64,000 nt of DNA. It comes from a virus. The notes beneath the pieces are model-generated. The model was not told the origin of the DNA. It saw only the letters and a list, made by a program, of their open reading frames with translations, and did not search any database. This document shows positions 1 through 64,000 of the stretch, piece after piece (positions within the stretch are counted from its first letter, which is position 1; each line of letters starts with the position of its first letter). The stretch is taken from the IMG/VR virus record IMGVR_UViG_3300034107_000314, positions 32,001 through 96,000 of that record; one strand, 5' to 3'. Position numbers and translations under genes: made by a program.

Positions 1-1368
1 TATACTCAAGATCAGAATGGAAAATTTGAAACTACAACATTAGATAAAATTCCAAAATTAAATATTAATTTTAGTACCTTTACTGGACATGCAGGAGGTA
101 AAAGTCCATATATTTTAGATTCTGGGCCAACTCCATTGTCAGACGAAGAATCATATATAAAAGGATATTATTACTCTAAACTATCTATTCCAGTTGGCGA
201 TCTAGATGACGCTCAGATGGAGCAGTGTGGATGCGATCCTGACGATGCTAAAGTTGAATTTGGCGTTGAGATTTTTCCCATCCTTCATCAAGCAACATGC
301 AAATTAATTCTTAAAGCTGGATTTTTATGTTATAAAACTTTAACATGTCTAGTGCCAAATGTTGGAGTGGCTAATAAAAAAATTATACATCCTTTCAATT
401 CTTGCAAATTTAATGAAGATTTACAAATTGATTTACAGAAATTTACATATCCAGACTTAGAAATTAATAATGATAGTTTAGATTTCTACGAAAGCGAAAA
501 GGCTATTTTATCATACGTCTTTAGTTCTGGTAAATTACCTATTGTGACCGATCCATACACTCATGAAAGCGGAATAATAAAATCGTTAGACGGGGGAGTT
601 GCTATTGATTTAGCGGGTAAGACGGGTTTTGTGTCTGTATCTGCTAGATATCCTTGTAAATATAGTAGCGATATTCATGTATATACAATTGGTGAAGATT
701 ATACTATGGAGTCATTTTCTTATCCATTAAATGTAATTCATGATTGTCCAACTGATCACCTTGCAAAAGTTTCTCTTAGAGGGAATGGAACTGATTATCA
801 AGAAGATCCAGAAAAAGTCATGACTGGTGGAGATTACTATATTAATGATAAAGGTCAAAGAATTTTTTGGAACGTCTGTGATAAAGAAACAGAAACGGAA
901 ATTTATATCTCTAAATCTCTTGGAAATGCGCGTGGTTATGTATCTGCTCAGGATCAGTGTTGTGAATATTGTAAAGAAGTAAAAGAAGGTGCAATTCTTG
1001 CAGATTATTTTTCTAATCCAATATGTTTTGAATTAGATAAAGAAGGTACAAGCGAAAGTATTAATCAATATGAGCAAGCGGGTAGTTGTAAGTTAGACCA
1101 GAGAAAACCATGTGTTAGTGGATTGATACAAGGCAAAGCCACCCTTAGAGCTATTGCTAGACTGTATGGACCTCAAGCTGAATTTGAAGCAACTATTGAT
1201 GTGTTTGATACATATTTAGAATTTGATGGTGGATTATTGATGAATGACACTGGCTTTATTGATGTTGCCGGAGTTGGAGTTAGCGGAGTTCCATCCGTGT
1301 GGGTTATTGGAGATGTTACGTTAGACTCATTTGGCACTATGCCAAGTCCATATGGAGATATAATTTAA
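1..1368 (+). CDS. Cys-rich hypothetical protein, probably virion structural; 5' end lies upstream of the window
   Basis: Frame is open from base 1 (YTQDQNGK...), so the TTG at 136 is not the true start; 15 Cys in the last 410 aa; TAATG-coupled to the next gene. Confidence 0.6.
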   Translation, partial: YTQDQNGKFETTTLDKIPKLNINFSTFTGHAGGKSPYILDSGPTPLSDEESYIKGYYYSKLSIPVGDLDDAQMEQCGCDPDDAKVEFGVEIFPILHQATCKLILKAGFLCYKTLTCLVPNVGVANKKIIHPFNSCKFNEDLQIDLQKFTYPDLEINNDSLDFYESEKAILSYVFSSGKLPIVTDPYTHESGIIKSLDGGVAIDLAGKTGFVSVSARYPCKYSSDIHVYTIGEDYTMESFSYPLNVIHDCPTDHLAKVSLRGNGTDYQEDPEKVMTGGDYYINDKGQRIFWNVCDKETETEIYISKSLGNARGYVSAQDQCCEYCKEVKEGAILADYFSNPICFELDKEGTSESINQYEQAGSCKLDQRKPCVSGLIQGKATLRAIARLYGPQAEFEATIDVFDTYLEFDGGLLMNDTGFIDVAGVGVSGVPSVWVIGDVTLDSFGTMPSPYGDII

Positions 1369-2975
1369 TGGGATGCGACTATACTGATGTTGTTAAAGTT
1401 CTAGACTATACACCTGATGCATTTGAGTATGCCAATAGAAAATCTTACCATAAATGGCGATTGATTGGGATGCAAGTTGATCACACGTTTGTTGGTGGGA
1501 TAAGATTGTCAGATCCATATTCTAATCTTCAAGCTACGGGCGTTAATATCAATGGTATGAGCGAAGTAGATAAATCTGGAGTATTTATTACTTATAATCA
1601 AGGTTTAGAGGGGATAGTAACAGGATGTATTGTTTTAGAAGAGATAAATCAAAATAATCAATTAATTAATAGAGGTGCTAGTTATCTTAGAGCTAAGGTA
1701 GACGGGGATGGTAATAATTCTGCTACGTATGGAATTTTAGGCAATTGTAAAAATCCAGACAAAAAAAGATATGGGCAAAGCTCTTATGATACTAACGCAG
1801 TAACTAATTTTTCTGAAGCCGATCAAAGTTGGGCAAGGTTTGAAGGCTTGGAACAACTTCCCGCTATACCAACAAATGTGCAAGACGAATTGTTTAGCAA
1901 GCCAATGCTTAATGCATGGGCAGATCCACAAGATTATTATTTATGCTGTTGTCCAACAAACGAACAGTGGGAAATGCAAGTTCGTATTGAGATAGATGAT
2001 GGAGGGGTTAAAAAATATTTTGTCCAAAGTCCAGTCTATAAACAAGATAATTTCCCAAATAGTATAGATCTAGGAACATTTAATCAATACTATGGAGATG
2101 GGCGTGGAAATAGATATTATTATAGAACATGTGAAGCTATCAGCTATCCACCCGGAGGAATTGGAGAAGGCACAAAACGCCAAAGAGATTCTATAAGTAC
2201 TAAGTTATGTGTTGATTATTCAGATGCTATATATAATGTAGGTTATAGTGGTAAACCAGACGGATTGCTATTTGAAGGATCTATAAATTTACAACAAGTA
2301 ACACAAGGGGTATTTGTGAAACTTACTAGTTTACCATCTTGCAAGCATTTCAATCAAACTATTAACATAAGAATTCCTTCGGGTGCATTTCCAGATACTC
2401 CAGTCGGCAGGGAGAAACAGGATAGATGTTATGATCCAAATGAATATGGATATGATCCAGATCAACCTATGTGCTTTGAGCATATTAGAAAAGAAAGAGC
2501 TGTAATTAGAATTATGCCAGTTTGTATGGCAACTGCTTTCACTCAAGGCAGGGGAGGTGGACAAAAGGCTCAGATAATTAAACATTTTGATGTTCTTGAG
2601 AGGCATTATGATAGATGGGATAAAGCTGCTGGACCGGGCAATGGATTTAAAATTTTTGATGAAGTATTTGACTTCCCTGCTCAAAAAATGAGAGTAAGAG
2701 TTATATCTCATGGTAAAAAGTATCTTGAACAATATGCTAAAGATTTTCCATATAAGATAGTATCTGATGTAAACAATATTGGAACTATTATTCCAAATCC
2801 TGATTTTATGGTTCCGTATTTCTTAACAGGAGGTAATGTCACTGACAGGGCGGGTGGAGCAAAAGGTTGTTCATGTAGTCACTCCGCACAAAGTGTAGGT
2901 AGTTATCCTATACGTCCATATAACCAATTTAAATACTGTCCAAATGATTTTTCAGGTGAAAAGGATTGTAAATAA
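1368..2975 (+). CDS. Cys-rich hypothetical protein, probably virion structural
   Basis: ATG at 1368 overlaps the upstream TAA (MGCDYTDV...); 16 Cys including CCC. Confidence 0.6.
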   Translation: MGCDYTDVVKVLDYTPDAFEYANRKSYHKWRLIGMQVDHTFVGGIRLSDPYSNLQATGVNINGMSEVDKSGVFITYNQGLEGIVTGCIVLEEINQNNQLINRGASYLRAKVDGDGNNSATYGILGNCKNPDKKRYGQSSYDTNAVTNFSEADQSWARFEGLEQLPAIPTNVQDELFSKPMLNAWADPQDYYLCCCPTNEQWEMQVRIEIDDGGVKKYFVQSPVYKQDNFPNSIDLGTFNQYYGDGRGNRYYYRTCEAISYPPGGIGEGTKRQRDSISTKLCVDYSDAIYNVGYSGKPDGLLFEGSINLQQVTQGVFVKLTSLPSCKHFNQTINIRIPSGAFPDTPVGREKQDRCYDPNEYGYDPDQPMCFEHIRKERAVIRIMPVCMATAFTQGRGGGQKAQIIKHFDVLERHYDRWDKAAGPGNGFKIFDEVFDFPAQKMRVRVISHGKKYLEQYAKDFPYKIVSDVNNIGTIIPNPDFMVPYFLTGGNVTDRAGGAKGCSCSHSAQSVGSYPIRPYNQFKYCPNDFSGEKDCK

Positions 2976-4216
2976 TGGAAAGCCTCAGAAGTAAAGATGG
3001 ATTTGATTTTGAAGAAGATGATTCTAAATATCCATATAAAATAGATACGTTTGATATAGGCAATAAAAGAACAACTGCTTTTAATTATTCTCCTAGATAT
3101 TTTAGAAAAAAGGTTGGAGGCTCAAATGGACTGTACCAAGTTATTGGTGGAAATATACCAAGTGACATGGCAACAGAGTATACATTTAATTTTGGTAATA
3201 ATACTAGCTCGCCGCCTCCACCATTAGTATGTAATCTTAATAAAGGCACAGCGGAAAATTTTAGATCTTTTAAAAGTATTAATTTGACTCCAAGTTATAT
3301 TTCTCATTATCGAGTTTCTGAATATCCATCGGAAAAACCCGGAACAAAAAGATCTGAAGCAAATTATATTAATCCTGAAATGGGCAATCTAAATAAACCA
3401 AATTTTATGTATCTTCCGGTTTTTCAAAATTCATGCAGTACGCATCCAAGGGCTAGCGGGTATGCCCATGATGATATTAATGGCATATGTTTAAAATATT
3501 ATGAATATGATCTTCCTCCTGAAGCCGAGGGAAAGTGTTGTCAAGATGGAGTTGACTGTATTAGAAGTGTAAAATTATTTAGCACTACTGGTAGTGAAAT
3601 TCCTGCGAAAGACGAATACGCAACTTTTGATTGCTTGACAGATAATAGGAATGCAAATAATATATTTGATGGTCATGATTGCGGATTTAAAATAAGTTGT
3701 ACCGCTGGATATAGAAGGCAAGGCGGAGTGAGCAACCCGTGTAACTCTTATAATCCATCACCCCCTCCAAAAATTGGATCTTGTCCTAGTATGGGTGGTA
3801 CTACTGAACTAGTTAGTGTTTTTGTAAGTACTATATTTCATTTTGCAGGAAATTCAGACTGTGGGAATAAAAGAAGTACTATTACAGTCAGTAGCATAGA
3901 AGAATGCTCATATTGCGCCTATACTGAATGTAAAAATGGATATTCGCAGCCAATCGAAGGACCAATTAAACCGCCCGGATGGAGTCCCAGCTCTGCTTCA
4001 TATACTAAACATTGTAAAACTATTTCATCTGACAAAGCTAATTATTGTGGATGTCTCTATAATGAAGTGGGTGGTGATGTTTTAATAAGTACTATGAATT
4101 CACCAACAACTAGATTTCCAAACTGGTCTAGGCTATTTATTGACGATAATGGTACTATCACAAGTGCGCCATGTGGTGCTGGTGAACAATATATGACTTG
4201 TAACGATGTTAGCTAA
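2975..4216 (+). CDS. Cys/Ser/Pro-rich hypothetical protein, probably virion structural
   Basis: 413 aa with 20 Cys; TAATG coupling. Confidence 0.6.
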   Translation: MESLRSKDGFDFEEDDSKYPYKIDTFDIGNKRTTAFNYSPRYFRKKVGGSNGLYQVIGGNIPSDMATEYTFNFGNNTSSPPPPLVCNLNKGTAENFRSFKSINLTPSYISHYRVSEYPSEKPGTKRSEANYINPEMGNLNKPNFMYLPVFQNSCSTHPRASGYAHDDINGICLKYYEYDLPPEAEGKCCQDGVDCIRSVKLFSTTGSEIPAKDEYATFDCLTDNRNANNIFDGHDCGFKISCTAGYRRQGGVSNPCNSYNPSPPPKIGSCPSMGGTTELVSVFVSTIFHFAGNSDCGNKRSTITVSSIEECSYCAYTECKNGYSQPIEGPIKPPGWSPSSASYTKHCKTISSDKANYCGCLYNEVGGDVLISTMNSPTTRFPNWSRLFIDDNGTITSAPCGAGEQYMTCNDVS

Positions 4217-4226
4217 GGAGAAGGAA

Positions 4227-4571
4227 ATGAAAATTATTTTGGACAAAGAGATCGTTAAGAATATTTTAATTCAGGAAGAGTTTTATAGCAAAGTGCCTGA
4301 ATATTATTTCTTGAAGGAAGCCGGGTATAAGATTTTAGAAGAGATGTCAAGAGAGGGTGGCTGTTCAGCGTGTTCAGAAAGAAATTTGATCGAACCCACT
4401 ATCTCTGCGTTTATATCTCATACTGTCAATCTATTGTTTGACTGTGGCCCCGAAGCTCTAGTTAATTTTAAAAACTTTGTTAAGTTATTAATTGATAAAG
4501 GCGACGATTTACAGATAGGCGTTTTTTACAAAGATAACGACGATGCCGAAGTACAGGAACTAATTATATGA
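4227..4571 (+). CDS. hypothetical protein with CxxC (GGCSAC)
   Basis: SD-like GGAG/AAGGA before ATG 4227. Confidence 0.65.
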   Translation: MKIILDKEIVKNILIQEEFYSKVPEYYFLKEAGYKILEEMSREGGCSACSERNLIEPTISAFISHTVNLLFDCGPEALVNFKNFVKLLIDKGDDLQIGVFYKDNDDAEVQELII

Positions 4572-4792
4572 GCGATATTTTTACACTTGCTAATAATTTT
4601 GGTAGATCAGCTTACGAGCATATGAAAGACGGTTTTAAAAAAGTTACAGATGAGGATTTTCAAAAAAGATTAGACATCTGCAAAACATGTGAATATCACA
4701 ATGCAAATACTAATCAATGCAATAAATGTGGATGCTTTTTAAAAATTAAAGCCTCTTGGAACTCTGAAAAATGCCCAATAGATAAGTGGTAA
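4568..4792 (+). CDS. small Cys-rich protein (DUF6171-like)
   Basis: RLDICxxC...CxxCGC..K......CP..KW pattern. Confidence 0.65.
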   Translation: MSDIFTLANNFGRSAYEHMKDGFKKVTDEDFQKRLDICKTCEYHNANTNQCNKCGCFLKIKASWNSEKCPIDKW

Positions 4793-4803
4793 TGTGTATA
4801 ATA
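4793..4803 (+). promoter_or_regulatory. putative phage late promoter TGTGTATANTA
   Basis: TGTGTATAATATAATG, an identical 16-mer also at 31462-31477 (-); upstream of SD AGGAGG and ORF 4842. Confidence 0.65.
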
Positions 4804-4841
4804 TAATGATATATCACTTTTTTCCTATGTAGGAGGTTTTA

Positions 4842-5798
4842 ATGGCGTCAATTACTTTTTCGGTTATAGATAATGCTAATGTTGGTAGCGGTATTACTGG
4901 CTCTGGACTTGGATTTTATGGGAGTTCTTTTGGAGCTAGCGTATCGACATTATCATATCAAGATACAACTTATGTTACAAATGCAGATGGAACTGACAAT
5001 GGTGGTTCTGTTAAGAATATTAAATTTTTAGGTAATGCATCTGGATGCTATTTAAGTCCAGCAGCAGCTACAGGTATATTAACTGATATCAATGGTTCTG
5101 AAGCAACCTTAATGATTAATTTCAATCATACAATACCTGTTAAAGTACAGAACTGTCAGCTTAGAATTTATAATAGAGCTAATATTGACACTCCAGCAGT
5201 TGGTGTAATTACTAAAGTTGCTGAGATAGTTAATTTTAATAATATAGCCTATGATACTTGGGTTTCAAGTCCGGGTAATGATACGGGTAATCGCAGGGAT
5301 GCTTTTGGTGATGCTTATTGGTGGGGCGTTGGCTGGCCCAGTGGTGCAGTTTATACTGCTCCAACATATGACACATCTGTAAAACCATATTATATTAATT
5401 CTGTTGGTGTTAAATTTAATAACTTTACAGATTATCAATATATCAAAGGTTCAGGAAATCCTGATGCTGCACTTTCAGCTACTCCACCAGCTTATGAAAC
5501 AGTTGGCGGTAGTGGATTGATTGTTCCATTACTAGATTCGCCCGGTAGTGGTGGTAGATTTCTGCATACAGGAGTAACGCCAGCATTCAAGCCTAAGTTT
5601 ACTCAGTATGTCAATACAACATATCAAGCATTACTTGGTAGAACTGTCCCCTATGCATCCAGCACTTATTTAGCAGATACATATGGTGGCACAGGATATG
5701 ATCTTATGCACACTTGGAGGGTTGCAATTTCCGCTAGTCCTCTGAGCATTGGAAGTAAAACTAATTTTGGATTATATGTTTCATTAGAATATTTATAA
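4842..5798 (+). CDS. putative virion structural protein
   Basis: G/S/T/N-rich 318 aa, strong SD, putative late promoter. Confidence 0.6.
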   Translation: MASITFSVIDNANVGSGITGSGLGFYGSSFGASVSTLSYQDTTYVTNADGTDNGGSVKNIKFLGNASGCYLSPAAATGILTDINGSEATLMINFNHTIPVKVQNCQLRIYNRANIDTPAVGVITKVAEIVNFNNIAYDTWVSSPGNDTGNRRDAFGDAYWWGVGWPSGAVYTAPTYDTSVKPYYINSVGVKFNNFTDYQYIKGSGNPDAALSATPPAYETVGGSGLIVPLLDSPGSGGRFLHTGVTPAFKPKFTQYVNTTYQALLGRTVPYASSTYLADTYGGTGYDLMHTWRVAISASPLSIGSKTNFGLYVSLEYL

Positions 5799-5804
5799 TA
5801 TCGA

Positions 5805-5888
5805 GAGAATAGATGGCGACCTTTTTGCTGTTTCGAGTCGCGGCTCATTCTTAAACTATAGTTGAAAACGAACAGCGGTAAACTATAG
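5805..5888 (+). ncRNA. candidate structured RNA: two hairpins with complementary loops
   Basis: Stems GAGAAT/ATTCTT plus GCGAC/GTCGC, and CTATAGTT/AACTATAG; loops contain GCTGTT and AACAGC. Confidence 0.5.
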
Positions 5889-5892
5889 CGAT

Positions 5893-5925
5893 AAAAAAAG
5901 CCCCGGATAATACCGGGGCTTTTTT
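5893..5925. terminator. bidirectional rho-independent terminator
   Basis: AAAAAAAGCCCCGG-ataata-CCGGGGCTTTTTT between convergent gene blocks. Confidence 0.9.
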
Positions 5926-5996
5926 ATTGCTTTATCCTTAAGTTATCTTCGATTGGAAGCAATAATCCATCTTTATTAGATAACTATATTGATAAA

Positions 5997-6341
5997 TTAG
6001 ACTTCTTTTTTCTTATCTGCATCCCACTTCATCCAGCCAGCGTCAGGAAGCCACTTGTCGTCCTTGTCCTTGCGTTTAGGGAAGAGTCCCCCGCCTTTCT
6101 TATGTACTCCAAAAGCGAGCTTTGCACGGCAATTCTTGTTCGTACAACGAAGTTCATAATATTCATTCTCTTCTGTGTCTTTGCGTACAACGTGAGTTAA
6201 GTCTTCGCATCCACACTTACCACAACAAGAGATACAAAACACCTCTTCAAGATTGGATAAATCTTTAAAGGCGTCTGTCATCTTATCCGCTTCAACTCCA
6301 ATTGTAACACTACCAACTGTTTTTGTAATTGTAAAACTCAT
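5997..6341 (-). CDS. zinc-ribbon hypothetical protein
   Basis: CGKC...CTNKNC motifs. Confidence 0.7.
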   Translation of the reverse strand: MSFTITKTVGSVTIGVEADKMTDAFKDLSNLEEVFCISCCGKCGCEDLTHVVRKDTEENEYYELRCTNKNCRAKLAFGVHKKGGGLFPKRKDKDDKWLPDAGWMKWDADKKKEV

Positions 6342-6342
6342 A

Positions 6343-7137
6343 TTATGCTCCGATTAAAATATTTGCTGGAATTGGTTTGCTATTGTTTTGATAATCATTC
6401 AGCAACTTGATCATATTGATAGCTACTTTCTTTCTGACATCTTCAAGTTTATCATAAGTTTTTTCACCTATGTTAATGAACTTGAGTACGTCGATATTCA
6501 TTTCTCTACATTTATTAGTAAGCAATTTAATTTGCGCTCCACTAATAGGATCTTCTTCCTGATAAGCTCCATCTGTTGGGCCTGATTTAATCATATCTCT
6601 AACAGCTTTGCCAACATCCTTATTGCGAGTCAACTCTTCTGCTGCAACACATCGCACCTTGAGCAGCTTACGCAAACATCGACCTTCTGCACGGGTTGCT
6701 GCTGTAGCACCGGGATATGCCATAAATAAGTCATCAGTATTGATACTGAATACTTCTGCAATATCCCCGTATCGAATTGTTTCACCTGTTGAATGTGAAC
6801 GTACTACGATCTCATATACTACAGTTACACGACCGGGATTATTCGACGTTGAGTCTGAAGATATAACCATATTCACTGGTCTACTATCTACGATCTTACC
6901 AATCAATAGTTCCACGACTCTACGCAAACCGTAACAATTTGGATATTTATCTCCATTAATCTCAATTAATTCGTTGTTAGTAAACTTCGTCATCACATAA
7001 TCATGCCATTCAGGAGACAATGGATCTGGTCCTTCTTCGGCATTTTCAATTATGTTCGTAGTTTTAGAGGTATCGAAGACAGTATCTTCAACATGAGGTT
7101 GATAATTTTCATCGAAAATAGATTCTACATTACTCAT
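6343..7137 (-). CDS. putative ssDNA-annealing (Rad52/Sak/ERF-like) protein
   Basis: ATAATRAEGRCLRKLL motif and a C-terminal PISGAQIKLL helical domain typical of phage annealing proteins. Confidence 0.5.
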   Translation of the reverse strand: MSNVESIFDENYQPHVEDTVFDTSKTTNIIENAEEGPDPLSPEWHDYVMTKFTNNELIEINGDKYPNCYGLRRVVELLIGKIVDSRPVNMVISSDSTSNNPGRVTVVYEIVVRSHSTGETIRYGDIAEVFSINTDDLFMAYPGATAATRAEGRCLRKLLKVRCVAAEELTRNKDVGKAVRDMIKSGPTDGAYQEEDPISGAQIKLLTNKCREMNIDVLKFINIGEKTYDKLEDVRKKVAINMIKLLNDYQNNSKPIPANILIGA

Positions 7138-7906
7138 TGTTTATTTCCAATTCTATTAACCGATCCTTTTGATCGGGAAATTTGTTGCTAATTTTAGTCA
7201 ATTCTGATTTGATAAGCTCTACTAGTTGATTATTAGATCGTAAGGATACATGTCTTAATAGATATTTAACTCTAATAACACAAAATCCTTTCGATAATAA
7301 AGCTCCGTTTTTGATCGCATCGTACTTTATATTCCTACTTAGCGAGGTTTCTCCATAAACTGGAAGAAAGTGTTGAGGACCATCTATCTCAATAGCAGTC
7401 CTGAGAGATGGTATGTATAAGTCCACCTCAAACCTCTGTCCGGGGATCAATCCGACCTTATGTATTATAACATCGTACCCAGCTTTTGTCAACTCTTCGT
7501 ACAAGAATCTTTCGGCTTTTGACCCCTCTGTACTTGCTTTTCTTAATGCCTGACCCGCTCTCTTCTGCATCTCCAGTCTCTGCTCAGGAGATTTTAATTC
7601 CCAGTTCTCTTTAGCATTTTGCTTGAAGATTTCCCTATCAGATTCGCTAACTTCACTCCATTTCTTAGATCGTTTGATGCTAATGTTATGCTTTTCTTCT
7701 TTTGTTCTTTTCTTACCTAGCATTGGAGGACTTATCTTTCCTTGATCAAAAGCGATTCTTCCAGCTTCCTTTTTTGATCTAAGGGTGTAGCCAGATTGTT
7801 TAATCATTCTGGCAATTTTATTTGGATAAGTATTTAAAGATTCTGCTATCTCTCTAATACTCATTCCACTTTCATAATCATCTATAATTTTATTTAAATC
7901 AAACAT
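7130..7906 (-). CDS. HTH plus Vsr/DUF559-like endonuclease (free-standing homing-type)
   Basis: N-terminal MSIREIAESL HTH; SKAE...EVDLYI...AIEIDGPQH. Confidence 0.75.
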   Translation of the reverse strand: MFDLNKIIDDYESGMSIREIAESLNTYPNKIARMIKQSGYTLRSKKEAGRIAFDQGKISPPMLGKKRTKEEKHNISIKRSKKWSEVSESDREIFKQNAKENWELKSPEQRLEMQKRAGQALRKASTEGSKAERFLYEELTKAGYDVIIHKVGLIPGQRFEVDLYIPSLRTAIEIDGPQHFLPVYGETSLSRNIKYDAIKNGALLSKGFCVIRVKYLLRHVSLRSNNQLVELIKSELTKISNKFPDQKDRLIELEINNE

Positions 7907-8340
7907 TTATATAATTCATCCATATTTTCTGCAATATAAATATCACTTCTATTAGTAAAATTCTGAACAATTTTTTTGTGCGATTCGCTTCTTACTACGA
8001 TTTTAAACTTATCAAGAATACTTCTACACGCTTCATAGCTCATGACTTGATTTAACCAAGGAATATCCCACAAGAATAACCAATTATCTGTATGTGAATT
8101 ATTTGACAATACTATTTGAGCAGTGTCAAAACTAAAGCACACTGCTTTTCCTGTAAAATTTGATAATCCTATGATATTCATCATAAAGCAATTTGGTGGA
8201 GTCATTGGGGGTATTAAATTTTGATAGAATATATACGGAGATACTTTATTTGTCTCAGCGCCAATTTTTGTGATCAATTGCAATAGTTCAAAATTTTGTT
8301 CGCAGCCACCCAAATTATTAACTACAAATCCTAAATTCAT
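7894..8340 (-). CDS. hypothetical protein, possibly glycosyltransferase-related
   Basis: Coupled ORF in sugar cluster 1. Confidence 0.5.
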   Translation of the reverse strand: MNLGFVVNNLGGCEQNFELLQLITKIGAETNKVSPYIFYQNLIPPMTPPNCFMMNIIGLSNFTGKAVCFSFDTAQIVLSNNSHTDNWLFLWDIPWLNQVMSYEACRSILDKFKIVVRSESHKKIVQNFTNRSDIYIAENMDELYKCLI

Positions 8341-9086
8341 AGTATCTCCTTTAATTTATCTAATGTTATTTTTGATTCCTTTTCAAACCCCAAATTTTGC
8401 AAAATACTTGCTACTGCATGAAAACTTGTTGACTTGGATAAAACTTCCTCTATCTTATCTTTCATATCTATCTTCTTATTTAATTCTTCAAGTATATTCG
8501 CGTTAAGATCTATTGGGCGACATCCACATAGAATAGAATTATATACATTATCACCACTTGCAAAACTTAACTTTGAAGAAGCGTAAATGTTCTTTCTGGT
8601 TGGTTCTGGAGCATATCCACAATATCTATTATGTTTGACAATTTGACTAGAATAGAATCTAGATATTACAGATTCTGGAACATTAACATTTTCAAGATTT
8701 TCCAGTGGAGTGTCTTCAATTGATACTAGATCAGCTTTATACTTATCTTGCTTTTCTCCCTTTAGATAAACAAATAAATCTGCATGTCCAGTATCCAATA
8801 TCCAATGGTATAAATCGCCAAAAGCGTCTTTAAACATTTTAAAGTTTGGATGTTCAGGAAAATTATCTTTTTGCAGGACACAAACTCTCATATCTGGACG
8901 TTCTTCAATATTCTTAATCACCGCTTTGGTTAAGAAATTTGCATCTGCTATATATAAATCTGGCTTTACAGTATAAAAAGTATCAAAGGTCGATACTGAA
9001 CCGGGATCATGTTTTGCAGCTTTAAATCCTGAATATAATAGGCATCTACCATATGATATCAAACTATTATCGACTAGTGTTTTCAT
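8337..9086 (-). CDS. hypothetical protein, possibly GT-B-like
   Basis: Coupled ORF in sugar cluster 1. Confidence 0.5.
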   Translation of the reverse strand: MKTLVDNSLISYGRCLLYSGFKAAKHDPGSVSTFDTFYTVKPDLYIADANFLTKAVIKNIEERPDMRVCVLQKDNFPEHPNFKMFKDAFGDLYHWILDTGHADLFVYLKGEKQDKYKADLVSIEDTPLENLENVNVPESVISRFYSSQIVKHNRYCGYAPEPTRKNIYASSKLSFASGDNVYNSILCGCRPIDLNANILEELNKKIDMKDKIEEVLSKSTSFHAVASILQNLGFEKESKITLDKLKEIL

Positions 9087-9780
9087 TATTAATATCCTTT
9101 AAGCTATCTATTTCTTTTATAAAACTATTACCAATATCAATGCATTTAAAGTTTCCATTATTTTCTATAATTTTATTAATTACTTCAAATGTCAACATAA
9201 ATTTGGGATTAAAATCATTTCTTAATATTAATTTTCTTAATATATTAACTTCTTGCTCTGCGAGAAATGCTATTTGACACCACTTTACAGGTAAACTATA
9301 AGATAGCACTGTTGCATTTCCATTTACTATCGTAACTCCAACTTCTTTATCATCAAACTGCTTCCCCTTATCAACCAATAAGAACGATTGATTGAGATTT
9401 ACATTTTTAAACAAATCTTCACTAATTACTAAGTCCCCATGTAAAAATAGTATATTGTCAAGCATTGAGTTGTTGACTGCTATTTTTAAACTTTCCCCAC
9501 TATTTGTATTTTCATAGGCTGGATTTTCAATAATGCGTGCTTGTTTATTGATTTTACGTATAATTTTATTTATATCAAATCCACAAACTATACTAATTTC
9601 ACACTTATTAAAAATCGCATTGATTATATCTATTTGATTGTCTAATATTGTTTTACCATTATATTTTAACAAGCATCTTGGCTCATAGGATCTTGTTCTA
9701 GAACCTAATCCAGCTGCCAATACAATCACTTGAATAGGAGGAAAGTTCTTATTTTTAATATTTCTTGTAAATCTACTCAT
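9067..9780 (-). CDS. NTP transferase (LicC/MobA-like nucleotidyltransferase)
   Basis: VIVLAAGLGSR..PRCLL...GKTILD; FLHGD. Confidence 0.85.
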   Translation of the reverse strand: MSRFTRNIKNKNFPPIQVIVLAAGLGSRTRSYEPRCLLKYNGKTILDNQIDIINAIFNKCEISIVCGFDINKIIRKINKQARIIENPAYENTNSGESLKIAVNNSMLDNILFLHGDLVISEDLFKNVNLNQSFLLVDKGKQFDDKEVGVTIVNGNATVLSYSLPVKWCQIAFLAEQEVNILRKLILRNDFNPKFMLTFEVINKIIENNGNFKCIDIGNSFIKEIDSLKDINNENTSR

Positions 9781-10400
9781 GTTACAAAAAGCGCTTCTGG
9801 GATATACCTAACTAAAGCCTTGTTAAATGCATTACGAATAAGATCCATAGGTTCAACAATAAATGATTCCTTGTTTATAACTTCTTTACTAAAAGATATT
9901 TCTTTAATAGGAATAAAGTAATTAACTAGTTGATGTATAGTTGATAAATACTGATATTGTCCATTCGTAATATAATCAGAGTAGACAATTCCAGTCAACT
10001 TGTCTTCGAATTTTTTAAGCGTTTTCTCTACAAAATTTGACATATAAGTAGAACCAGAAGATAGTGTCATGTATATATCTGTTTGTGAGTACATTTTTTG
10101 TATTGCAAATACTTGTAAAGCTTTCACATCAAGAGTATCGACTGTTTTAATGTAAATATAGTTCACATTATTATGGCTTATCTTTTTGATACTATAGTCT
10201 TTAAACTGTTCATAAATAACTTGAGATTGACTGCAACAGCTATTAAAAAATACATTAATTATATCAGCAGAGCTTTCAGATATAGCACCGTTAGATATCA
10301 TACATATATTTGTTGGCTTTACAGTATTGTCAACTACACTCAACACAGACTTTAAAAAATCTTTACTGTCTTCAATTGGCAATATTACGGTTGATTTCAT
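9777..10400 (-). CDS. degenerate GT-A/GT2-like protein
   Basis: STVILP...LKSVLS; GIVYSDY; YIPEALF; no clear DxD. Confidence 0.5.
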   Translation of the reverse strand: MKSTVILPIEDSKDFLKSVLSVVDNTVKPTNICMISNGAISESSADIINVFFNSCCSQSQVIYEQFKDYSIKKISHNNVNYIYIKTVDTLDVKALQVFAIQKMYSQTDIYMTLSSGSTYMSNFVEKTLKKFEDKLTGIVYSDYITNGQYQYLSTIHQLVNYFIPIKEISFSKEVINKESFIVEPMDLIRNAFNKALVRYIPEALFVT

Positions 10401-10926
10401 CTATTTCCTCCCAAGTTTTAATCATTGATGGTGACTGTTCTTTTATTTTTTCTTCATATGTCATATTTTTGACAATATCATTTTCTTCGTCAATCTCTAA
10501 TTTACTTCCTTTTAAATACTTGAAGATATAATTAAAATATGCCATACCATTAATAGAATCCGAATCATGTCTTATTAAAGCTACTGGGATATTAGATGTA
10601 GTTATTTTATTTATTTTTAAATAAAGATCTTCATTAAAATCTTCACCAACAATATTTACAACAGTCCATCCATTTTTGATATTATTAATGAATTGGTCTA
10701 ATATATAGATATCCGGTATTTTATTATAATTTAGTACAATATTATATTGGCATTCCAAGTATCTCATTTCATCAATAATATCGTCAGCAGACTCTTCTAG
10801 ATTATGACAAATACCAATCCAGTTTGGATTATGATGTAATACCTTAGATATATTATCTTTTAATTGTGATAAGTGAGATACATCTTTTAGTATAAAGATG
10901 TATCCTATTTTATTGTATATATTCAT
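10372..10926 (-). CDS. hypothetical protein
   Basis: 184 aa coupled ORF. Confidence 0.6.
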   Translation of the reverse strand: MNIYNKIGYIFILKDVSHLSQLKDNISKVLHHNPNWIGICHNLEESADDIIDEMRYLECQYNIVLNYNKIPDIYILDQFINNIKNGWTVVNIVGEDFNEDLYLKINKITTSNIPVALIRHDSDSINGMAYFNYIFKYLKGSKLEIDEENDIVKNMTYEEKIKEQSPSMIKTWEEIDEINRNIAN

Positions 10927-11342
10927 AGTACTTTCGTATACTCAAGTTTAAATTCTATATTACTAAGAACGACAGATTTTAATTGTATATACTGAAATTG
11001 GTTTAGAAAATCTTTTACTAATTCATTTGTAATAAAAGATTTAAACCCCTTGGCCTGTTCTGCCATTTGATTCAATTCTAATAAATTACCAGTTTTTCTA
11101 TATGCAAATACTAGTAGATCAAAATCAATATCGCTAATGATTAAACTTCCTTCAGGTCTAAGTTTCTTTACAATTAGAGAAAGAATATTTGGAATTTTGT
11201 TAATACTATACTGTCTCAACAATCCATCAAGTATAATTGAAGTACACTCAGAATCATCTGCAACATATTCCAACATTTCAACCTGTGATAAAACCTTAAA
11301 TGATTCGTCTTTAATAGACCTGTTTCCAAGATATACTTTCAT
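10923..11342 (-). CDS. small class I SAM-methyltransferase-like protein (degenerate)
   Basis: ADDSECTSII...L.....KLRPEGSLII pattern. Confidence 0.5.
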   Translation of the reverse strand: MKVYLGNRSIKDESFKVLSQVEMLEYVADDSECTSIILDGLLRQYSINKIPNILSLIVKKLRPEGSLIISDIDFDLLVFAYRKTGNLLELNQMAEQAKGFKSFITNELVKDFLNQFQYIQLKSVVLSNIEFKLEYTKVL

Positions 11343-12424
11343 ATAAATAAATCCTTAACTAAATTGCTATTTGTAAAATTAAACTTATCGACAGAACTAA
11401 TACATTTTTCTGAAATGTCTTGATATGAATCTTTGTTATTTAAAAATAACTCATATACTTCTCTCATTTTATTTTGTAAACCTAACACATCAATATTTAG
11501 CCAGTTGTCTTCAGATGTATATAAATCATCAAATGAATTATTTTCTGAATAACAAGGAGCTAGGTAAGAACGCACTGGATATCCATGAATATCATATTCT
11601 GAAATGCCAATTCCATCAGTATAAATAGGCACTACTCCCAATGCAGTTGCTTCGATGGCTGGATAGCACCAGCCTTCACCATGACTAGGAATTACAATTG
11701 CGTGACACTGCCTAAGAGTAGAGAAAACTATCTCTTCTGGTATCTGGTCAGCAATAACGATTTCTTTTTTAAATTTCTTATACTTTTTCATTTTGGACTT
11801 AACATTATCACAAAATTCTGTGACTTGTTTTATATTTCCAACAGTTTTTATATATAAATTTACTGGTTCTATATATTCAAATTCACTATGGAAAGCAATT
11901 AACAAGCTCTCTAAATTTTCTTTTTCATGTATAGATCCTATGAACACAAAATTAAATTTATTATTTAGCTCAGGTATACTTACTGTAGATTTTGTATCAA
12001 TAATTTTATTATAATTAAAACTATGGTTAAATACTTTTACCTTATCTGCATCAATTCCAGATCGTAATAGACATTCCTTGGATACCTCGCTAGGAACAAA
12101 AATTAAATCCATTAGTTTAATATTTTTAATCCATAGTGTATTCGTTAATTTTAACATATCAAGCTCTAATGCCGCTATGTTAATTGCCCCTCCGATATAT
12201 TTATAATCTTTGGGAAGGTAATGATGGACAACGTAATCAAAATCATCAGATGTTTTAGAAGTTAATTCCTTGATATCCTCTTCAAAATATGTATTTGCAT
12301 TGTTATATTTTATTTGAGTGCAATATACATCATGCCCAGCATTGTGCAGAGCTAATGCATTATATGTAGCGGCTTTTGCCCATTCAGTACCATCAGCAAA
12401 ATTTCCTATATATTTAATTTTCAT
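11339..12424 (-). CDS. GT4 (GT-B) glycosyltransferase
   Basis: PSHGEGWCYPAIEA (EX7E) motif. Confidence 0.85.
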   Translation of the reverse strand: MKIKYIGNFADGTEWAKAATYNALALHNAGHDVYCTQIKYNNANTYFEEDIKELTSKTSDDFDYVVHHYLPKDYKYIGGAINIAALELDMLKLTNTLWIKNIKLMDLIFVPSEVSKECLLRSGIDADKVKVFNHSFNYNKIIDTKSTVSIPELNNKFNFVFIGSIHEKENLESLLIAFHSEFEYIEPVNLYIKTVGNIKQVTEFCDNVKSKMKKYKKFKKEIVIADQIPEEIVFSTLRQCHAIVIPSHGEGWCYPAIEATALGVVPIYTDGIGISEYDIHGYPVRSYLAPCYSENNSFDDLYTSEDNWLNIDVLGLQNKMREVYELFLNNKDSYQDISEKCISSVDKFNFTNSNLVKDLFI

Positions 12425-14073
12425 TTAGCACCTAATTTCTGTAATCTAGCGTTTTCCCAGTCATTAAACATTGATCTCATATTTAAGCACATATGGAATG
12501 CTTTTTCAATATTAAATTCCTCATATCTTTTTTCCATGTCTGGATGAGAATAATCATTATAATAATATCCGGGAATAGTGGATGTTAAAGTTGCTCTATA
12601 AGTAAGATCCTTTACCATTCTTTTCCACATAGACTGATTAATCAATTCTGGCTTACCAAGTACATGAATAAATAGCCAGCTAATCTGATCTGATGTTGTC
12701 ATATTTGCTATATCACTTGGTAGTGATGTTTGAGGAGTAAATAATCTAGACCCAGATTCCCAAGTTTGAGATTTATCAAGCACCGGAGCGTTTAAGAAGT
12801 AATTAAGCCATTTATTTGCGGCATAATCCCAATTATAAATCTCTTTAGAATTTTCATAGCATTTCTTAGCTATGTAATTTCTCTTGGACTTATCTAAGCT
12901 TAAACTTTCAATAGTTGCTGCTAAAGCTTTATTGTCTGGTATAGCTCGGTTACATCCCGTCTCAAGTTCTTTATAAAGAGCCAGAGGTTTAATGCCAACC
13001 CCTTTAATGTTATTAATCAAAGATTCCATAGCAGAATATTCAATTGATATAACTGGCAAACCTGCGTATGCAGCTTCTAACTGAGGCATTCCCCAACCTT
13101 CACTATTCGCCCATTGAATATAGACATCAAATAGATTATATACTTTATTGAGTTCGTCTTCATTAATCTTGTTTGATATTCCAACTACTGCTGATGAAAA
13201 TGTATTGCATTTATAACAAAATGTTACAGAGTCATTAAAGAATAGTGGCTTGATATCACCACAGTTTTTACACTTGTAGGTCATCAAGACTTTATTTCCA
13301 AGTCCATTCTCTTTAATCAGCTCTGGGATATCCCAACCAACATCAGGATATGCAGTATGGCAATACAGATAGACATTCTTCATGTCAGGGTTGTTATCTA
13401 TAAAGATTTTGAAAGCTTTGAACAAATCGTTATAAAGTTTTCTTCGTTGATTTCTCATGACTGTGCCAAAGATAATGATATCTTCCTCAAGTCCGAAGCT
13501 ATTACGCAATTCTTTCTTATTTTTAATTGGAAAGAAACTATTGCTAGCGCATGGTGATGCTACGTCAATAAAGTTAATATTCTTTGATTGTTTGAGCATG
13601 GTATCTCTTCCAAACTCTGAATATGCGAATACACCATTTGCAGATGAGTAAGTATCGATCCAGCTTGATGCTTGAGGTTCGGCATCTACAGTTGGCATGA
13701 TAGCCCAATTAAAGAAATCTCTAAATGGAGACCTTTCCTCAAATTCAAGCATCCACCAATCTCTAATATCCATTACAAAGTCCGGCTGAAAATCTAGCAA
13801 GACATTATTAAATGAAAATTCTCCAAATTTATTAGCCATAGAAGCATTGTAGAAATTCATCGCCTCATGATTGTTTGCATCTGGGATATTTGCATAAAAT
13901 TTCCAAGGGATATCTTTAATTTCTTCTGCTTCTGGTCCTGAAAAGCATCCTAATTCAGCCACTTCAAGCTCTGGGTGTTTAGATAATCTTTTTAAGATTT
14001 CCTTGGTATATACAGAGTATCCAGTGGGGTGAAAAGACGCCTCAGTTACAAAAAGAACTTTTTTCTTTTTCAT
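12421..14073 (-). CDS. GT4 glycosyltransferase with an inserted CxxC...CxxC zinc ribbon
   Basis: RNQRRK; SEGWGMPQLEA; CKNC...CYKC insert. Confidence 0.85.
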   Translation of the reverse strand: MKKKKVLFVTEASFHPTGYSVYTKEILKRLSKHPELEVAELGCFSGPEAEEIKDIPWKFYANIPDANNHEAMNFYNASMANKFGEFSFNNVLLDFQPDFVMDIRDWWMLEFEERSPFRDFFNWAIMPTVDAEPQASSWIDTYSSANGVFAYSEFGRDTMLKQSKNINFIDVASPCASNSFFPIKNKKELRNSFGLEEDIIIFGTVMRNQRRKLYNDLFKAFKIFIDNNPDMKNVYLYCHTAYPDVGWDIPELIKENGLGNKVLMTYKCKNCGDIKPLFFNDSVTFCYKCNTFSSAVVGISNKINEDELNKVYNLFDVYIQWANSEGWGMPQLEAAYAGLPVISIEYSAMESLINNIKGVGIKPLALYKELETGCNRAIPDNKALAATIESLSLDKSKRNYIAKKCYENSKEIYNWDYAANKWLNYFLNAPVLDKSQTWESGSRLFTPQTSLPSDIANMTTSDQISWLFIHVLGKPELINQSMWKRMVKDLTYRATLTSTIPGYYYNDYSHPDMEKRYEEFNIEKAFHMCLNMRSMFNDWENARLQKLGAK

Positions 14074-14076
14074 ATA

Positions 14077-14400
14077 TTATTCCGTTTTACATCCTGCTGA
14101 TTTGAAATTTTTGACTCTAAATACAATTTTTTGACGATTTTGATCATTAAAAACCCACTTATGCTGTCGGGCTTCAGATTCAATAATAAGCATATCACCT
14201 TTTTTGAAGTGTTTAGCAATGGTTGTAGCACCACTATCCCAAGCTTCAAAATCTAAAAAGTCCACCCTGCGATGCTTTTCCCCTTCTTTATCTTTTCTAT
14301 AGTCTTCAACAGCTAAACAAAAATTAACAACATAAGTATTATTAACTTCCCTTAGTTCTGGCTCATTAGCCAATTTTCCTACAAAACAACAATTATTCAT
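14077..14400 (-). CDS. ssb: single-stranded DNA-binding protein (short, no acidic tail)
   Basis: MNNCCFVGKLANEPELR...FCLAV...DFLDFEAW...FKKGD. Confidence 0.9.
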   Translation of the reverse strand: MNNCCFVGKLANEPELREVNNTYVVNFCLAVEDYRKDKEGEKHRRVDFLDFEAWDSGATTIAKHFKKGDMLIIESEARQHKWVFNDQNRQKIVFRVKNFKSAGCKTE

Positions 14401-14409
14401 ATGTAATCC

Positions 14410-16017
14410 TTAAATTTGCATAACTCTTTTTACAACAAATGATTTATCCTTCTTTTCCTGTACTTCTCCATATAATAGTACCGTATTGCCTTCGAAAAGC
14501 AACTTCTTATATTGGGAAAATTCTTCAGAAAAAACCGTAATAGAATCTAATTCACCCGAACTATCTTCGGCAATTACAAATGCCATAAACTCGCCTTCGT
14601 GCTGACCTCTTTTTAGTTTATATTCTCTAACTTGATTTACTTTAACTGCTAATTTGGCATCTTGCATTTTCTTTACTTCGCCATTAGCAATCTCTTTACA
14701 TGTGATATTTACATCATCTAAAGCAAGATTATCTGACTGCGAACAAGTTAAAGAACAACCCATAAGTTTCTGTTCAATATCTGCAATCCACACATAATCG
14801 TCTTCAAGTGAATAAGGAGGATTTTGCAGAGCTTGGTAGATATCTAGTACAGAAGTGATCCTACGGGAATTAATCTTATCATTATTATTAATCATTCTAT
14901 TAACTAATTCAATGAATGGAGCGTTAGCCATGTTTGTGCTTTTCCAATGATCTATGATCCACCCTTGCTCTTTGATAGTTAGCTTATTCCAAATATCAAA
15001 TTCAAAGATCATTCTATTTCTATTAAGCTTATTATTCTTACCTATTAATCCACCTACACTAATAATAGAAATGAATGCATTCTTCTTTATCTCATTGCCA
15101 ATAAGGAACAAGCATTCTAACCAATTGAAGTCTTTGATAGGTTTTCTTGCAATACCTTCCGCTTCTTTGACAACCTTGGCTAATGTTTCCTGTTCACCCT
15201 CTCCAACATTCTTAACATCGCTATATCCAAAGTATATGACATTCCTATCTCTATCCATTGTAAAGCGACGATAGAAGAAGTCAAGTCTAGGGGGCAGAAC
15301 TTCAATTCCTTGTAGTTTCGCATCCATAATCAACTCTTTAATCTCTCGCTGCTTATCTGGCTTACTAGATGCATTGTTTAGATACACTGTATAAAATTTA
15401 ATTGGATCATGAGTTTTACAATATGCAGAAGCAAAAGAGTTAATAGCGTATGCCACAGCGTGAGATTTATTAAATGAATAGCGAGCAGATGCTGCAATCC
15501 ATTCAAAAATCTTAGCTGCTGATACGTCATCTACTAATCCTTTAGCTTTTGCTCCATTGATAAACTTCTCTTCAACTTCTTTCATAAGTGCCGCATCTTT
15601 TTTACCCATAGCTTTACGTAGTGAGTCAGCCTCTTCAGGTGTAAAGCCAGCAATCTCTGTAGCAATACGCATAGCTTGTTCTTGATATACGATAATTCCA
15701 TAAGTTTTACCCAGCACTGTTTCCAGTGCCGGGTGTAAATATTTGGTCTCGTCAATCTTAGCCTTGCGATCTGTATAGTGCTTGGTCATGGATTTGCCGT
15801 CTAATTCGGCCTCTAGCGTGCCGGGGCGAATAATGGATACCAAGTCAGCTAATTCGTCAATAGAGCGAGGTTGCGCCCTTTTTGCCCAACTGGAACCCAG
15901 TCTGGACTCCAATTGAAAAACACCCTTAGTTCTCCCGCTGCAAATCAGATCCCAAGTCGCTTCGTCGTCAAAATTTTTGATATCTTCAATATGAACCATT
16001 GAATGCCCTTTCGACAT
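14410..16017 (-). CDS. dnaE: DNA polymerase III alpha, C-terminal half (fingers, HhH, OB)
   Basis: KGVFQLES, IRPG, YQEQAM, LRKAMGKK, YSFNKSHAVAY, MAFVIAEDSSG. Confidence 0.93.
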   Translation of the reverse strand: MSKGHSMVHIEDIKNFDDEATWDLICSGRTKGVFQLESRLGSSWAKRAQPRSIDELADLVSIIRPGTLEAELDGKSMTKHYTDRKAKIDETKYLHPALETVLGKTYGIIVYQEQAMRIATEIAGFTPEEADSLRKAMGKKDAALMKEVEEKFINGAKAKGLVDDVSAAKIFEWIAASARYSFNKSHAVAYAINSFASAYCKTHDPIKFYTVYLNNASSKPDKQREIKELIMDAKLQGIEVLPPRLDFFYRRFTMDRDRNVIYFGYSDVKNVGEGEQETLAKVVKEAEGIARKPIKDFNWLECLFLIGNEIKKNAFISIISVGGLIGKNNKLNRNRMIFEFDIWNKLTIKEQGWIIDHWKSTNMANAPFIELVNRMINNNDKINSRRITSVLDIYQALQNPPYSLEDDYVWIADIEQKLMGCSLTCSQSDNLALDDVNITCKEIANGEVKKMQDAKLAVKVNQVREYKLKRGQHEGEFMAFVIAEDSSGELDSITVFSEEFSQYKKLLFEGNTVLLYGEVQEKKDKSFVVKRVMQI

Positions 16018-16201
16018 AATTCTTATACGCTTCTTCCAGCAATTTTATTAACTCATGATCATCATCAGTTATATATTCAGTCTGAGTATAGTCATCATAA
16101 TAATCCTCAGAATACCAGTCACCATCTGCATCTCGCTTATAATAACCATTATCTGTTTTAACATAGAAAAAGACTTCTCTGCTAACTGATATTATTTTCA
16201 T
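15986..16201 (-). CDS. small acidic hypothetical protein
   Basis: 71 aa, ATGA-coupled to the exonuclease gene. Confidence 0.6.
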   Translation of the reverse strand: MKIISVSREVFFYVKTDNGYYKRDADGDWYSEDYYDDYTQTEYITDDDHELIKLLEEAYKNYVERAFNGSY

Positions 16202-16905
16202 AATGTAATATCCATAGGGGCATTTGCAAATGACTTCTCAAAGTTAGTCTTAGAATTTAACTTGCGTTGATACTTCATAAATCTGACAAAGATATTTGCA
16301 GTGTCAACAACATCATAGATAGCGTTGTGGGCATTTGCTTTACTCTCTTCGGGGAATCCAAAGAACTCTCTCAGGTATCCCATGTTTAATTTCTTAACTG
16401 CATCATTATCTTCAAACCATCCAAACAATACATCCATCATGTCTACTTTATAAATTTGATGAACGAGCTTTTGCTTTCCGGTTTTTTCTTCAGATGGCCC
16501 ATACATTTGACAATACCTATTTAAGATTGGCATATCATAGTTATTGATATTAAATCCTACAGGAATAGGTGCAAAGTATGGAGATCCTTTCATATTAAAC
16601 TTAGTTACAAAATTAGAGAACTGCTGCCAAGCAACTTTAGGCCCAACAGCTTTTTCTAATTGTTCGCGAGTCTTGCGAGTTACGTCAAGAGCTTCTTGTT
16701 CAACAGGATCGAACCCTGCTTTAATAGCTTTCTCATCATCAAACTCAGGTCGTACTTCAATGTCAAATACTCCACCCGGCTGAAGTGTTAGCTTCTTACC
16801 ATGCAATACTACTGCTGAGATTTGAGTCAATTGACACTTGTTTGGATTCTTGCCTGTGGTTTCAAAGTCAAAAATCAAAAAATCACGATTGCTGTTTAGT
16901 GACAT
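16198..16905 (-). CDS. DEDDh 3'-5' exonuclease (DnaQ/epsilon-like)
   Basis: FDFETTG, GFNINNYD, AHNAIYD. Confidence 0.9.
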   Translation of the reverse strand: MSLNSNRDFLIFDFETTGKNPNKCQLTQISAVVLHGKKLTLQPGGVFDIEVRPEFDDEKAIKAGFDPVEQEALDVTRKTREQLEKAVGPKVAWQQFSNFVTKFNMKGSPYFAPIPVGFNINNYDMPILNRYCQMYGPSEEKTGKQKLVHQIYKVDMMDVLFGWFEDNDAVKKLNMGYLREFFGFPEESKANAHNAIYDVVDTANIFVRFMKYQRKLNSKTNFEKSFANAPMDITL

Positions 16906-17116
16906 AGTTCTCTCTCAATTCTAAAAATTTATCAATAGCTTCGTTTAGGTCGTAAAATATTTGTGAGAATTTATTATTATGGACTTGATATATTCCATTC
17001 TTCTTCTCTCTGTACCAAGGAACATGATTTCTTAGATCGGATAAGCTCAAATCTTTAAAGTCAATGTCATTACCATCCCTGATAACAGTTGCGTAGTCTA
17101 GAAATTTTTCCTTCAT
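16883..17116 (-). CDS. hypothetical protein
   Basis: 77 aa, starts 1 nt after the dnaE-N stop. Confidence 0.6.
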   Translation of the reverse strand: MKEKFLDYATVIRDGNDIDFKDLSLSDLRNHVPWYREKKNGIYQVHNNKFSQIFYDLNEAIDKFLELRENYVTKQQS

Positions 17117-17117
17117 G

Positions 17118-18620
17118 TTAGTCCTTGTCTGTAATCTGCATAATTTTATCTAGTAAGTTAATCCCAAGCACATCAAATTTAGTCAGTCCAACTTTATCCA
17201 AGTCATGCATTTCAAATGCCACTAATCTATGACCATTCTTATCTGTAATAAGAGGCGCATCATTAATTAGATCTTCATTAGAAATAATTACTCCTGCCGG
17301 ATGTTTTCCTTGAGATTTATAAGTTCCTTCTATTCTTATAGCAAGAGAGAAAAGATCTGACAACTCTCCAGATAAATTACCCCCCTTGTCGATTCTACAC
17401 CACTTCTCAAGTCTCTTTGGATCATTTTCAAGAGTCCACCGAATCACTGATTTGATATCCATTTCTTCCAACTCATCCGAAATGCTAGCTTCTTGTGGCA
17501 AACTTTCAGTGATCTCGTTTAGCTCACTAAAAGATAAGTCCCCATAAACTCTAGCAACATCTTTAACTGCTGATCGACCTTGTAAACGTCCAAATGTAAT
17601 CATCTGATAAACTCTCTCATTGCCATACTTGTTCTTAATATAGTCAATGATTTCATCGCGGTGAACAGATGGAACGTCCATATCAATATCCGGCAAAGAA
17701 ATATTGTCTTTTGTAAATCGACCAGCATTTAAAAATCTAGAGAATAGTAAGTCATATTTCATAGGATCAATATCAATGATTCCAAGTAAATATGACACTA
17801 GACATCCACCAGCACTTCCACGGCCCGGACCCGGCAACCACTTATTGTTTCTTACATATTGAATAATGTCTTGCACAATAAGAAAGTATCCAGACAGTTC
17901 AAATCCATGAATAACAGATAGTTCATACTTAATACGATCAGTATATTCTTTCTTCCTATCGCCTTTTAAATGCATAAGTTTTGCTCGCCATCCATCCCTA
18001 CACAATTGTGTTAAGTAGTCATTTTCAGACATATCTCCACAATCTACGCGAGGTAGCTTGGGCTTAGAAAGAATGCTATACTGTTGCAATTCGGAATATA
18101 ACTGTTTAGTTCCAAAGTATTGCTTTTGACTAGGTATAATCCTATGAGGTGGATGAAAGAAATAATGATCAGACTCAAAGAACTTTTTATATTCTCCCAT
18201 GTCTACATCTTTAGCTTTCTTAAGTGTAGTTTTAAAGTTAAGACATAATACCATTCTATGAAGAATTGCGTCATTCTGTTCAGCATAATAAACTGGCATA
18301 ACTGCTAGTTCATCTTCTGTATAAAATTGTAAGTCTTCTTTATCGTATTCTATCTTTTCTTTAGAAGCTAGCTTAATTAAAGCCCTATACCCTTTTAAGG
18401 ATTTAGCGATGTAATATCCACCGTTCTCTTTCATTCCAAGGATTGGAACAATCCCCGCTTTATTCATGGCATTGAAGAAATCAACAACACCACTAATAGT
18501 TTCAATATCAGCAATTAAGCAATGAGTATAACCTAATTCTTTGCATTTCTTGGCAGCTTCATCTGGTTTGATGAAACCTTTCAATAATGAATAGTGTGTT
18601 GTTATAACTGGCAATATCAT
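17118..18620 (-). CDS. dnaE: DNA polymerase III alpha, N-terminal half (degenerate PHP plus palm)
   Basis: GPGRGSAGG, LLFSRFLN, PDIDMD, KHPAGV, LTKFDVLG. Confidence 0.93.
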   Translation of the reverse strand: MILPVITTHYSLLKGFIKPDEAAKKCKELGYTHCLIADIETISGVVDFFNAMNKAGIVPILGMKENGGYYIAKSLKGYRALIKLASKEKIEYDKEDLQFYTEDELAVMPVYYAEQNDAILHRMVLCLNFKTTLKKAKDVDMGEYKKFFESDHYFFHPPHRIIPSQKQYFGTKQLYSELQQYSILSKPKLPRVDCGDMSENDYLTQLCRDGWRAKLMHLKGDRKKEYTDRIKYELSVIHGFELSGYFLIVQDIIQYVRNNKWLPGPGRGSAGGCLVSYLLGIIDIDPMKYDLLFSRFLNAGRFTKDNISLPDIDMDVPSVHRDEIIDYIKNKYGNERVYQMITFGRLQGRSAVKDVARVYGDLSFSELNEITESLPQEASISDELEEMDIKSVIRWTLENDPKRLEKWCRIDKGGNLSGELSDLFSLAIRIEGTYKSQGKHPAGVIISNEDLINDAPLITDKNGHRLVAFEMHDLDKVGLTKFDVLGINLLDKIMQITDKD

Positions 18621-19648
18621 TCAACAGCTCCCGGATCTTTATAAGTTCCAATCACAAATCCCGGTCTAGTACATGTTTCGACCGTTTTTTGCATTCCAAT
18701 AGTTTTGATTTGATCTTCGACATGATGACACATAGTTCGTTCAGTTCCCGGCCAGTTTGTCTTATAGTAATGACATAGCTTTTGACATTTAAAACTTTTT
18801 CGATCTTGTGATATGGGTTTAGGATTTTGATTTGCTCTGATCTCTTCAAACATTGTTTTCAGAGTATTACTAAGAAAATACTCGTCATCATCTTTATCAA
18901 AAGCAAGCGTAAATGGTCCACCATCCCTACAGAAAAAGATAGTCATTAATGTATATCTATACTTGGGATAGAGTTTGCCAACGGCATAGTGATAAAGAAG
19001 TAGCTGGGTATCCTTCATCAGCTTGTCATAGTCCTTACGCTCTCCAGTCGCCCAATCAAGCCTCTGGCCAGTCTTCCAGTCGATTACTTCTATTGTACCA
19101 TCTTCCATCTCAGTTACAAGATCTATTGTCCCTTTTATCGCAAGATTTCCAGAAATTGGCCCATCTGGGCCATCAAAAGTGAATTTTGCCCAAGGCTCAT
19201 TGATTGGAATGTCAAAGTGAGGTTCAGTATCAATTACTTTTCTATTTCGTGGATCAAATTGACCCTTATTATACGACAATGTATCCCAAACCATTTTTTC
19301 ACAAAATTTATAATCTTTATCATCAAATGAATTATGTGTTGAGTTTTCTCTGTAAAATTGAAAACTTCTATTTAAGACTGAATAAACAAAAGCATCGCTA
19401 TGTAAATCTTTTTCAGTAAAAGAAAAATCACCCAAAGGTTCTTGAGTGATTTTCATGGTTGATCTTTTATTGAACTGAGTCCTTTTTTTACATATTGCTA
19501 ATGTTTCAAGCACTGCGTGAGTTATAGTTCCCAGATCTGCTTTTTTTCCTGATGGAGAATAATGACCCAGCACGTATGTCATAAAATATTGCAGTTCACA
19601 ATATTTCCAGTTGTTAAGACTGGAAGATCTAAAATAAGTAGTAATCAT
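18617..19648 (-). CDS. Cas4/RecB-like PD-(D/E)xK nuclease
   Basis: SSSLNNWKYC, GTIDLV, IDWKTG, QLLLY, C-terminal CxxxC...C. Confidence 0.85.
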   Translation of the reverse strand: MITTYFRSSSLNNWKYCELQYFMTYVLGHYSPSGKKADLGTITHAVLETLAICKKRTQFNKRSTMKITQEPLGDFSFTEKDLHSDAFVYSVLNRSFQFYRENSTHNSFDDKDYKFCEKMVWDTLSYNKGQFDPRNRKVIDTEPHFDIPINEPWAKFTFDGPDGPISGNLAIKGTIDLVTEMEDGTIEVIDWKTGQRLDWATGERKDYDKLMKDTQLLLYHYAVGKLYPKYRYTLMTIFFCRDGGPFTLAFDKDDDEYFLSNTLKTMFEEIRANQNPKPISQDRKSFKCQKLCHYYKTNWPGTERTMCHHVEDQIKTIGMQKTVETCTRPGFVIGTYKDPGAVE

Positions 19649-20460
19649 TTGATTGATGTTACTGCTTGTCTTTTATATACCTGCTCTGGTGGATTTAATA
19701 CTACGTCTTTAGACAACCATTTCCACTCATCTAAAACTTTAAGTAACTCTTGACAAGATTCTTCAATAGACATGTTTGCATTATCTAAGACGTAATCAAA
19801 CCCATTATAATTATCTAACGCTGATTCACTTACATGAGAGTCTTCATTGTGGAATCTTGTTAATCTAATAATTTTTCCTCCGGCTTTTTTAACTGCCTCT
19901 ACTTCATTTTCAAATCTAGCATCAGAAATAATAGCGAAGTTCGATTGTTCTGCTAAAATATCTTTAATTGCTCGATCTGTCCATACATCTGGATATATTT
20001 TTCTACAAATATCTGTGCCAAAATATTGGATAAATTCTCTAGCGGTCATTTCTCCTGTCTTGCCTTTAATTTTTGTAGGCATGTCTTCCCATTTATATTT
20101 AATAGGTGTATTTTTTTGTTGATCTGTTCCATACAATAATTCTTTGTCAATATTAAACAATGAAATTGCAATTTCTTTTAATGTAGTTGCAAAAGCGTAA
20201 TGCTTAACAAAAGGCCATACATTATCTATTGCCCAGATCGCAAAATCCATATCTACTCTGGTAATATCAATAATTCCTTGTCCGCTTTGTGTTTTACCAG
20301 ATGTATCGGTTACTAATGTTTCAATAACTAGTTCCCCTTGATCAGTAATTTCAAAAGCATCGATAATACCATATGATTTTAATTGATATCCATGTAAAAA
20401 ATTACAAAGAGTATTTTTGCCTGATTGTTTTTTTCCAGAAAATGCTAATATTTGACCCAT
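19645..20460 (-). CDS. deoxynucleoside monophosphate kinase
   Basis: SGKKQSGKNT, FATTLK, REFIQYFGTD, ISDARFENE, HVSE. Confidence 0.88.
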   Translation of the reverse strand: MGQILAFSGKKQSGKNTLCNFLHGYQLKSYGIIDAFEITDQGELVIETLVTDTSGKTQSGQGIIDITRVDMDFAIWAIDNVWPFVKHYAFATTLKEIAISLFNIDKELLYGTDQQKNTPIKYKWEDMPTKIKGKTGEMTAREFIQYFGTDICRKIYPDVWTDRAIKDILAEQSNFAIISDARFENEVEAVKKAGGKIIRLTRFHNEDSHVSESALDNYNGFDYVLDNANMSIEESCQELLKVLDEWKWLSKDVVLNPPEQVYKRQAVTSIK

Positions 20461-21533
20461 TAAAAAAGCCCCTTAATTTGTGGTTTGAGTTCGTAATTGA
20501 TATCTTCAATAGACATGTCTCCAATATCCTTCTTTGATATTTTAGGTGTGAAATAATTAAATCTTCTACCACCTTTTTGGATAATGCCTTGTGCTGCCTT
20601 TTGTCCTGCCTCATCATTGTCTGTTAATATAACAATATTCATTACTCCAAGCTCTTCAAGATTAATTAATTGATCTTCACTAAGATCAGATCCAAATATG
20701 CCAGCGCAATTTTTAATACCTGATTCGTATAATCTCCAAACATCGCCTTGACCTTCAACTAATACAATTGTTAATAACTTTTGGATGTGTGGTTTAGTAA
20801 CCGATAGTCCATACAAAAAGAAAGATTTTTTAAAGCCTTTGCTGTTGAACCATTTTGGCTTAGTATGTTCGTCGGTTGCCCTTCCGACACATCCCACATA
20901 CTGAGAATTTTCATCATACACAGGAACGACTGCTCGATTGAACATTTGTCTATTAGAATTATAACACTCTCCAACATCAAAAGCTATCAAAGTTTCTGGT
21001 AAAAAACCTCTACTTATATAGTATTTTGATGGAATGTCAAGTGTTGCAATAACTTGCTCCCGTGATATGTTTAAGTTTAATTTTTCAGATTTACGAGTTA
21101 ATATTTCATTAATCTTATTAATCTCATAAATGCTTTCACTTATCTTTTCTTCTGGTATATCTATGATCTTTTTATTTAAGAATGAAAGTGAAAAATTTAA
21201 AGCTTTATAAAAATTAACTTCTTTACCTTCTCTTTGAGAAAGAACACCTCTCACAAAACCTATCATATTTTTACCATAGTCTTTTTCACAAGAATGCGTC
21301 CAACAAACCCAATTACCTTTAGTCTTAGAACCATCAGTAAAGATGCACGACCCTTCGCAGTTATCTCCTCCATGAACTGGACAAGGAAAGGCTATTCTAT
21401 TTGGAAATTCAGTATATTCAATCTTTAAAGCATTTAGTAATTCTGGAACTTTATCCGATAGCTCATTACATATCGAATAGATCTTCTCCCGACTCACTTT
21501 CTCGTATTTCAAAGGAATTGTCTTGACTTGCAT
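20460..21533 (-). CDS. dnaG: DnaG-like DNA primase
   Basis: CPVH...C..C zinc finger, VEGQGD, TDNDEAG TOPRIM; start uncertain (ATG 21533 chosen). Confidence 0.9.
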   Translation of the reverse strand: MQVKTIPLKYEKVSREKIYSICNELSDKVPELLNALKIEYTEFPNRIAFPCPVHGGDNCEGSCIFTDGSKTKGNWVCWTHSCEKDYGKNMIGFVRGVLSQREGKEVNFYKALNFSLSFLNKKIIDIPEEKISESIYEINKINEILTRKSEKLNLNISREQVIATLDIPSKYYISRGFLPETLIAFDVGECYNSNRQMFNRAVVPVYDENSQYVGCVGRATDEHTKPKWFNSKGFKKSFFLYGLSVTKPHIQKLLTIVLVEGQGDVWRLYESGIKNCAGIFGSDLSEDQLINLEELGVMNIVILTDNDEAGQKAAQGIIQKGGRRFNYFTPKISKKDIGDMSIEDINYELKPQIKGLF

Positions 21534-22914
21534 TCGCGGCTCCATTTTTAAGTTCATCTCTTGTATACCATTCAGTAAGTTTAGCAATCGAGCCATTCAT
21601 TTTAACATTAATATAATTGCCATACTCAAGTCCAGATCCATGTCTAGCTTTGATAATAACAAGTTTACGATTTCCATTCTCATCACCGTCATCTGCCACT
21701 TCTTCGTCGCTTTTCATTTGAAACTTAGCAACTGTAGACGCAAGCCATTGAAGTCTATCAGATTGTGCGATTTCCTCTTCTCGATTAAGCTGCACAAAAG
21801 ATAAACATGGTAGGTCGTATTTAATACAGAAGTCATTCATCTTTGTAATCTGAAAGCCTAAAGCTTGGTATTCTTGCATGGCAGCGGTTAGTCCAGCTGA
21901 ACTCATCAACTTGAAATAATCGTATATGATTAAGCAATCTTTAGTTCTTCCATTCTCATCAAATCCAACATATTGATGCACCCATCTTTTAATAATGTTA
22001 AGGATGTTATCAAACGGTTGACCTGCGATTGATATATAGTGATACGGTATCTTTTCAATCAACTTGGCTGCGGCAATCACCTTTTCTTTTGAGTTAAAAC
22101 TCTTAGCAAAAGCCCCTTTCGCAATCTCGTTAATCTTAATTCCGCTAATATTTGCTAACATACGGTTTCTTTGATCGCCAAGATCCATTTCTGTATCTAA
22201 ATATAGAACTGGGATATTATAAACTTCCGAAACATACTTTGCCACATTAGTAGAGATCACACTTTTACCAACACCAGTTCTAGCTCCGATTAGAGTGACT
22301 GACTTTCTTCTAAGGCCACCTCCTATCGCTTCATCAAATCTAGGAAAGCCTGTAGGAATACCAAGATAATCAGAAGGATTGTTAATAAGGTAATCTACAT
22401 AAGAATCAATATCTTCGCCAAGAAGTACAGTCTTATTGTTTTGTTCTTTATATGCAAGTGAAGTGATCTCCATGATTGGAGTTTCAACCATGCCAATGAT
22501 ATCTTCTACGCTCTCATCGCCTGTAACTTTAGTCATTGACTTATCACAGACAGATAGCGTCTTTTTAATATCTCTAGCTAATTTAAGTTTAGTTAACTTA
22601 GCAGCAAATTTAGGAATGTTATCTTTATTGATAGGGAAGTTAAAAAGCGACCGGATGAAACTCATTTCAGTCGCTTTATTGATTAATTCATACACGCCTA
22701 ACTTTTGAGCTGTTGAGAATATAGAGAGGTATTCAATATTCTGGTTATTGTTGATAACATCTTGCAAGCATGTAAATATAACCTGATTTAATTCGTGGCT
22801 AAAGTATTCTGCTTGCAAGAAGTCAAGCTCAACATAAACTTCCAGTCCGAACTGACAGATGCCAGCTAAGACGGCACGTTCAACTGGTAAATTCTGTAAT
22901 TCGGACTGGCTCAT
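21466..22914 (-). CDS. dnaB: replicative DnaB-like helicase
   Basis: GARTGVGKS, LDTEM, IIYDY, VQLNR, KARHG. Confidence 0.93.
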   Translation of the reverse strand: MSQSELQNLPVERAVLAGICQFGLEVYVELDFLQAEYFSHELNQVIFTCLQDVINNNQNIEYLSIFSTAQKLGVYELINKATEMSFIRSLFNFPINKDNIPKFAAKLTKLKLARDIKKTLSVCDKSMTKVTGDESVEDIIGMVETPIMEITSLAYKEQNNKTVLLGEDIDSYVDYLINNPSDYLGIPTGFPRFDEAIGGGLRRKSVTLIGARTGVGKSVISTNVAKYVSEVYNIPVLYLDTEMDLGDQRNRMLANISGIKINEIAKGAFAKSFNSKEKVIAAAKLIEKIPYHYISIAGQPFDNILNIIKRWVHQYVGFDENGRTKDCLIIYDYFKLMSSAGLTAAMQEYQALGFQITKMNDFCIKYDLPCLSFVQLNREEEIAQSDRLQWLASTVAKFQMKSDEEVADDGDENGNRKLVIIKARHGSGLEYGNYINVKMNGSIAKLTEWYTRDELKNGAANASQDNSFEIRESESGEDLFDM

Positions 22915-22915
22915 A

Positions 22916-23296
22916 TTAATTCACTCCGTAAAACTTTTTCACAACCCAAGGCAACTGATGATAAGCAGAAACTATTTTATCTGCCTGATCTTGTGTTAAT
23001 TGACGATTCTCCAACGCTATATTCTTTTCGGCGATAAGTTTGTTATTCGCTTCAAGCAATCTCTTGTTTGAATCTAGTATACTGTCAGCATAAGACTGCA
23101 TTTCTTCAAGCTGTAGTTCATATTCAAAAACTTGTTTATCCAACTCATCGATTCGCTTCTTTAATTCTTCTTCTGCGGAAGTTCCAAACTGACGATTAGC
23201 AAGCTCGTAAACATGAATGGTTTCAATCTGAGCAACTGCATTTTTAATAACTTCAAGTTGATTGTACACGTTTAATGGATTCTTTTCTTCGCCCAT
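22916..23296 (-). CDS. coiled-coil hypothetical protein
   Basis: SD GAGG before ATG 23296 (MGEEK...). Confidence 0.65.
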   Translation of the reverse strand: MGEEKNPLNVYNQLEVIKNAVAQIETIHVYELANRQFGTSAEEELKKRIDELDKQVFEYELQLEEMQSYADSILDSNKRLLEANNKLIAEKNIALENRQLTQDQADKIVSAYHQLPWVVKKFYGVN

Positions 23297-23306
23297 TGTA
23301 TTGTCC

Positions 23307-23534
23307 TCAAGGATAAATTCTGTAGATTGGATATGGATAATATACAGGTTGATACGTTTGAACCTGCACTGGTACATAAATTGTTCTAGGCACAACTACG
23401 TACTGCGGTTGTTGTACTACGTATTGATATTGGACTACGATTGGTTGAGGTTGCTGAACCACAACTGGAATTTGTGGATTAACCACAAACAATTGACCTA
23501 ATGACATTGCTGCCAGTGCTACTAGTGTATTCAT
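23307..23534 (-). CDS. small secreted Q/V/P/Y-rich protein
   Basis: Signal-like N-terminus followed by low-complexity sequence. Confidence 0.6.
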   Translation of the reverse strand: MNTLVALAAMSLGQLFVVNPQIPVVVQQPQPIVVQYQYVVQQPQYVVVPRTIYVPVQVQTYQPVYYPYPIYRIYP

Positions 23535-23848
23535 TTATCACTCTCTCTATTTGTATTCAAAAGACCTTCTGCGAATAACGCCCCATTCATAAAATTAGAA
23601 ACCGCGTTTTCACCCCTTGAAAACGCCACGAAAGCTCTTGAAAAGTTTTCTGGAAAAGGAACATGCTCTTCTATGATTTCTATTACCCATGCGTTATCAT
23701 CAATCTTACTAGCAACCTCTTCTCCTACTTTAGAAAGAATACCGTTCAATGTTTCTTGAGGTTGATCAAGGTCTGAAACTAGTAAAAATTTTCCATCTTT
23801 TGTTAGACCAAACGGTTGAGCTTTCATCCTATCTTGTGTCTCTGTCAT
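23531..23848 (-). CDS. hypothetical protein
   Basis: SD AGGAG, 105 aa. Confidence 0.65.
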   Translation of the reverse strand: MTETQDRMKAQPFGLTKDGKFLLVSDLDQPQETLNGILSKVGEEVASKIDDNAWVIEIIEEHVPFPENFSRAFVAFSRGENAVSNFMNGALFAEGLLNTNRESDK

Positions 23849-23938
23849 TCAAATCTCCTATGATTGTACTACTGATTATTCCATATAGCACAATACAATA
23901 GAATGCTATGAATAGTATAAACCCTATTTTAAGATATG

Positions 23939-24385
23939 TCAAGACCCTGAACTCCCAAATCCATTTTCCCCGCGAGAAGTCTCATTCAAATTCTCAACGG
24001 AAACTGGTGTAAAATCTGGAGAATATTGAAGCAGCATTTGTGCGATTTTATCCCCATAATTAAAAGTTTGATATTCATTGCTTTCATTAACCAATAAAAC
24101 CTTCACCTCTCCTCTGTATGGCGAATCAATCACTCCAGCCATAGTATCAATCCCCTTCTTCACTGCGTGACCAGAGCGAGGCCAAATTAGCCCAACAAAC
24201 CCCTTTGGAATAGCCACTGCAATCCCAGTTGAGATAAGTCTTCGTTGCCCCGGAGGAATTGTAATTGTTTCTTTCTCGTCATTATACAAATCCAATCCAG
24301 CATCAAAAGCATTAGCTTTATCTGGAAGTTTTGCAGTGGGTGTAAGTAATTTAACTGGTAATTCTCGACTTTCAAATGTACTCAT
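23939..24385 (-). CDS. dut: trimeric dUTPase
   Basis: AGLDL, PRSG, GVIDSPYRGE, RGENGFGSSG. Confidence 0.95.
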   Translation of the reverse strand: MSTFESRELPVKLLTPTAKLPDKANAFDAGLDLYNDEKETITIPPGQRRLISTGIAVAIPKGFVGLIWPRSGHAVKKGIDTMAGVIDSPYRGEVKVLLVNESNEYQTFNYGDKIAQMLLQYSPDFTPVSVENLNETSRGENGFGSSGS

Positions 24386-24831
24386 GATTTTCCTTTCAAT
24401 AAACAAGATTCACAACGATAATACTCTCTAACGTATAACGGCAATACCATTTCGGATTTCCCGCATAATTGGCATTGCTGCTCAATTTTATTTTTATCAA
24501 TGGGTTTTCTATTTCTTTCAGTTAAAGTGATTTCAGGAGTTTTAATATCTTTTGCGTCAGTTCCATCGTCTAAAAATTGATTTACTCGTTTTTCAATAGA
24601 TATAGACTGCTTTTTGTTGATCTTTGTATTAATATTACTTGATTTTTGCATAGTAAATTGATTCATATCAAATTTATTACTATTAACTTTATCGGTTATT
24701 ACTGTGGGCTTTGGTACTGGTTTTGAATCCAACGCATCTAAAATATCCATTCCCATTCTAATTAAATCAAAATCTCCTGAGTCTTTTCCTCTTTTGATTA
24801 ATTTTTCTGCTCTATCCTTAAGATCGTTCAT
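24382..24831 (-). CDS. hypothetical protein with C-terminal CxxC...CxxC
   Basis: CQLC...CESC. Confidence 0.65.
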   Translation of the reverse strand: MNDLKDRAEKLIKRGKDSGDFDLIRMGMDILDALDSKPVPKPTVITDKVNSNKFDMNQFTMQKSSNINTKINKKQSISIEKRVNQFLDDGTDAKDIKTPEITLTERNRKPIDKNKIEQQCQLCGKSEMVLPLYVREYYRCESCLLKGKS

Positions 24832-25300
24832 AACTCTTATTCCTTCCCATATTTTCAAGAACCTTCATGGCTGTTTCTACTGATCCAATTGTTGCTTCCC
24901 CCGCTAGTATTCTAGCTTCAGATGTTGTCTTGAGCATTTGTAATTTCAGTCCTGACTTATGATGCCTAATGGCTGAATGGTATTTCTCTTCCCACTTAGC
25001 ATACTTATCATGACTGACACCAGTCACAATATACCATATGCCCTGTTCTGCCCAAGCTTTAACAGCTTTCTCTCTCGCTACAATACTTTTGAGATGCATC
25101 AGATATTGGTTTAGTAAAAAGATTGAGGCTTGATAATCTGGAAATGTCATAGATTTTAATTCTTCGCGAGAATAGTGCAATATCTTTCCTACTTCATGAA
25201 CTTTGTCTCCAAAGTCAGTTCCATAGTCTATTTTACTCTCTGAAATCCAATTGTCAATATTCTCATGGAATTTTTTTATCTTTTCTTCTAATTCCTCCAT
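24818..25300 (-). CDS. helical hypothetical protein (UvsY-like mediator possible)
   Basis: Helical 160 aa near recA; function is inferred from position only. Confidence 0.45.
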   Translation of the reverse strand: MEELEEKIKKFHENIDNWISESKIDYGTDFGDKVHEVGKILHYSREELKSMTFPDYQASIFLLNQYLMHLKSIVAREKAVKAWAEQGIWYIVTGVSHDKYAKWEEKYHSAIRHHKSGLKLQMLKTTSEARILAGEATIGSVETAMKVLENMGRNKSYERS

Positions 25301-25701
25301 ATCTTACCTCTCCACTCTTCAATAGATTCGTTATGAAACAGTTCTATTAATTCAAAATTATTTATTTCACACCATTGTTTCTTATCTCTATCCCTAGCTT
25401 GAGCTTTATAAAAATCCATTTTACTCTTAAAAAAGAAGTTATTAAACTCTGTGTGTTGTTCGCCATGCACTTCAATAATAAGTTTTCTCACAGGAATAAA
25501 AAAATCCGCCTTAAGGGTGGATTTTCTAGTTGATGTCTTTGTTCCGGGTAATACTAATTCTTCTAAAATTCTATCATTAGGATATCTCTCCTTTAATAGC
25601 TCTTTAGCTTTATTGTGTAGTCCAGATCTTTTTTCTGTATCAACAATATTATTACTTGGAATCCATGAATACTCTTGTTGGTCCAATCCTATAATTTTCA
25701 A
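25288..25701 (-). CDS. Vsr/DUF559-like endonuclease
   Basis: ADFFIP..LIIEVHGEQH..RD..K..WC. Confidence 0.8.
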   Translation of the reverse strand: MKIIGLDQQEYSWIPSNNIVDTEKRSGLHNKAKELLKERYPNDRILEELVLPGTKTSTRKSTLKADFFIPVRKLIIEVHGEQHTEFNNFFFKSKMDFYKAQARDRDKKQWCEINNFELIELFHNESIEEWRGKIWRN

Positions 25702-26696
25702 TATAACATTTCCTTGACTTTAAGTTCAAGCAGGGCGTAGAATTCTGAATGTTCGTGAAGATAATTATATACCTTCTCTTGTCCTTGAAGTTTAACCTTT
25801 TCAGTTTCAATAAAATCAAGGTTATACCAAGATCCAGCAACTGAGATTAATCCAAGGTCAATAGCAATCATAAGAATTTCTTGTACTTTATCAATACCCT
25901 GTCCAAATCTAATCCAACTGTCGCAAGTTTTATATGGTGATCCAATTGACGAACATAAGATATCCCATGTTACTTTTAGTCCAATGACATTCTTATTTTC
26001 TTTTGAAGATCCTGCTGCTTCCCAAGGAGCTACGCTTTTAACTTCCATGCGTGTATCTGCTTGGAATTGGATCTTAACGCCACCATCGGCCATTTTTGAC
26101 TTACCGTAGCCACTTGTGTTTGTAATCATGTGCGTAATCATAATTACTAAGCATTTTTGATTAGGAACCGTTTGCCCAGTTTTCTTAACAAAGTCGGATA
26201 AGATCTTTGGAAGTCCCGGCCTTGTCATTCCACTAATATCTTCATCAAGATCGCGAGATGGAATAAGGGAAGAGATAGAGTCAATGACCAATACGCAACC
26301 CTCATTATCTTTATCTGATATTAATTTTCTTGCAATATCTAAGAATGTTTCTGCTGCTAGTGGCTCATCTCCAGATCTAATAACTTGAACTAGCGATGGG
26401 TCGATCCCCGGAATTTCAAAGTTCATTTCTTTTAATCGACCTTCAACATCAAGATAAATGATCTTGCGACCAAGAGCTTGACAGTTGGCGATGATCTGCA
26501 TAGTTGTCGTTGTCTTTCCAGCCTTTGGAGGACCGGATAAGATCATCCAAGAACCCTCTTTGATACCACCACCAAGAGCCAAATCAATAGCAGGACTAAT
26601 TGATATCGTTTTGTAATTTCTCTTTGTCTCAAGGACTTTATCTCCTGTAGTAACATAGTCGCCATATTTTTTAATAAACTCTTTGTCAGTCGCCAT
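25698..26696 (-). CDS. recA: RecA/UvsX recombinase
   Basis: DLALGGG, GPPKAGKTT, YLDVE, VIDSISSL, GSWY. Confidence 0.92.
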   Translation of the reverse strand: MATDKEFIKKYGDYVTTGDKVLETKRNYKTISISPAIDLALGGGIKEGSWMILSGPPKAGKTTTTMQIIANCQALGRKIIYLDVEGRLKEMNFEIPGIDPSLVQVIRSGDEPLAAETFLDIARKLISDKDNEGCVLVIDSISSLIPSRDLDEDISGMTRPGLPKILSDFVKKTGQTVPNQKCLVIMITHMITNTSGYGKSKMADGGVKIQFQADTRMEVKSVAPWEAAGSSKENKNVIGLKVTWDILCSSIGSPYKTCDSWIRFGQGIDKVQEILMIAIDLGLISVAGSWYNLDFIETEKVKLQGQEKVYNYLHEHSEFYALLELKVKEMLY

Positions 26697-27132
26697 TTTC
26701 AATTTCCTTTAGTCTCTGCAATAGTGTTTTACTTCCAAAAGATTGTCTAGGAGTGTAGATAGACTCCTTCACTTCTATTATCTCAATTGTATCATGCTTT
26801 GGAGCATTGTCAAGATCAATTCTTATTTTCTGTAAAGAACTTTTGACATTCCTAGCCCCCAAAGAGATGGTTTTAATACCCTCTCTGGAGTTAATAAATT
26901 TCATCATTGCGTCTTCGCCAAACTCTTTTATCAGCTTATTAGCTAATCCGATTTGACGAATATATATACTTTTCCATTTACCTTTATTCCAAAATTTATA
27001 AGGTAATGTGCCAGCCTTTTCATGCTTTGCTTGTCTTTGACAAATAACCTCAGCTACGTACTGAGCAGGAGTGCAAAAATCCCCGGTAGACGGGGATTTA
27101 TATTTACTTAAGTCTGTTCTTTGCTTTGACAT
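26686..27132 (-). CDS. hypothetical protein
   Basis: 148 aa coupled ORF. Confidence 0.65.
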   Translation of the reverse strand: MSKQRTDLSKYKSPSTGDFCTPAQYVAEVICQRQAKHEKAGTLPYKFWNKGKWKSIYIRQIGLANKLIKEFGEDAMMKFINSREGIKTISLGARNVKSSLQKIRIDLDNAPKHDTIEIIEVKESIYTPRQSFGSKTLLQRLKEIENGD

Positions 27133-27599
27133 TTACAATTTTCTTTACATCTTTTTTTTTGTTTGTACATAAGATTATCATTTTCTAAAGTGAGTTCTCT
27201 TATTTCTTCGTTTTGTGCCAATGCAAATTCTGGCCAATGAAACTTTTTAACATGTATTTTATTGTCATCTTTTAGAATTCCAAAACACATGTATTTATAT
27301 GTCATAGTATCATTATTTGTAATATCCTTAGATATACCTCTTGATATAAAAAAGTTATCTAAACCATTTTTATCTTCAAAAATAGTTTCTTCTGGCATAC
27401 CGGGGCATATTACTTTAACTTCAGTGATGTTTAAATTATTATTATGACAATATATTTTGAGCCTTGTCCAAGGATCTTTTTGATCTTCTATGTCAAAATC
27501 AGATATTGCTGAATTGCCATCACTCAATATACATCTCCATAGTATTTCGCCACTATGTAGTAATTTTATTGTATGTTGATTATAAGATGTACAGATCAT
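27108..27599 (-). CDS. hypothetical protein
   Basis: 163 aa coupled ORF. Confidence 0.65.
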   Translation of the reverse strand: MICTSYNQHTIKLLHSGEILWRCILSDGNSAISDFDIEDQKDPWTRLKIYCHNNNLNITEVKVICPGMPEETIFEDKNGLDNFFISRGISKDITNNDTMTYKYMCFGILKDDNKIHVKKFHWPEFALAQNEEIRELTLENDNLMYKQKKRCKENCKCQSKEQT

Positions 27600-27823
27600 T
27601 TATCATCTCTAATTTTATGGATATATGATACATTTTTCTGAGCTGCATCTGATCGTCTTTTTGCAGCAGTTTCATCTGCTCTCATTGACGCTTCTTGTGT
27701 CATAGCGATAAAAGCTGTATCCTTCTTTTTGGCAAATACTTCAAAAGTAGTAGGCGATGGAGATTGTACTACGTTTTCTTGTTTTTGCTTTGGCTCATTT
27801 ACTGGTACTTTTTTCTTTGCCAT
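27596..27823 (-). CDS. hypothetical protein
   Basis: 75 aa; AMTQEASMRADE motif. Confidence 0.6.
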   Translation of the reverse strand: MAKKKVPVNEPKQKQENVVQSPSPTTFEVFAKKKDTAFIAMTQEASMRADETAAKRRSDAAQKNVSYIHKIRDDK

Positions 27824-27824
27824 T

Positions 27825-28184
27825 TTAAAATCCTTTATTAATGAATGCTCGTCGAGCTTGTGTTAAAAAAATCTCTCTTCGACTTCTCAAGTATTGAATA
27901 TAATTTTCAAAAATGCTTTTATCTACTTTTTTAAACTGGAAATTGTAAGCATTTATTTTATTCATATCCATTCCATATGGATCGAACAATTCTCCTCTAC
28001 CATGTTTCACGTAGTATATATGTGTAAACTTTTCATTTTCTTTATTGTGCAGCGTAACTGTTTTAGCTACAGCTTTATTCTCATCATCATCTACATAACC
28101 AGTTTTATCTATGTATGCGACTTCAACTAGATCTTCTTCTGGGATAGATAATCCATTAAGATTTTCATTTTCATTTCTTGCCAT
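27825..28184 (-). CDS. hypothetical protein
   Basis: TAATG-coupled start at 28184. Confidence 0.65.
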   Translation of the reverse strand: MARNENENLNGLSIPEEDLVEVAYIDKTGYVDDDENKAVAKTVTLHNKENEKFTHIYYVKHGRGELFDPYGMDMNKINAYNFQFKKVDKSIFENYIQYLRSRREIFLTQARRAFINKGF

Positions 28185-28417
28185 TATGTTCCACTCAACC
28201 CTTCCAATTTTTCTTTGACCTTCTGTACGCAATTCCACTTATCAAATCCAACTACATGGATTTCTCCATTGTCAGCCATTTTATATTCTTCAAATAAATC
28301 ATCGCAATCAATTTCCATTGGATCATAGCTACCGTCTGGTAACATTCTATATATATAGATTTTGAATTTTAATACACCCATATGTGGACCGATGTTTATT
28401 TTTTGTCTATTTATCAT
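28184..28417 (-). CDS. hypothetical protein
   Basis: 77 aa coupled ORF. Confidence 0.55.
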   Translation of the reverse strand: MINRQKINIGPHMGVLKFKIYIYRMLPDGSYDPMEIDCDDLFEEYKMADNGEIHVVGFDKWNCVQKVKEKLEGLSGT

Positions 28418-28755
28418 AGTTTTCCCGTTTCTATGTATTTAGCTTTTTTTTCTGGAGTTAAATTTGATATTTTTTTCAAATCTTGTCTTTCTTGACGTTT
28501 GTTTAATTTGTCTACTGTCCCATCTTTTGCCATCTTGTCCTCTAATCCGTATCGTCCAAGAGCTTTGGCGTTCTTTTCAGCCAACTGTCCAAGCGTCTTG
28601 ACTTCCTTATTTATTATAACGGGAGGTCCATCTAAAACAACTGACAATCCTTCAAGTTTGCAAAAAGGACATTGTTTTTTCAATGGCTCTTTAATGCTGT
28701 GAAATTGCTCAAATTCTTCTTTGCATTCTGAACACATATAATGATATGTCGGCAT
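28414..28755 (-). CDS. FmdB-family zinc-ribbon protein
   Basis: MPTYHYMCSEC...CPFC. Confidence 0.85.
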   Translation of the reverse strand: MPTYHYMCSECKEEFEQFHSIKEPLKKQCPFCKLEGLSVVLDGPPVIINKEVKTLGQLAEKNAKALGRYGLEDKMAKDGTVDKLNKRQERQDLKKISNLTPEKKAKYIETGKL

Positions 28756-28756
28756 A

Positions 28757-29020
28757 TTATTCCTCTAATAAATATTCATTTGGATCATATTGTCTATATT
28801 CGTCCCCACTCCATACTAAGAATGTTCTGTAACTTTCTCTATATGCTATCTTTTCACTCTCAGATAAATCCGATCCAGATAATAATAATTCATAAAATTC
28901 TATAAATTCATCATTAATAAATAATGATTCCTGCTGTACGCTAGATTTTTTAGTGTCATAATATACTATGGAGCCAATTAAGGCTCCACAGATTATAATT
29001 ATTGGTAATATCTTCTTCAC
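28757..29020 (-). CDS. membrane-anchored hypothetical protein
   Basis: N-terminal hydrophobic helix. Confidence 0.6.
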   Translation of the reverse strand: MKKILPIIIICGALIGSIVYYDTKKSSVQQESLFINDEFIEFYELLLSGSDLSESEKIAYRESYRTFLVWSGDEYRQYDPNEYLLEE

Positions 29021-29706
29021 TTCAATCTTTCTAATATCCTTCCAATGATTTTATTTCTAACAATATCACTAGCTTCTAGGGCGCATATACCAACGCCATC
29101 TAGATTTTCTAGTTTATGGCTGACGCTTTCTAATCCCCCTCTAATGCTCATTGGAAGATCTGATTGGTCTGCATCTCCGTTGATTACTGCGCGTGAATGT
29201 ATGCCAATTCTTGTTATAAACATTTTTATCTGCTCAAATGTAGCATTTTGAGCTTCGTCAAGTATCATAAAACAATCATGAAAATTTCTTCCTCTCATAT
29301 ATTCGAGTGGACACATTTCAATAATATCGCCATCTCTAAATTTTTTCACCATGTCTCTACCGAGATAGGCATTCATCTCTTCAATGATGGGTACGAGATA
29401 AGGTTGGATTTTTTCATCTTTATTTCCCGGTAAAAATCCTAATCCTCTTCCCGCTTCAACCGTAGGACGTGTGATAATTATCTTTGAAATTTTTTGATCT
29501 AAAAGCCAACTGCAAGCTAAGCCGACCGCAACAGATGATTTACCAGATCCTGCTGGCCCAGTACATATAGTAACATCGTTTTCTACCATTGATATAATGT
29601 AGTTTTCTTGATTAAGGCTCTTCGGTTGAAGAACTTTACGATGTGGATTGATAACAGCGGTTGTTTTTGCTTTGTTAGCTTCTTTTCTCATTCTTGATCT
29701 TGACAT
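29017..29706 (-). CDS. phoH: PhoH-family ATPase
   Basis: GPAGSGKS, LGFLPG, YMRGR, LDEAQN, GDADQSDL. Confidence 0.95.
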   Translation of the reverse strand: MSRSRMRKEANKAKTTAVINPHRKVLQPKSLNQENYIISMVENDVTICTGPAGSGKSSVAVGLACSWLLDQKISKIIITRPTVEAGRGLGFLPGNKDEKIQPYLVPIIEEMNAYLGRDMVKKFRDGDIIEMCPLEYMRGRNFHDCFMILDEAQNATFEQIKMFITRIGIHSRAVINGDADQSDLPMSIRGGLESVSHKLENLDGVGICALEASDIVRNKIIGRILERLK

Positions 29707-29736
29707 GTTTGTTCTCCCTGTGATTATCTAAAATCA

Positions 29737-30852
29737 TTAACCACTGGATATGTTAAATTCACTTGAAGTATTTTTGTAAGTATATCTGTATATTGAATAA
29801 CTGCTTTGACCTGCGTCCCCGCCACTCCTTTCTCTGCTTACTAAGAAATTGTTAGTACCCAAATCTATTTTTAGTTTATTATTAATTCCTAATACTATAC
29901 CAGTAGAAGTCAATGTCTCATATACTGACCTGAAAACATCAGCAACATTGCCTGAGCTTTTTATATACACTCCTGATACGAAGCTTTCTAAAAATTCATT
30001 CAAGCTATCTTCATTAGGATATAGACTTGTTATTGGTATACCTGTATTATAAATCCCACTATGATCAATTCCTTTATAATACCCTGTCTCTTGTAATATA
30101 TTACCAGTTTGTACAGGTATAAAACCTCTGTCGATAATTTCAAAAGAGCATGATATATCAAATGGATATTTTATATATTTATTAGCAACTGTAAGGAATC
30201 TACCATATGATGGAATTTCACCGTAATCAAATCCTATATTTACTTCGGCAGACAGTAAACCATGACCACTTGCCATATGTGCTGCTACTTCTGGAGGCAC
30301 TCCGCTCAAAAAGAAGTCTTTCCTTTTGCTCGTAGTTCCAGTAATAGGCACTATTCCAATTTCTGTTGGAACGATTGCTGTTGGAGGTATTCCACTGCAT
30401 TCTAATGAATGGCCTTGAAAATTTACATCTTCTGTAAAAAAATTATCAGTACCAAATTTATAATTAATTGATGTTAATAATAAATCTTTTAACTCCATTC
30501 CACTTGGATATTGGTTAAATCCATTACTATAATTATACATAACTACCCAGCCTGAACACGGGGAGATTATTAGTCCCCCCGAAGGCAGTATACCAGATGT
30601 TTTACTATTGTATATAACACCTGTATTCAAAACTATAGATGGTGAATCACTCGATATAAATTTAGTGAGACTGACTTCTACATTTGATTTTTTGTAAATA
30701 TTTTTAGCTGCAAATGGATTACCCCAAGTTGGAATTGTAGATACGTCAAAAGTTTGATTTACTGATAAATTTTGAACACCAGATATTTCTACTGTGTTTA
30801 ATTTAAAAGTATGTAAATCATATCTTATTAATACTGGGGCATTGTTGTTCAT
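29737..30852 (-). CDS. putative virion structural (tail-tube-like) protein
   Basis: Beta-rich S/G/T composition; ISGVQNLSVN; function inferred. Confidence 0.45.
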   Translation of the reverse strand: MNNNAPVLIRYDLHTFKLNTVEISGVQNLSVNQTFDVSTIPTWGNPFAAKNIYKKSNVEVSLTKFISSDSPSIVLNTGVIYNSKTSGILPSGGLIISPCSGWVVMYNYSNGFNQYPSGMELKDLLLTSINYKFGTDNFFTEDVNFQGHSLECSGIPPTAIVPTEIGIVPITGTTSKRKDFFLSGVPPEVAAHMASGHGLLSAEVNIGFDYGEIPSYGRFLTVANKYIKYPFDISCSFEIIDRGFIPVQTGNILQETGYYKGIDHSGIYNTGIPITSLYPNEDSLNEFLESFVSGVYIKSSGNVADVFRSVYETLTSTGIVLGINNKLKIDLGTNNFLVSRERSGGDAGQSSYSIYRYTYKNTSSEFNISSG

Positions 30853-31430
30853 TGTATTTCACAAGCTCCACCAGAGTTATTTTTTTTACTATGATTCGAT
30901 ATTAAAATACACATTTCAATAAAATAATTTTCATCATATGTTCTTTTCATCATATTTATATCCTTGTGAACCCATTGTACATTATTTTCAGTATAACCAA
31001 TAGAACTATCTATTCTATCCAGTGAAGCCGTATGATTTGACTGCTCGTTATATTTTATAATTATATCTTGTCCTGATAATGCGCATTTTTTACCCTGTTT
31101 TAAAAAAAGATTCCAAGCATATTCTATTGTTATTGTAAAATCAACACTTCTTCTGCTTCCTCTTTTTCTTCCGCCAGCACCTCTTTTGATAGAGTCCCAA
31201 TAATCTCCACTAATATCTCCAAATCCTTTCCATTGATGATGGTGATTTCCTTTGGGGGCGCATTTTGAACATCTTTTACTTTGCCCTTGTATTAAATGAG
31301 TAGAATATACATCTCTAATATTACCGCATTCACAAATACATCTCCACACCGTATGATTTCTATTAGTTTGTACTCTTTGCTGTACAGTCCATTTTCCGAA
31401 TTTTTCACCAGTCAGATCTTTTAACTTCAT
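30849..31430 (-). mobile_element. free-standing HNH-type homing endonuclease gene inserted at the 3' end of nrdJ
   Basis: DLTGEKFGKWTV..WRCICECG; SLDRIDSSIGYTENNVQWV...N; ends in the NrdJ-like tail SGGACEIQ. Confidence 0.85.
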
Positions 31431-31436
31431 TTTACA

Positions 31437-31498
31437 CTCCTGTTTTATATCAATATAATCACATTATATTATACACAAAACAGGAGGCAAATGTGATT
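31437..31498 (-). promoter_or_regulatory. late-promoter motif inside an RBS-sequestering RNA structure
   Basis: CTCCTGTTTT/AAAACAGGAG 10-bp inverted repeat covers the SD; second IR AATCACATT/AATGTGATT; TGTGTATAATA at 31467-31477. Confidence 0.75.
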
Positions 31499-31500
31499 AA

Positions 31501-33684
31501 TTAAACTAATTCGCAGCCACCAGAAGTACAAGCAAGAGCCTGTTCTAGTTGTGTGTCATCATATATCTCTTCTACAACTGTATAGTCCACTTCTTTGTAC
31601 TCCCGTTTGAGTTCTGTCCATAGTTTGAAGTTATAAATATCCTTCATGCAATATGTAAGCTCTTTAATATCACCTTCAAAATACTTATTAGCAAATTTCT
31701 TGCATCTCTCTACCCATTCGACTTTCGCTTTTCCTTTGATTGGACTTCCAAGACCAGAAATGCTATCACACGCTGCCCAAAGATTATCTTCCCATAAATT
31801 AAGAGCTACTTCGATCAAACCACTTACAAACATAACTCCTTCACCATAATGAGATATCATCTCACTAGGTAAATACACAGCCGTGAATGGGGCTTGTGGA
31901 TAATCTTTATCTCCAGTCACTGGAAGTAAAGAAATGCCGCAGAAGAATTCTCTATTAGCATAGATAAAATCCTCTACTTCATTCCATTCATCGGGCTTAA
32001 CATTGATTGTATTACTTACGTTGTGAGTTAGCCAAGGCTTAGTGCAAAGCTCAATATTAGTGCCGGGCAATACCCAGTTCTGTTGTGTTGACTTTACAAT
32101 CTTAAGTAACTCAATAGCTGTAATCTTATTCTTTGTTTTGCTACCGTCTGGGACTTCAATACAGAAAGCAATTACATCATCGGTTCTATTGGCCGACCAA
32201 ACAGATTCTTCGCACGCTCTTGGGTTGACTTTGTTGAAGTGCTGGTACAGTGCCTCCACCTTATTCGCCTGTACGCGACGAATATAGCGTTTAGCGTGAT
32301 GAGGGTGAATACCACTGGCAGTGCCAAGGATACAGCTAGCAGTGCCTTCAGGCTTGACACAGGTGACTCTCGCCGCTTGATTAATTCCAATCTTCTGGGC
32401 GATAGATTTGTTGGTTTCTTTTGCAAGCTCTGCTGCCTTTCGTTGAATATCTGGATTCAAGCAGATCTCAGGCTTTTCTAACCAACCTGTTCCAGATACA
32501 CCTAGTAATGCTTCTCTAGCAAAAATCTTTTCACTAGTCTCTCCTAAATATGGAAAACTATTAAATCCAGCTTGAAGAGTTCCAATAATAGTTACTGCTT
32601 TAACTGCATCATAAAACTCTTGTTCAGTAGTAACTTTAGCACAGTTAACTGTAGAAAGATTACAACCTTGCCATCCACTCTTGCCAGTTTCTACATCTAC
32701 TGGATACATGCCAATTTCAACACATGGATTAACAATAAAATCTTCATCGTCGGCCCATACGAAACCCGGTTCACCAAATTGCTTAACTGACTGCATTAAT
32801 TCTGCAAATTGTTCAGGAGTTGTCTTATCTCTTAAAAGAAGTGCTGAATTATTTGATCGACCCCTATGAGGATTATCGGTAAACCAATTGCCAGTTTTAG
32901 CTGTAGCCATCTCTTTATCATCTGGCGAGAAGAGGCAAATGGTAGCACTACGCCTAACTCCACCACTAATAACAGCATCGGCAGCGTGCATAACAATGTC
33001 ATATGCTTCGATTGGTTTAATTCTGAAATCACCTCTGTTAATGGCATTGTCTAACACTTTCTTAATGTTGTTAAGAGCTTTCTTTAGCGGTTCTGAACCC
33101 GGAGCTTTTCCACCTCCAGAAATTCTTGTACCTTTCGCTCTAATCTTGTCAAAATTAAACTGAATTTCTTTTCCTTGATATTCTGGAAAATCAGTTTCAC
33201 CTTCAAAATAAGAACTTAGCAATACACCGATTGCATCACTCCAACCTTCAATTTCATCTGGTACAGTATACTTGACTTTTCCAGATCTTTCTTTTGATAG
33301 GTTAGGTAGTTTATCAATGTGTTTTTTCTGCACTGAAAATCCTACGCCACAACCACAAAGAAGCATATACATGCACTCTTGAAAGAATCGCATTCTATCA
33401 ATGAAAGATACTGTACAATTAAACATACGGGCGTTATGCTTAAAGATAGGATCTCCACCAAATTGCAAAGCTCTCTGCGAGCCTAAACCTTTCTTCTTGA
33501 GCATCATATCATATGCCCAGTCAATATCTGCGTGCAAATCTTCGCTCTTATCTGCATATTGTTTATGCATCATATTCCTAACGCGATCCACACTCTCCTT
33601 GTATGTTTCTCGCCTCTTCTTATCTGGTAAATATCTTGCATATTTTGCGGAAAATGTGTAATCCTGTAAAGCTTTAATCGACAT
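31501..33684 (-). CDS. nrdJ: class II (adenosylcobalamin) ribonucleotide reductase
   Basis: FNC, GGVRRSA, NPCVEI, CNLS, TCVKPEGTAS, C-terminal CxxxxC. Confidence 0.92.
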   Translation of the reverse strand: MSIKALQDYTFSAKYARYLPDKKRRETYKESVDRVRNMMHKQYADKSEDLHADIDWAYDMMLKKKGLGSQRALQFGGDPIFKHNARMFNCTVSFIDRMRFFQECMYMLLCGCGVGFSVQKKHIDKLPNLSKERSGKVKYTVPDEIEGWSDAIGVLLSSYFEGETDFPEYQGKEIQFNFDKIRAKGTRISGGGKAPGSEPLKKALNNIKKVLDNAINRGDFRIKPIEAYDIVMHAADAVISGGVRRSATICLFSPDDKEMATAKTGNWFTDNPHRGRSNNSALLLRDKTTPEQFAELMQSVKQFGEPGFVWADDEDFIVNPCVEIGMYPVDVETGKSGWQGCNLSTVNCAKVTTEQEFYDAVKAVTIIGTLQAGFNSFPYLGETSEKIFAREALLGVSGTGWLEKPEICLNPDIQRKAAELAKETNKSIAQKIGINQAARVTCVKPEGTASCILGTASGIHPHHAKRYIRRVQANKVEALYQHFNKVNPRACEESVWSANRTDDVIAFCIEVPDGSKTKNKITAIELLKIVKSTQQNWVLPGTNIELCTKPWLTHNVSNTINVKPDEWNEVEDFIYANREFFCGISLLPVTGDKDYPQAPFTAVYLPSEMISHYGEGVMFVSGLIEVALNLWEDNLWAACDSISGLGSPIKGKAKVEWVERCKKFANKYFEGDIKELTYCMKDIYNFKLWTELKREYKEVDYTVVEEIYDDTQLEQALACTSGGCELV

Positions 33685-34169
33685 TATTCTTTTGCCCTTT
33701 TATTTTGTAGTTTTATACTTAGATTACTGAATACTGTATATTCAAAATCTAATTCTTTTATTTTTAGTCCATTTTCAATCAAGAAGTTAATTATCTTAAT
33801 ATCATCTTCGCTCATGGAATAAATCACTCCATGTTTATCTACTATGATTTTTCTGATACCATTCTGCCATAGCATTTTTGAACATACCGAGCATGGATAT
33901 CCAGTTACATAAGCTCGTAAGTTTTTTTCTTTCACAATCATATTAGCTAAAGCATTTTGTTCAGCGTGGATCATATATGGATATTTGTAAGGACGAATCA
34001 TTGGTAGATTTTCATCCTGTGTATTAGCTGGAAAGCCATTGTATCCTACGCTAACGACATGATTGTCTTCGTTAACAATAACACAGCCCACTTGCGTTTG
34101 TGCGTCATGTGAACGCACAGCGGCTAAATGGGCCATTGCCATAAAGTATTGATCCCAGTCGGTTCTCAT
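33684..34169 (-). CDS. dCMP deaminase
   Basis: GYNG, HAEQNA, PCSVC. Confidence 0.92.
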   Translation of the reverse strand: MRTDWDQYFMAMAHLAAVRSHDAQTQVGCVIVNEDNHVVSVGYNGFPANTQDENLPMIRPYKYPYMIHAEQNALANMIVKEKNLRAYVTGYPCSVCSKMLWQNGIRKIIVDKHGVIYSMSEDDIKIINFLIENGLKIKELDFEYTVFSNLSIKLQNKRAKE

Positions 34170-34390
34170 TTTTTTAGGTACTCTTTGTGAACCCAAGTGA
34201 GTTGTAAAGTACCCTCGTCAACATTCGCTCCAATTATAAAAGGCCCGTAGGCTACTAGTTTATTATAGCCTTGCTTTGCCTCAAAGTATCCACAATATCC
34301 AGAAATTCGCTTTTTTGTTTCTGTTCCGGGAATTAGCTGACGGTCCAATTGGTACAACTTGTCAAAATCCACTGACTTTAAATTAACCAT
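34166..34390 (-). CDS. hypothetical protein
   Basis: 74 aa coupled ORF. Confidence 0.55.
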   Translation of the reverse strand: MVNLKSVDFDKLYQLDRQLIPGTETKKRISGYCGYFEAKQGYNKLVAYGPFIIGANVDEGTLQLTWVHKEYLKK

Positions 34391-34402
34391 TGTTTTGTCC
34401 TA

Positions 34403-34750
34403 TTATTCTGAGATTTTAAAAAATGAAAGAACGTCCTTCTTAAGCATTTGTCCTACGTATTCAATTTGTTCGCTAGCGGGATCTTCATCTGCAAATGATA
34501 GAAAATAAAATTCTGTGACTTCATCAGCAATAAGCTCGTTTAACATTTTTGCATTGTAGTCACTTTCTTTGAAAAGCTTATCCAGCTTAGAAGGTAAAGA
34601 GAAAGCTATATAACCTTCTCGTTCACCCAATACTTGAAAGCTAATACAGTAATAAGATATTTTATTTTGTTTAAACTTAAAGAAGCTCAAAATATCATTA
34701 TTCCAATCAAATTCTTCTTTAATGTCAATATTGCCAATTTTAATACTCAT
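34403..34750 (-). CDS. hypothetical protein
   Basis: Coupled ORF. Confidence 0.6.
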   Translation of the reverse strand: MSIKIGNIDIKEEFDWNNDILSFFKFKQNKISYYCISFQVLGEREGYIAFSLPSKLDKLFKESDYNAKMLNELIADEVTEFYFLSFADEDPASEQIEYVGQMLKKDVLSFFKISE

Positions 34751-34925
34751 TCTTATCACTTTCTAGAACCACAGTTATTTTGTTTAGTCTGATATCAATG
34801 AAAGTCTTGTCGTCAACTTTCCTTACATTGATATTATCCAACACCGCTTTCACTTTGTCAAGGTCTGACTGGGAGAAATTTAGCTGATTCAGCAAAATCT
34901 CAACTAATTTATCTTTTAATTCCAT
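34740..34925 (-). CDS. hypothetical protein
   Basis: 61 aa with SD GGAG. Confidence 0.55.
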   Translation of the reverse strand: MELKDKLVEILLNQLNFSQSDLDKVKAVLDNINVRKVDDKTFIDIRLNKITVVLESDKNEY

Positions 34926-35313
34926 TTGTAGCTCCAGCGGCAGCAGTCGCCATCCCGTTAGACATCGAAATTACTTTTTTTTTATCTTCCAAGATATCGT
35001 TTTTTGCAATACCGTCTTGCATAAGCTTATCTAATTTATAAGTATGCTCATTTAATATCTCTGCATGTACGGTAAAATTTTGTACTAAAATTTCATTTTG
35101 TTTCTCTAGAATGCTTACGGTTCTACCCGATGCATCTTTTAACTGAGTAACTAATTCAAAGTGGGCGTCCACTATTGGTTCAACTTTAATAAAAATCTTT
35201 TTACCTAGTTTATAAACTACAAAGCCAGTAATAAGCCATAATCCAACAGGGAATCCAGTTTTATTGATAAACTCTCCCAAATTTGGTAATACTTCATGCC
35301 ATGACATGTTCAT
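34909..35313 (-). CDS. single-TM holin-like membrane protein
   Basis: GFPVGLWLITGFVVY TM followed by coiled coil. Confidence 0.5.
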   Translation of the reverse strand: MNMSWHEVLPNLGEFINKTGFPVGLWLITGFVVYKLGKKIFIKVEPIVDAHFELVTQLKDASGRTVSILEKQNEILVQNFTVHAEILNEHTYKLDKLMQDGIAKNDILEDKKKVISMSNGMATAAAGATNGIKR

Positions 35314-35325
35314 AATTCATCTCCT

Positions 35326-35358
35326 AAAATAAAAGGGGACTGGGAATCCCAATCCCCC
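35326..35358 (-). terminator. rho-independent terminator
   Basis: GGGGATTGGG-att-CCCAGTCCCC followed by TTTTATTTT. Confidence 0.8.
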
Positions 35359-35366
35359 GAATTTAA

Positions 35367-35999
35367 TTACTTGCCAGTGATAGGTGAGTAGTTATATTTA
35401 TTAGATGATGTAGCAGGATTGTAATCAACAAAATTGGTCAAGATATACAATTCACCCGGAACCGCTCTGCTTGGAATAGATCCAGAAGTACCGAAATCTG
35501 CACCAGCTGTGCCAGTTGGGTTTGTGATCCAAGTAGTTCTCTTCTTGATCTTGTCGCCGTTAGAATCATATCCTGTTCTACTAAATTGGCTCTTGCGAAC
35601 TAGTGTTGTAGAATTATCATAGTTATCTTTGATATAATATGGATATTTTGGGCCAGAAACAGTATTAGCCATGAAGAGCAAGAAAGTCTTGGATACGCCA
35701 GCAAGAGTTGTTGCAACTCTAGAGATCAACCAAGTATTTCCTGATCTGCTATTGGAGTTATAAGCAAATGTTCCACCGCTAAGAATTTTTGCAGTGTTAT
35801 ATGTTTTAGCTCCACTTAATTCTTTTGGTCCGGTTGTAATTGATGTATTGTTTGTGTTTACATCTTTAACTTGGATTGCTTTTGTGATTAGTGTCGTAGC
35901 AGTAGACAATCCGATGATTGTTCCACCCTGTCGCTGTGTGGTATAAGCTCCACCAGCAGTATTTTTTAAATATGGATTGGACGATTGATTTGGAACCAT
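35367..35999 (-). CDS. putative virion structural protein
   Basis: T/S/G/N-rich; preceded by the TGTGTATAGTA motif. Confidence 0.55.
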   Translation of the reverse strand: MVPNQSSNPYLKNTAGGAYTTQRQGGTIIGLSTATTLITKAIQVKDVNTNNTSITTGPKELSGAKTYNTAKILSGGTFAYNSNSRSGNTWLISRVATTLAGVSKTFLLFMANTVSGPKYPYYIKDNYDNSTTLVRKSQFSRTGYDSNGDKIKKRTTWITNPTGTAGADFGTSGSIPSRAVPGELYILTNFVDYNPATSSNKYNYSPITGK

Positions 36000-36066
36000 T
36001 GCAGTTCTCCTGTTTATGTATTAAAACTTATTATTTTCCTATTATCCTTGTTTTAGGTTCCTCTTC

Positions 36067-36573
36067 CTACTCTACTATACACAATTCTCTGCACAAATTT
36101 ATCGCTTTTTTTAATTTTTTTCTTGCAGCTTCTTTTCCATATCCATTTTGTTCACCTATTTCCTTATTTGTCATGTTGTAATAAAATTTTTGAACCAGTA
36201 CATTATATAGTTCTTCGTTTTTATCTTTAACAGACATCAAAATATCTCTAGCTTCTTCTTTACTTTTAAAATCGCACGACAGTGCATTGTGATAATTATC
36301 AATATATTCAGTATTCTGAAAATCTCTAGCCTTGCTTTTGTACAGTCTTCTAGAATTGTTTTGTATGCTTCTATACAAGTAAGATGAGAATTTAGCTTTT
36401 TTTGTAGAATTGAAATTTTGCAAACATCCCCATAGCGTATTCATTATAACCGATTTAATTTCATCTTTTGTGCATACACCTTTTAAATTTTCATTGCAAA
36501 CTTTGTGCATAATTTTTTTATAATATTCATTATTAATAGCTTCTTCAAATTTCTTATCGTTTACAGATTGCAT
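36067..36573 (-). CDS. phage RNA polymerase sigma factor (sigma70 regions 2 and 4)
   Basis: KFSSYLYRSIQN; MTNKEIGEQNGYGKEAARKKLKKA HTH. Confidence 0.85.
   Translation of the reverse strand: MQSVNDKKFEEAINNEYYKKIMHKVCNENLKGVCTKDEIKSVIMNTLWGCLQNFNSTKKAKFSSYLYRSIQNNSRRLYKSKARDFQNTEYIDNYHNALSCDFKSKEEARDILMSVKDKNEELYNVLVQKFYYNMTNKEIGEQNGYGKEAARKKLKKAINLCRELCIVE
36073..36083 (-). promoter_or_regulatory. putative late promoter TGTGTATAGTA
   Basis: Motif in the last codons of the sigma gene, upstream of ORF 35999. Confidence 0.6.
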
Positions 36574-36964
36574 TTTCTATTTCCTTTTTTACGTTTGTGA
36601 AATTAAACATTTTTCCTACACCAATACAAAATGTGTATCTACTCATAATTTTCAATGCTTCTACGCCATTGATTATTTTTATCTTGTCAGATACTTTATA
36701 CGTAATATCAAAATTGGTGTATCCTAGCCAGCAGTACCATCTGTCTGAAGGTTTTAATGCGGATTCACTGGGAACAGTTCCAAATGGAGTGTGTATTAAT
36801 GGAGACCCCATGTCTAATAATGGTCCTAAACTATTAGTTATTCCCATGTTACTTAGCAACTGTTCATTATCCTCAGATTCTTCATCCATCATAAAATCTA
36901 TAGGCTGAGATTCTAGAAGTTCTATCTCTTTTTCATTCCAGCTTTCCCACATTATTTTTTTCAT
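36554..36964 (-). CDS. hypothetical protein
   Basis: 136 aa coupled ORF. Confidence 0.65.
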   Translation of the reverse strand: MKKIMWESWNEKEIELLESQPIDFMMDEESEDNEQLLSNMGITNSLGPLLDMGSPLIHTPFGTVPSESALKPSDRWYCWLGYTNFDITYKVSDKIKIINGVEALKIMSRYTFCIGVGKMFNFTNVKKEIENAICKR

Positions 36965-37290
36965 TAACTTAGCTCCACATTGGTAGGATCTATGACTAGA
37001 CTTGTAGGCGACGATAGTTCATTAAAAGCTTTAGAAAATGTATTGAATTTTTTTAATCCATTTTCCATAGTTTTTGATTGAACTTTTAACTGTTCTAATA
37101 TTAATTCATTAAATTCTCCGCTAGTAGATTTATTTAATAGTAATGCAAACTTTTTAATTTCTTCTGTGGTATTACCCCACGCAACTTCAAATGCTACATT
37201 TCCATCAGTATCTAAACAAAAAATAATAAATGACTGAGGTGTAAAATCTTCAGTCAAATCGTCTTGGGTCTCCGTTGATGCATTCGACAT
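36964..37290 (-). CDS. hypothetical protein
   Basis: 108 aa coupled ORF. Confidence 0.6.
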   Translation of the reverse strand: MSNASTETQDDLTEDFTPQSFIIFCLDTDGNVAFEVAWGNTTEEIKKFALLLNKSTSGEFNELILEQLKVQSKTMENGLKKFNTFSKAFNELSSPTSLVIDPTNVELS

Positions 37291-37642
37291 AAAAGTTATC
37301 CGGTATGAGTTTATAAAAATTCGTTGTATTGACTATTTTTCCATTCTTTATACAATCTTTAAAATATAGCATTTTACTTGTATATATAATTTCAATAGTG
37401 TCTTCTTTTTTTCTACATGATACTAATTCTTTTGTAGGCCATTCATAATGTACTTTAATATATTCTGTGAACAATTCTAATAAACATTGTTTAGGACCGC
37501 TATGAAATAGAGTCATTCTTTTTTTTAAGATATTATATTCATCATCTAATAATATTTTTTTATAATCTATATCTAATTGTGATACAGAATTGTCTTCAAA
37601 TATAGGAATAAATGATATATCTATATTGTATTGCTTATCCAT
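37250..37642 (-). CDS. hypothetical protein
   Basis: SD AGGAGG, first gene after a promoter. Confidence 0.65.
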   Translation of the reverse strand: MDKQYNIDISFIPIFEDNSVSQLDIDYKKILLDDEYNILKKRMTLFHSGPKQCLLELFTEYIKVHYEWPTKELVSCRKKEDTIEIIYTSKMLYFKDCIKNGKIVNTTNFYKLIPDNFYVECINGDPRRFD

Positions 37643-37655
37643 TATTTCCTCCTAT

Positions 37656-37701
37656 AAAAATGGGCTTAGTAATATTATACCAAGCCCCAAAGAATTGTCA
37701 A
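37656..37701 (-). promoter_or_regulatory. sigma70-type promoter overlapped by a terminator hairpin
   Basis: TTGACA-16-TATAAT; the -10 box sits in the loop of GGGCTTGG/CTAAGCCC, followed by ATTTTT. Confidence 0.75.
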
Positions 37702-37703
37702 TG

Positions 37704-38177
37704 TTAATTTAATAAAATCCAAGCAATTGCCCTCATTTTTTCAGATAAAGCAATTTGCTCTTCTTTTGTAATGATAGCTTCATTTTCTCCAAGCGTAGAT
37801 AGTATGATTTTATACATTCTATCTCCAAGAGCTTTATACTTATTGCTAATTCTATTATTAAATGTTAGCTTAGCGGATTCCACATAAAAGTTTTCGAAAG
37901 ATATTGAATTTACATTTTCATAAGATGGTAGTCTTTTACCCACCTCATTATTAAAAATGGCAATCAGCTCTCTATCAAAAACTTCGTCTGGGCCGGAAAC
38001 GATGTCTTTAATATCTTTTAACTCTTCGTATAGTTTATCGGTAGGCTTTTTCAAGTCTAGCATTTTACTGTAGTTTGTAGATGGAATTACTGGTTTATCA
38101 ATATTAATTCCTGAGATACTATCCCAAAAAAAACCAATTAATACAAAAGCAATTCCTAAATATACTCTAGGCTTCAT
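37704..38177 (-). CDS. membrane-anchored hypothetical protein
   Basis: N-terminal TM. Confidence 0.65.
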   Translation of the reverse strand: MKPRVYLGIAFVLIGFFWDSISGINIDKPVIPSTNYSKMLDLKKPTDKLYEELKDIKDIVSGPDEVFDRELIAIFNNEVGKRLPSYENVNSISFENFYVESAKLTFNNRISNKYKALGDRMYKIILSTLGENEAIITKEEQIALSEKMRAIAWILLN

Positions 38178-38178
38178 A

Positions 38179-38472
38179 TTATTTGTCCACTTTAATTAAC
38201 ATTGGGAAAATTTCATCTAGTGTTATAACAGCTTCAGATAGATTGTTCTCTTCGCAAGCATCCTTGAATGATTGCCACTTCTGAACAATCTCTACCAAAT
38301 TATCTTTAGTATCGACTGCAACAACAGGAGCTGGAGCTGGAGTCGGGGTGATATTTGGAATATCAATATTGTTGGCTTTTTGCTGAATCTTCTTTAGCAA
38401 AGAAGAAAAATCAAATGAGGATAGGATTATAACGATTCCAAGTCCTAAAAAAATTATTTGGCCTGTACTCAT
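38179..38472 (-). CDS. membrane-anchored protein with Pro-rich linker
   Basis: N-terminal TM; TPTPAPAP. Confidence 0.65.
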   Translation of the reverse strand: MSTGQIIFLGLGIVIILSSFDFSSLLKKIQQKANNIDIPNITPTPAPAPVVAVDTKDNLVEIVQKWQSFKDACEENNLSEAVITLDEIFPMLIKVDK

Positions 38473-38657
38473 TGGACCACCTCAGTCTTTCTTAATGAGT
38501 CGCCAACAATCCAGCTCGCACAAACCAGCACGATATTCTGAACTTGATCTGCGCTTAAAGTAGTAATCCCTAAACTTTCTGTTGTTACAGCTAATACGCC
38601 AGCTACCGCGACCCAAAATCTACGAGATTGAAGCAGGGCTTGAATTTTAGTTTGCAT
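38469..38657 (-). CDS. two-TM holin-like protein
   Basis: SRRFWVAVAG.. TM1, second TM, basic tail. Confidence 0.6.
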   Translation of the reverse strand: MQTKIQALLQSRRFWVAVAGVLAVTTESLGITTLSADQVQNIVLVCASWIVGDSLRKTEVVQ

Positions 38658-38988
38658 TTTTTGCCTCCTGAATGATTGATTGAAAACTTTCTGATGATAT
38701 TTTTTTTGATTCTGCCAATAAAAGATCTTGAACTTGAGGTCTCAAGTGAGCATATTCTTTTGGAAGTTTATCTTTGACAGCTTTACGCAATAGAATTTTA
38801 TCTAATGCACCCGGATTTTTAACTCGATCTTCCAAGCTTCTTCCAAACACATTACACTTCATTAGCAGTTGAAGAACTCCAATAATGATTGATCCAATGA
38901 TAACTATTAGACCAAAATCAAAAGAGTAATTTTTTTCGCCATCCTCTATATTTGAAGCTATTTCTTTTGCTAGTTCATCTACGCTCAT
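38647..38988 (-). CDS. membrane protein
   Basis: Single internal TM. Confidence 0.65.
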   Translation of the reverse strand: MSVDELAKEIASNIEDGEKNYSFDFGLIVIIGSIIIGVLQLLMKCNVFGRSLEDRVKNPGALDKILLRKAVKDKLPKEYAHLRPQVQDLLLAESKKISSESFQSIIQEAKNAN

Positions 38989-39383
38989 GGGTTCACCTGA
39001 ATATATTGTATTTGGGGTTGCGGTTGTGGCTGAACAGCCTGAACTTGTGGCTCTTCCTTTGGTTTACACTTACACACGCCGCCATCTTTTGAACACTGAC
39101 ACTTTAGTTTATTGCCATCTGGTTGAATTAATTCACCTGTTCCATTGCACTTGCACCCAAGATCAGGTGCTGGAGGTGCTGGCTTAGGAACATTCTCCTT
39201 TTTAATATTTTTCTTCTCTGTAGTATCTAAAATACTATTTACTCTTTCAACTTCTTTTTTAAGATCTGATTCGATATCTCTAGATCCGTATACTTGTAGT
39301 TGTTTATCTGCTACGTTATATTGGCTATAAGTATAGCCAACGATTAACCCTAAAGCAAGAACTATAACGCTTTTAAAATTCAC
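38985..39383 (-). CDS. exported protein with Cys cluster
   Basis: Signal/TM; CKCNGTG...DG...CQC...CKC. Confidence 0.65.
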   Translation of the reverse strand: MNFKSVIVLALGLIVGYTYSQYNVADKQLQVYGSRDIESDLKKEVERVNSILDTTEKKNIKKENVPKPAPPAPDLGCKCNGTGELIQPDGNKLKCQCSKDGGVCKCKPKEEPQVQAVQPQPQPQIQYIQVNP

Positions 39384-40315
39384 GCAAAAATCTCCTTTAC
39401 TCTTGTCCAGTCCATCTTTCGTTTAAACCCGTTGAAGTTGCTGTAAGCGAATGTCGCTCCAGCACCAATCATACCTTCGGCAACTTTTTGCCTAGTCCAA
39501 AAACTACCATCTGGTTGTTCATAGACTTTAGGACCAGAATTCCATAGTCCCCAGCTATTTCCAACTAGGAACAACATTTCATTAAATCTTTCATAGGTAT
39601 CATCACATGCAAGTATTGTCATTGCGTGCGCCCAGCTACCTTGAGGTTCTGCAATTCCATTTTTATCCCTTTGCGAAGAGAATCCATAGTTAGAACATAC
39701 AGATAAAGCATATCCATTAGCTAGCAGATCTCTGGCTTGCTCAACGCTGTTCACTGCTGTTACTGTGGTTATCTTGTGCTTAGAGCATTCCTTCACTACA
39801 GCTTCAGGGATTCCTCGTCCACCCCAGTTCATTCCTATTTTAGCATTGTATGTTGATAAGTCAATACCTAAATCGTCATATTTTTGCCTAAGTAAGAAAC
39901 CTCCTGTTGTACTTACGAATCTTGCCGCTTGTGAACAATGCATTCCTTGGCCGCTAGAACCCCTAGAACCATAGATTGGTTCAGTAGCTCCTCTAGCAAT
40001 GAAAGACTCTTTCTCTTTGCCATACAGGATTTCGTAAGCCCTAGTGATGTCTACAGCATTGCGTGTAGCATGACTTACGCAATCGCCAGTAGTTTGACTT
40101 TCATCTCCTCCAAAAGAAGGAAAGAAATATTGAATTGCTTTATAAGGCAAGGAAAGAACTCCTTTACCTGTTCCATATAATTCATCACCAATATCTCCAA
40201 ATAATGGATGTGGTAATTCTTGCATGAGTTTTGCCATGTCAACTGGATCACACACTGCGCCTTGTAATCCATTATTATACTGATCTAAAAGTTCTTCTGG
40301 ACTATTAAATTCCAT
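39380..40315 (-). CDS. papain-like (C1A) cysteine peptidase
   Basis: QTTGDCVSHA, WAHAM, GNSWG: catalytic Q-C-H-N. Confidence 0.88.
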   Translation of the reverse strand: MEFNSPEELLDQYNNGLQGAVCDPVDMAKLMQELPHPLFGDIGDELYGTGKGVLSLPYKAIQYFFPSFGGDESQTTGDCVSHATRNAVDITRAYEILYGKEKESFIARGATEPIYGSRGSSGQGMHCSQAARFVSTTGGFLLRQKYDDLGIDLSTYNAKIGMNWGGRGIPEAVVKECSKHKITTVTAVNSVEQARDLLANGYALSVCSNYGFSSQRDKNGIAEPQGSWAHAMTILACDDTYERFNEMLFLVGNSWGLWNSGPKVYEQPDGSFWTRQKVAEGMIGAGATFAYSNFNGFKRKMDWTRVKEIFA

Positions 40316-41357
40316 TTAAGATCTCCCTTGCTGTATTTTCCCAAGAGAATTTTATAGCGGTTTCAATACCTGCTAAATTTAATTCTAGTTCACTATCTTG
40401 TTTTAATCTATGAGTTTCTCTCATATGATTTATAATTTGATCTTCTTGTTTTTTGCCAAGCTCAGCCCATTCGCCCTGACCGTGAAACCATATTCCATCT
40501 TGAGCTTGAACCAATGTGTCTGTCTCTACGATATAAGAATTATTCCTATTTGTGAATTCTGTATGACCAGAATAATCAGTTGTAATTACATGTTTGCCAC
40601 ATGAAAGAAGTTCTAATAGTTCTAGATTCCAACCTTCAGCACGAACTGGAAATACTCCTACATCAACTTGTCTCATAATATTATACACATCCCGGTGATA
40701 TTTTTGCCTTCCAATAAATCTAATTTTATTAGCAATAGAAGAACCCTTATAATAATTGATCCAATCGTTATTCTTTTCACCTAAGAAGGGGTTTTCGCAC
40801 ATCATCCATAGCTCTACGTTGTCATCTTGATTAAAGGCTGTTTCAAAGCATTTCTTGATAACATCGTGACCTTTGCGGAATTCCCACTTTCCACAATTAA
40901 AGAAAATCGTAGGCTTTCTTCTTACATTATTATTTTCATTAAAGATTGATCTATCAATACCCAAAGGTATGACTTTTGGAATTATGCCAACTTGATCTTC
41001 GACAATATCTTTTGCCCATTTAGAACATACGATAAGCTGATGGCAACCTTTCATGCTCATCTTTTCTTCTTTTGTGAATTGATTAAGTTCAAAGATTGGA
41101 AATCCAACCTTCTCGCCCCTCCCTACAGATTCGTGTAATCCATTTTGATGCCAAATCTTAAGACATGGTTGAGACCATTTTAGATTCTCATCTTTATTTC
41201 TCCAGTCAAATTGAGCTAATTCCTCGTATAGTTCTGGTTCTGGCTGGCCAATTGGGAAAATTGTCAAATTGTCGCCAAGCTGTTTAGCTAATTGTTTAGA
41301 TATATTATAACCAACTTGACCATATCCAAGACTATTTATAGGACATTGTAAAAACAT
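40305..41357 (-). CDS. GT4 glycosyltransferase
   Basis: GKWEFRKGHD; RAEGWNLELLE. Confidence 0.88.
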   Translation of the reverse strand: MFLQCPINSLGYGQVGYNISKQLAKQLGDNLTIFPIGQPEPELYEELAQFDWRNKDENLKWSQPCLKIWHQNGLHESVGRGEKVGFPIFELNQFTKEEKMSMKGCHQLIVCSKWAKDIVEDQVGIIPKVIPLGIDRSIFNENNNVRRKPTIFFNCGKWEFRKGHDVIKKCFETAFNQDDNVELWMMCENPFLGEKNNDWINYYKGSSIANKIRFIGRQKYHRDVYNIMRQVDVGVFPVRAEGWNLELLELLSCGKHVITTDYSGHTEFTNRNNSYIVETDTLVQAQDGIWFHGQGEWAELGKKQEDQIINHMRETHRLKQDSELELNLAGIETAIKFSWENTAREILNGI

Positions 41358-41719
41358 TAATCACTCTCCCAAAGTTTAATTATATTATCTGGAAAATATA
41401 GTTCTTTAATAGCATTGTCTAGATCTTCAATTGTTTGTCCAGCGAGTCCAGTTCCAATTGGAGTTAATAAGAATACTAGATCATCGTGGACCTGAGCATA
41501 CTTCATAAGGACTTCAAGTTGAACCCTAATGAAATCCCATCCTATGAATCCAGTTCGTAAATCTTTAGTTATTATAGCGTAAGTTTGACCTTGACGCCCA
41601 CTATTCTTTCCATATTCTGCGCCCCAAGTCATCGCCGTTTTAGCTGCTCCCGCCCCATGCCTACCTTCAGTATTACTACCAAATACAAATATTTCATTCT
41701 GCAATAAGAATTCTACCAT
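41357..41719 (-). CDS. A1S_2505-like (macro-like fold) phage protein
   Basis: EIFVFGSNTEGRHGAGAA...YAI; TPIGTGLAG. Confidence 0.8.
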   Translation of the reverse strand: MVEFLLQNEIFVFGSNTEGRHGAGAAKTAMTWGAEYGKNSGRQGQTYAIITKDLRTGFIGWDFIRVQLEVLMKYAQVHDDLVFLLTPIGTGLAGQTIEDLDNAIKELYFPDNIIKLWESD

Positions 41720-41729
41720 TATTTTCTCC

Positions 41730-41759
41730 AAAAAAAAGAGTCGCCCAAAAGGACGACTC
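41730..41759 (-). terminator. rho-independent terminator after the DUF1559 gene
   Basis: GAGTCGTCC-tttt-GGGCGACTC followed by T8. Confidence 0.88.
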
Positions 41760-41781
41760 ATATTTATTAACTGTTGTTATA

Positions 41782-42906
41782 TCAATAAGAATCGGCTGAG
41801 ACAACTTCGCCGCCAGCACGGGTAATCAAAGCTCTGACGACTGCTGCATTTGTTGTATCTTTAACAAATCTTACAGAGCCATCTGTCATTGCCATGTTAG
41901 CTCCACCGGGATGCCATGAGAAGATTTCATTATTTGGACCGCAATCATGAATTCCCCAATCATTTGCACCACAACTTGGCTTGCCAAATCCACCAGTCTT
42001 GTTATTGTTGATAACATTTGAAACGCCAGCAGCATTATCAGGATCGCCCCATCTCCATGACCGTCGAGCGCCTTGAACATAAGGAGCAGGAGCATTCAAA
42101 TCAGGAGCGTAGTCTGTTGTTGGAGAGGCATAGTTACCAACACCTTGCATCTTTGGGCTACGACCAGTGTCTTCATAAAACATAGCAGTGTTAGATGTGC
42201 CATCTGTTGTTGCACCAATCGTTGCTCCACCCTTATTAATATCAACTGTTCCATCCAAAACTTTTGCTGGATCAATTTGATAAATCTTACTAGATGAACA
42301 CACTGTACATCCATACGCTTTATAGGCAGATGTGCCGTAAGCATTACCAGTCAATGATCCGGGAGCGGGTGTTGGTCCAACATAGCCAGCTTGCCACTTT
42401 GTAGTTCCATCGGGCATGATCTCAGTATAAGGTGCGGTTGCATAGTCGATACAACCAAATCCAATACTGTCACGTCCGTTCTGTCGGTCACTCTCAAGTG
42501 CATTTGTTGGACACAAGAATGCATTAATCACTGTTGCACTTGCAGTTACATTACCAGAGAAATTATATGGTAGTTGCAAGTTGAGTTGATTATAAACATT
42601 GCCTTGTTCGATACTCCCAAGAATCATTGTGAATGCACTGTGATAGTCTTGCGTCTTATAGGTCGTACTGCCAACTGTTACATTATGCTCTCCAGAGCGT
42701 GGAAATGTCCCTTGGGCGCTTTCAAAGTTGTGAGCGGACAAAGCTAGCTGTTTAAGGTTGTTTGTACACTGGGCGCGCCTAGCTGCTTCTCTAGCGGACT
42801 GTACTGCTGGAAGCAGGAGTGAGATAAGCACTGCGATAATGGAAATTACCACAAGCAACTCAATAAGGGTGAATCCACGACGATTAACATTTTGTGTTTT
42901 GATCAT
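41782..42906 (-). CDS. DUF1559 prepilin-type N-terminal cleavage/methylation protein with H-X9-DG domain
   Basis: [45 protein letters not shown]; [14 protein letters not shown]. Confidence 0.95.
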
Positions 42907-42935
42907 TTTTATTTTTCTCTCAAGTGTTTAAAGAA

Positions 42936-42999
42936 GAAGGACACCAACGCGATGTCCTTCGTACTCAATTATTATAACCGACCCAGACCCCATTGTCAA
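42936..42999 (-). promoter_or_regulatory. consensus sigma70 promoter plus 5' hairpin for the DUF1559 gene
   Basis: TTGACA(42999-42994)-17-TATAAT(42976-42971); GAAGGACA/TGTCCTTC hairpin at 42936-42960. Confidence 0.85.
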
Positions 43000-43008
43000 G
43001 TTAAGATT

Positions 43009-43212
43009 TCATGAAGATTGAGCTTTTTTTAACGCTTCTGGGTCTGGTCTATCAGGATCGCCCGGCTTGGCTGGCTTATAGTTCTTACCCTCTCGCTCTT
43101 TTTTCTTTCGGATATTTTCCCATAGGCCGGGCTTTTCTGCTTCTGACTTATCGACTTCGGGCTTGTCAGCTTCTGTATATTCGTTCATAGCATCTGTATA
43201 ATCTTTTTTCAT
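43009..43212 (-). CDS. small charged phage protein
   Basis: PGLWENIRKKK motif. Confidence 0.6.
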   Translation of the reverse strand: MKKDYTDAMNEYTEADKPEVDKSEAEKPGLWENIRKKKEREGKNYKPAKPGDPDRPDPEALKKAQSS

Positions 43213-43222
43213 GTTAATATCC

Positions 43223-43861
43223 TTATTTAAAGTTCACTTTATAAAAACTATGATCTATATAATTAGATTCGTTTATTATATCATATGATATAGTATTTAA
43301 TCCATTGCTATAGAAATCTTTTTCTGTTTTGCTTGCGCATATATTTATATTTTTCGCATTTGTATCTATTACTAGGTTGTTACCTTCTGATATATCTTCG
43401 GAATTATCAAAATTTACAAATCTTTTTTCCATTTCTAAATTAAAATATTGACATTTTTTTTTGGGTTCATGGTCTTCTCCTCCCCATCCCCAGTAATCAT
43501 TAGAGTATCCATTCATTTTAATATAGGAAGACGGTTTATAGCAAAATCCTTTAGGCCAATACTCTCCTTTTTGAGTTAATGCAATAATATCTTTATTGTA
43601 AATATTATAGTCCACATCTATAGGGTAGCAGTCTACTGGATGAAATATATATGTCCAATTATTGTCTTTTTCTTCTTGATTGAAGATATTAAATCCAATA
43701 TTAATTAGATATGCAATATTAAACGGTAAGTTATTATTTTGTTCCACAACCTGTATTTTAAAATCAGCGCCTTTAAATTTCTCATTTAATATTGGTATGA
43801 TTTTATTTAAATTACCTTCTCTATTTCTATACGGTATAGATATTCTATACTTTTCATTCAT
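43223..43861 (-). CDS. GT7 (beta-1,4-galactosyltransferase-like) glycosyltransferase
   Basis: IPYRNRE, FN..L.N.G, NGYSNDYWGWGGED. Confidence 0.85.
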   Translation of the reverse strand: MNEKYRISIPYRNREGNLNKIIPILNEKFKGADFKIQVVEQNNNLPFNIAYLINIGFNIFNQEEKDNNWTYIFHPVDCYPIDVDYNIYNKDIIALTQKGEYWPKGFCYKPSSYIKMNGYSNDYWGWGGEDHEPKKKCQYFNLEMEKRFVNFDNSEDISEGNNLVIDTNAKNINICASKTEKDFYSNGLNTISYDIINESNYIDHSFYKVNFK

Positions 43862-45039
43862 ATATATTCTACCTTAACTTCTGGAAAATATTTTAAATAT
43901 AAATTTTTAGATTTAGTTTTAGAATTAACTTTGCTTTTGATTTCGTTATAAAAGTTCCAAGCTAATGGTATATATATAGCTGGAATTTTAATATTATGCT
44001 CCAGTATATTTGGGTCTACTATTGGAATATTTGACCCCGGAGTTAGTAATCCACATTTTAATGGATTATCATCTACAATATAGTCTAATGAGGCATAAGC
44101 AAAATTAAGAAATGTATTTCCTTTTGCCGCTGCGCCATATCCTATAAGCATATGGCTTTTTGATAGATCTCTTATAGTTATATTGAACTCGTCTCTTATT
44201 TCATAACATCTTTGTGCGTATTTATCATATACCTCTTCATTATATAAAAAATCTTCAAATAAAGTATTTATTCCAGATAAACCCATCTTGTCTATTTTAA
44301 ATATATAACTAGTGCCATGTATATCTTCATGCCAACTACCAGTTAAATATAGTCCAGCTCTATCGCAAAGCTTTTTCATTGAATTAAGATTAAAGAATGA
44401 AATATGTTCATGATAAATCGTGTCAAACTCATTATTTTTAATCATATTAGCTTGTGATGTTTGAATATAGATAGTTCCATTGTCATTAAGTATCTCTTTG
44501 GCAGCTTCTAAGAATTCTAATGGATTTGCGTTATGTGCGAATACATTCTGAGCTAAAATTACATCAAATGTTTTATCTATTTTTTTTACAGTATCTTTAT
44601 TAAAGTAATCACAGTATATATGATGACCTTTTGCTGAGCTTATTGGGTAGATATTTTCTGCTGGATCAATTCCATAAGTATCAAAACCTAGTTTAGAAAA
44701 ATAATCTAATTGTGTGCCGTCATTACAAGCGATATCAAGAATTGATTTTGCCTGTGGATGAAGTTTTCTTATTTTCTGTGCAAATCTTTCAAAGTATTCA
44801 TTTAATGTCTTTGATGTTCCACTAACATATAGATAATTTTTAAACATTAAATTTGGATCAACCGCAACGCTTAATTGCAAATGATAACATTTACGACAAA
44901 GATTAAGCCTAAGAGGAAATCTATCTAGCTCCTCTTCGTTATGATGATAATTGTTCGCTAAAGGTTGATCTCCTAGATTTAAAATTTCTTTTAATTCATT
45001 GGAGTCGCAACATAGACATCGATCTAAATTTTTAAACAT
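43858..45039 (-). CDS. NDP-sugar C-methyltransferase
   Basis: CLCC..LGDQPLAN, DIACNDG, FDTIYHEH, GYGAAAKG. Confidence 0.9.
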   Translation of the reverse strand: MFKNLDRCLCCDSNELKEILNLGDQPLANNYHHNEEELDRFPLRLNLCRKCYHLQLSVAVDPNLMFKNYLYVSGTSKTLNEYFERFAQKIRKLHPQAKSILDIACNDGTQLDYFSKLGFDTYGIDPAENIYPISSAKGHHIYCDYFNKDTVKKIDKTFDVILAQNVFAHNANPLEFLEAAKEILNDNGTIYIQTSQANMIKNNEFDTIYHEHISFFNLNSMKKLCDRAGLYLTGSWHEDIHGTSYIFKIDKMGLSGINTLFEDFLYNEEVYDKYAQRCYEIRDEFNITIRDLSKSHMLIGYGAAAKGNTFLNFAYASLDYIVDDNPLKCGLLTPGSNIPIVDPNILEHNIKIPAIYIPLAWNFYNEIKSKVNSKTKSKNLYLKYFPEVKVEYI

Positions 45040-45908
45040 TTATCTCTCCTGATGAAATTAGCTATTTCAAAATTATCAAGTAGACTATCAGATATATTTT
45101 CAATAGAATCTTTAAAAGTAAAATTGTAACGATTGCAAAATTTTTCGGTATTTAATTTAAAATCATACATTTTACTGCTATCATCTTCTTTTGTTTCAAC
45201 ATTACATAAAAATCTATTAGAAACGTAGTCCGCTATTTCTTTAACAGAACAGTTAAATGAGGCTATGTTATATATTCCTCTATTATCATTAGAAGTGTTT
45301 ATAATAATTTCTATAGCATTGCATAAATCGTTTAATCCTAATATACCTCTGCTGACACTAGGATTAATTGATTTAATTTTTTTATTAATTATAGCATTTT
45401 TTACCATGCTATTAATAATTACATCATCTCTAATAATATTACTATATTGGGTTTTCCCATTTACGGTTCCAAATCTTAGACCGTAATATTCAATATTAGA
45501 AAGCGATGCATACATATCATTTATTTTTTTTGTTAAGTCATAATACGAGACTGATTCTAGCGTATTGCAGTTCTCAGAAGCTAATTGTCCACCTATATCG
45601 CCATATATACTGCCTGAGCTTGCGTATATAAATTTTTGATAATTTTTTATTTTAGATAGTAATTGTATAAAATTAGATACATTATTTTTGAAACTATATT
45701 TTATATCTCCCTCGCATGGTTTAACTCCTGCGCTTGCAGCGAGCAATACTATATTTTTATATTTACTAATTTCCTTTTTTGTCAATTGTCCATAATTTAT
45801 ACATATTTCACCTCCATTTATATCAACTCCTATAGATCTATCTTGTAGTTTTCCGTATAAAGCTGAACCTATATATCCTTGAGATCCTATTATCAATGTA
45901 TCTTTCAT
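45024..45908 (-). CDS. NAD-dependent sugar epimerase/dehydratase
   Basis: GSQGYIG, YASSGSIYG, YDLTK, LRFGTVNG. Confidence 0.9.
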   Translation of the reverse strand: MKDTLIIGSQGYIGSALYGKLQDRSIGVDINGGEICINYGQLTKKEISKYKNIVLLAASAGVKPCEGDIKYSFKNNVSNFIQLLSKIKNYQKFIYASSGSIYGDIGGQLASENCNTLESVSYYDLTKKINDMYASLSNIEYYGLRFGTVNGKTQYSNIIRDDVIINSMVKNAIINKKIKSINPSVSRGILGLNDLCNAIEIIINTSNDNRGIYNIASFNCSVKEIADYVSNRFLCNVETKEDDSSKMYDFKLNTEKFCNRYNFTFKDSIENISDSLLDNFEIANFIRRDKCLKI

Positions 45909-45937
45909 ATTTCATATTTTCTATTATTATATTAAGT

Positions 45938-46516
45938 TTATTTAAAAATAACTAATCCAGTTCCAGACCAATGGCCTTTTTCAGTTAAGTCGTATTTTTC
46001 TAATTTTATACTTTTCCATATTTTAGTTAATTCTGGAAATTCATATATATCATCTAATAATAATAATCCATTCCAATTATTTTTAATTAAAAATTCTATA
46101 AATATATTTTCATATATACCATCATGTGCTGTGTCAAGAATTATAAATGGAGAATTAAGTAATATATCTCTATCTAATATAACATCTTTTATTTTAAAAT
46201 GAATGTTAGTAGATAGATTTGTATATTTAGTTAAGTATTCTATTTCCGGCTCATTTAATATGTCGTATGAATATACTTTATTATTTTTATTTTTTGACAG
46301 GGCAAGTGCTGAAAATCCTTTATATGTTCCAATATCAAATAAATTAGCGTCCTGATACAGTGATGTTATGTATGCTAATAATCTATAATGTTCTTTACCA
46401 GATTTTTCAAAAAACCATTCTTTGTATTTTAATACTTTATCAGCGTAATCTTGATAATTGGATAAGTCTATATTATCTAACTCTTCATTTGTTACGCTTA
46501 ATATTTTATTTAGCAT
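45938..46516 (-). CDS. class I SAM methyltransferase (Methyltransf_24-like)
   Basis: DIGTYKGFSA, LDTAH, LLLDD. Confidence 0.8.
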   Translation of the reverse strand: MLNKILSVTNEELDNIDLSNYQDYADKVLKYKEWFFEKSGKEHYRLLAYITSLYQDANLFDIGTYKGFSALALSKNKNNKVYSYDILNEPEIEYLTKYTNLSTNIHFKIKDVILDRDILLNSPFIILDTAHDGIYENIFIEFLIKNNWNGLLLLDDIYEFPELTKIWKSIKLEKYDLTEKGHWSGTGLVIFK

Positions 46517-47229
46517 TATTTAAATTCCTCTGTATATCTTTTAATTGACTCAATCCAGTATTTATTGTAGTGATTATTTAGATGCCATATCTCATCATCT
46601 ACATGTACTCCTTGCTTAGCTCCTATATTTTGTATTCTAGATATTTCTGGATAAATTTCATATCTATCACCTCTTAATCTTTTTGCCATGTTAACGTCCC
46701 ATCCTCCATGAGCATATCCAAAATCCCAATCCTTTTTAATAGTCTGCCATCTATCAATCCAAGTTCCCCATCCCCAAGGTGTAAAATGCCGTCTTCTTGA
46801 CGTTGCCATTATATCATCTGTACGCAAATTGCAACAGTTTTCCATAGGATTATCCGAATTAACATATCCAGAAATATTAAAAATAGAATCATCGTCTTTA
46901 TATTTCTCACTTGCCCACTCAAAATACTTTAAGCAATCTTTTCCCGGAATTGTATCATCTTCTAGATGAATATGGAAAGTTGGATTTAAATTAAACCCCA
47001 TAGACACGCATTGAAAAATATTAGTTTGGCATCCATATTTGCTGTCATTAATATATAAATATGTATCATTTGGTCTAAATAATTTGGATAATTCTATTAC
47101 TTCATTATTTTCTGGCTCTACACAAATTATTATTTTATAATCTTCTATTCCAAAACAATTATTTAAATGATCAAATAATATTTTAGTGTAATCTGGTCTA
47201 TTATATAGTGATATCGATATACTTTTCAA
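46516..47229 (-). CDS. GT-A glycosyltransferase
   Basis: YNRPDY, HLEDD, WGWGTW, SRIQNIG; probable TTG start at 47229 with SD GAGG. Confidence 0.8.
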   Translation of the reverse strand: MKSISISLYNRPDYTKILFDHLNNCFGIEDYKIIICVEPENNEVIELSKLFRPNDTYLYINDSKYGCQTNIFQCVSMGFNLNPTFHIHLEDDTIPGKDCLKYFEWASEKYKDDDSIFNISGYVNSDNPMENCCNLRTDDIMATSRRRHFTPWGWGTWIDRWQTIKKDWDFGYAHGGWDVNMAKRLRGDRYEIYPEISRIQNIGAKQGVHVDDEIWHLNNHYNKYWIESIKRYTEEFK

Positions 47230-47896
47230 GATATGCCTCTTGCGTAAAATTAGTGAATTTATCATGGAATCCAAATGATTCTGGTAAGGTTTCTTTTACT
47301 AAATGCTCTGTAGAAAATCTGGCAGCTAATTCTACTGGAGCATATTTGATACCAAGTTTTAACATTTCTTCATAAAATAAAACCGAAGCAATGTAATCAT
47401 CATTTATAAGAATATATCCCTTTTCTCTAGGTTTACTAATTTCTAGGTCTAAATTACTGAATAATTTATTGCAAGCATCTAAGAATTTTTTTGACTTTAA
47501 ATTAAAGCCACCATTTCCAATTCTATTAATATAGCCCCAGCTTTCCGGCCAAGGCGCTCCAATATAATCATATTTTAAAAATTCATCAGTCCATAAATTC
47601 GGTCTTACGATAAAACCATCATGTTGTACATTTAGGCAATATTCAGTATCAATGTACTTATATAATTCTTTTAAAGAGAATTCTGAATACTGAGCAATAT
47701 TATTAACTTCTCCAATGTCAATTAATTCAATCCTACTGTCGTTCTTTTTATATTTATTATTAACACCTTTCTTATCTGTGAATAATTTATAAGAATTAAA
47801 ATTAAACGACTGCATTGATTTTATCATAGATAGTATAGCTTCCTGTGGCTGAACTGTATCTATGCATATTAAAGTTACCTGATCAAGGTTTCGCAT
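47201..47896 (-). CDS. DUF5672-family GT-like protein
   Basis: VQHDG, YDYIGAPW, GNGGFNL, FGFH. Confidence 0.8.
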   Translation of the reverse strand: MRNLDQVTLICIDTVQPQEAILSMIKSMQSFNFNSYKLFTDKKGVNNKYKKNDSRIELIDIGEVNNIAQYSEFSLKELYKYIDTEYCLNVQHDGFIVRPNLWTDEFLKYDYIGAPWPESWGYINRIGNGGFNLKSKKFLDACNKLFSNLDLEISKPREKGYILINDDYIASVLFYEEMLKLGIKYAPVELAARFSTEHLVKETLPESFGFHDKFTNFTQEAYLEKYIDITI

Positions 47897-48612
47897 ATTT
47901 CGTATTTATACCCGTGAATAAAATCTGTTCCATTAAAATCGCGTGAAAATTCTTCTTCGATTAATTTGCTCCAATCCTTATCATCTTTGTGACTCCAAGA
48001 GCTTACCTTTTTCAACATTCCCTCTTTGTCCATTGCCCAGCTGTAATGATGGCACATAGGCTTGTCATCTAATCCTAACACTCCAAATTCTTTAGATAAG
48101 TTTGGAATATATTTATATGAAGCTCTTTCTAATTCGGTAAAAATATTTTCTTCAGATACGACTTTTTTATTTACTAGCATTGGACTATCTTCATATGTTA
48201 ATGATCTATAATTAGTAGATCTAAAATACCAGTAATTTGCAAATGTTGTTACGTCTGCAATATTATCTTTTAGATTCATCCATTCTTTGATTTTATTTTT
48301 TTCAAATACTTCATCTGAATCTAAGAATAAGATGTGGTCTGATTTCGATATCTGGTATCCTACCCACCTTGTATAATTTGAATGCCACCTAGAGCTATTT
48401 GAAATGTCAAAGTTTAATTTTATAAACTTACAGTCTTTATTTTTATCTTTTACATCTTCTATTATATCTAGATCTTCGGGTTTATTATCAAATGTATAAT
48501 CAAAATATGTAATTATTATATTATTACTTATTTCTCTAATTCCTTCAATAGTATGATTTATATATTTATAATCATAACTACAAAATGGTATTATAGTATC
48601 TATATTCAACAT
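47875..48612 (-). CDS. GT2-like glycosyltransferase
   Basis: LFLDSDE, HHYSW. Confidence 0.75.
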   Translation of the reverse strand: MLNIDTIIPFCSYDYKYINHTIEGIREISNNIIITYFDYTFDNKPEDLDIIEDVKDKNKDCKFIKLNFDISNSSRWHSNYTRWVGYQISKSDHILFLDSDEVFEKNKIKEWMNLKDNIADVTTFANYWYFRSTNYRSLTYEDSPMLVNKKVVSEENIFTELERASYKYIPNLSKEFGVLGLDDKPMCHHYSWAMDKEGMLKKVSSWSHKDDKDWSKLIEEEFSRDFNGTDFIHGYKYEICETLIR

Positions 48613-48638
48613 TATATTTATTTTCTATTTGAATTTTA

Positions 48639-49184
48639 TTATGTTAAGTCTGACACATTATTACTTGACCACATCTTACAGCTCCAGTAATTAGCCTTCC
48701 ACTTTGGCCCCGGATTATCACAGTTGTGCCTTGCTCTGTAAGACTTTCGTCTTTCTGGATCATCGCGTTTGATTTCCATATTTGGATCGCCAAAGTTTAC
48801 TTTTACGACATTGCCACTCTCATTTTTAACATAGACTGAAAATTTCTTTGGGCCACCGGGAGTTCTGAATGGTTTATTGAGTGTAACTTTCTTATCTTTT
48901 CCAGTGTCTTTAGCATTTAAAGTTTTATCTTGGTCGCCCTCATAGAAAACTCCACCCGCAATAGACGTTTCATATGTAAACTCATCCCATTCATCATTCC
49001 ATTCAGCTTCTGCAAGTTGATATGCCAGATCAGCTCCTTCCATTGCAGTTGCTCTAGATTCTTGTAGACAGATCGCAACTCTTTGCTGAGAATCTTTATA
49101 GTCTTTTTTCATTACGGGGTTGCTCATGCATCTTGCAACATATTCTTTAGAGTCTTCGTCTTTTCGCTTACTTGGGATTGGCAT
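48639..49184 (-). CDS. conserved phage protein (DUF6321-like C-terminus)
   Basis: KKFSVYV...VNFGDP...RRKSYRARHNC...YWSC. Confidence 0.65.
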   Translation of the reverse strand: MPIPSKRKDEDSKEYVARCMSNPVMKKDYKDSQQRVAICLQESRATAMEGADLAYQLAEAEWNDEWDEFTYETSIAGGVFYEGDQDKTLNAKDTGKDKKVTLNKPFRTPGGPKKFSVYVKNESGNVVKVNFGDPNMEIKRDDPERRKSYRARHNCDNPGPKWKANYWSCKMWSSNNVSDLT

Positions 49185-49630
49185 TAGTCAGATTCCTCCA
49201 TTGTATCTTCTTCAGGACTTTCTTCGTAATACATTACATAATCATGCACAGCTTTTAAATAGTCTTCAATAATTGTAATCTTGGATTGAACCCAACCTTC
49301 TGATAGGCAGGATTGGTTTGATTCATTCAATCCCATCATTAGAGCATTTGCGTGTTTAACTATAGATTTAATAGAAGCTTTTGTCATTTCTATATTTTCC
49401 ATGACAATCTCTTCTGGATTATCGGAAGCTTTATTCTTTTTCCAAGCGGCTTCAATCTCACTAATTACATTTTTATTTGTTCCTAGTCCAGTATCGCTAA
49501 CAGGTGGAGTTTTCATTTGCTTTCCTTTATTTTTTTTAGAATACGATAGTTCATCTGGTTCTTCTGGAGTGTCTGCTGGTTCTCTTTCATCGAACTGTTT
49601 TACATCTTTAGCTGTAATATTCTTTTTCAT
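49184..49630 (-). CDS. conserved phage hypothetical protein
   Basis: WVQSKIT..EDYL motif. Confidence 0.65.
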   Translation of the reverse strand: MKKNITAKDVKQFDEREPADTPEEPDELSYSKKNKGKQMKTPPVSDTGLGTNKNVISEIEAAWKKNKASDNPEEIVMENIEMTKASIKSIVKHANALMMGLNESNQSCLSEGWVQSKITIIEDYLKAVHDYVMYYEESPEEDTMEESD

Positions 49631-49640
49631 TGTTTCTCCT

Positions 49641-49680
49641 AAAAATAAATAGCGATATATCCATTTAGGATACTCGCTAT
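49641..49680 (-). terminator. probable terminator
   Basis: ATAGCGA..TATCC/GGATA..TCGCTAT hairpin followed by TTATTTTT. Confidence 0.6.
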
Positions 49681-49695
49681 ATCGTATAATATTAA

Positions 49696-50049
49696 TTAAT
49701 TAAGGGTTAAGAAATATTGTGCGCTGTGTACAAGAGCTAACATTTCATCACGAATATTCAATAGATCTGTATCATTTGGATCTAGTTCATTACTTAATCC
49801 GACAAGAAACTCCTCAAAAGATGAGATGGTTTCATTTACATTCGATGTGTTATATGCGATCATTGATCCTGAGTTAGCTGGCATATTCCTACCATACTTA
49901 CCCATATAAGTTTCCATGAAAGTATCTGTAAGGTCGTGGATTCCATCATAGAGATCGCCAAGTGTCTTGTGTTGTGAGTATGATGTTGTCAGCCAATGAA
50001 ATACGTGGATTTGCATTACAAATCCCAAAAGTGTGCTTGCAAATTGCAT
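49696..50049 (-). CDS. Dps/ferritin-like protein (DUF5856-like)
   Basis: FHWLTTSYSQHKTL...D.FME.YMG..G; DLLNIRDE...YFLTL. Confidence 0.8.
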   Translation of the reverse strand: MQFASTLLGFVMQIHVFHWLTTSYSQHKTLGDLYDGIHDLTDTFMETYMGKYGRNMPANSGSMIAYNTSNVNETISSFEEFLVGLSNELDPNDTDLLNIRDEMLALVHSAQYFLTLN

Positions 50050-50095
50050 TCAATTCTCCGTTAATTTTATTAAAAGTTGACTGTTTGATAACTTA

Positions 50096-50443
50096 TTATA
50101 ACCTGTATGCGTCAATAAGAAAACTCTCAATATCGATATATTTTTTATTTTCCCACATAGTTTTTACTTTTTCTTTTGCTAAAGATTTCTTCATCCCTAA
50201 AGATACTAAACACTCTATAGCTTCGGGCTTAAGATCTATCTCTTCTTTTTGCTTTACTAGTTCGTGCTGTTTTATTTTTTTAGATTCTGGTCTTACTTTT
50301 TTGCGTTTGGGTTTTATATAAATTGGTTTAGTTTCTACATATCTTATTTCTGGTTCTCGTTCTGGACTGCCTATAAAAATAGGGATTAACATTGGCAAAA
50401 ACAGACATAGCCCCATAAAAATTAGACTACCGTTTTCGTTCAT
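50096..50443 (-). CDS. membrane-anchored protein with a RuvA-domain-III/UBA-like C-terminus
   Basis: N-terminal TM; EAIECLVSLGMKKSLAKEKV...IESFLIDA. Confidence 0.55.
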   Translation of the reverse strand: MNENGSLIFMGLCLFLPMLIPIFIGSPEREPEIRYVETKPIYIKPKRKKVRPESKKIKQHELVKQKEEIDLKPEAIECLVSLGMKKSLAKEKVKTMWENKKYIDIESFLIDAYRL

Positions 50444-50519
50444 GTTAATCCCCTTTTATTACTCATGCATACAAGATATAGTTCGTTAAGGAGTAATGCT
50501 TACTTTATTTCTATATCTA

Positions 50520-51428
50520 TTATTTGCAGAATCTGCCGTTTGAATCACGCTTGTTATGATAAGGACACTCGTCATCAGAGCAATTGCCTAGCTCTTCATC
50601 AAGTCTTTCACATTCATCAGGGTCGTCACAATCGCAGTTTGGAAATCCGCAATCATCATCGTCCTCGTCCTCGTCGTCCTCATCATTATTATACTGCGAA
50701 GAGTAGTCGTTGGCAAGTGGTTTTTCAAATTCTCCCACAACTTTATACTTCGCCGTCCTGAGCTTTTGATTCTGGCAGTCATGAGGAACGCTCACAACGT
50801 CCGATGGGTCAACCTCAACGACCACTAGGCGATTAGCCCCCTGATTGAACTCTGTGGCGTAGGCCAGCGTGCCAACGTGAAAGCCATAGCTACAACCAAG
50901 ATCGGGGTCATCACATACATCATTGCGGGCCATTGTATGCTCACTACCAATCGTATTCAAGAACTTATTACTGTACCAGTCCTTGTAGTCTTCACGAACT
51001 GATTTATAAGCCAAGAAATTACCAGTTGGAGTCAGTGGCATTTGCCCATGCTCAAGAAACTTATAAAGTTCCTGCACTGCTCTGCGAGAAGGATTTTGTA
51101 ATACCTTGCTCAAGAAGTTTAGCAGTGGCTTAACAGGAAGTTTAGCCTTCATAAATTCCAAGATCTTAACGGTCAAGTAATTATCAATGTAATTACCATT
51201 GTACTTAACTCCAATATCATCAACTTCAATTCCCGAAGATGATGTATATACTTCAACAGCTTTCTTAACACTGAGAAGTTCTTCAAGACCTTCATAGTCT
51301 TCAGCGTCCAGCTTATCCAAAACCGTTTGCCAGTTTGGATGGGACGAATCAATATTATAGACCTTAGCAGAGTCGAGAAAGCTAACGGTCAGTGAATTTT
51401 CTGTTCCAATAAAAGCGACATTACTCAT
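50520..51428 (-). CDS. rIIB: rIIB-like protein
   Basis: NPSRRAVQELYKFL, FLAYK, CSYGFH, DVVSVP. Confidence 0.85.
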   Translation of the reverse strand: MSNVAFIGTENSLTVSFLDSAKVYNIDSSHPNWQTVLDKLDAEDYEGLEELLSVKKAVEVYTSSSGIEVDDIGVKYNGNYIDNYLTVKILEFMKAKLPVKPLLNFLSKVLQNPSRRAVQELYKFLEHGQMPLTPTGNFLAYKSVREDYKDWYSNKFLNTIGSEHTMARNDVCDDPDLGCSYGFHVGTLAYATEFNQGANRLVVVEVDPSDVVSVPHDCQNQKLRTAKYKVVGEFEKPLANDYSSQYNNDEDDEDEDDDDCGFPNCDCDDPDECERLDEELGNCSDDECPYHNKRDSNGRFCK

Positions 51429-53494
51429 ACTTCACCATCCTTTTGAATTGTTGTAGAAACCAGATCAACGTATTGGGCCACTTGTTTAATTATACCATCG
51501 AAATCTCTGTTGTCAATCAAAACTTTCAGCAGAGGGTACTTTTCCTTGATTTTGTTCTGAGCTTCGTAGTGCTTTGCATCTCGCTTAGCGACCTCGTCGG
51601 AAATCTCCTTGTATAGCGATGAATCGTGACGACGAATAATATTCGTGATTGCTTCGTAATATCCTACTTTAGTGTAGTCAAGGGAGAAACCACTATATTC
51701 TTTCATGTAATCATCAATAAGAGTCTCGGATTCAGTCTCATCATGGATTTTCGCAAGTGCTTGCCATTGAGTGTCAGATTTAACATTGTCCTCTGACAAC
51801 ATGCGAATGATTTCATCTTTATTTGTCTTTACCTCATTGACAAGATAATCTAAGAAATTAACAAAGTTACGTTCGTTAATCTTTAAACTATTGAATTGAT
51901 TATCAGTAAAAATATACACTGTCTTATCTCCAATTACTTTTGGGTTATTTATGCTATGAGTCTCTAGTCTATAGTATTGGCTATCTGTTAGATAGAATCC
52001 TTCTTTAGTATCCTTGCTGAGCTTAGCACCTTTTCTATCTGCACCATTGATAGTATAGTTCATAGCGGTGCAGTTATTACCTGTACTACTGCGAACTACA
52101 GCAGAATCCTTATTAAAGGTCAGCTTTGAAGCGAAAAGAAAATCTGATTCCTCAAAGCCATATACATTAATGAGAATATCTTTATCTGCAACATCAATTA
52201 CAAAGATTGTCGATATTGTCATATCATCTGAAATGCTTGCTTTTTGTAGCTCCTTCATCTTAAGGTTAAAATTAGTATTTTTATCCTTAATTACGATAAC
52301 TGTACCTTCGGTAACTCTATGGTTTCCATGAGAACCAATTTTAATCATTTCAATTTTATCACGCCATCGATCATATCTGCAATACATTGCATCTTTTGAT
52401 AGTATCTCTTGATGAACAAGTGCAAAATATGAAATATCGTCATAGCTTGAAGGATATAAACCTCCCACTAGATCTTTTACAAATCTACGGGTTAGTCCGC
52501 TATCATTCACAACTTTAAAGATTGATTTGAATTTCTCAAACTTAGATTGTGATACGTTACTTTCAGCATTCTTGACTGACAAAGCGACCTCTTCAATAAG
52601 TTCGTCTTTAACCTTTTGGATAAATCCGTTAGTCTTAGATCTATACTCAAGAGATTCGCGAGAAGGAGTGATATCAACATCGCCAATGTTAGCATTGATG
52701 ACTACAGTTTTATTGCCAATGAATGTATGCTTAAAGATCTCGCTTTCACATGGGTAAAGCACTTGGCCCATACGAACAAAAACAGTACAAGAATAGTCAG
52801 ATGTATGCTCGTACTTGTCAAATCCATCAGCTTTACCAAACAGTACAATCCTTTGATCTTTCTTGCCTTCCATCAAGTTTTTAATATTAAAGCTGTTGTT
52901 AATCTTTGGAGTGATATCAAACCAGCTCAGTACTCTAGTTACAGCTTTATTAAAGCTAGTACGATCTTCATGCTTAACTGCAAAGCTAACCTTTACACCT
53001 TTATCTTCAGTTGGACTATTTGCAAGTAAAGAAACAGAGGGTTCGCCGTTTTCATTTTCAAAACACAAGTATACGTACTTATGTCCGTTGTAGTTATTCT
53101 CTACGGTAAATTGCTTTGTGTACGCAAATGGGCTTTTTGAACCAAGACCAAAGCAACCGACCTGAGTGTCCGAAGTTGTCTTGGTTGAATAGAAATATGT
53201 GGTGTAAATCTTTTCAAATTCTTCGGGGTCGATACCCTTGCCATGATCGCGTACAGAGAACGAATGGTCAATAAAGTCTGGGAAGTGGACTTCGATTGGA
53301 ACATCGCCAATACCGGCATTTACGTGAGCATCTGAGGCATTTGTGCAAAGCTCCCGCACGATAGCCTGATATTGATCGCTATACAACTTAGATGAGAGAA
53401 TATTGAAAGCCTTAGAGCTGGTTTCAATCTTGAACGTGGATTCTTGAAACCCATTTGAGCGAACGACTTTTCTTTTTTCATCTGCAATAATCAT
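51425..53494 (-). CDS. rIIA: rIIA-like protein (GHKL ATPase N-terminus)
   Basis: LYS..AIVRELCTNASDAH, RDHGKG, STK, GCFGLGSKSPFAY. Confidence 0.88.
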   Translation of the reverse strand: MIIADEKRKVVRSNGFQESTFKIETSSKAFNILSSKLYSDQYQAIVRELCTNASDAHVNAGIGDVPIEVHFPDFIDHSFSVRDHGKGIDPEEFEKIYTTYFYSTKTTSDTQVGCFGLGSKSPFAYTKQFTVENNYNGHKYVYLCFENENGEPSVSLLANSPTEDKGVKVSFAVKHEDRTSFNKAVTRVLSWFDITPKINNSFNIKNLMEGKKDQRIVLFGKADGFDKYEHTSDYSCTVFVRMGQVLYPCESEIFKHTFIGNKTVVINANIGDVDITPSRESLEYRSKTNGFIQKVKDELIEEVALSVKNAESNVSQSKFEKFKSIFKVVNDSGLTRRFVKDLVGGLYPSSYDDISYFALVHQEILSKDAMYCRYDRWRDKIEMIKIGSHGNHRVTEGTVIVIKDKNTNFNLKMKELQKASISDDMTISTIFVIDVADKDILINVYGFEESDFLFASKLTFNKDSAVVRSSTGNNCTAMNYTINGADRKGAKLSKDTKEGFYLTDSQYYRLETHSINNPKVIGDKTVYIFTDNQFNSLKINERNFVNFLDYLVNEVKTNKDEIIRMLSEDNVKSDTQWQALAKIHDETESETLIDDYMKEYSGFSLDYTKVGYYEAITNIIRRHDSSLYKEISDEVAKRDAKHYEAQNKIKEKYPLLKVLIDNRDFDGIIKQVAQYVDLVSTTIQKDGEV

Positions 53495-53538
53495 CTCTGT
53501 CTCCTTGTTAGGTCCAATCTGACGTTTCTTGTACCACT

Positions 53539-53566
53539 ATTCTAACATGAGAATCGGCCCTGTCAA
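53539..53566 (-). promoter_or_regulatory. sigma70-type promoter for rIIA
   Basis: TTGACA-16-TAGAAT with extended TG. Confidence 0.75.
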
Positions 53567-53841
53567 GGGTCTCTTCGCTTTTTTCTCATTTTGTCAATTC
53601 TTTTCATCACCGGATCGTCGTTGAAGTAGATATCGTCGTCGCTATCAGAGAACCCGGTCTCGTTCACAATCCAAACTGCACCCTTAGCATCAATCCTTAA
53701 TCTCAGCCAAACTTTAAGACATGCATCAAGTTCATTCTTTGCATCTACAATCTCTTGATAATCTTTAATAAGGCTGAGTGCATTAGTTGTTCCTTTTGGA
53801 ATTGGTAGCTTTTCAGTTACTCTGACATAATATTTGGCCAT
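53563..53841 (-). CDS. hypothetical protein
   Basis: Start MAKYYV at 53841 with SD GAGG. Confidence 0.6.
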   Translation of the reverse strand: MAKYYVRVTEKLPIPKGTTNALSLIKDYQEIVDAKNELDACLKVWLRLRIDAKGAVWIVNETGFSDSDDDIYFNDDPVMKRIDKMRKKRRDP

Positions 53842-53842
53842 A

Positions 53843-54493
53843 TTAAACCTCAAAAATAGCGTTAGAGATAATTGGGAATTCATTAATAAAGATTTTTTTG
53901 ATTTCTTCAGCAATCAAGCGATGTTCTTTTTGCGTATCTTCTTTTGTTCTAAGTTGAAGATAATGAATCCAGCTACGAATATTACCTTTCATATATAGAG
54001 TTGTTTGAACATTCAAAGGAAGTACCATTCTCGCACATTCTCTAGCAGTGCCAGCATTAATTAATCTATCGTACAATGATTTGCTATATTCAATATGTTC
54101 TTGAATTAAATCATTTGCTAATCCATCTTCAAGTTCTGGATTAATAATTTCATCGCCGACTTGACGATTAGTTTTACCTTGCGCTCTAAGTTCTATATTT
54201 TCAAAATCTTGTATTTCTGCATACCTTTGCGAGAATTCTTGAAATGAAAAAGTTTTATGACGAAGAATTTGAGCGGCAATAGCCCGACTTGTCTTGATTT
54301 CTACCGTCATGTCAGCTTGTTCAAAAATGCTCCAATGTCCATGTTTAATACAATACTTAAGAAGTTTATCTCCTGTGTCAACATTGAGTTGGTTATTTGG
54401 ATTACTAACTCTTGCACAATATACAATAATATCTTCTGCTTTATTTAAGCCTTCAATATTTGGCTTGGTTGTTGATACTAATTTGACTTTCAT
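53843..54493 (-). CDS. thyX: flavin-dependent thymidylate synthase
   Basis: HWSIFE, QILRHKTFSFQEFSQRY, ECARMVLP, QKEH. Confidence 0.95.
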   Translation of the reverse strand: MKVKLVSTTKPNIEGLNKAEDIIVYCARVSNPNNQLNVDTGDKLLKYCIKHGHWSIFEQADMTVEIKTSRAIAAQILRHKTFSFQEFSQRYAEIQDFENIELRAQGKTNRQVGDEIINPELEDGLANDLIQEHIEYSKSLYDRLINAGTARECARMVLPLNVQTTLYMKGNIRSWIHYLQLRTKEDTQKEHRLIAEEIKKIFINEFPIISNAIFEV

Positions 54494-55125
54494 TTAATCA
54501 TTCCTTCGTTTATCTTGTATGTCATTGTTTCTTTGTCAAAAATTATTATTCCACGCTGCACTAGATCGTATGAAACTTTTTCTAAATTGCAATGTAGATC
54601 TCTATGCATTTTAGAACTATTACAAATTGCTAAATTATCAATGTTGTTATTTAATTTATCGCCATCTATATGATGGATAGATTCTCCACCGCCATTCCAT
54701 TGCGTTTTTAATTCTCTTCCGATAGTTTCTTCAACTATTAAAATATGCTCTTTTTTATATTTTTGACGACCAGATGCAGTGAATTCGCCTTCACATTTTA
54801 TCATTTTGTATCCATCAGAAGATATATATTCTCCACCATTCCATCTACTGCTATTTTCTCTTGAAAACTGAGGTTTTTTAACTCCCTTTTGAGCAATTTT
54901 TGAATGGCAGTTAAGACAATAGTTACTTTTTCGTCTTTTATATGAATGATAATCCACTTCTTTTGTTATTCCACATCCTTCGCACGTAGAATTAATTTTC
55001 TTTCTTATTTGTGGGATTGCACTTGCACATGCTTTACAATTAAATCTTTTTCCATCCTTTTGGTGTTTGTCGTTATGGAAGTCATCTATATTTTTTTGAA
55101 TTCCACATTTAGTACAAGTCTTCAT
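54490..55125 (-). CDS. HNH homing endonuclease
   Basis: CTKC zinc fingers; IHHIDGDKLNNNIDNL; SD AGGAG before ATG 55125. Confidence 0.88.
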   Translation of the reverse strand: MKTCTKCGIQKNIDDFHNDKHQKDGKRFNCKACASAIPQIRKKINSTCEGCGITKEVDYHSYKRRKSNYCLNCHSKIAQKGVKKPQFSRENSSRWNGGEYISSDGYKMIKCEGEFTASGRQKYKKEHILIVEETIGRELKTQWNGGGESIHHIDGDKLNNNIDNLAICNSSKMHRDLHCNLEKVSYDLVQRGIIIFDKETMTYKINEGMIK

Positions 55126-55170
55126 GATTTTGCTTCTCCTGTGCATTAAAGGTTAAATGTATACCTATTA

Positions 55171-55181
55171 TAATATACACA
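55171..55181 (-). promoter_or_regulatory. putative late promoter TGTGTATATTA
   Basis: Motif upstream of an HNH gene. Confidence 0.6.
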
Positions 55182-55218
55182 GGGATTTAAAAAAGCTATT
55201 AAAACTCTACTTTATTGC

Positions 55219-55434
55219 TCATCGAGATCCTCTTTCTAATTTTTCTATTCTATCTCTATCATCTAAAATGTCAAGTTTTAAAGATTGTGATTTTACCAAT
55301 GTCATAATCATAAGAAAACTTGTAGAATTTATTCCAAAATTACGTTCTATAACGATATAGACGATTGAATATAACATAATCTCTATAGATACACAGGCTA
55401 TAGATCCGATAAATCTTATATTACGATCACTCAT
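55219..55434 (-). CDS. small membrane protein
   Basis: Hydrophobic segments. Confidence 0.55.
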   Translation of the reverse strand: MSDRNIRFIGSIACVSIEIMLYSIVYIVIERNFGINSTSFLMIMTLVKSQSLKLDILDDRDRIEKLERGSR

Positions 55435-55747
55435 ATATATGCCCCGTTACTTTAATTGTGTGTTTAATTATATGATCTAACATACAGAACTCATCTTTTC
55501 CAAATACGTATACCGCATTAACGTCGCAGTATTTAACTTCTTGTTTTTTATAGCTATCAATTTCACCTTTGTTAGATGATACGCATACGTCAAAATCAAC
55601 TAGATCGCCTTCATATATTTCTATGCCATCGCAGTCTTTCATTCCTGTCCATTGCTCAGTTGGCCACCCTTCGTACATATAAAGGTCTTCTACGTAATGA
55701 ACCTCTTCATAGTTATTAACCCAGACTCTAAATTTAAGTTGTCTCAA
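55427..55747 (-). CDS. YopX-family protein
   Basis: LKFRVW...QWTGMKD..G.EIYEGD...V.GHIYE. Confidence 0.85.
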   Translation of the reverse strand: MRQLKFRVWVNNYEEVHYVEDLYMYEGWPTEQWTGMKDCDGIEIYEGDLVDFDVCVSSNKGEIDSYKKQEVKYCDVNAVYVFGKDEFCMLDHIIKHTIKVTGHIYE

Positions 55748-55994
55748 TGTAATCCTCGCAAGAAATATAATATGTATTTGTTCCGACAGTTATATTTAAT
55801 TTTGGAAAATAACTATCTCCGTATTCCTGTCTAATTCTTTCATTTTCCTTCATTGATGGATATTCGCCCTTCTCATCTCTCCACATGGGAAATGGTTGCA
55901 ATCCATAGCAATCCCTTTGCTTCCAGAAGCATTTGCTATTTTGACATTCGCTAGTCCATTTACATTGATAATAATCAAGATTAGCTTGACTCAT
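55734..55994 (-). CDS. Cys-containing hypothetical protein
   Basis: 86 aa coupled ORF. Confidence 0.55.
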   Translation of the reverse strand: MSQANLDYYQCKWTSECQNSKCFWKQRDCYGLQPFPMWRDEKGEYPSMKENERIRQEYGDSYFPKLNITVGTNTYYISCEDYIETT

Positions 55995-56157
55995 CGGGAT
56001 CTATCCTCCAAATTTTTCCATGTTCATCTGTACAAATTATATCCAATGAAAAGCACATTCTACAAAAAGGAATCTGCTTACGTTCAAACAGCTCCTTTGA
56101 TATTTTATTCTCTCTGCCACATTTATTACATTTGTAATTAAGTTGTCTGCTTTCCAT
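55981..56157 (-). CDS. 58-aa zinc-ribbon protein (below the ORF-track cutoff)
   Basis: Translated by hand: MESRQLNYKCNKCGRE...FCRMC...; fills the gap between neighbouring genes. Confidence 0.65.
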   Translation of the reverse strand: MESRQLNYKCNKCGRENKISKELFERKQIPFCRMCFSLDIICTDEHGKIWRIDPDESS

Positions 56158-57049
56158 TTTTTAATATCTCATAGATAGCCCAGTCTTTCATCTTTAATTC
56201 TGTATCCCAATAAACATCTTTACCATATGAATTAGGAAGCTCAGTTGCATAGTCTGCGTGCTTACGAGTGCCATCTATACCTTCTGAGTAATGAAATAAT
56301 GGAGTCGTATTCCAAGTGGAGTATGCTAGTTCGAACGCTTCTTGCTCTTGTAATCCTCCAGATAACATTCTATAGTGGAGAATGTCAAATGTAACAGGAA
56401 TACCATAACGCAAGTGAAAAATATCATAGAGTCTTTTGATTGACCAAACACCTTTAGCATTATCATTATTCTCCAATACAAGTCGATTACGAACGCCCTT
56501 GGATAAGCGAGCAAAGTTAGACATAAATCGTGATGATATAACTTCTGGGTCTCCATCTTGTCGGCAGTGGATGTTTAAAGGAGACCTGTAATCATTAGGA
56601 AGTTTTAGTAAGTCAAAAATCATAGAGTGTAACTCAAGATCAAGAATGCTGTTATTAACAACACGATCTTCTAAACTAGTTAGTGAGATATACTCAGATG
56701 GGTGAGCTGAGATTCTTATATTGCTATTGGCAATAGTATTGGCAGTCTTGTCAATCTCATCGAATACTTCATCTACGTTTGGTAGGTCTGTGATAGACAA
56801 CATCATATCGGGGTGATTTAGCAAAGGAGTAATAGATGAGGATAATCTATACCCTGCAATACCTGTAGCGATACAATGCTTGATGGTTTTATGAGTGACC
56901 TTGAAATTATTAAGTATGCGACTGGAAAGGATCTGCATAGCTTCAGCCTTGGGCAATGCTGAGAATCTAGCATAAGTCATTGTCTGGAATTTAATGCCAC
57001 GTTCGGCCAGTTCATTTGAGATACAACAGAGTGCGAGTTTCAAGATCAA
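56138..57049 (-). CDS. uvsE: UV damage endonuclease (UvdE/UVDE)
   Basis: YRLSS, SAHP, NIH, LVLENND, FDILH, PLFHYSE, HAD, ELKMKD. Confidence 0.92.
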   Translation of the reverse strand: MILKLALCCISNELAERGIKFQTMTYARFSALPKAEAMQILSSRILNNFKVTHKTIKHCIATGIAGYRLSSSITPLLNHPDMMLSITDLPNVDEVFDEIDKTANTIANSNIRISAHPSEYISLTSLEDRVVNNSILDLELHSMIFDLLKLPNDYRSPLNIHCRQDGDPEVISSRFMSNFARLSKGVRNRLVLENNDNAKGVWSIKRLYDIFHLRYGIPVTFDILHYRMLSGGLQEQEAFELAYSTWNTTPLFHYSEGIDGTRKHADYATELPNSYGKDVYWDTELKMKDWAIYEILKNGKQTT

Positions 57050-57078
57050 TCTCCTTAGTAGTGGTTGGTTACACTATT

Positions 57079-57106
57079 ATTATACCATCGTCGGGCCAAG
57101 TGTCAA
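57079..57106 (-). promoter_or_regulatory. sigma70-type promoter for uvsE
   Basis: TTGACA-16-TATAAT with extended TG. Confidence 0.8.
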
Positions 57107-57109
57107 CAC

Positions 57110-57134
57110 AAAAAATCCCGCTTTCGCGGGATTC
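57110..57134 (-). terminator. rho-independent terminator
   Basis: AATCCCGC-gaaa-GCGGGATT followed by T-run. Confidence 0.85.
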
Positions 57135-57136
57135 TC

Positions 57137-57439
57137 TCAGTGATTATTTTCAATTTCTCGGTACTCTTCTTTCAGGTCGTTCATCAGATCGTTAATCTTA
57201 GAACTGACTGAGGCTGCGAGCGGAAGTTTATCGGTATAACCCTTGACTTCGCCCAAAAGATCAATCCTCTTTTTATATCGAAGAAGATATTTATCTTTCC
57301 AAAGTTCAAGTTCTTCTTGCAGCTTGTTATCTAACTCATCGCCATTCTCAACTAAAAAGATAACATGTAATACCATGTCTCTATATTTTTTACTAACTAA
57401 ACATTTGAATATGAATTTAAGAATTTTTAATATTGCCAT
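57137..57439 (-). CDS. hypothetical protein
   Basis: 100 aa coupled ORF. Confidence 0.6.
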   Translation of the reverse strand: MAILKILKFIFKCLVSKKYRDMVLHVIFLVENGDELDNKLQEELELWKDKYLLRYKKRIDLLGEVKGYTDKLPLAASVSSKINDLMNDLKEEYREIENNH

Positions 57440-57848
57440 TTGCGTTCACCTTCTTATCTTTATAAATTTGTGCGTCGATTAGTACGTTTGGATTATACGC
57501 AGACCAATTGAATAAATGGCCAAATATAAAGTGACATTTATTGTGTTCACATAGAGTAATTAAATTAGAAGGTACTAATTCTTTAGTGGGATCTACGTGA
57601 AATGGAACTATATGATGAACACTAAGATCTTCTTTAGTTCCACATACCTGACAGGTCGATTGTTCTTTCAAGTGTTGGGTGCGAACTTTATTCCATTGAG
57701 GAGATCTCTGTCCAGCATTTGCACCAAAAAGTCCTAAGTGGTCGTCTATTGATTTAGAGAACTTCAATGCACTGTCGCATAGCTGCCTAAAACTCTCATC
57801 TGATAAATATCTCAGAATAAACTGGATAAGTTTTTTAATCGTTATCAT
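57417..57848 (-). CDS. small HNH endonuclease
   Basis: CQVCG...HHIVP...NLITLC...CH. Confidence 0.85.
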   Translation of the reverse strand: MITIKKLIQFILRYLSDESFRQLCDSALKFSKSIDDHLGLFGANAGQRSPQWNKVRTQHLKEQSTCQVCGTKEDLSVHHIVPFHVDPTKELVPSNLITLCEHNKCHFIFGHLFNWSAYNPNVLIDAQIYKDKKVNANGNIKNS

Positions 57849-57891
57849 TGATATCTCCATCTAATAGGAATTTAATTAACAAACCTACTAG

Positions 57892-57902
57892 TAATATACA
57901 CA
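57892..57902 (-). promoter_or_regulatory. putative late promoter TGTGTATATTA
   Basis: Motif upstream of an HNH gene. Confidence 0.6.
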
Positions 57903-57950
57903 CTATAGACCACCCAAGCATTTCAACTGCTAATCGAATGCAATCAAACA

Positions 57951-58106
57951 TCACTTAATCCTTTTTAAGCAGTATACATAAGATATGGTTAATGCTATAG
58001 CACATCCAAAATATCCAGTCATTCTGTATTCTTGATCTAGTGCATTTACAATTAGGAGAGAATTGACCACTAGATATTCGAATGTTAAAATAGCTTTATT
58101 ACTCAT
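57951..58106 (-). CDS. 51-aa hydrophobic protein (below the ORF-track cutoff)
   Basis: Translated by hand (MSNKAILTFEYLVV...); ATGA-coupled. Confidence 0.5.
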   Translation of the reverse strand: MSNKAILTFEYLVVNSLLIVNALDQEYRMTGYFGCAIALTISYVYCLKRIK

Positions 58107-58480
58107 ACATTTACCTTTAATAGTTTGTGAGGTTGTCGATTAACTACGTCTACCTTTTTAGCTTCGCCCATATAAACAAAACGTCTGCCACCAAAGTCCA
58201 GCTTTCTTCCTCTGGGGCTATACTCATAAGCGTAGAACCCATCTTTATTCATTTCATCCACCTTGTAATATCCGTAACTACCTTGGAAGATCTTCCCATT
58301 GGGAGAATCAAAGTATGGGCCATGCCCTTGGATAGACCTGACAACATCACCCTTTTGTAATTCTTGCCAATCCTCAACTTCAAGATGGTGTTTTTTAGGA
58401 TCTGCAACTTTAGGCTTGCGACCTTTGTTCGCTTCAACTTTTCTAACCGCTTCCAAGATACTGGAAATGTTATAATCCAT
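58103..58480 (-). CDS. hypothetical protein
   Basis: SD AGGAG; 125 aa. Confidence 0.65.
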   Translation of the reverse strand: MDYNISSILEAVRKVEANKGRKPKVADPKKHHLEVEDWQELQKGDVVRSIQGHGPYFDSPNGKIFQGSYGYYKVDEMNKDGFYAYEYSPRGRKLDFGGRRFVYMGEAKKVDVVNRQPHKLLKVNV

Positions 58481-58514
58481 ACTTCGCTCCTGTAGAGTTC
58501 AAGATTCCAAATTG

Positions 58515-58665
58515 AAAAAGCTATGACTGATGCCATAGCTCCATTATACAACGTGTAATTCATTTTGTCAAGTTCTTTGTAAAATTGTGTATTATATTGT
58601 ATAGGAATGTTGCTGGTCCCACCGTTCCATGTTATCATTATAGCAGATAGCTCATTTTTTGTCAA
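58515..58665 (-). promoter_or_regulatory. tandem consensus sigma70 promoters plus terminator hairpin
   Basis: TTGACA-17-TATAAT at 58665-58637 and 58571-58543; AGCTATG/CATAGCT followed by TTTT at 58515-58540. Confidence 0.8.
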
Positions 58666-58709
58666 GGACCAGTTGGCAAATTTTGAGCTATTTTTTTTGG
58701 AATATACTA

Positions 58710-59249
58710 ATGAAAAAATGTCACATGTGCCAATTGATAAAATCTTTTGATGAATTCCATAAAGATAAAAGTAGATATGATGGTTTAAATCATAGATGTA
58801 AAGACTGTAATAAGATACATCGTGCCAATTGCTATATCAAAAATAAAGATAAAGAATCTAAAAAGGTAAAAGAGTATAATCAAAAACCTGAAACAAAATT
58901 ACGGAAAAATCAAATACAAAGATATAGAACAAAATTTGACATGCATTATAAAATGAGAAAAAATATATCAAGAAGGATTATACATGCAATTAAAGATAAT
59001 GCAAAATCAATATCTACTATGGAATATATTGGATGCTCTATAGAACATCTTAAAGATTATTTACAATCTAAATTTGAAAACGGAATGACGTGGGAAAATT
59101 ATGGCAAGTGGCATATCGACCATATACGTCCATGTGCATCATTTGATTTAACTGATATTGAACAACAGAAGATTTGCTTTAATTATAAAAATCTTCAGCC
59201 TCTATGGGCTGAAGATAATTTTAAAAAATCAGATAAATGGATTAATTAA
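58710..59249 (+). CDS. HNH/EndoVII-like homing endonuclease, opposite orientation
   Basis: CHMC..CKDC; MTWENYGKWHIDHIRPC; NLQPLWAEDN. Confidence 0.85.
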   Translation: MKKCHMCQLIKSFDEFHKDKSRYDGLNHRCKDCNKIHRANCYIKNKDKESKKVKEYNQKPETKLRKNQIQRYRTKFDMHYKMRKNISRRIIHAIKDNAKSISTMEYIGCSIEHLKDYLQSKFENGMTWENYGKWHIDHIRPCASFDLTDIEQQKICFNYKNLQPLWAEDNFKKSDKWIN

Positions 59250-59713
59250 TATCCATTTGCTGTGCATCCTGTCGCACATCTTGCTACACCAATCGCAGTA
59301 TTAATTCCTAATAGCATAGCATTATGCGCTGGCGAGGCTACCCAAAGATTGAAAGCCGATACAAAATCTCCTACGCCAGCCCAATTTTGACGACCAAAGA
59401 TTGAATGCGGTGCGTGTACAGCATTGTTTGTAGCTGCCATATTTGCTGCGTCCTGTGACCATCCTACAGGAGCAAGCCCGTGATTTGCTCTGTGTTGATT
59501 AACGAGAGCTAAGAATTGCCCTTCTGCACTCTCAACTGTTTGATTCGGTGTTAAAATTCTATATTGTCCAGCAAGCTCACCATTTAAAATTTTCTTACCC
59601 TGTACATTACCATACTCTACAGTATAAATATTTTCAAGTTCCCCAAGTGTTTCACCCGGAGCAGCAACTTGAGCAATAATCATACCAACTGTAAACATAA
59701 TTCCATTCACCAT
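59246..59713 (-). CDS. secreted CAP/SCP-domain protein
   Basis: LVNQHRANHGL.P; WVASPAHNAML; signal-like N-terminus. Confidence 0.82.
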   Translation of the reverse strand: MVNGIMFTVGMIIAQVAAPGETLGELENIYTVEYGNVQGKKILNGELAGQYRILTPNQTVESAEGQFLALVNQHRANHGLAPVGWSQDAANMAATNNAVHAPHSIFGRQNWAGVGDFVSAFNLWVASPAHNAMLLGINTAIGVARCATGCTANGY

Positions 59714-59726
59714 TTTATTTTCTCCA

Positions 59727-60167
59727 TTAAAAGGGGTCTGTTATATAGGTCAATCCCATAGAATATCTATTATATTTTAAAGAACGATATTTTTCAATAT
59801 CAAGTTCTCTAAAAGGGATTTCTCTCATATCTTCATTTACTCCATTAGGAGTGCCAGTTAAGCATCTACACTTGAGATACCAATTTATTACATCTTTGAG
59901 AAATAAGAATTTACCCTTACGCAATGCGGCTTTTCCTAGTCTTTTAAGTGCTTTCTTATTCAAATTAGTCTGTATTATAAAGTTAAGTTGACTAAATGAT
60001 CCAATTATTCCATATGGAGTCAACTGCTCATCTAAGCATTTTCTAACTATATAAATAGCTTCTCCCTCCTTATAGCCATTTAAATTTTTAGATTCGTAAT
60101 AAAGAAACTTATCTCTAGAGCGTTGACAATTCTTTTTCACAAATTTTAGGAATGTAGAGAACCGCAT
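59727..60167 (-). CDS. hypothetical protein
   Basis: 146 aa. Confidence 0.6.
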   Translation of the reverse strand: MRFSTFLKFVKKNCQRSRDKFLYYESKNLNGYKEGEAIYIVRKCLDEQLTPYGIIGSFSQLNFIIQTNLNKKALKRLGKAALRKGKFLFLKDVINWYLKCRCLTGTPNGVNEDMREIPFRELDIEKYRSLKYNRYSMGLTYITDPF

Positions 60168-60168
60168 T

Positions 60169-60837
60169 TTACACCTCTAGTTCTACATAGCTTAATTCAT
60201 CAATACATCTGAATTGAGTTCCATTAATTTCACTAGCCCAGTTATTATGATAGTGACCAAAGTACCAACGCTTAGGTTGATGGGATTGGAACATCATTTC
60301 TAATAACTCGCTTGTCTTAGTAGTGAACCTCTGAGGGTTATACCCAAACATTTCAAGGATTTTATTATCCCCGACATATTGCGAAATACTTCTGGGACAT
60401 TCGTGAGTAATCACAACGTCTGGTTTCATTTTCTGATATTGCCATAAAGCCATTTCCATTTCTTCCATTGAGAGTTCTTCATTATCCCAATAAGATTTAG
60501 CTCCACCCATTAGAAAACTCTTTTGTCGTTGCTTCCAGTCAATCGAGAATCCACCCCGAAGGAAAAAGAAGTCGAGTCCACCATGAGTTGCAGTCCCATA
60601 ATCTTTACTCATGCCCGTTGTAATTGTAGATTCTACAACATAAGGAGATCCGTAATATCTATCATAGTTGTCATGGTTTCCACCAATAAACTTATGATTG
60701 TCTTGATTGATAGCTCTTAGCTCAGAGTAGTCAAATCCCATATCTCCAACTTGGATAGAATAATCGCACTCTTTAGTGAGTGCGATATAATCTTGAAATT
60801 TAGCATGAACATCGCCAATAATTCTTAGTGTAGACAT
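60169..60837 (-). CDS. calcineurin-like metallophosphoesterase
   Basis: GDVH, GD, GNHD, THECP, FGHYH. Confidence 0.9.
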   Translation of the reverse strand: MSTLRIIGDVHAKFQDYIALTKECDYSIQVGDMGFDYSELRAINQDNHKFIGGNHDNYDRYYGSPYVVESTITTGMSKDYGTATHGGLDFFFLRGGFSIDWKQRQKSFLMGGAKSYWDNEELSMEEMEMALWQYQKMKPDVVITHECPRSISQYVGDNKILEMFGYNPQRFTTKTSELLEMMFQSHQPKRWYFGHYHNNWASEINGTQFRCIDELSYVELEV

Positions 60838-60840
60838 AGT

Positions 60841-61107
60841 TTACCTTGCGTATTCTGTTTTAAAGTACCTATCTGCTCGATCAACCATACGTTGAATAGA
60901 TCGCTCCACTAAGCCCTCTTTTTTCACTGGAATTTCTGGAAAAATCCCAAGTTCTGCTCGCCCAATAGCAATGTTCTTTGCAATCTTCTTGTCAAATTCA
61001 TCTTTTGGATTTAGAAGGCTAATTCCAATTGAATCCTTGTTAATAGCAACAATACAACCAATAGGTTCACGCTTAGCATTACGGATATATTCACACAAAT
61101 AATTCAT
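60841..61107 (-). CDS. hypothetical phage protein
   Basis: NPKDEFDKKIAKNIAIGRA motif. Confidence 0.65.
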   Translation of the reverse strand: MNYLCEYIRNAKREPIGCIVAINKDSIGISLLNPKDEFDKKIAKNIAIGRAELGIFPEIPVKKEGLVERSIQRMVDRADRYFKTEYAR

Positions 61108-61120
61108 TTTTTTCTCCTGC

Positions 61121-61131
61121 TGTGTATAGTA
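61121..61131 (+). promoter_or_regulatory. putative late promoter TGTGTATAGTA
   Basis: Directly upstream of SD GGAGG and an HNH gene. Confidence 0.6.
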
Positions 61132-61149
61132 TTACGGAGGTAATTCAAT

Positions 61150-61755
61150 ATGAAACAATGTAAGAAGTGTTTAGACACAAAAGATTTATCGGATTTTACA
61201 AAAAATAAGAATTCAAAAGACGGTTTATGCTGTTATTGTAGAATATGTAAATCTCAAGTAGATCGTGATTACTATAAAAATAATAGCAAAGAGATCAACA
61301 AGAGAAGGTTGTCGTATCATAAAACCAGTCCGATTCCTAAAGAATGTCGTAAACGATATGCAAAAAGTGAGAAGGGCAAAATGGCCCAACGTAAATATGT
61401 TAAAAAACGCTATCAGTCAAATCTTGAATTTAAGATTCGGACAACGCTTAGAAGTCGATTAAAACATGCAATAGACGGAAATATTAAAAAATTATCCGCT
61501 ATTAAATTACTTGGATGCACTGTAGAATATTTTATATCGTACATTGAATCCAAGCTATTGCCTGATATGACTTGGGAAAATTATGGAAATCCCAATGGAA
61601 ATCATAGTGATTGTTGGCATATTGATCACATAATACCATGTGCTAGATTTAATCTAGTAGATCTAGAACAACAAAAATTATGTTTTCATTATACTAATTT
61701 ACAACCACTATGGGCAAAAGATAATTTATCTAAAGCTGATAAAATTATCAGTTAG
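61150..61755 (+). CDS. HNH/EndoVII-like homing endonuclease, paralog of 58710-59249
   Basis: CKKC..CRIC; MTWENYG...WHIDHIIPC; NLQPLWAKDN. Confidence 0.85.
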   Translation: MKQCKKCLDTKDLSDFTKNKNSKDGLCCYCRICKSQVDRDYYKNNSKEINKRRLSYHKTSPIPKECRKRYAKSEKGKMAQRKYVKKRYQSNLEFKIRTTLRSRLKHAIDGNIKKLSAIKLLGCTVEYFISYIESKLLPDMTWENYGNPNGNHSDCWHIDHIIPCARFNLVDLEQQKLCFHYTNLQPLWAKDNLSKADKIIS

Positions 61756-61993
61756 AAAATAGTTTGTTCAATTCTTCAATTTCTAGATCAATTTTGACGA
61801 TAGCTTGCAAAAGTGCTTCTCGTCTATTTTTCAATCTTTCAAGATTAACACTTGCTTCATATAGTTTTTTGTATTTGGCAGTCAAATCAGATTGAGCTGA
61901 CTGTTCAGTTTCAGGTTTTTCTTCCATCCTACTTTTGAAGATCTCATCAATAGTATTTTGAAGATCTTTAAAATCGACTGTCCAAGTTGGCAT
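61748..61993 (-). CDS. coiled-coil hypothetical protein
   Basis: 81 aa. Confidence 0.6.
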   Translation of the reverse strand: MPTWTVDFKDLQNTIDEIFKSRMEEKPETEQSAQSDLTAKYKKLYEASVNLERLKNRREALLQAIVKIDLEIEELNKLFSN

Positions 61994-62204
61994 CTTTATT
62001 CTCCATTTGAAACACGGTTAAGTTGTCCACGTCTTTATTATACTTGACAGAACCCTGATTGTCAAGCAAGTCCGTAGAAAAATTTCCAATTTCCACTCCA
62101 GCGTTCGTCACGGTCACTGTTCCCGTAAGAAAACGACCATCTTCTTTTCCACCAACAACTGTTTGTGATACGAATGATTCTGTAAGTTTAGCTGTTTGAT
62201 TCAT
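61968..62204 (-). CDS. hypothetical protein
   Basis: SD GAGGAG before ATG 62204. Confidence 0.6.
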   Translation of the reverse strand: MNQTAKLTESFVSQTVVGGKEDGRFLTGTVTVTNAGVEIGNFSTDLLDNQGSVKYNKDVDNLTVFQMENKDANLDSRF

Positions 62205-62385
62205 TTTTAATCTCCTCAAGTCTTTTAATGATAGCATTCCACTGGGTAGGCATCAGGCAACCGGATAGCTGATGCAACAAAAATTTAATCTGTTCTTCCT
62301 GAACTTTCAACTTCAATTCTAAATCTCGCATGTTGCTTTCCATAAATGTGAAATTTGGGTCAATTGATTCTAGATCTTCAGACAC
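62188..62385 (-). CDS. hypothetical protein
   Basis: GTG start with SD AAGGA. Confidence 0.55.
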   Translation of the reverse strand: MSEDLESIDPNFTFMESNMRDLELKLKVQEEQIKFLLHQLSGCLMPTQWNAIIKRLEEIKNESNS

Positions 62386-62411
62386 TTTACTGTCCTTTCG
62401 TTAGTGGTTAG

Positions 62412-62486
62412 TGGAGCGTGAGGGAATCGCACCCTCGCCCTTCCGTTTTCTCCAGAAGCTGTTAAGCTAAACTACAGTAACGCCCC
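62412..62486 (-). ncRNA. non-canonical tRNA-like RNA with Ala identity (G3-U70, A73)
   Basis: GGGGCGT/ACGCTCC acceptor stem; T-arm GAGGG-TGCGATT-CCCTC; loop GAGAAAA lacks U33. Confidence 0.7.
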
Positions 62487-62494
62487 GTTTAAAA

Positions 62495-62584
62495 AGTTGG
62501 ATGGGGAGATCTTGGCTCCATAGGAATTGCAGTCCTCTGATATACAATCTATCATACATACCACCCATTATTGTACATCCAACT
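62495..62584 (-). ncRNA. candidate multibranched RNA between tRNAs
   Basis: 9-bp closing stem AGTTGGATG/CATCCAACT enclosing three short hairpins. Confidence 0.4.
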
Positions 62585-62585
62585 A

Positions 62586-62670
62586 CGAGAAGTGAAGGAT
62601 TTGAACCTCCGGGACTTTTACATCCTTCCGTTTTCAAAACGGACGCATTAGGCCACTCTGCCAACTTCTC
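62586..62670 (-). tRNA. tRNA-Ser(TGA)
   Basis: Cloverleaf with long variable arm; TCCGT-TTTGAAA-ACGGA. Confidence 0.9.
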
Positions 62671-62673
62671 AAG

Positions 62674-62746
62674 GGTACTCGACGGGATTCGAACCCGCAA
62701 TCACAAATTCCACAAATTTGGGCTTTACCAATTCAGCTACGAGTAC
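62674..62746 (-). tRNA. tRNA-His(GTG)
   Basis: CAAAT-TTGTGGA-ATTTG; C73; G-1 not encoded. Confidence 0.88.
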
Positions 62747-62748
62747 AG

Positions 62749-62826
62749 TGGAAGTGAGAGGAATTGAACCTCTGCAAATGTCCCGGCGTTTCAAACCGGC
62801 GCTCTACCAAACTGAGCTACACTTCC
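62749..62826 (-). tRNA. tRNA-Phe(GAA), enlarged variable loop
   Basis: CCGGT-TTGAAAC-GCCGG. Confidence 0.8.
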
Positions 62827-62846
62827 AATATCATTGAGACTGCAAA

Positions 62847-62920
62847 TCTAGATGAGAGGATTTGAACCTCTGGCCTCCTGTTCCCAAAACAGGCGCTCTA
62901 CCAAACTGAGCTACACCTAG
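62847..62920 (-). tRNA. tRNA-Pro(TGG)
   Basis: CCTGT-TTTGGGA-ACAGG; C1-G72, A73. Confidence 0.9.
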
Positions 62921-62925
62921 CTCTA

Positions 62926-63015
62926 CGGAATCGACAGGATTTGAACCTGTGGGAACTCAAATGCAGCTCCAACGGTTTAGCAAACCGCCGCCTTAAACCA
63001 CTCAGCCACGATTCC
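62926..63015 (-). tRNA. tRNA-Ser(GCT)
   Basis: GCGGT-TTGCTAA-ACCGT; long variable arm; G73. Confidence 0.9.
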
Positions 63016-63025
63016 TTACTACTGT

Positions 63026-63054
63026 ATTATACCCTATGCCAATCAAAAAGTCAA
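63026..63054 (-). promoter_or_regulatory. sigma70-type promoter of the tRNA cluster
   Basis: TTGACT-17-TATAAT, 10 nt upstream of tRNA-Ser. Confidence 0.8.
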
Positions 63055-63063
63055 CTGTTTTTT

Positions 63064-63375
63064 TTACAGTGTTGTTCTTCTCGGTCTTGGCGGCGGCGTT
63101 GGAATGCCAGTTGGCCTCAGCGGTGGAGTCACTGGAGTAACTACAGGAGCGTCCCTGTACGCAGATGCGACAAGAGACTCAGCTTCTAGTTTAACACCGT
63201 CCAGCGTCAAAGCAAGTTCTTTTCTTTCATACGTCAAAAAGATATCACCGAGCTTATAAATTGCACGCAATGTGTAGGTACTGTTGTTGTTTTGAACGAT
63301 AGAAATATCTAAATCTCTATACTTGGTATTGAACGAGTTACTTGTTACAAGTGTCCAGCTGTCGGAACGTATCAT
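63064..63375 (-). CDS. hypothetical protein, paralog of 63386-63853
   Basis: Shared W..V.S.S....Y..L..SIVQ..N..Y pattern. Confidence 0.65.
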   Translation of the reverse strand: MIRSDSWTLVTSNSFNTKYRDLDISIVQNNNSTYTLRAIYKLGDIFLTYERKELALTLDGVKLEAESLVASAYRDAPVVTPVTPPLRPTGIPTPPPRPRRTTL

Positions 63376-63385
63376 ATTATTATCC

Positions 63386-63853
63386 TCAAATAGTTTTTGG
63401 TGGTAGTGGTGAACTATTAATTACTTTACCAGATGGATCTTTAGGAACCCATACATAGCTTTCATTATCAATGAAGTCTTGTAATTTTGGCGGCAAACAG
63501 TTAATTCTAGACATAAGAAGCATAACGTGCGTCTTGCTAGCTTCAGTATATTTCTTTATAGCTGCGGCTCGTCTGTTCCTAGCTTCTTGTTCTTCTTGAG
63601 TTATTTTTGGTAAAACAATAGGAAGTACTGCCACTCCAAAAGCCTGCAATACTACCTTATCCGCTTCATCTTTTGCTGCGTCTATCGTTGGCAAGTCCAA
63701 AGACTGATTTAAAAAATTTGCATTTCCAACTTTTATTGCGGCAGTGAAGTCATATAATCCATTCTCATCTTGCACAATAGAGAATTTAAGATTGTTGTAA
63801 CTTGCCACTTGACTTTTAGAATTTACTGAAACCCAATTATTTACTGTTCTCAT
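63386..63853 (-). CDS. hypothetical protein
   Basis: 155 aa with SD GGAG. Confidence 0.65.
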   Translation of the reverse strand: MRTVNNWVSVNSKSQVASYNNLKFSIVQDENGLYDFTAAIKVGNANFLNQSLDLPTIDAAKDEADKVVLQAFGVAVLPIVLPKITQEEQEARNRRAAAIKKYTEASKTHVMLLMSRINCLPPKLQDFIDNESYVWVPKDPSGKVINSSPLPPKTI

Positions 63854-63999
63854 TTATATGTCTCCACTGTTATTATTTTTCTTAATTCGTTTACATATTT
63901 AGATTCTGGATTTACTCCGATAATCTTAGCAAATACACTTCCTTTGTTGAATATATATACTGATGGCATTGCAGAAACGCCATACACAGTTGCTAAATT
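63850..63999 (-). CDS. thioredoxin, C-terminal part (gene starts beyond the window)
   Basis: Translated by hand: NLATVYGVSAMPSVYIFNKG..IIG (cis-Pro loop region of thioredoxin). Confidence 0.7.
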   Translation of the reverse strand, partial: NLATVYGVSAMPSVYIFNKGSVFAKIIGVNPESKYVNELRKIITVETYK

Positions 64000-64000
64000 A

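Follow-up and report, generated by a model that had tools for sequence, protein, structure and literature searches.

A conserved, putatively non-decoding tRNA-shaped RNA with alanine identity marks at the end of a phage tRNA operon

Results

Organization of the locus

The DNA studied here comes from an uncultured lake phage, a 155,259-bp virus record in IMG/VR (IMGVR_UViG_3300034107_000314; 36% G+C) that has 15 tRNA-type genes, none of the 15 being a tRNA-Ala. By the window we mean the whole stretch analysed, the 64,000 nucleotides from position 32,001 to position 96,000 of that record, and coordinates refer to it unless a contig is named. On the minus strand, an operon runs from a promoter through tRNA-Ser(GCU), tRNA-Pro, tRNA-Phe, tRNA-His and tRNA-Ser(UGA) to a 98-nt spacer, a 75-nt tRNA-shaped element and a 65-codon ORF. 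An earlier note on this DNA, written from the letters alone, had described the element as the last of the tRNA operon, and it is indeed the final tRNA-shaped gene after the promoter at 63054-63026; the minus-strand sequence that the note gave for 62412-62486 was exact on re-reading. The features of the locus are as follows.

63026-63054, minus strand: sigma-70-like promoter of the operon, TTGACT-17-TATAAT, conserved in relatives
62585-63015, minus strand: five canonical tRNA genes, Ser(GCU), Pro(UGG), Phe(GAA), His(GUG) and Ser(UGA), in the same operon as the element
62487-62584, minus strand: 98-nt structured spacer RNA from tRNA-Ser(UGA) to the element, an optional module
62412-62486, minus strand: the element, a 75-nt tRNA-shaped RNA gene, putatively non-decoding (sequence, ARAGORN, Rfam and fold)
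62480-62486, minus strand: 5' strand of its acceptor stem, GGGGCGT, with G3 at 62484 (sequence)
62459-62477, minus strand: D arm, CTGT, 11-nt loop AGTTTAGCTTA and ACAG, in which AG replaces G18G19
62441-62457, minus strand: anticodon arm, TTCTG, GAGAAAA and CGGAA (sequence and ARAGORN), with G32 at 62452, A33 at 62451 and 'GAA' at 62448-62450
62420-62436, minus strand: T arm, GAGGG, TGCGATT and CCCTC, with G55 at 62430 and position 57 at 62428
62412-62419, minus strand: 3' strand of the acceptor stem, ACGCTCC, with U70 at 62415, and the discriminator A73 at 62412
62188-62385, minus strand: first downstream ORF, 65 aa, with a GTG start 26 nt past the element

No terminator-like site was found on the element's strand before the next ORF. 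The spacer is present in some relatives and absent from others, with two very different interiors, and its terminal stem GTTGGATG...CATCCAAC is conserved (in the window and in contigs L009, L022, L054, L070, L073 and L083). One spacer hairpin covaries, with two compensatory changes (GGAG/CTCC, GAAG/CTTC and GGAA/TTCC). As far as its sequence tells, the 98-nt spacer is a separate structured RNA. Matches of the operon to the YrlA and plastid-UTR families of Rfam were discarded; they overlap real tRNAs and lie far below the cut-offs.

Several other features of the neighbourhood were recorded. In the canonical tRNA-Phe(GAA) of the window (62748-62826, minus strand) the variable region is 9 nt long, GACATTTGC, which is unusual. 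On the strand opposite to the element, a gene of the endonuclease VII/HNH (homing-like) type (61150-61755, plus strand) lies amid the small downstream ORFs; it is missing from that place in the gene lists of the relatives. Some relatives (L083 1-700 and L084 1-702) encode a protein of 501 aa about 500 nt upstream of a tRNA operon ending in the element; this protein has a Cas12f1-like/TnpB zinc-finger domain (PF07282). The alignment of L020 revealed a second armless tRNA-like piece some 120 nt ahead of the operon promoter, where a GGAAGT/ACTTCC closing stem, identical to the acceptor sequence of the phage tRNA-Phe, surrounds a GGGGG-TGCAATT-CCCCC T arm. Outside the window, a descriptor scan of the genome found an acceptor-like stem with a GG-containing single strand and a 6-bp T arm (TTCGATT), 42 nt in all, at G000:C1:121166-121207 (minus strand).

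Structure and tRNA calls

The element has four perfect stems: an acceptor stem of 7 bp (G1-C72, G2-C71, G3-U70, G4-C69, C5-G68, G6-C67 and U7-A66), a D stem of 4 bp, an anticodon stem of 5 bp and a T stem of 5 bp. Its first five acceptor pairs are those that the earlier note had listed for tRNA-Ala and tmRNA, and the G3-U70 pair and A73 reported there are both present. Counting C26-G44 extends the anticodon stem to 6 bp, and the 3-nt linker described earlier holds on that count; ARAGORN, however, draws a 5-bp stem and a variable region of 4 nt. At minimum energy the RNA folds into the cloverleaf (-28.4 kcal/mol, z = -2.33), and its stability matches that of the adjacent canonical tRNA-Phe (z = -2.36).

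ARAGORN calls the element tRNA-Phe(GAA). The Rfam tRNA model (RF00005) scores it at 35.1 bits, which reaches the gathering score of 29 (E = 0.0013 when the window is searched, 7.5e-7 for the genome), against 56-73 bits for the phage's other tRNAs. Both programs, which had been proposed as checks, thus recognize a tRNA. CCA is encoded neither in the element nor in any of the 15 tRNA genes of the genome.

Anticodon loop and elbow

In decoding tRNAs, U33 makes the U-turn that presents the anticodon, and position 32 is normally a pyrimidine. The element's loop, GAGAAAA, has G32 and A33 at these places, though the purine of decoding tRNAs at position 37 is present as A37; this is the all-purine loop lacking U33 that had been described before. 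Among 154 distinct tRNA sequences from the phage loci that we fetched, position 33 is T in 145 and C in 5, and A33 occurs only in the element. The combination of G32 and A33 was found in 0 of the 151 other distinct phage tRNAs examined. Set against phage tRNAs in this way, the anticodon loop is a real anomaly of the element. Because A33 and G32 stand in the loop, while it is U33 that makes the U-turn, decoding by the element is very unlikely and its loop very probably cannot read codons. The earlier judgement that the RNA is unlikely to decode is therefore supported by a loop in which A33 is unique among the phage tRNAs compared.

The D loop without GG and the UGC T loop had also been listed as departures from a tRNA. 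The letters are as described: the element has A18/G55 in place of G18/psi55, AG where GG is normal, and a TGC T loop, so that the canonical elbow pattern of G18-psi55 and G19-C56 is missing. They do not appear to be defects, however, as the same A18/G55 elbow is found in complete decoding sets of other phages. In several unrelated viral contigs, whole sets of otherwise normal decoding tRNAs for most amino acids have the T loop U54-G55-C56-R57-A58, the D loop A-R-C-A-G and no G18G19 (L028, L029, L036, L037 and L041 as whole loci; also L025, L030, L035, L042 and L047). Judged by their letters, then, the D and T loops of the element appear to form a coherent alternative elbow (A18 with G55, and G19 with C56) and probably do not reflect decay, and this elbow looks systematic in some large phages. 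The other 14 tRNAs of the element's genome have the ordinary GG/TTC elbow, and the element's gene may therefore come from elsewhere.

Occupants of the slot in related phages

About 50 closely related lake-phage contigs were gathered through pattern scans, the neighbouring phosphoesterase and the downstream 65-aa protein, and we compared what follows tRNA-Ser(UGA) in them. The 75-nt element is found nearly unchanged in at least 22 related records. Position 57 is G in the window and A in all relatives, the other variant of the 75-nt form is a single G-to-A change in the variable loop of L077, and the anticodon arm has the same letters in every 75-nt copy. A 57-nt form, shorter by exactly the 18 nt of the anticodon arm and variable region, occupies the slot in L008, L019, L022 and L023. 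L064 and L090 hold a cut-down version of the 57-nt form, and L070 and L088 a 24-nt stub with the C11 typical of it; the remnants in relatives are truncated at two different points. A canonical tRNA-Ala(UGC) is present in the slot in L009, L051, L054-L062, L065, L072 and L086, and a truncated copy of that tRNA in L063, L066, L068, L069 and L071. Finally, in L100 and L101 the element is followed, after 3 nt, by tRNA-Ala(UGC) in tandem. Lineages thus keep the element, tRNA-Ala(UGC), both, or wrecks, and the element is dispensable in that some lineages hold only remnants.

The tandem arrangement in L100 and L101 rules out that the element and tRNA-Ala(UGC) are alternative alleles of one slot; since both stand there side by side, they are neighbours. 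The two have common anticodon-stem strands (TTCTG...CRGAA and the next RGC), and only the loop region differs. From these shared strands, together with their common alanine identity, we infer that they are tandem paralogues, and the element is probably a diverged neighbour copy of tRNA-Ala(UGC). Identical copies of the element were found in differing flanking contexts among the relatives. In L020 the gene that follows it is a different one, and in L100 and L101 it is a tRNA.

Searches further afield were negative. GenBank phages gave no match to the element closer than E = 0.6, so it is absent from the cultured phages there, the IMG/VR pattern scans (acceptor plus T loop; anticodon arm plus T loop) gave no distant homologue, and a scan of GTDB genomes gave no homologue. 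Two 57-nt matches considered as distant armless relatives, L034 and L050, proved to be pieces of permuted tmRNA genes (RF04321, 72.8 bits).

Constraint on the full-length form and decay of the armless form

As neutral proxies we used, in the same haplotypes, the 26-nt 3' intergenic stretch and the third-codon positions of two downstream ORFs, whose codon-position diversity (position 2 far below position 1, and position 1 below position 3) is that of coding sequence. Over all 17 distinct haplotypes, 6 of 75 sites vary in the element against 34 of 149 in the proxies (p = 0.0056). The contrast is stronger in the 14 haplotypes of the 75-nt form, where the figures are 2/75 and 29/149 (odds ratio 0.11, p = 3.4e-4). 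The core of the element has a diversity of 0.0025 and the arm one of 0.008; for third positions the value is 0.049 and for the intergenic stretch 0.071. The conservation of this form is about that of second codon positions and has a sharp boundary, with 5 variable sites in the 26-nt 3' flank. In the 57-nt form, by comparison, which is represented by three haplotypes only, 3 of 57 sites vary against 7 of 148 neutral sites (p = 1). Three of its four copies have a D-stem mismatch, C11.A24, and a change of A50 to G, giving G50.U64, is fixed.

We read these data as purifying selection on the complete cloverleaf, including the anticodon arm, and we take the loss of that arm to inactivate the gene. 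The arm appears to be needed because the 57-nt form evolves neutrally and is further truncated in some contigs. The neutral rate and decaying stems of a tRNA pseudogene are seen in the 57-nt and truncated forms and not in the 75-nt form. The 57-nt form might be taken to prove the anticodon arm dispensable, but the clade-wise diversity test and the truncated derivatives speak against this. The relaxed constraint and further truncation of these natural arm-lost variants also tell against the 'minimal' mimic that had been proposed, as the whole cloverleaf appears to matter, whereas the argument that the stems speak against simple decay is borne out by a full-length form as conserved as second codon positions.

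The earlier note had asked for two comparisons across relatives. G3:U70 and the first five acceptor pairs turned out to be invariant in all copies; as G3:U70 never varies, selection on alanine identity as such is no more than possible. No covariation was seen, the relatives being too close, with 0 compensatory double changes. Part of the low diversity may be owed to a cassette that spread recently within a tRNA region prone to recombination, but the variable flanks directly on both sides argue against a simple sweep.

Alanine identity and partner proteins

The acceptor set for alanine is read by AlaRS without use of the anticodon. All the marks of an AlaRS substrate, namely G3:U70, A73 and the pairs G1-C72 to C5-G68, occur in the element, and charging itself is predicted. 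The alanine identity claimed earlier is thus upheld, at the level of a full identity set in a well-formed tRNA-shaped RNA. Laboratory tRNAs that combine G3-U70 with a GAA anticodon can accept either Ala or Phe (PMC3239215). We used the three-pair T-stem model of the same study, with its tabulated range of -8.2 to -10.7, to predict affinity for EF-Tu. For the element's T stem (G49-C65/A50-U64/G51-C63) the prediction is about -10.5 kcal/mol, close to the tightest tabulated value; the values are about -10.1 for the neighbouring tRNA-Ala(UGC) and about -9.1 for the 57-nt form with its G50.U64. Given this tight predicted T stem, the element does not appear to be built to avoid EF-Tu, and the weak EF-Tu-binding T stem that marks tRNAs of the cell-wall type is not predicted for it. 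No FemAB, Fem-like GNAT, SmpB, CCA-adding enzyme or AlaX-type domain was detected in the 155-kb phage genome. The suggestion of a non-ribosomal alanine donor that avoids EF-Tu is weakened by the predicted tight T stem and by the lack of a Fem-type transferase in the phage. Four metatranscriptome assemblies that include small parts of the window have contigs, which cannot show RNA ends, that cover a relative's tRNA-Ser(UGA) and ORFs and not the element.

A different alanine-type RNA was seen inside the tRNA clusters of L027 (4097-4167, minus strand) and L044 (3308-3378, plus strand). It has the acceptor GGGGCGA...TCGCTCCA, the T loop TGCAATT and an 8-bp arm capped by the loop GCGTACG, and it receives no ARAGORN call.

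Comparison with tmRNA

The Rfam tmRNA model (RF00023) aligns locally to the element with 23.1 bits, against a cut-off of 47, and ARAGORN found no tmRNA. There is no room for a tag frame within the 75 nt, and we found no mRNA-like domain, as had been stated before. The proposed likeness to tmRNA or to its TLD did not hold up: the score is below the cut-off, the TLD's stemless D loop and helix P2 in place of the arm are replaced here by a 4-bp D stem and a 5-bp anticodon arm, and the TLD D-loop motif is lacking.

RNAs that resemble the TLD-only tmRNA of phage DS6A were seen in unrelated viral contigs. These look-alikes are 75-80 nt long with no coding part, and have a GGGGC...TCGAC 5' end, a T arm and a GCTCCA end; they lie in L002 (2848-2927, minus strand), L005 (2824-2903, plus strand), L031 (2303-2377, minus strand), L039 (360-437, plus strand) and L048 (397-472, minus strand). 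With the tmRNA model L031 scores 41 bits and L048 31 bits, both below the cut-off. These RNAs lack the arms that the element has, and the element does not belong with them.

Discussion

A full-length tRNA shape with a loop that probably cannot decode could be explained in several ways. One is a functionless, decaying tRNA pseudogene that looks conserved because its descent is recent or because a cassette spread recently. Deletions are concentrated in the slot, where the element occurs in armless and truncated versions and tRNA-Ala in truncated ones, compensatory changes number 0, and a homing-type endonuclease gene lies 660 nt away, all of which would fit. However, the 75-nt form has 2/75 variable sites against 29/149 (p = 3.4e-4) between flanks that are variable on both sides, its four perfect stems have the fold stability of a real tRNA, and clearly broken forms do accumulate changes; we therefore consider a pseudogene unlikely. 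We also doubt that the tRNA shape is a processing or stability signal in cis, that is, a cutting mark for RNase P or RNase Z or a protective 5' structure before the mRNA. The element's position would suit such a signal, since it follows the tRNAs and stands 26 nt ahead of the start codon of the first ORF with no terminator between; so would its intact acceptor and T arms. RNase P requires only an acceptor-T minihelix, though, and the 57-nt form keeps this minihelix yet shows relaxed constraint and decay. Moreover, the element also stands before the different gene of L020 and the tRNA of L100 and L101, and a signal in cis would not need its alanine marks or exact loop sequence to be kept.

Another reading, improbable in our view, is an alanine carrier outside decoding, charged by AlaRS, whose ester serves a transferase or a ribosomal event that needs no codon, while the dead anticodon bars the RNA from ordinary translation. 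The full alanine identity set speaks for a carrier; the non-proteogenic tRNA-Gly of Staphylococcus likewise has a UGC T loop and no GG in its D loop (PMC7826273), and Fem transferases are reported to accept acceptor-arm helices (PMC2655667). On the other hand, the elbow is not diagnostic, as whole decoding tRNA sets have it, the T stem is predicted to be tight for EF-Tu, the opposite of the Staphylococcus donors, and the search of the phage for a FemAB, Fem-like GNAT, SmpB or AlaX-type domain was negative; a carrier would also leave the requirement for the anticodon arm unexplained. We think it very unlikely that the element is an odd decoding tRNA that, A33 notwithstanding, reads UUC/UUU through GAA and carries Phe, Ala or both, since G32 and A33 together occur in none of the other phage tRNAs examined (0/151), U33 is established as the maker of the U-turn and position 32 as a pyrimidine, alanine charging would recode Phe codons, and a normal tRNA-Phe(GAA) is already in the same operon. 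What favours decoding is the ARAGORN call of tRNA-Phe(GAA), a score above the Rfam tRNA cut-off, the predicted tight T stem, the apparent selection on the anticodon arm and the precedent of GAA and G3-U70 laboratory tRNAs that take Phe or Ala (PMC3239215). The leading idea of the earlier note, a tmRNA-like domain that acts by titrating SmpB or by tagless ribosome rescue, seems to us the least probable of all. The GGGGC...GCUCCA acceptor and the local tmRNA match of 23.1 bits point that way, true TLD-only look-alikes exist in other viral contigs, and mycobacteriophage DS6A has a TLD-only tmRNA, such RNAs being inhibitors of tmRNA (PMC4131195). But the score is below the cut-off of 47 and ARAGORN finds no tmRNA, the D stem and anticodon arm occupy the place of SmpB, the TCGAC-type D loop of real TLD-only RNAs is missing, and no smpB gene was found in the phage.

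We suggest instead, with moderate confidence, that the element is a functional, non-decoding phage paralogue of tRNA-Ala that works in trans as a look-alike of a whole tRNA, and among such roles we prefer that of a decoy. The element would be transcribed together with the tRNA operon, excised by tRNA-processing enzymes that are expected to recognize its shape, and given CCA by the host. Its alanine marks would suit it for AlaRS, good binding to EF-Tu is predicted from its T stem, and its purine-only loop, with G32 and A33, should form no U-turn and hence read no codon. A host factor directed at tRNA-Ala could then bind the element as a competitor or decoy that it can neither use nor cut. The candidate target is a tRNA-cleaving or tRNA-modifying defence enzyme that needs the whole L shape, and the genuine tRNA-Ala(UGC) that adjoins the element in some relatives would replenish the pool.

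Our preference for a decoy rests on several points: the alanine-type body is kept, the arm appears to be needed and the loop would be neither readable nor cuttable at a pyrimidine, the element adjoins a genuine tRNA-Ala in an early tRNA operon, and its pattern of presence and absence is typical of counter-defence genes. Against it, a loop unlike any real anticodon loop might escape a loop-specific enzyme, and we know of no tRNA-Ala-specific nuclease for the element's host. Defences against phages that are directed at tRNA are widespread (PMC10264068, PMC12851939). Altogether, the evidence is weaker on the purpose of the tRNA imitation than on the element being a look-alike under selection. A more far-reaching version of the decoy can be offered only tentatively, as possible rather than probable: the second copy of a duplicated tRNA-Ala may have become an alanine-chargeable, EF-Tu-binding, non-decoding and uncleavable stand-in that neutralizes a tRNA-Ala-directed immune enzyme while its intact neighbour refills the pool, and it may be one of a broad, undescribed class of alanine-type tRNA decoys of phages.

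Phage tRNA genes are now regarded as weapons against defences that cut or modify tRNAs, and nearly all known cases are decoding. Here a full-size tRNA appears to be under selection despite a dead anticodon loop, and the arm-less copies provide a natural control. What is new is the contrast, within one lineage, between a constrained full form and a decaying armless form, together with the tandem link to tRNA-Ala(UGC) and the prediction of tight EF-Tu binding. Should charging and a decoy role be confirmed, the element would constitute a second phage route against tRNA-directed immunity or alanine-specific tRNA handling, and would account for many of the 'odd tRNA' calls in phage genomes. As a small RNA, it is easy to synthesise.

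The literature that we searched held no full-cloverleaf, non-decoding phage tRNA of alanine identity, and the TLD-only tmRNA of DS6A was the only phage tRNA mimic found in it. Several known systems nevertheless bear comparison. The pseudo-tRNA 'tRNA-Other' of Bacillus cereus (PMC3399842) is reported to be likewise tRNA-shaped and not working in translation, yet to have a cellular effect; it is chromosomal, associated with a genomic island and of different identity. The non-proteogenic tRNA-Gly of Staphylococcus (PMC7826273; PMC3239215) resembles the element in its complete cloverleaf, its TGC T loop, the lack of G18G19 and its position apart from ordinary decoding. It has, however, a usable UCC anticodon and a T stem weak for EF-Tu, as against the dead loop and predicted tight T stem of the element, and no Fem transferase was found beside the element in the phage. 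The DS6A RNA is, like the element, a phage-encoded alanine-type tRNA look-alike that cannot decode, and a decoy role through titration of SmpB has been proposed for such RNAs (PMC4131195). The DS6A RNA and the jakobid mitochondrial tmRNA (PMC4131195) are without a D stem and anticodon arm, whereas the element has both, appears to need the arm, and scores below the tmRNA cut-off. Canonical tRNA-Ala (RF00005, including the neighbour in L100 and L101) differs from the element in that the latter has the loop GAGAAAA, no alanine anticodon and an A18/G55 elbow. The two are alike in their normal-size cloverleaf, G3:U70, A73 and GGGGC start, in their place in a tRNA operon without encoded CCA, in a T stem predicted to bind tightly and, for the neighbour, in shared anticodon-stem strands.
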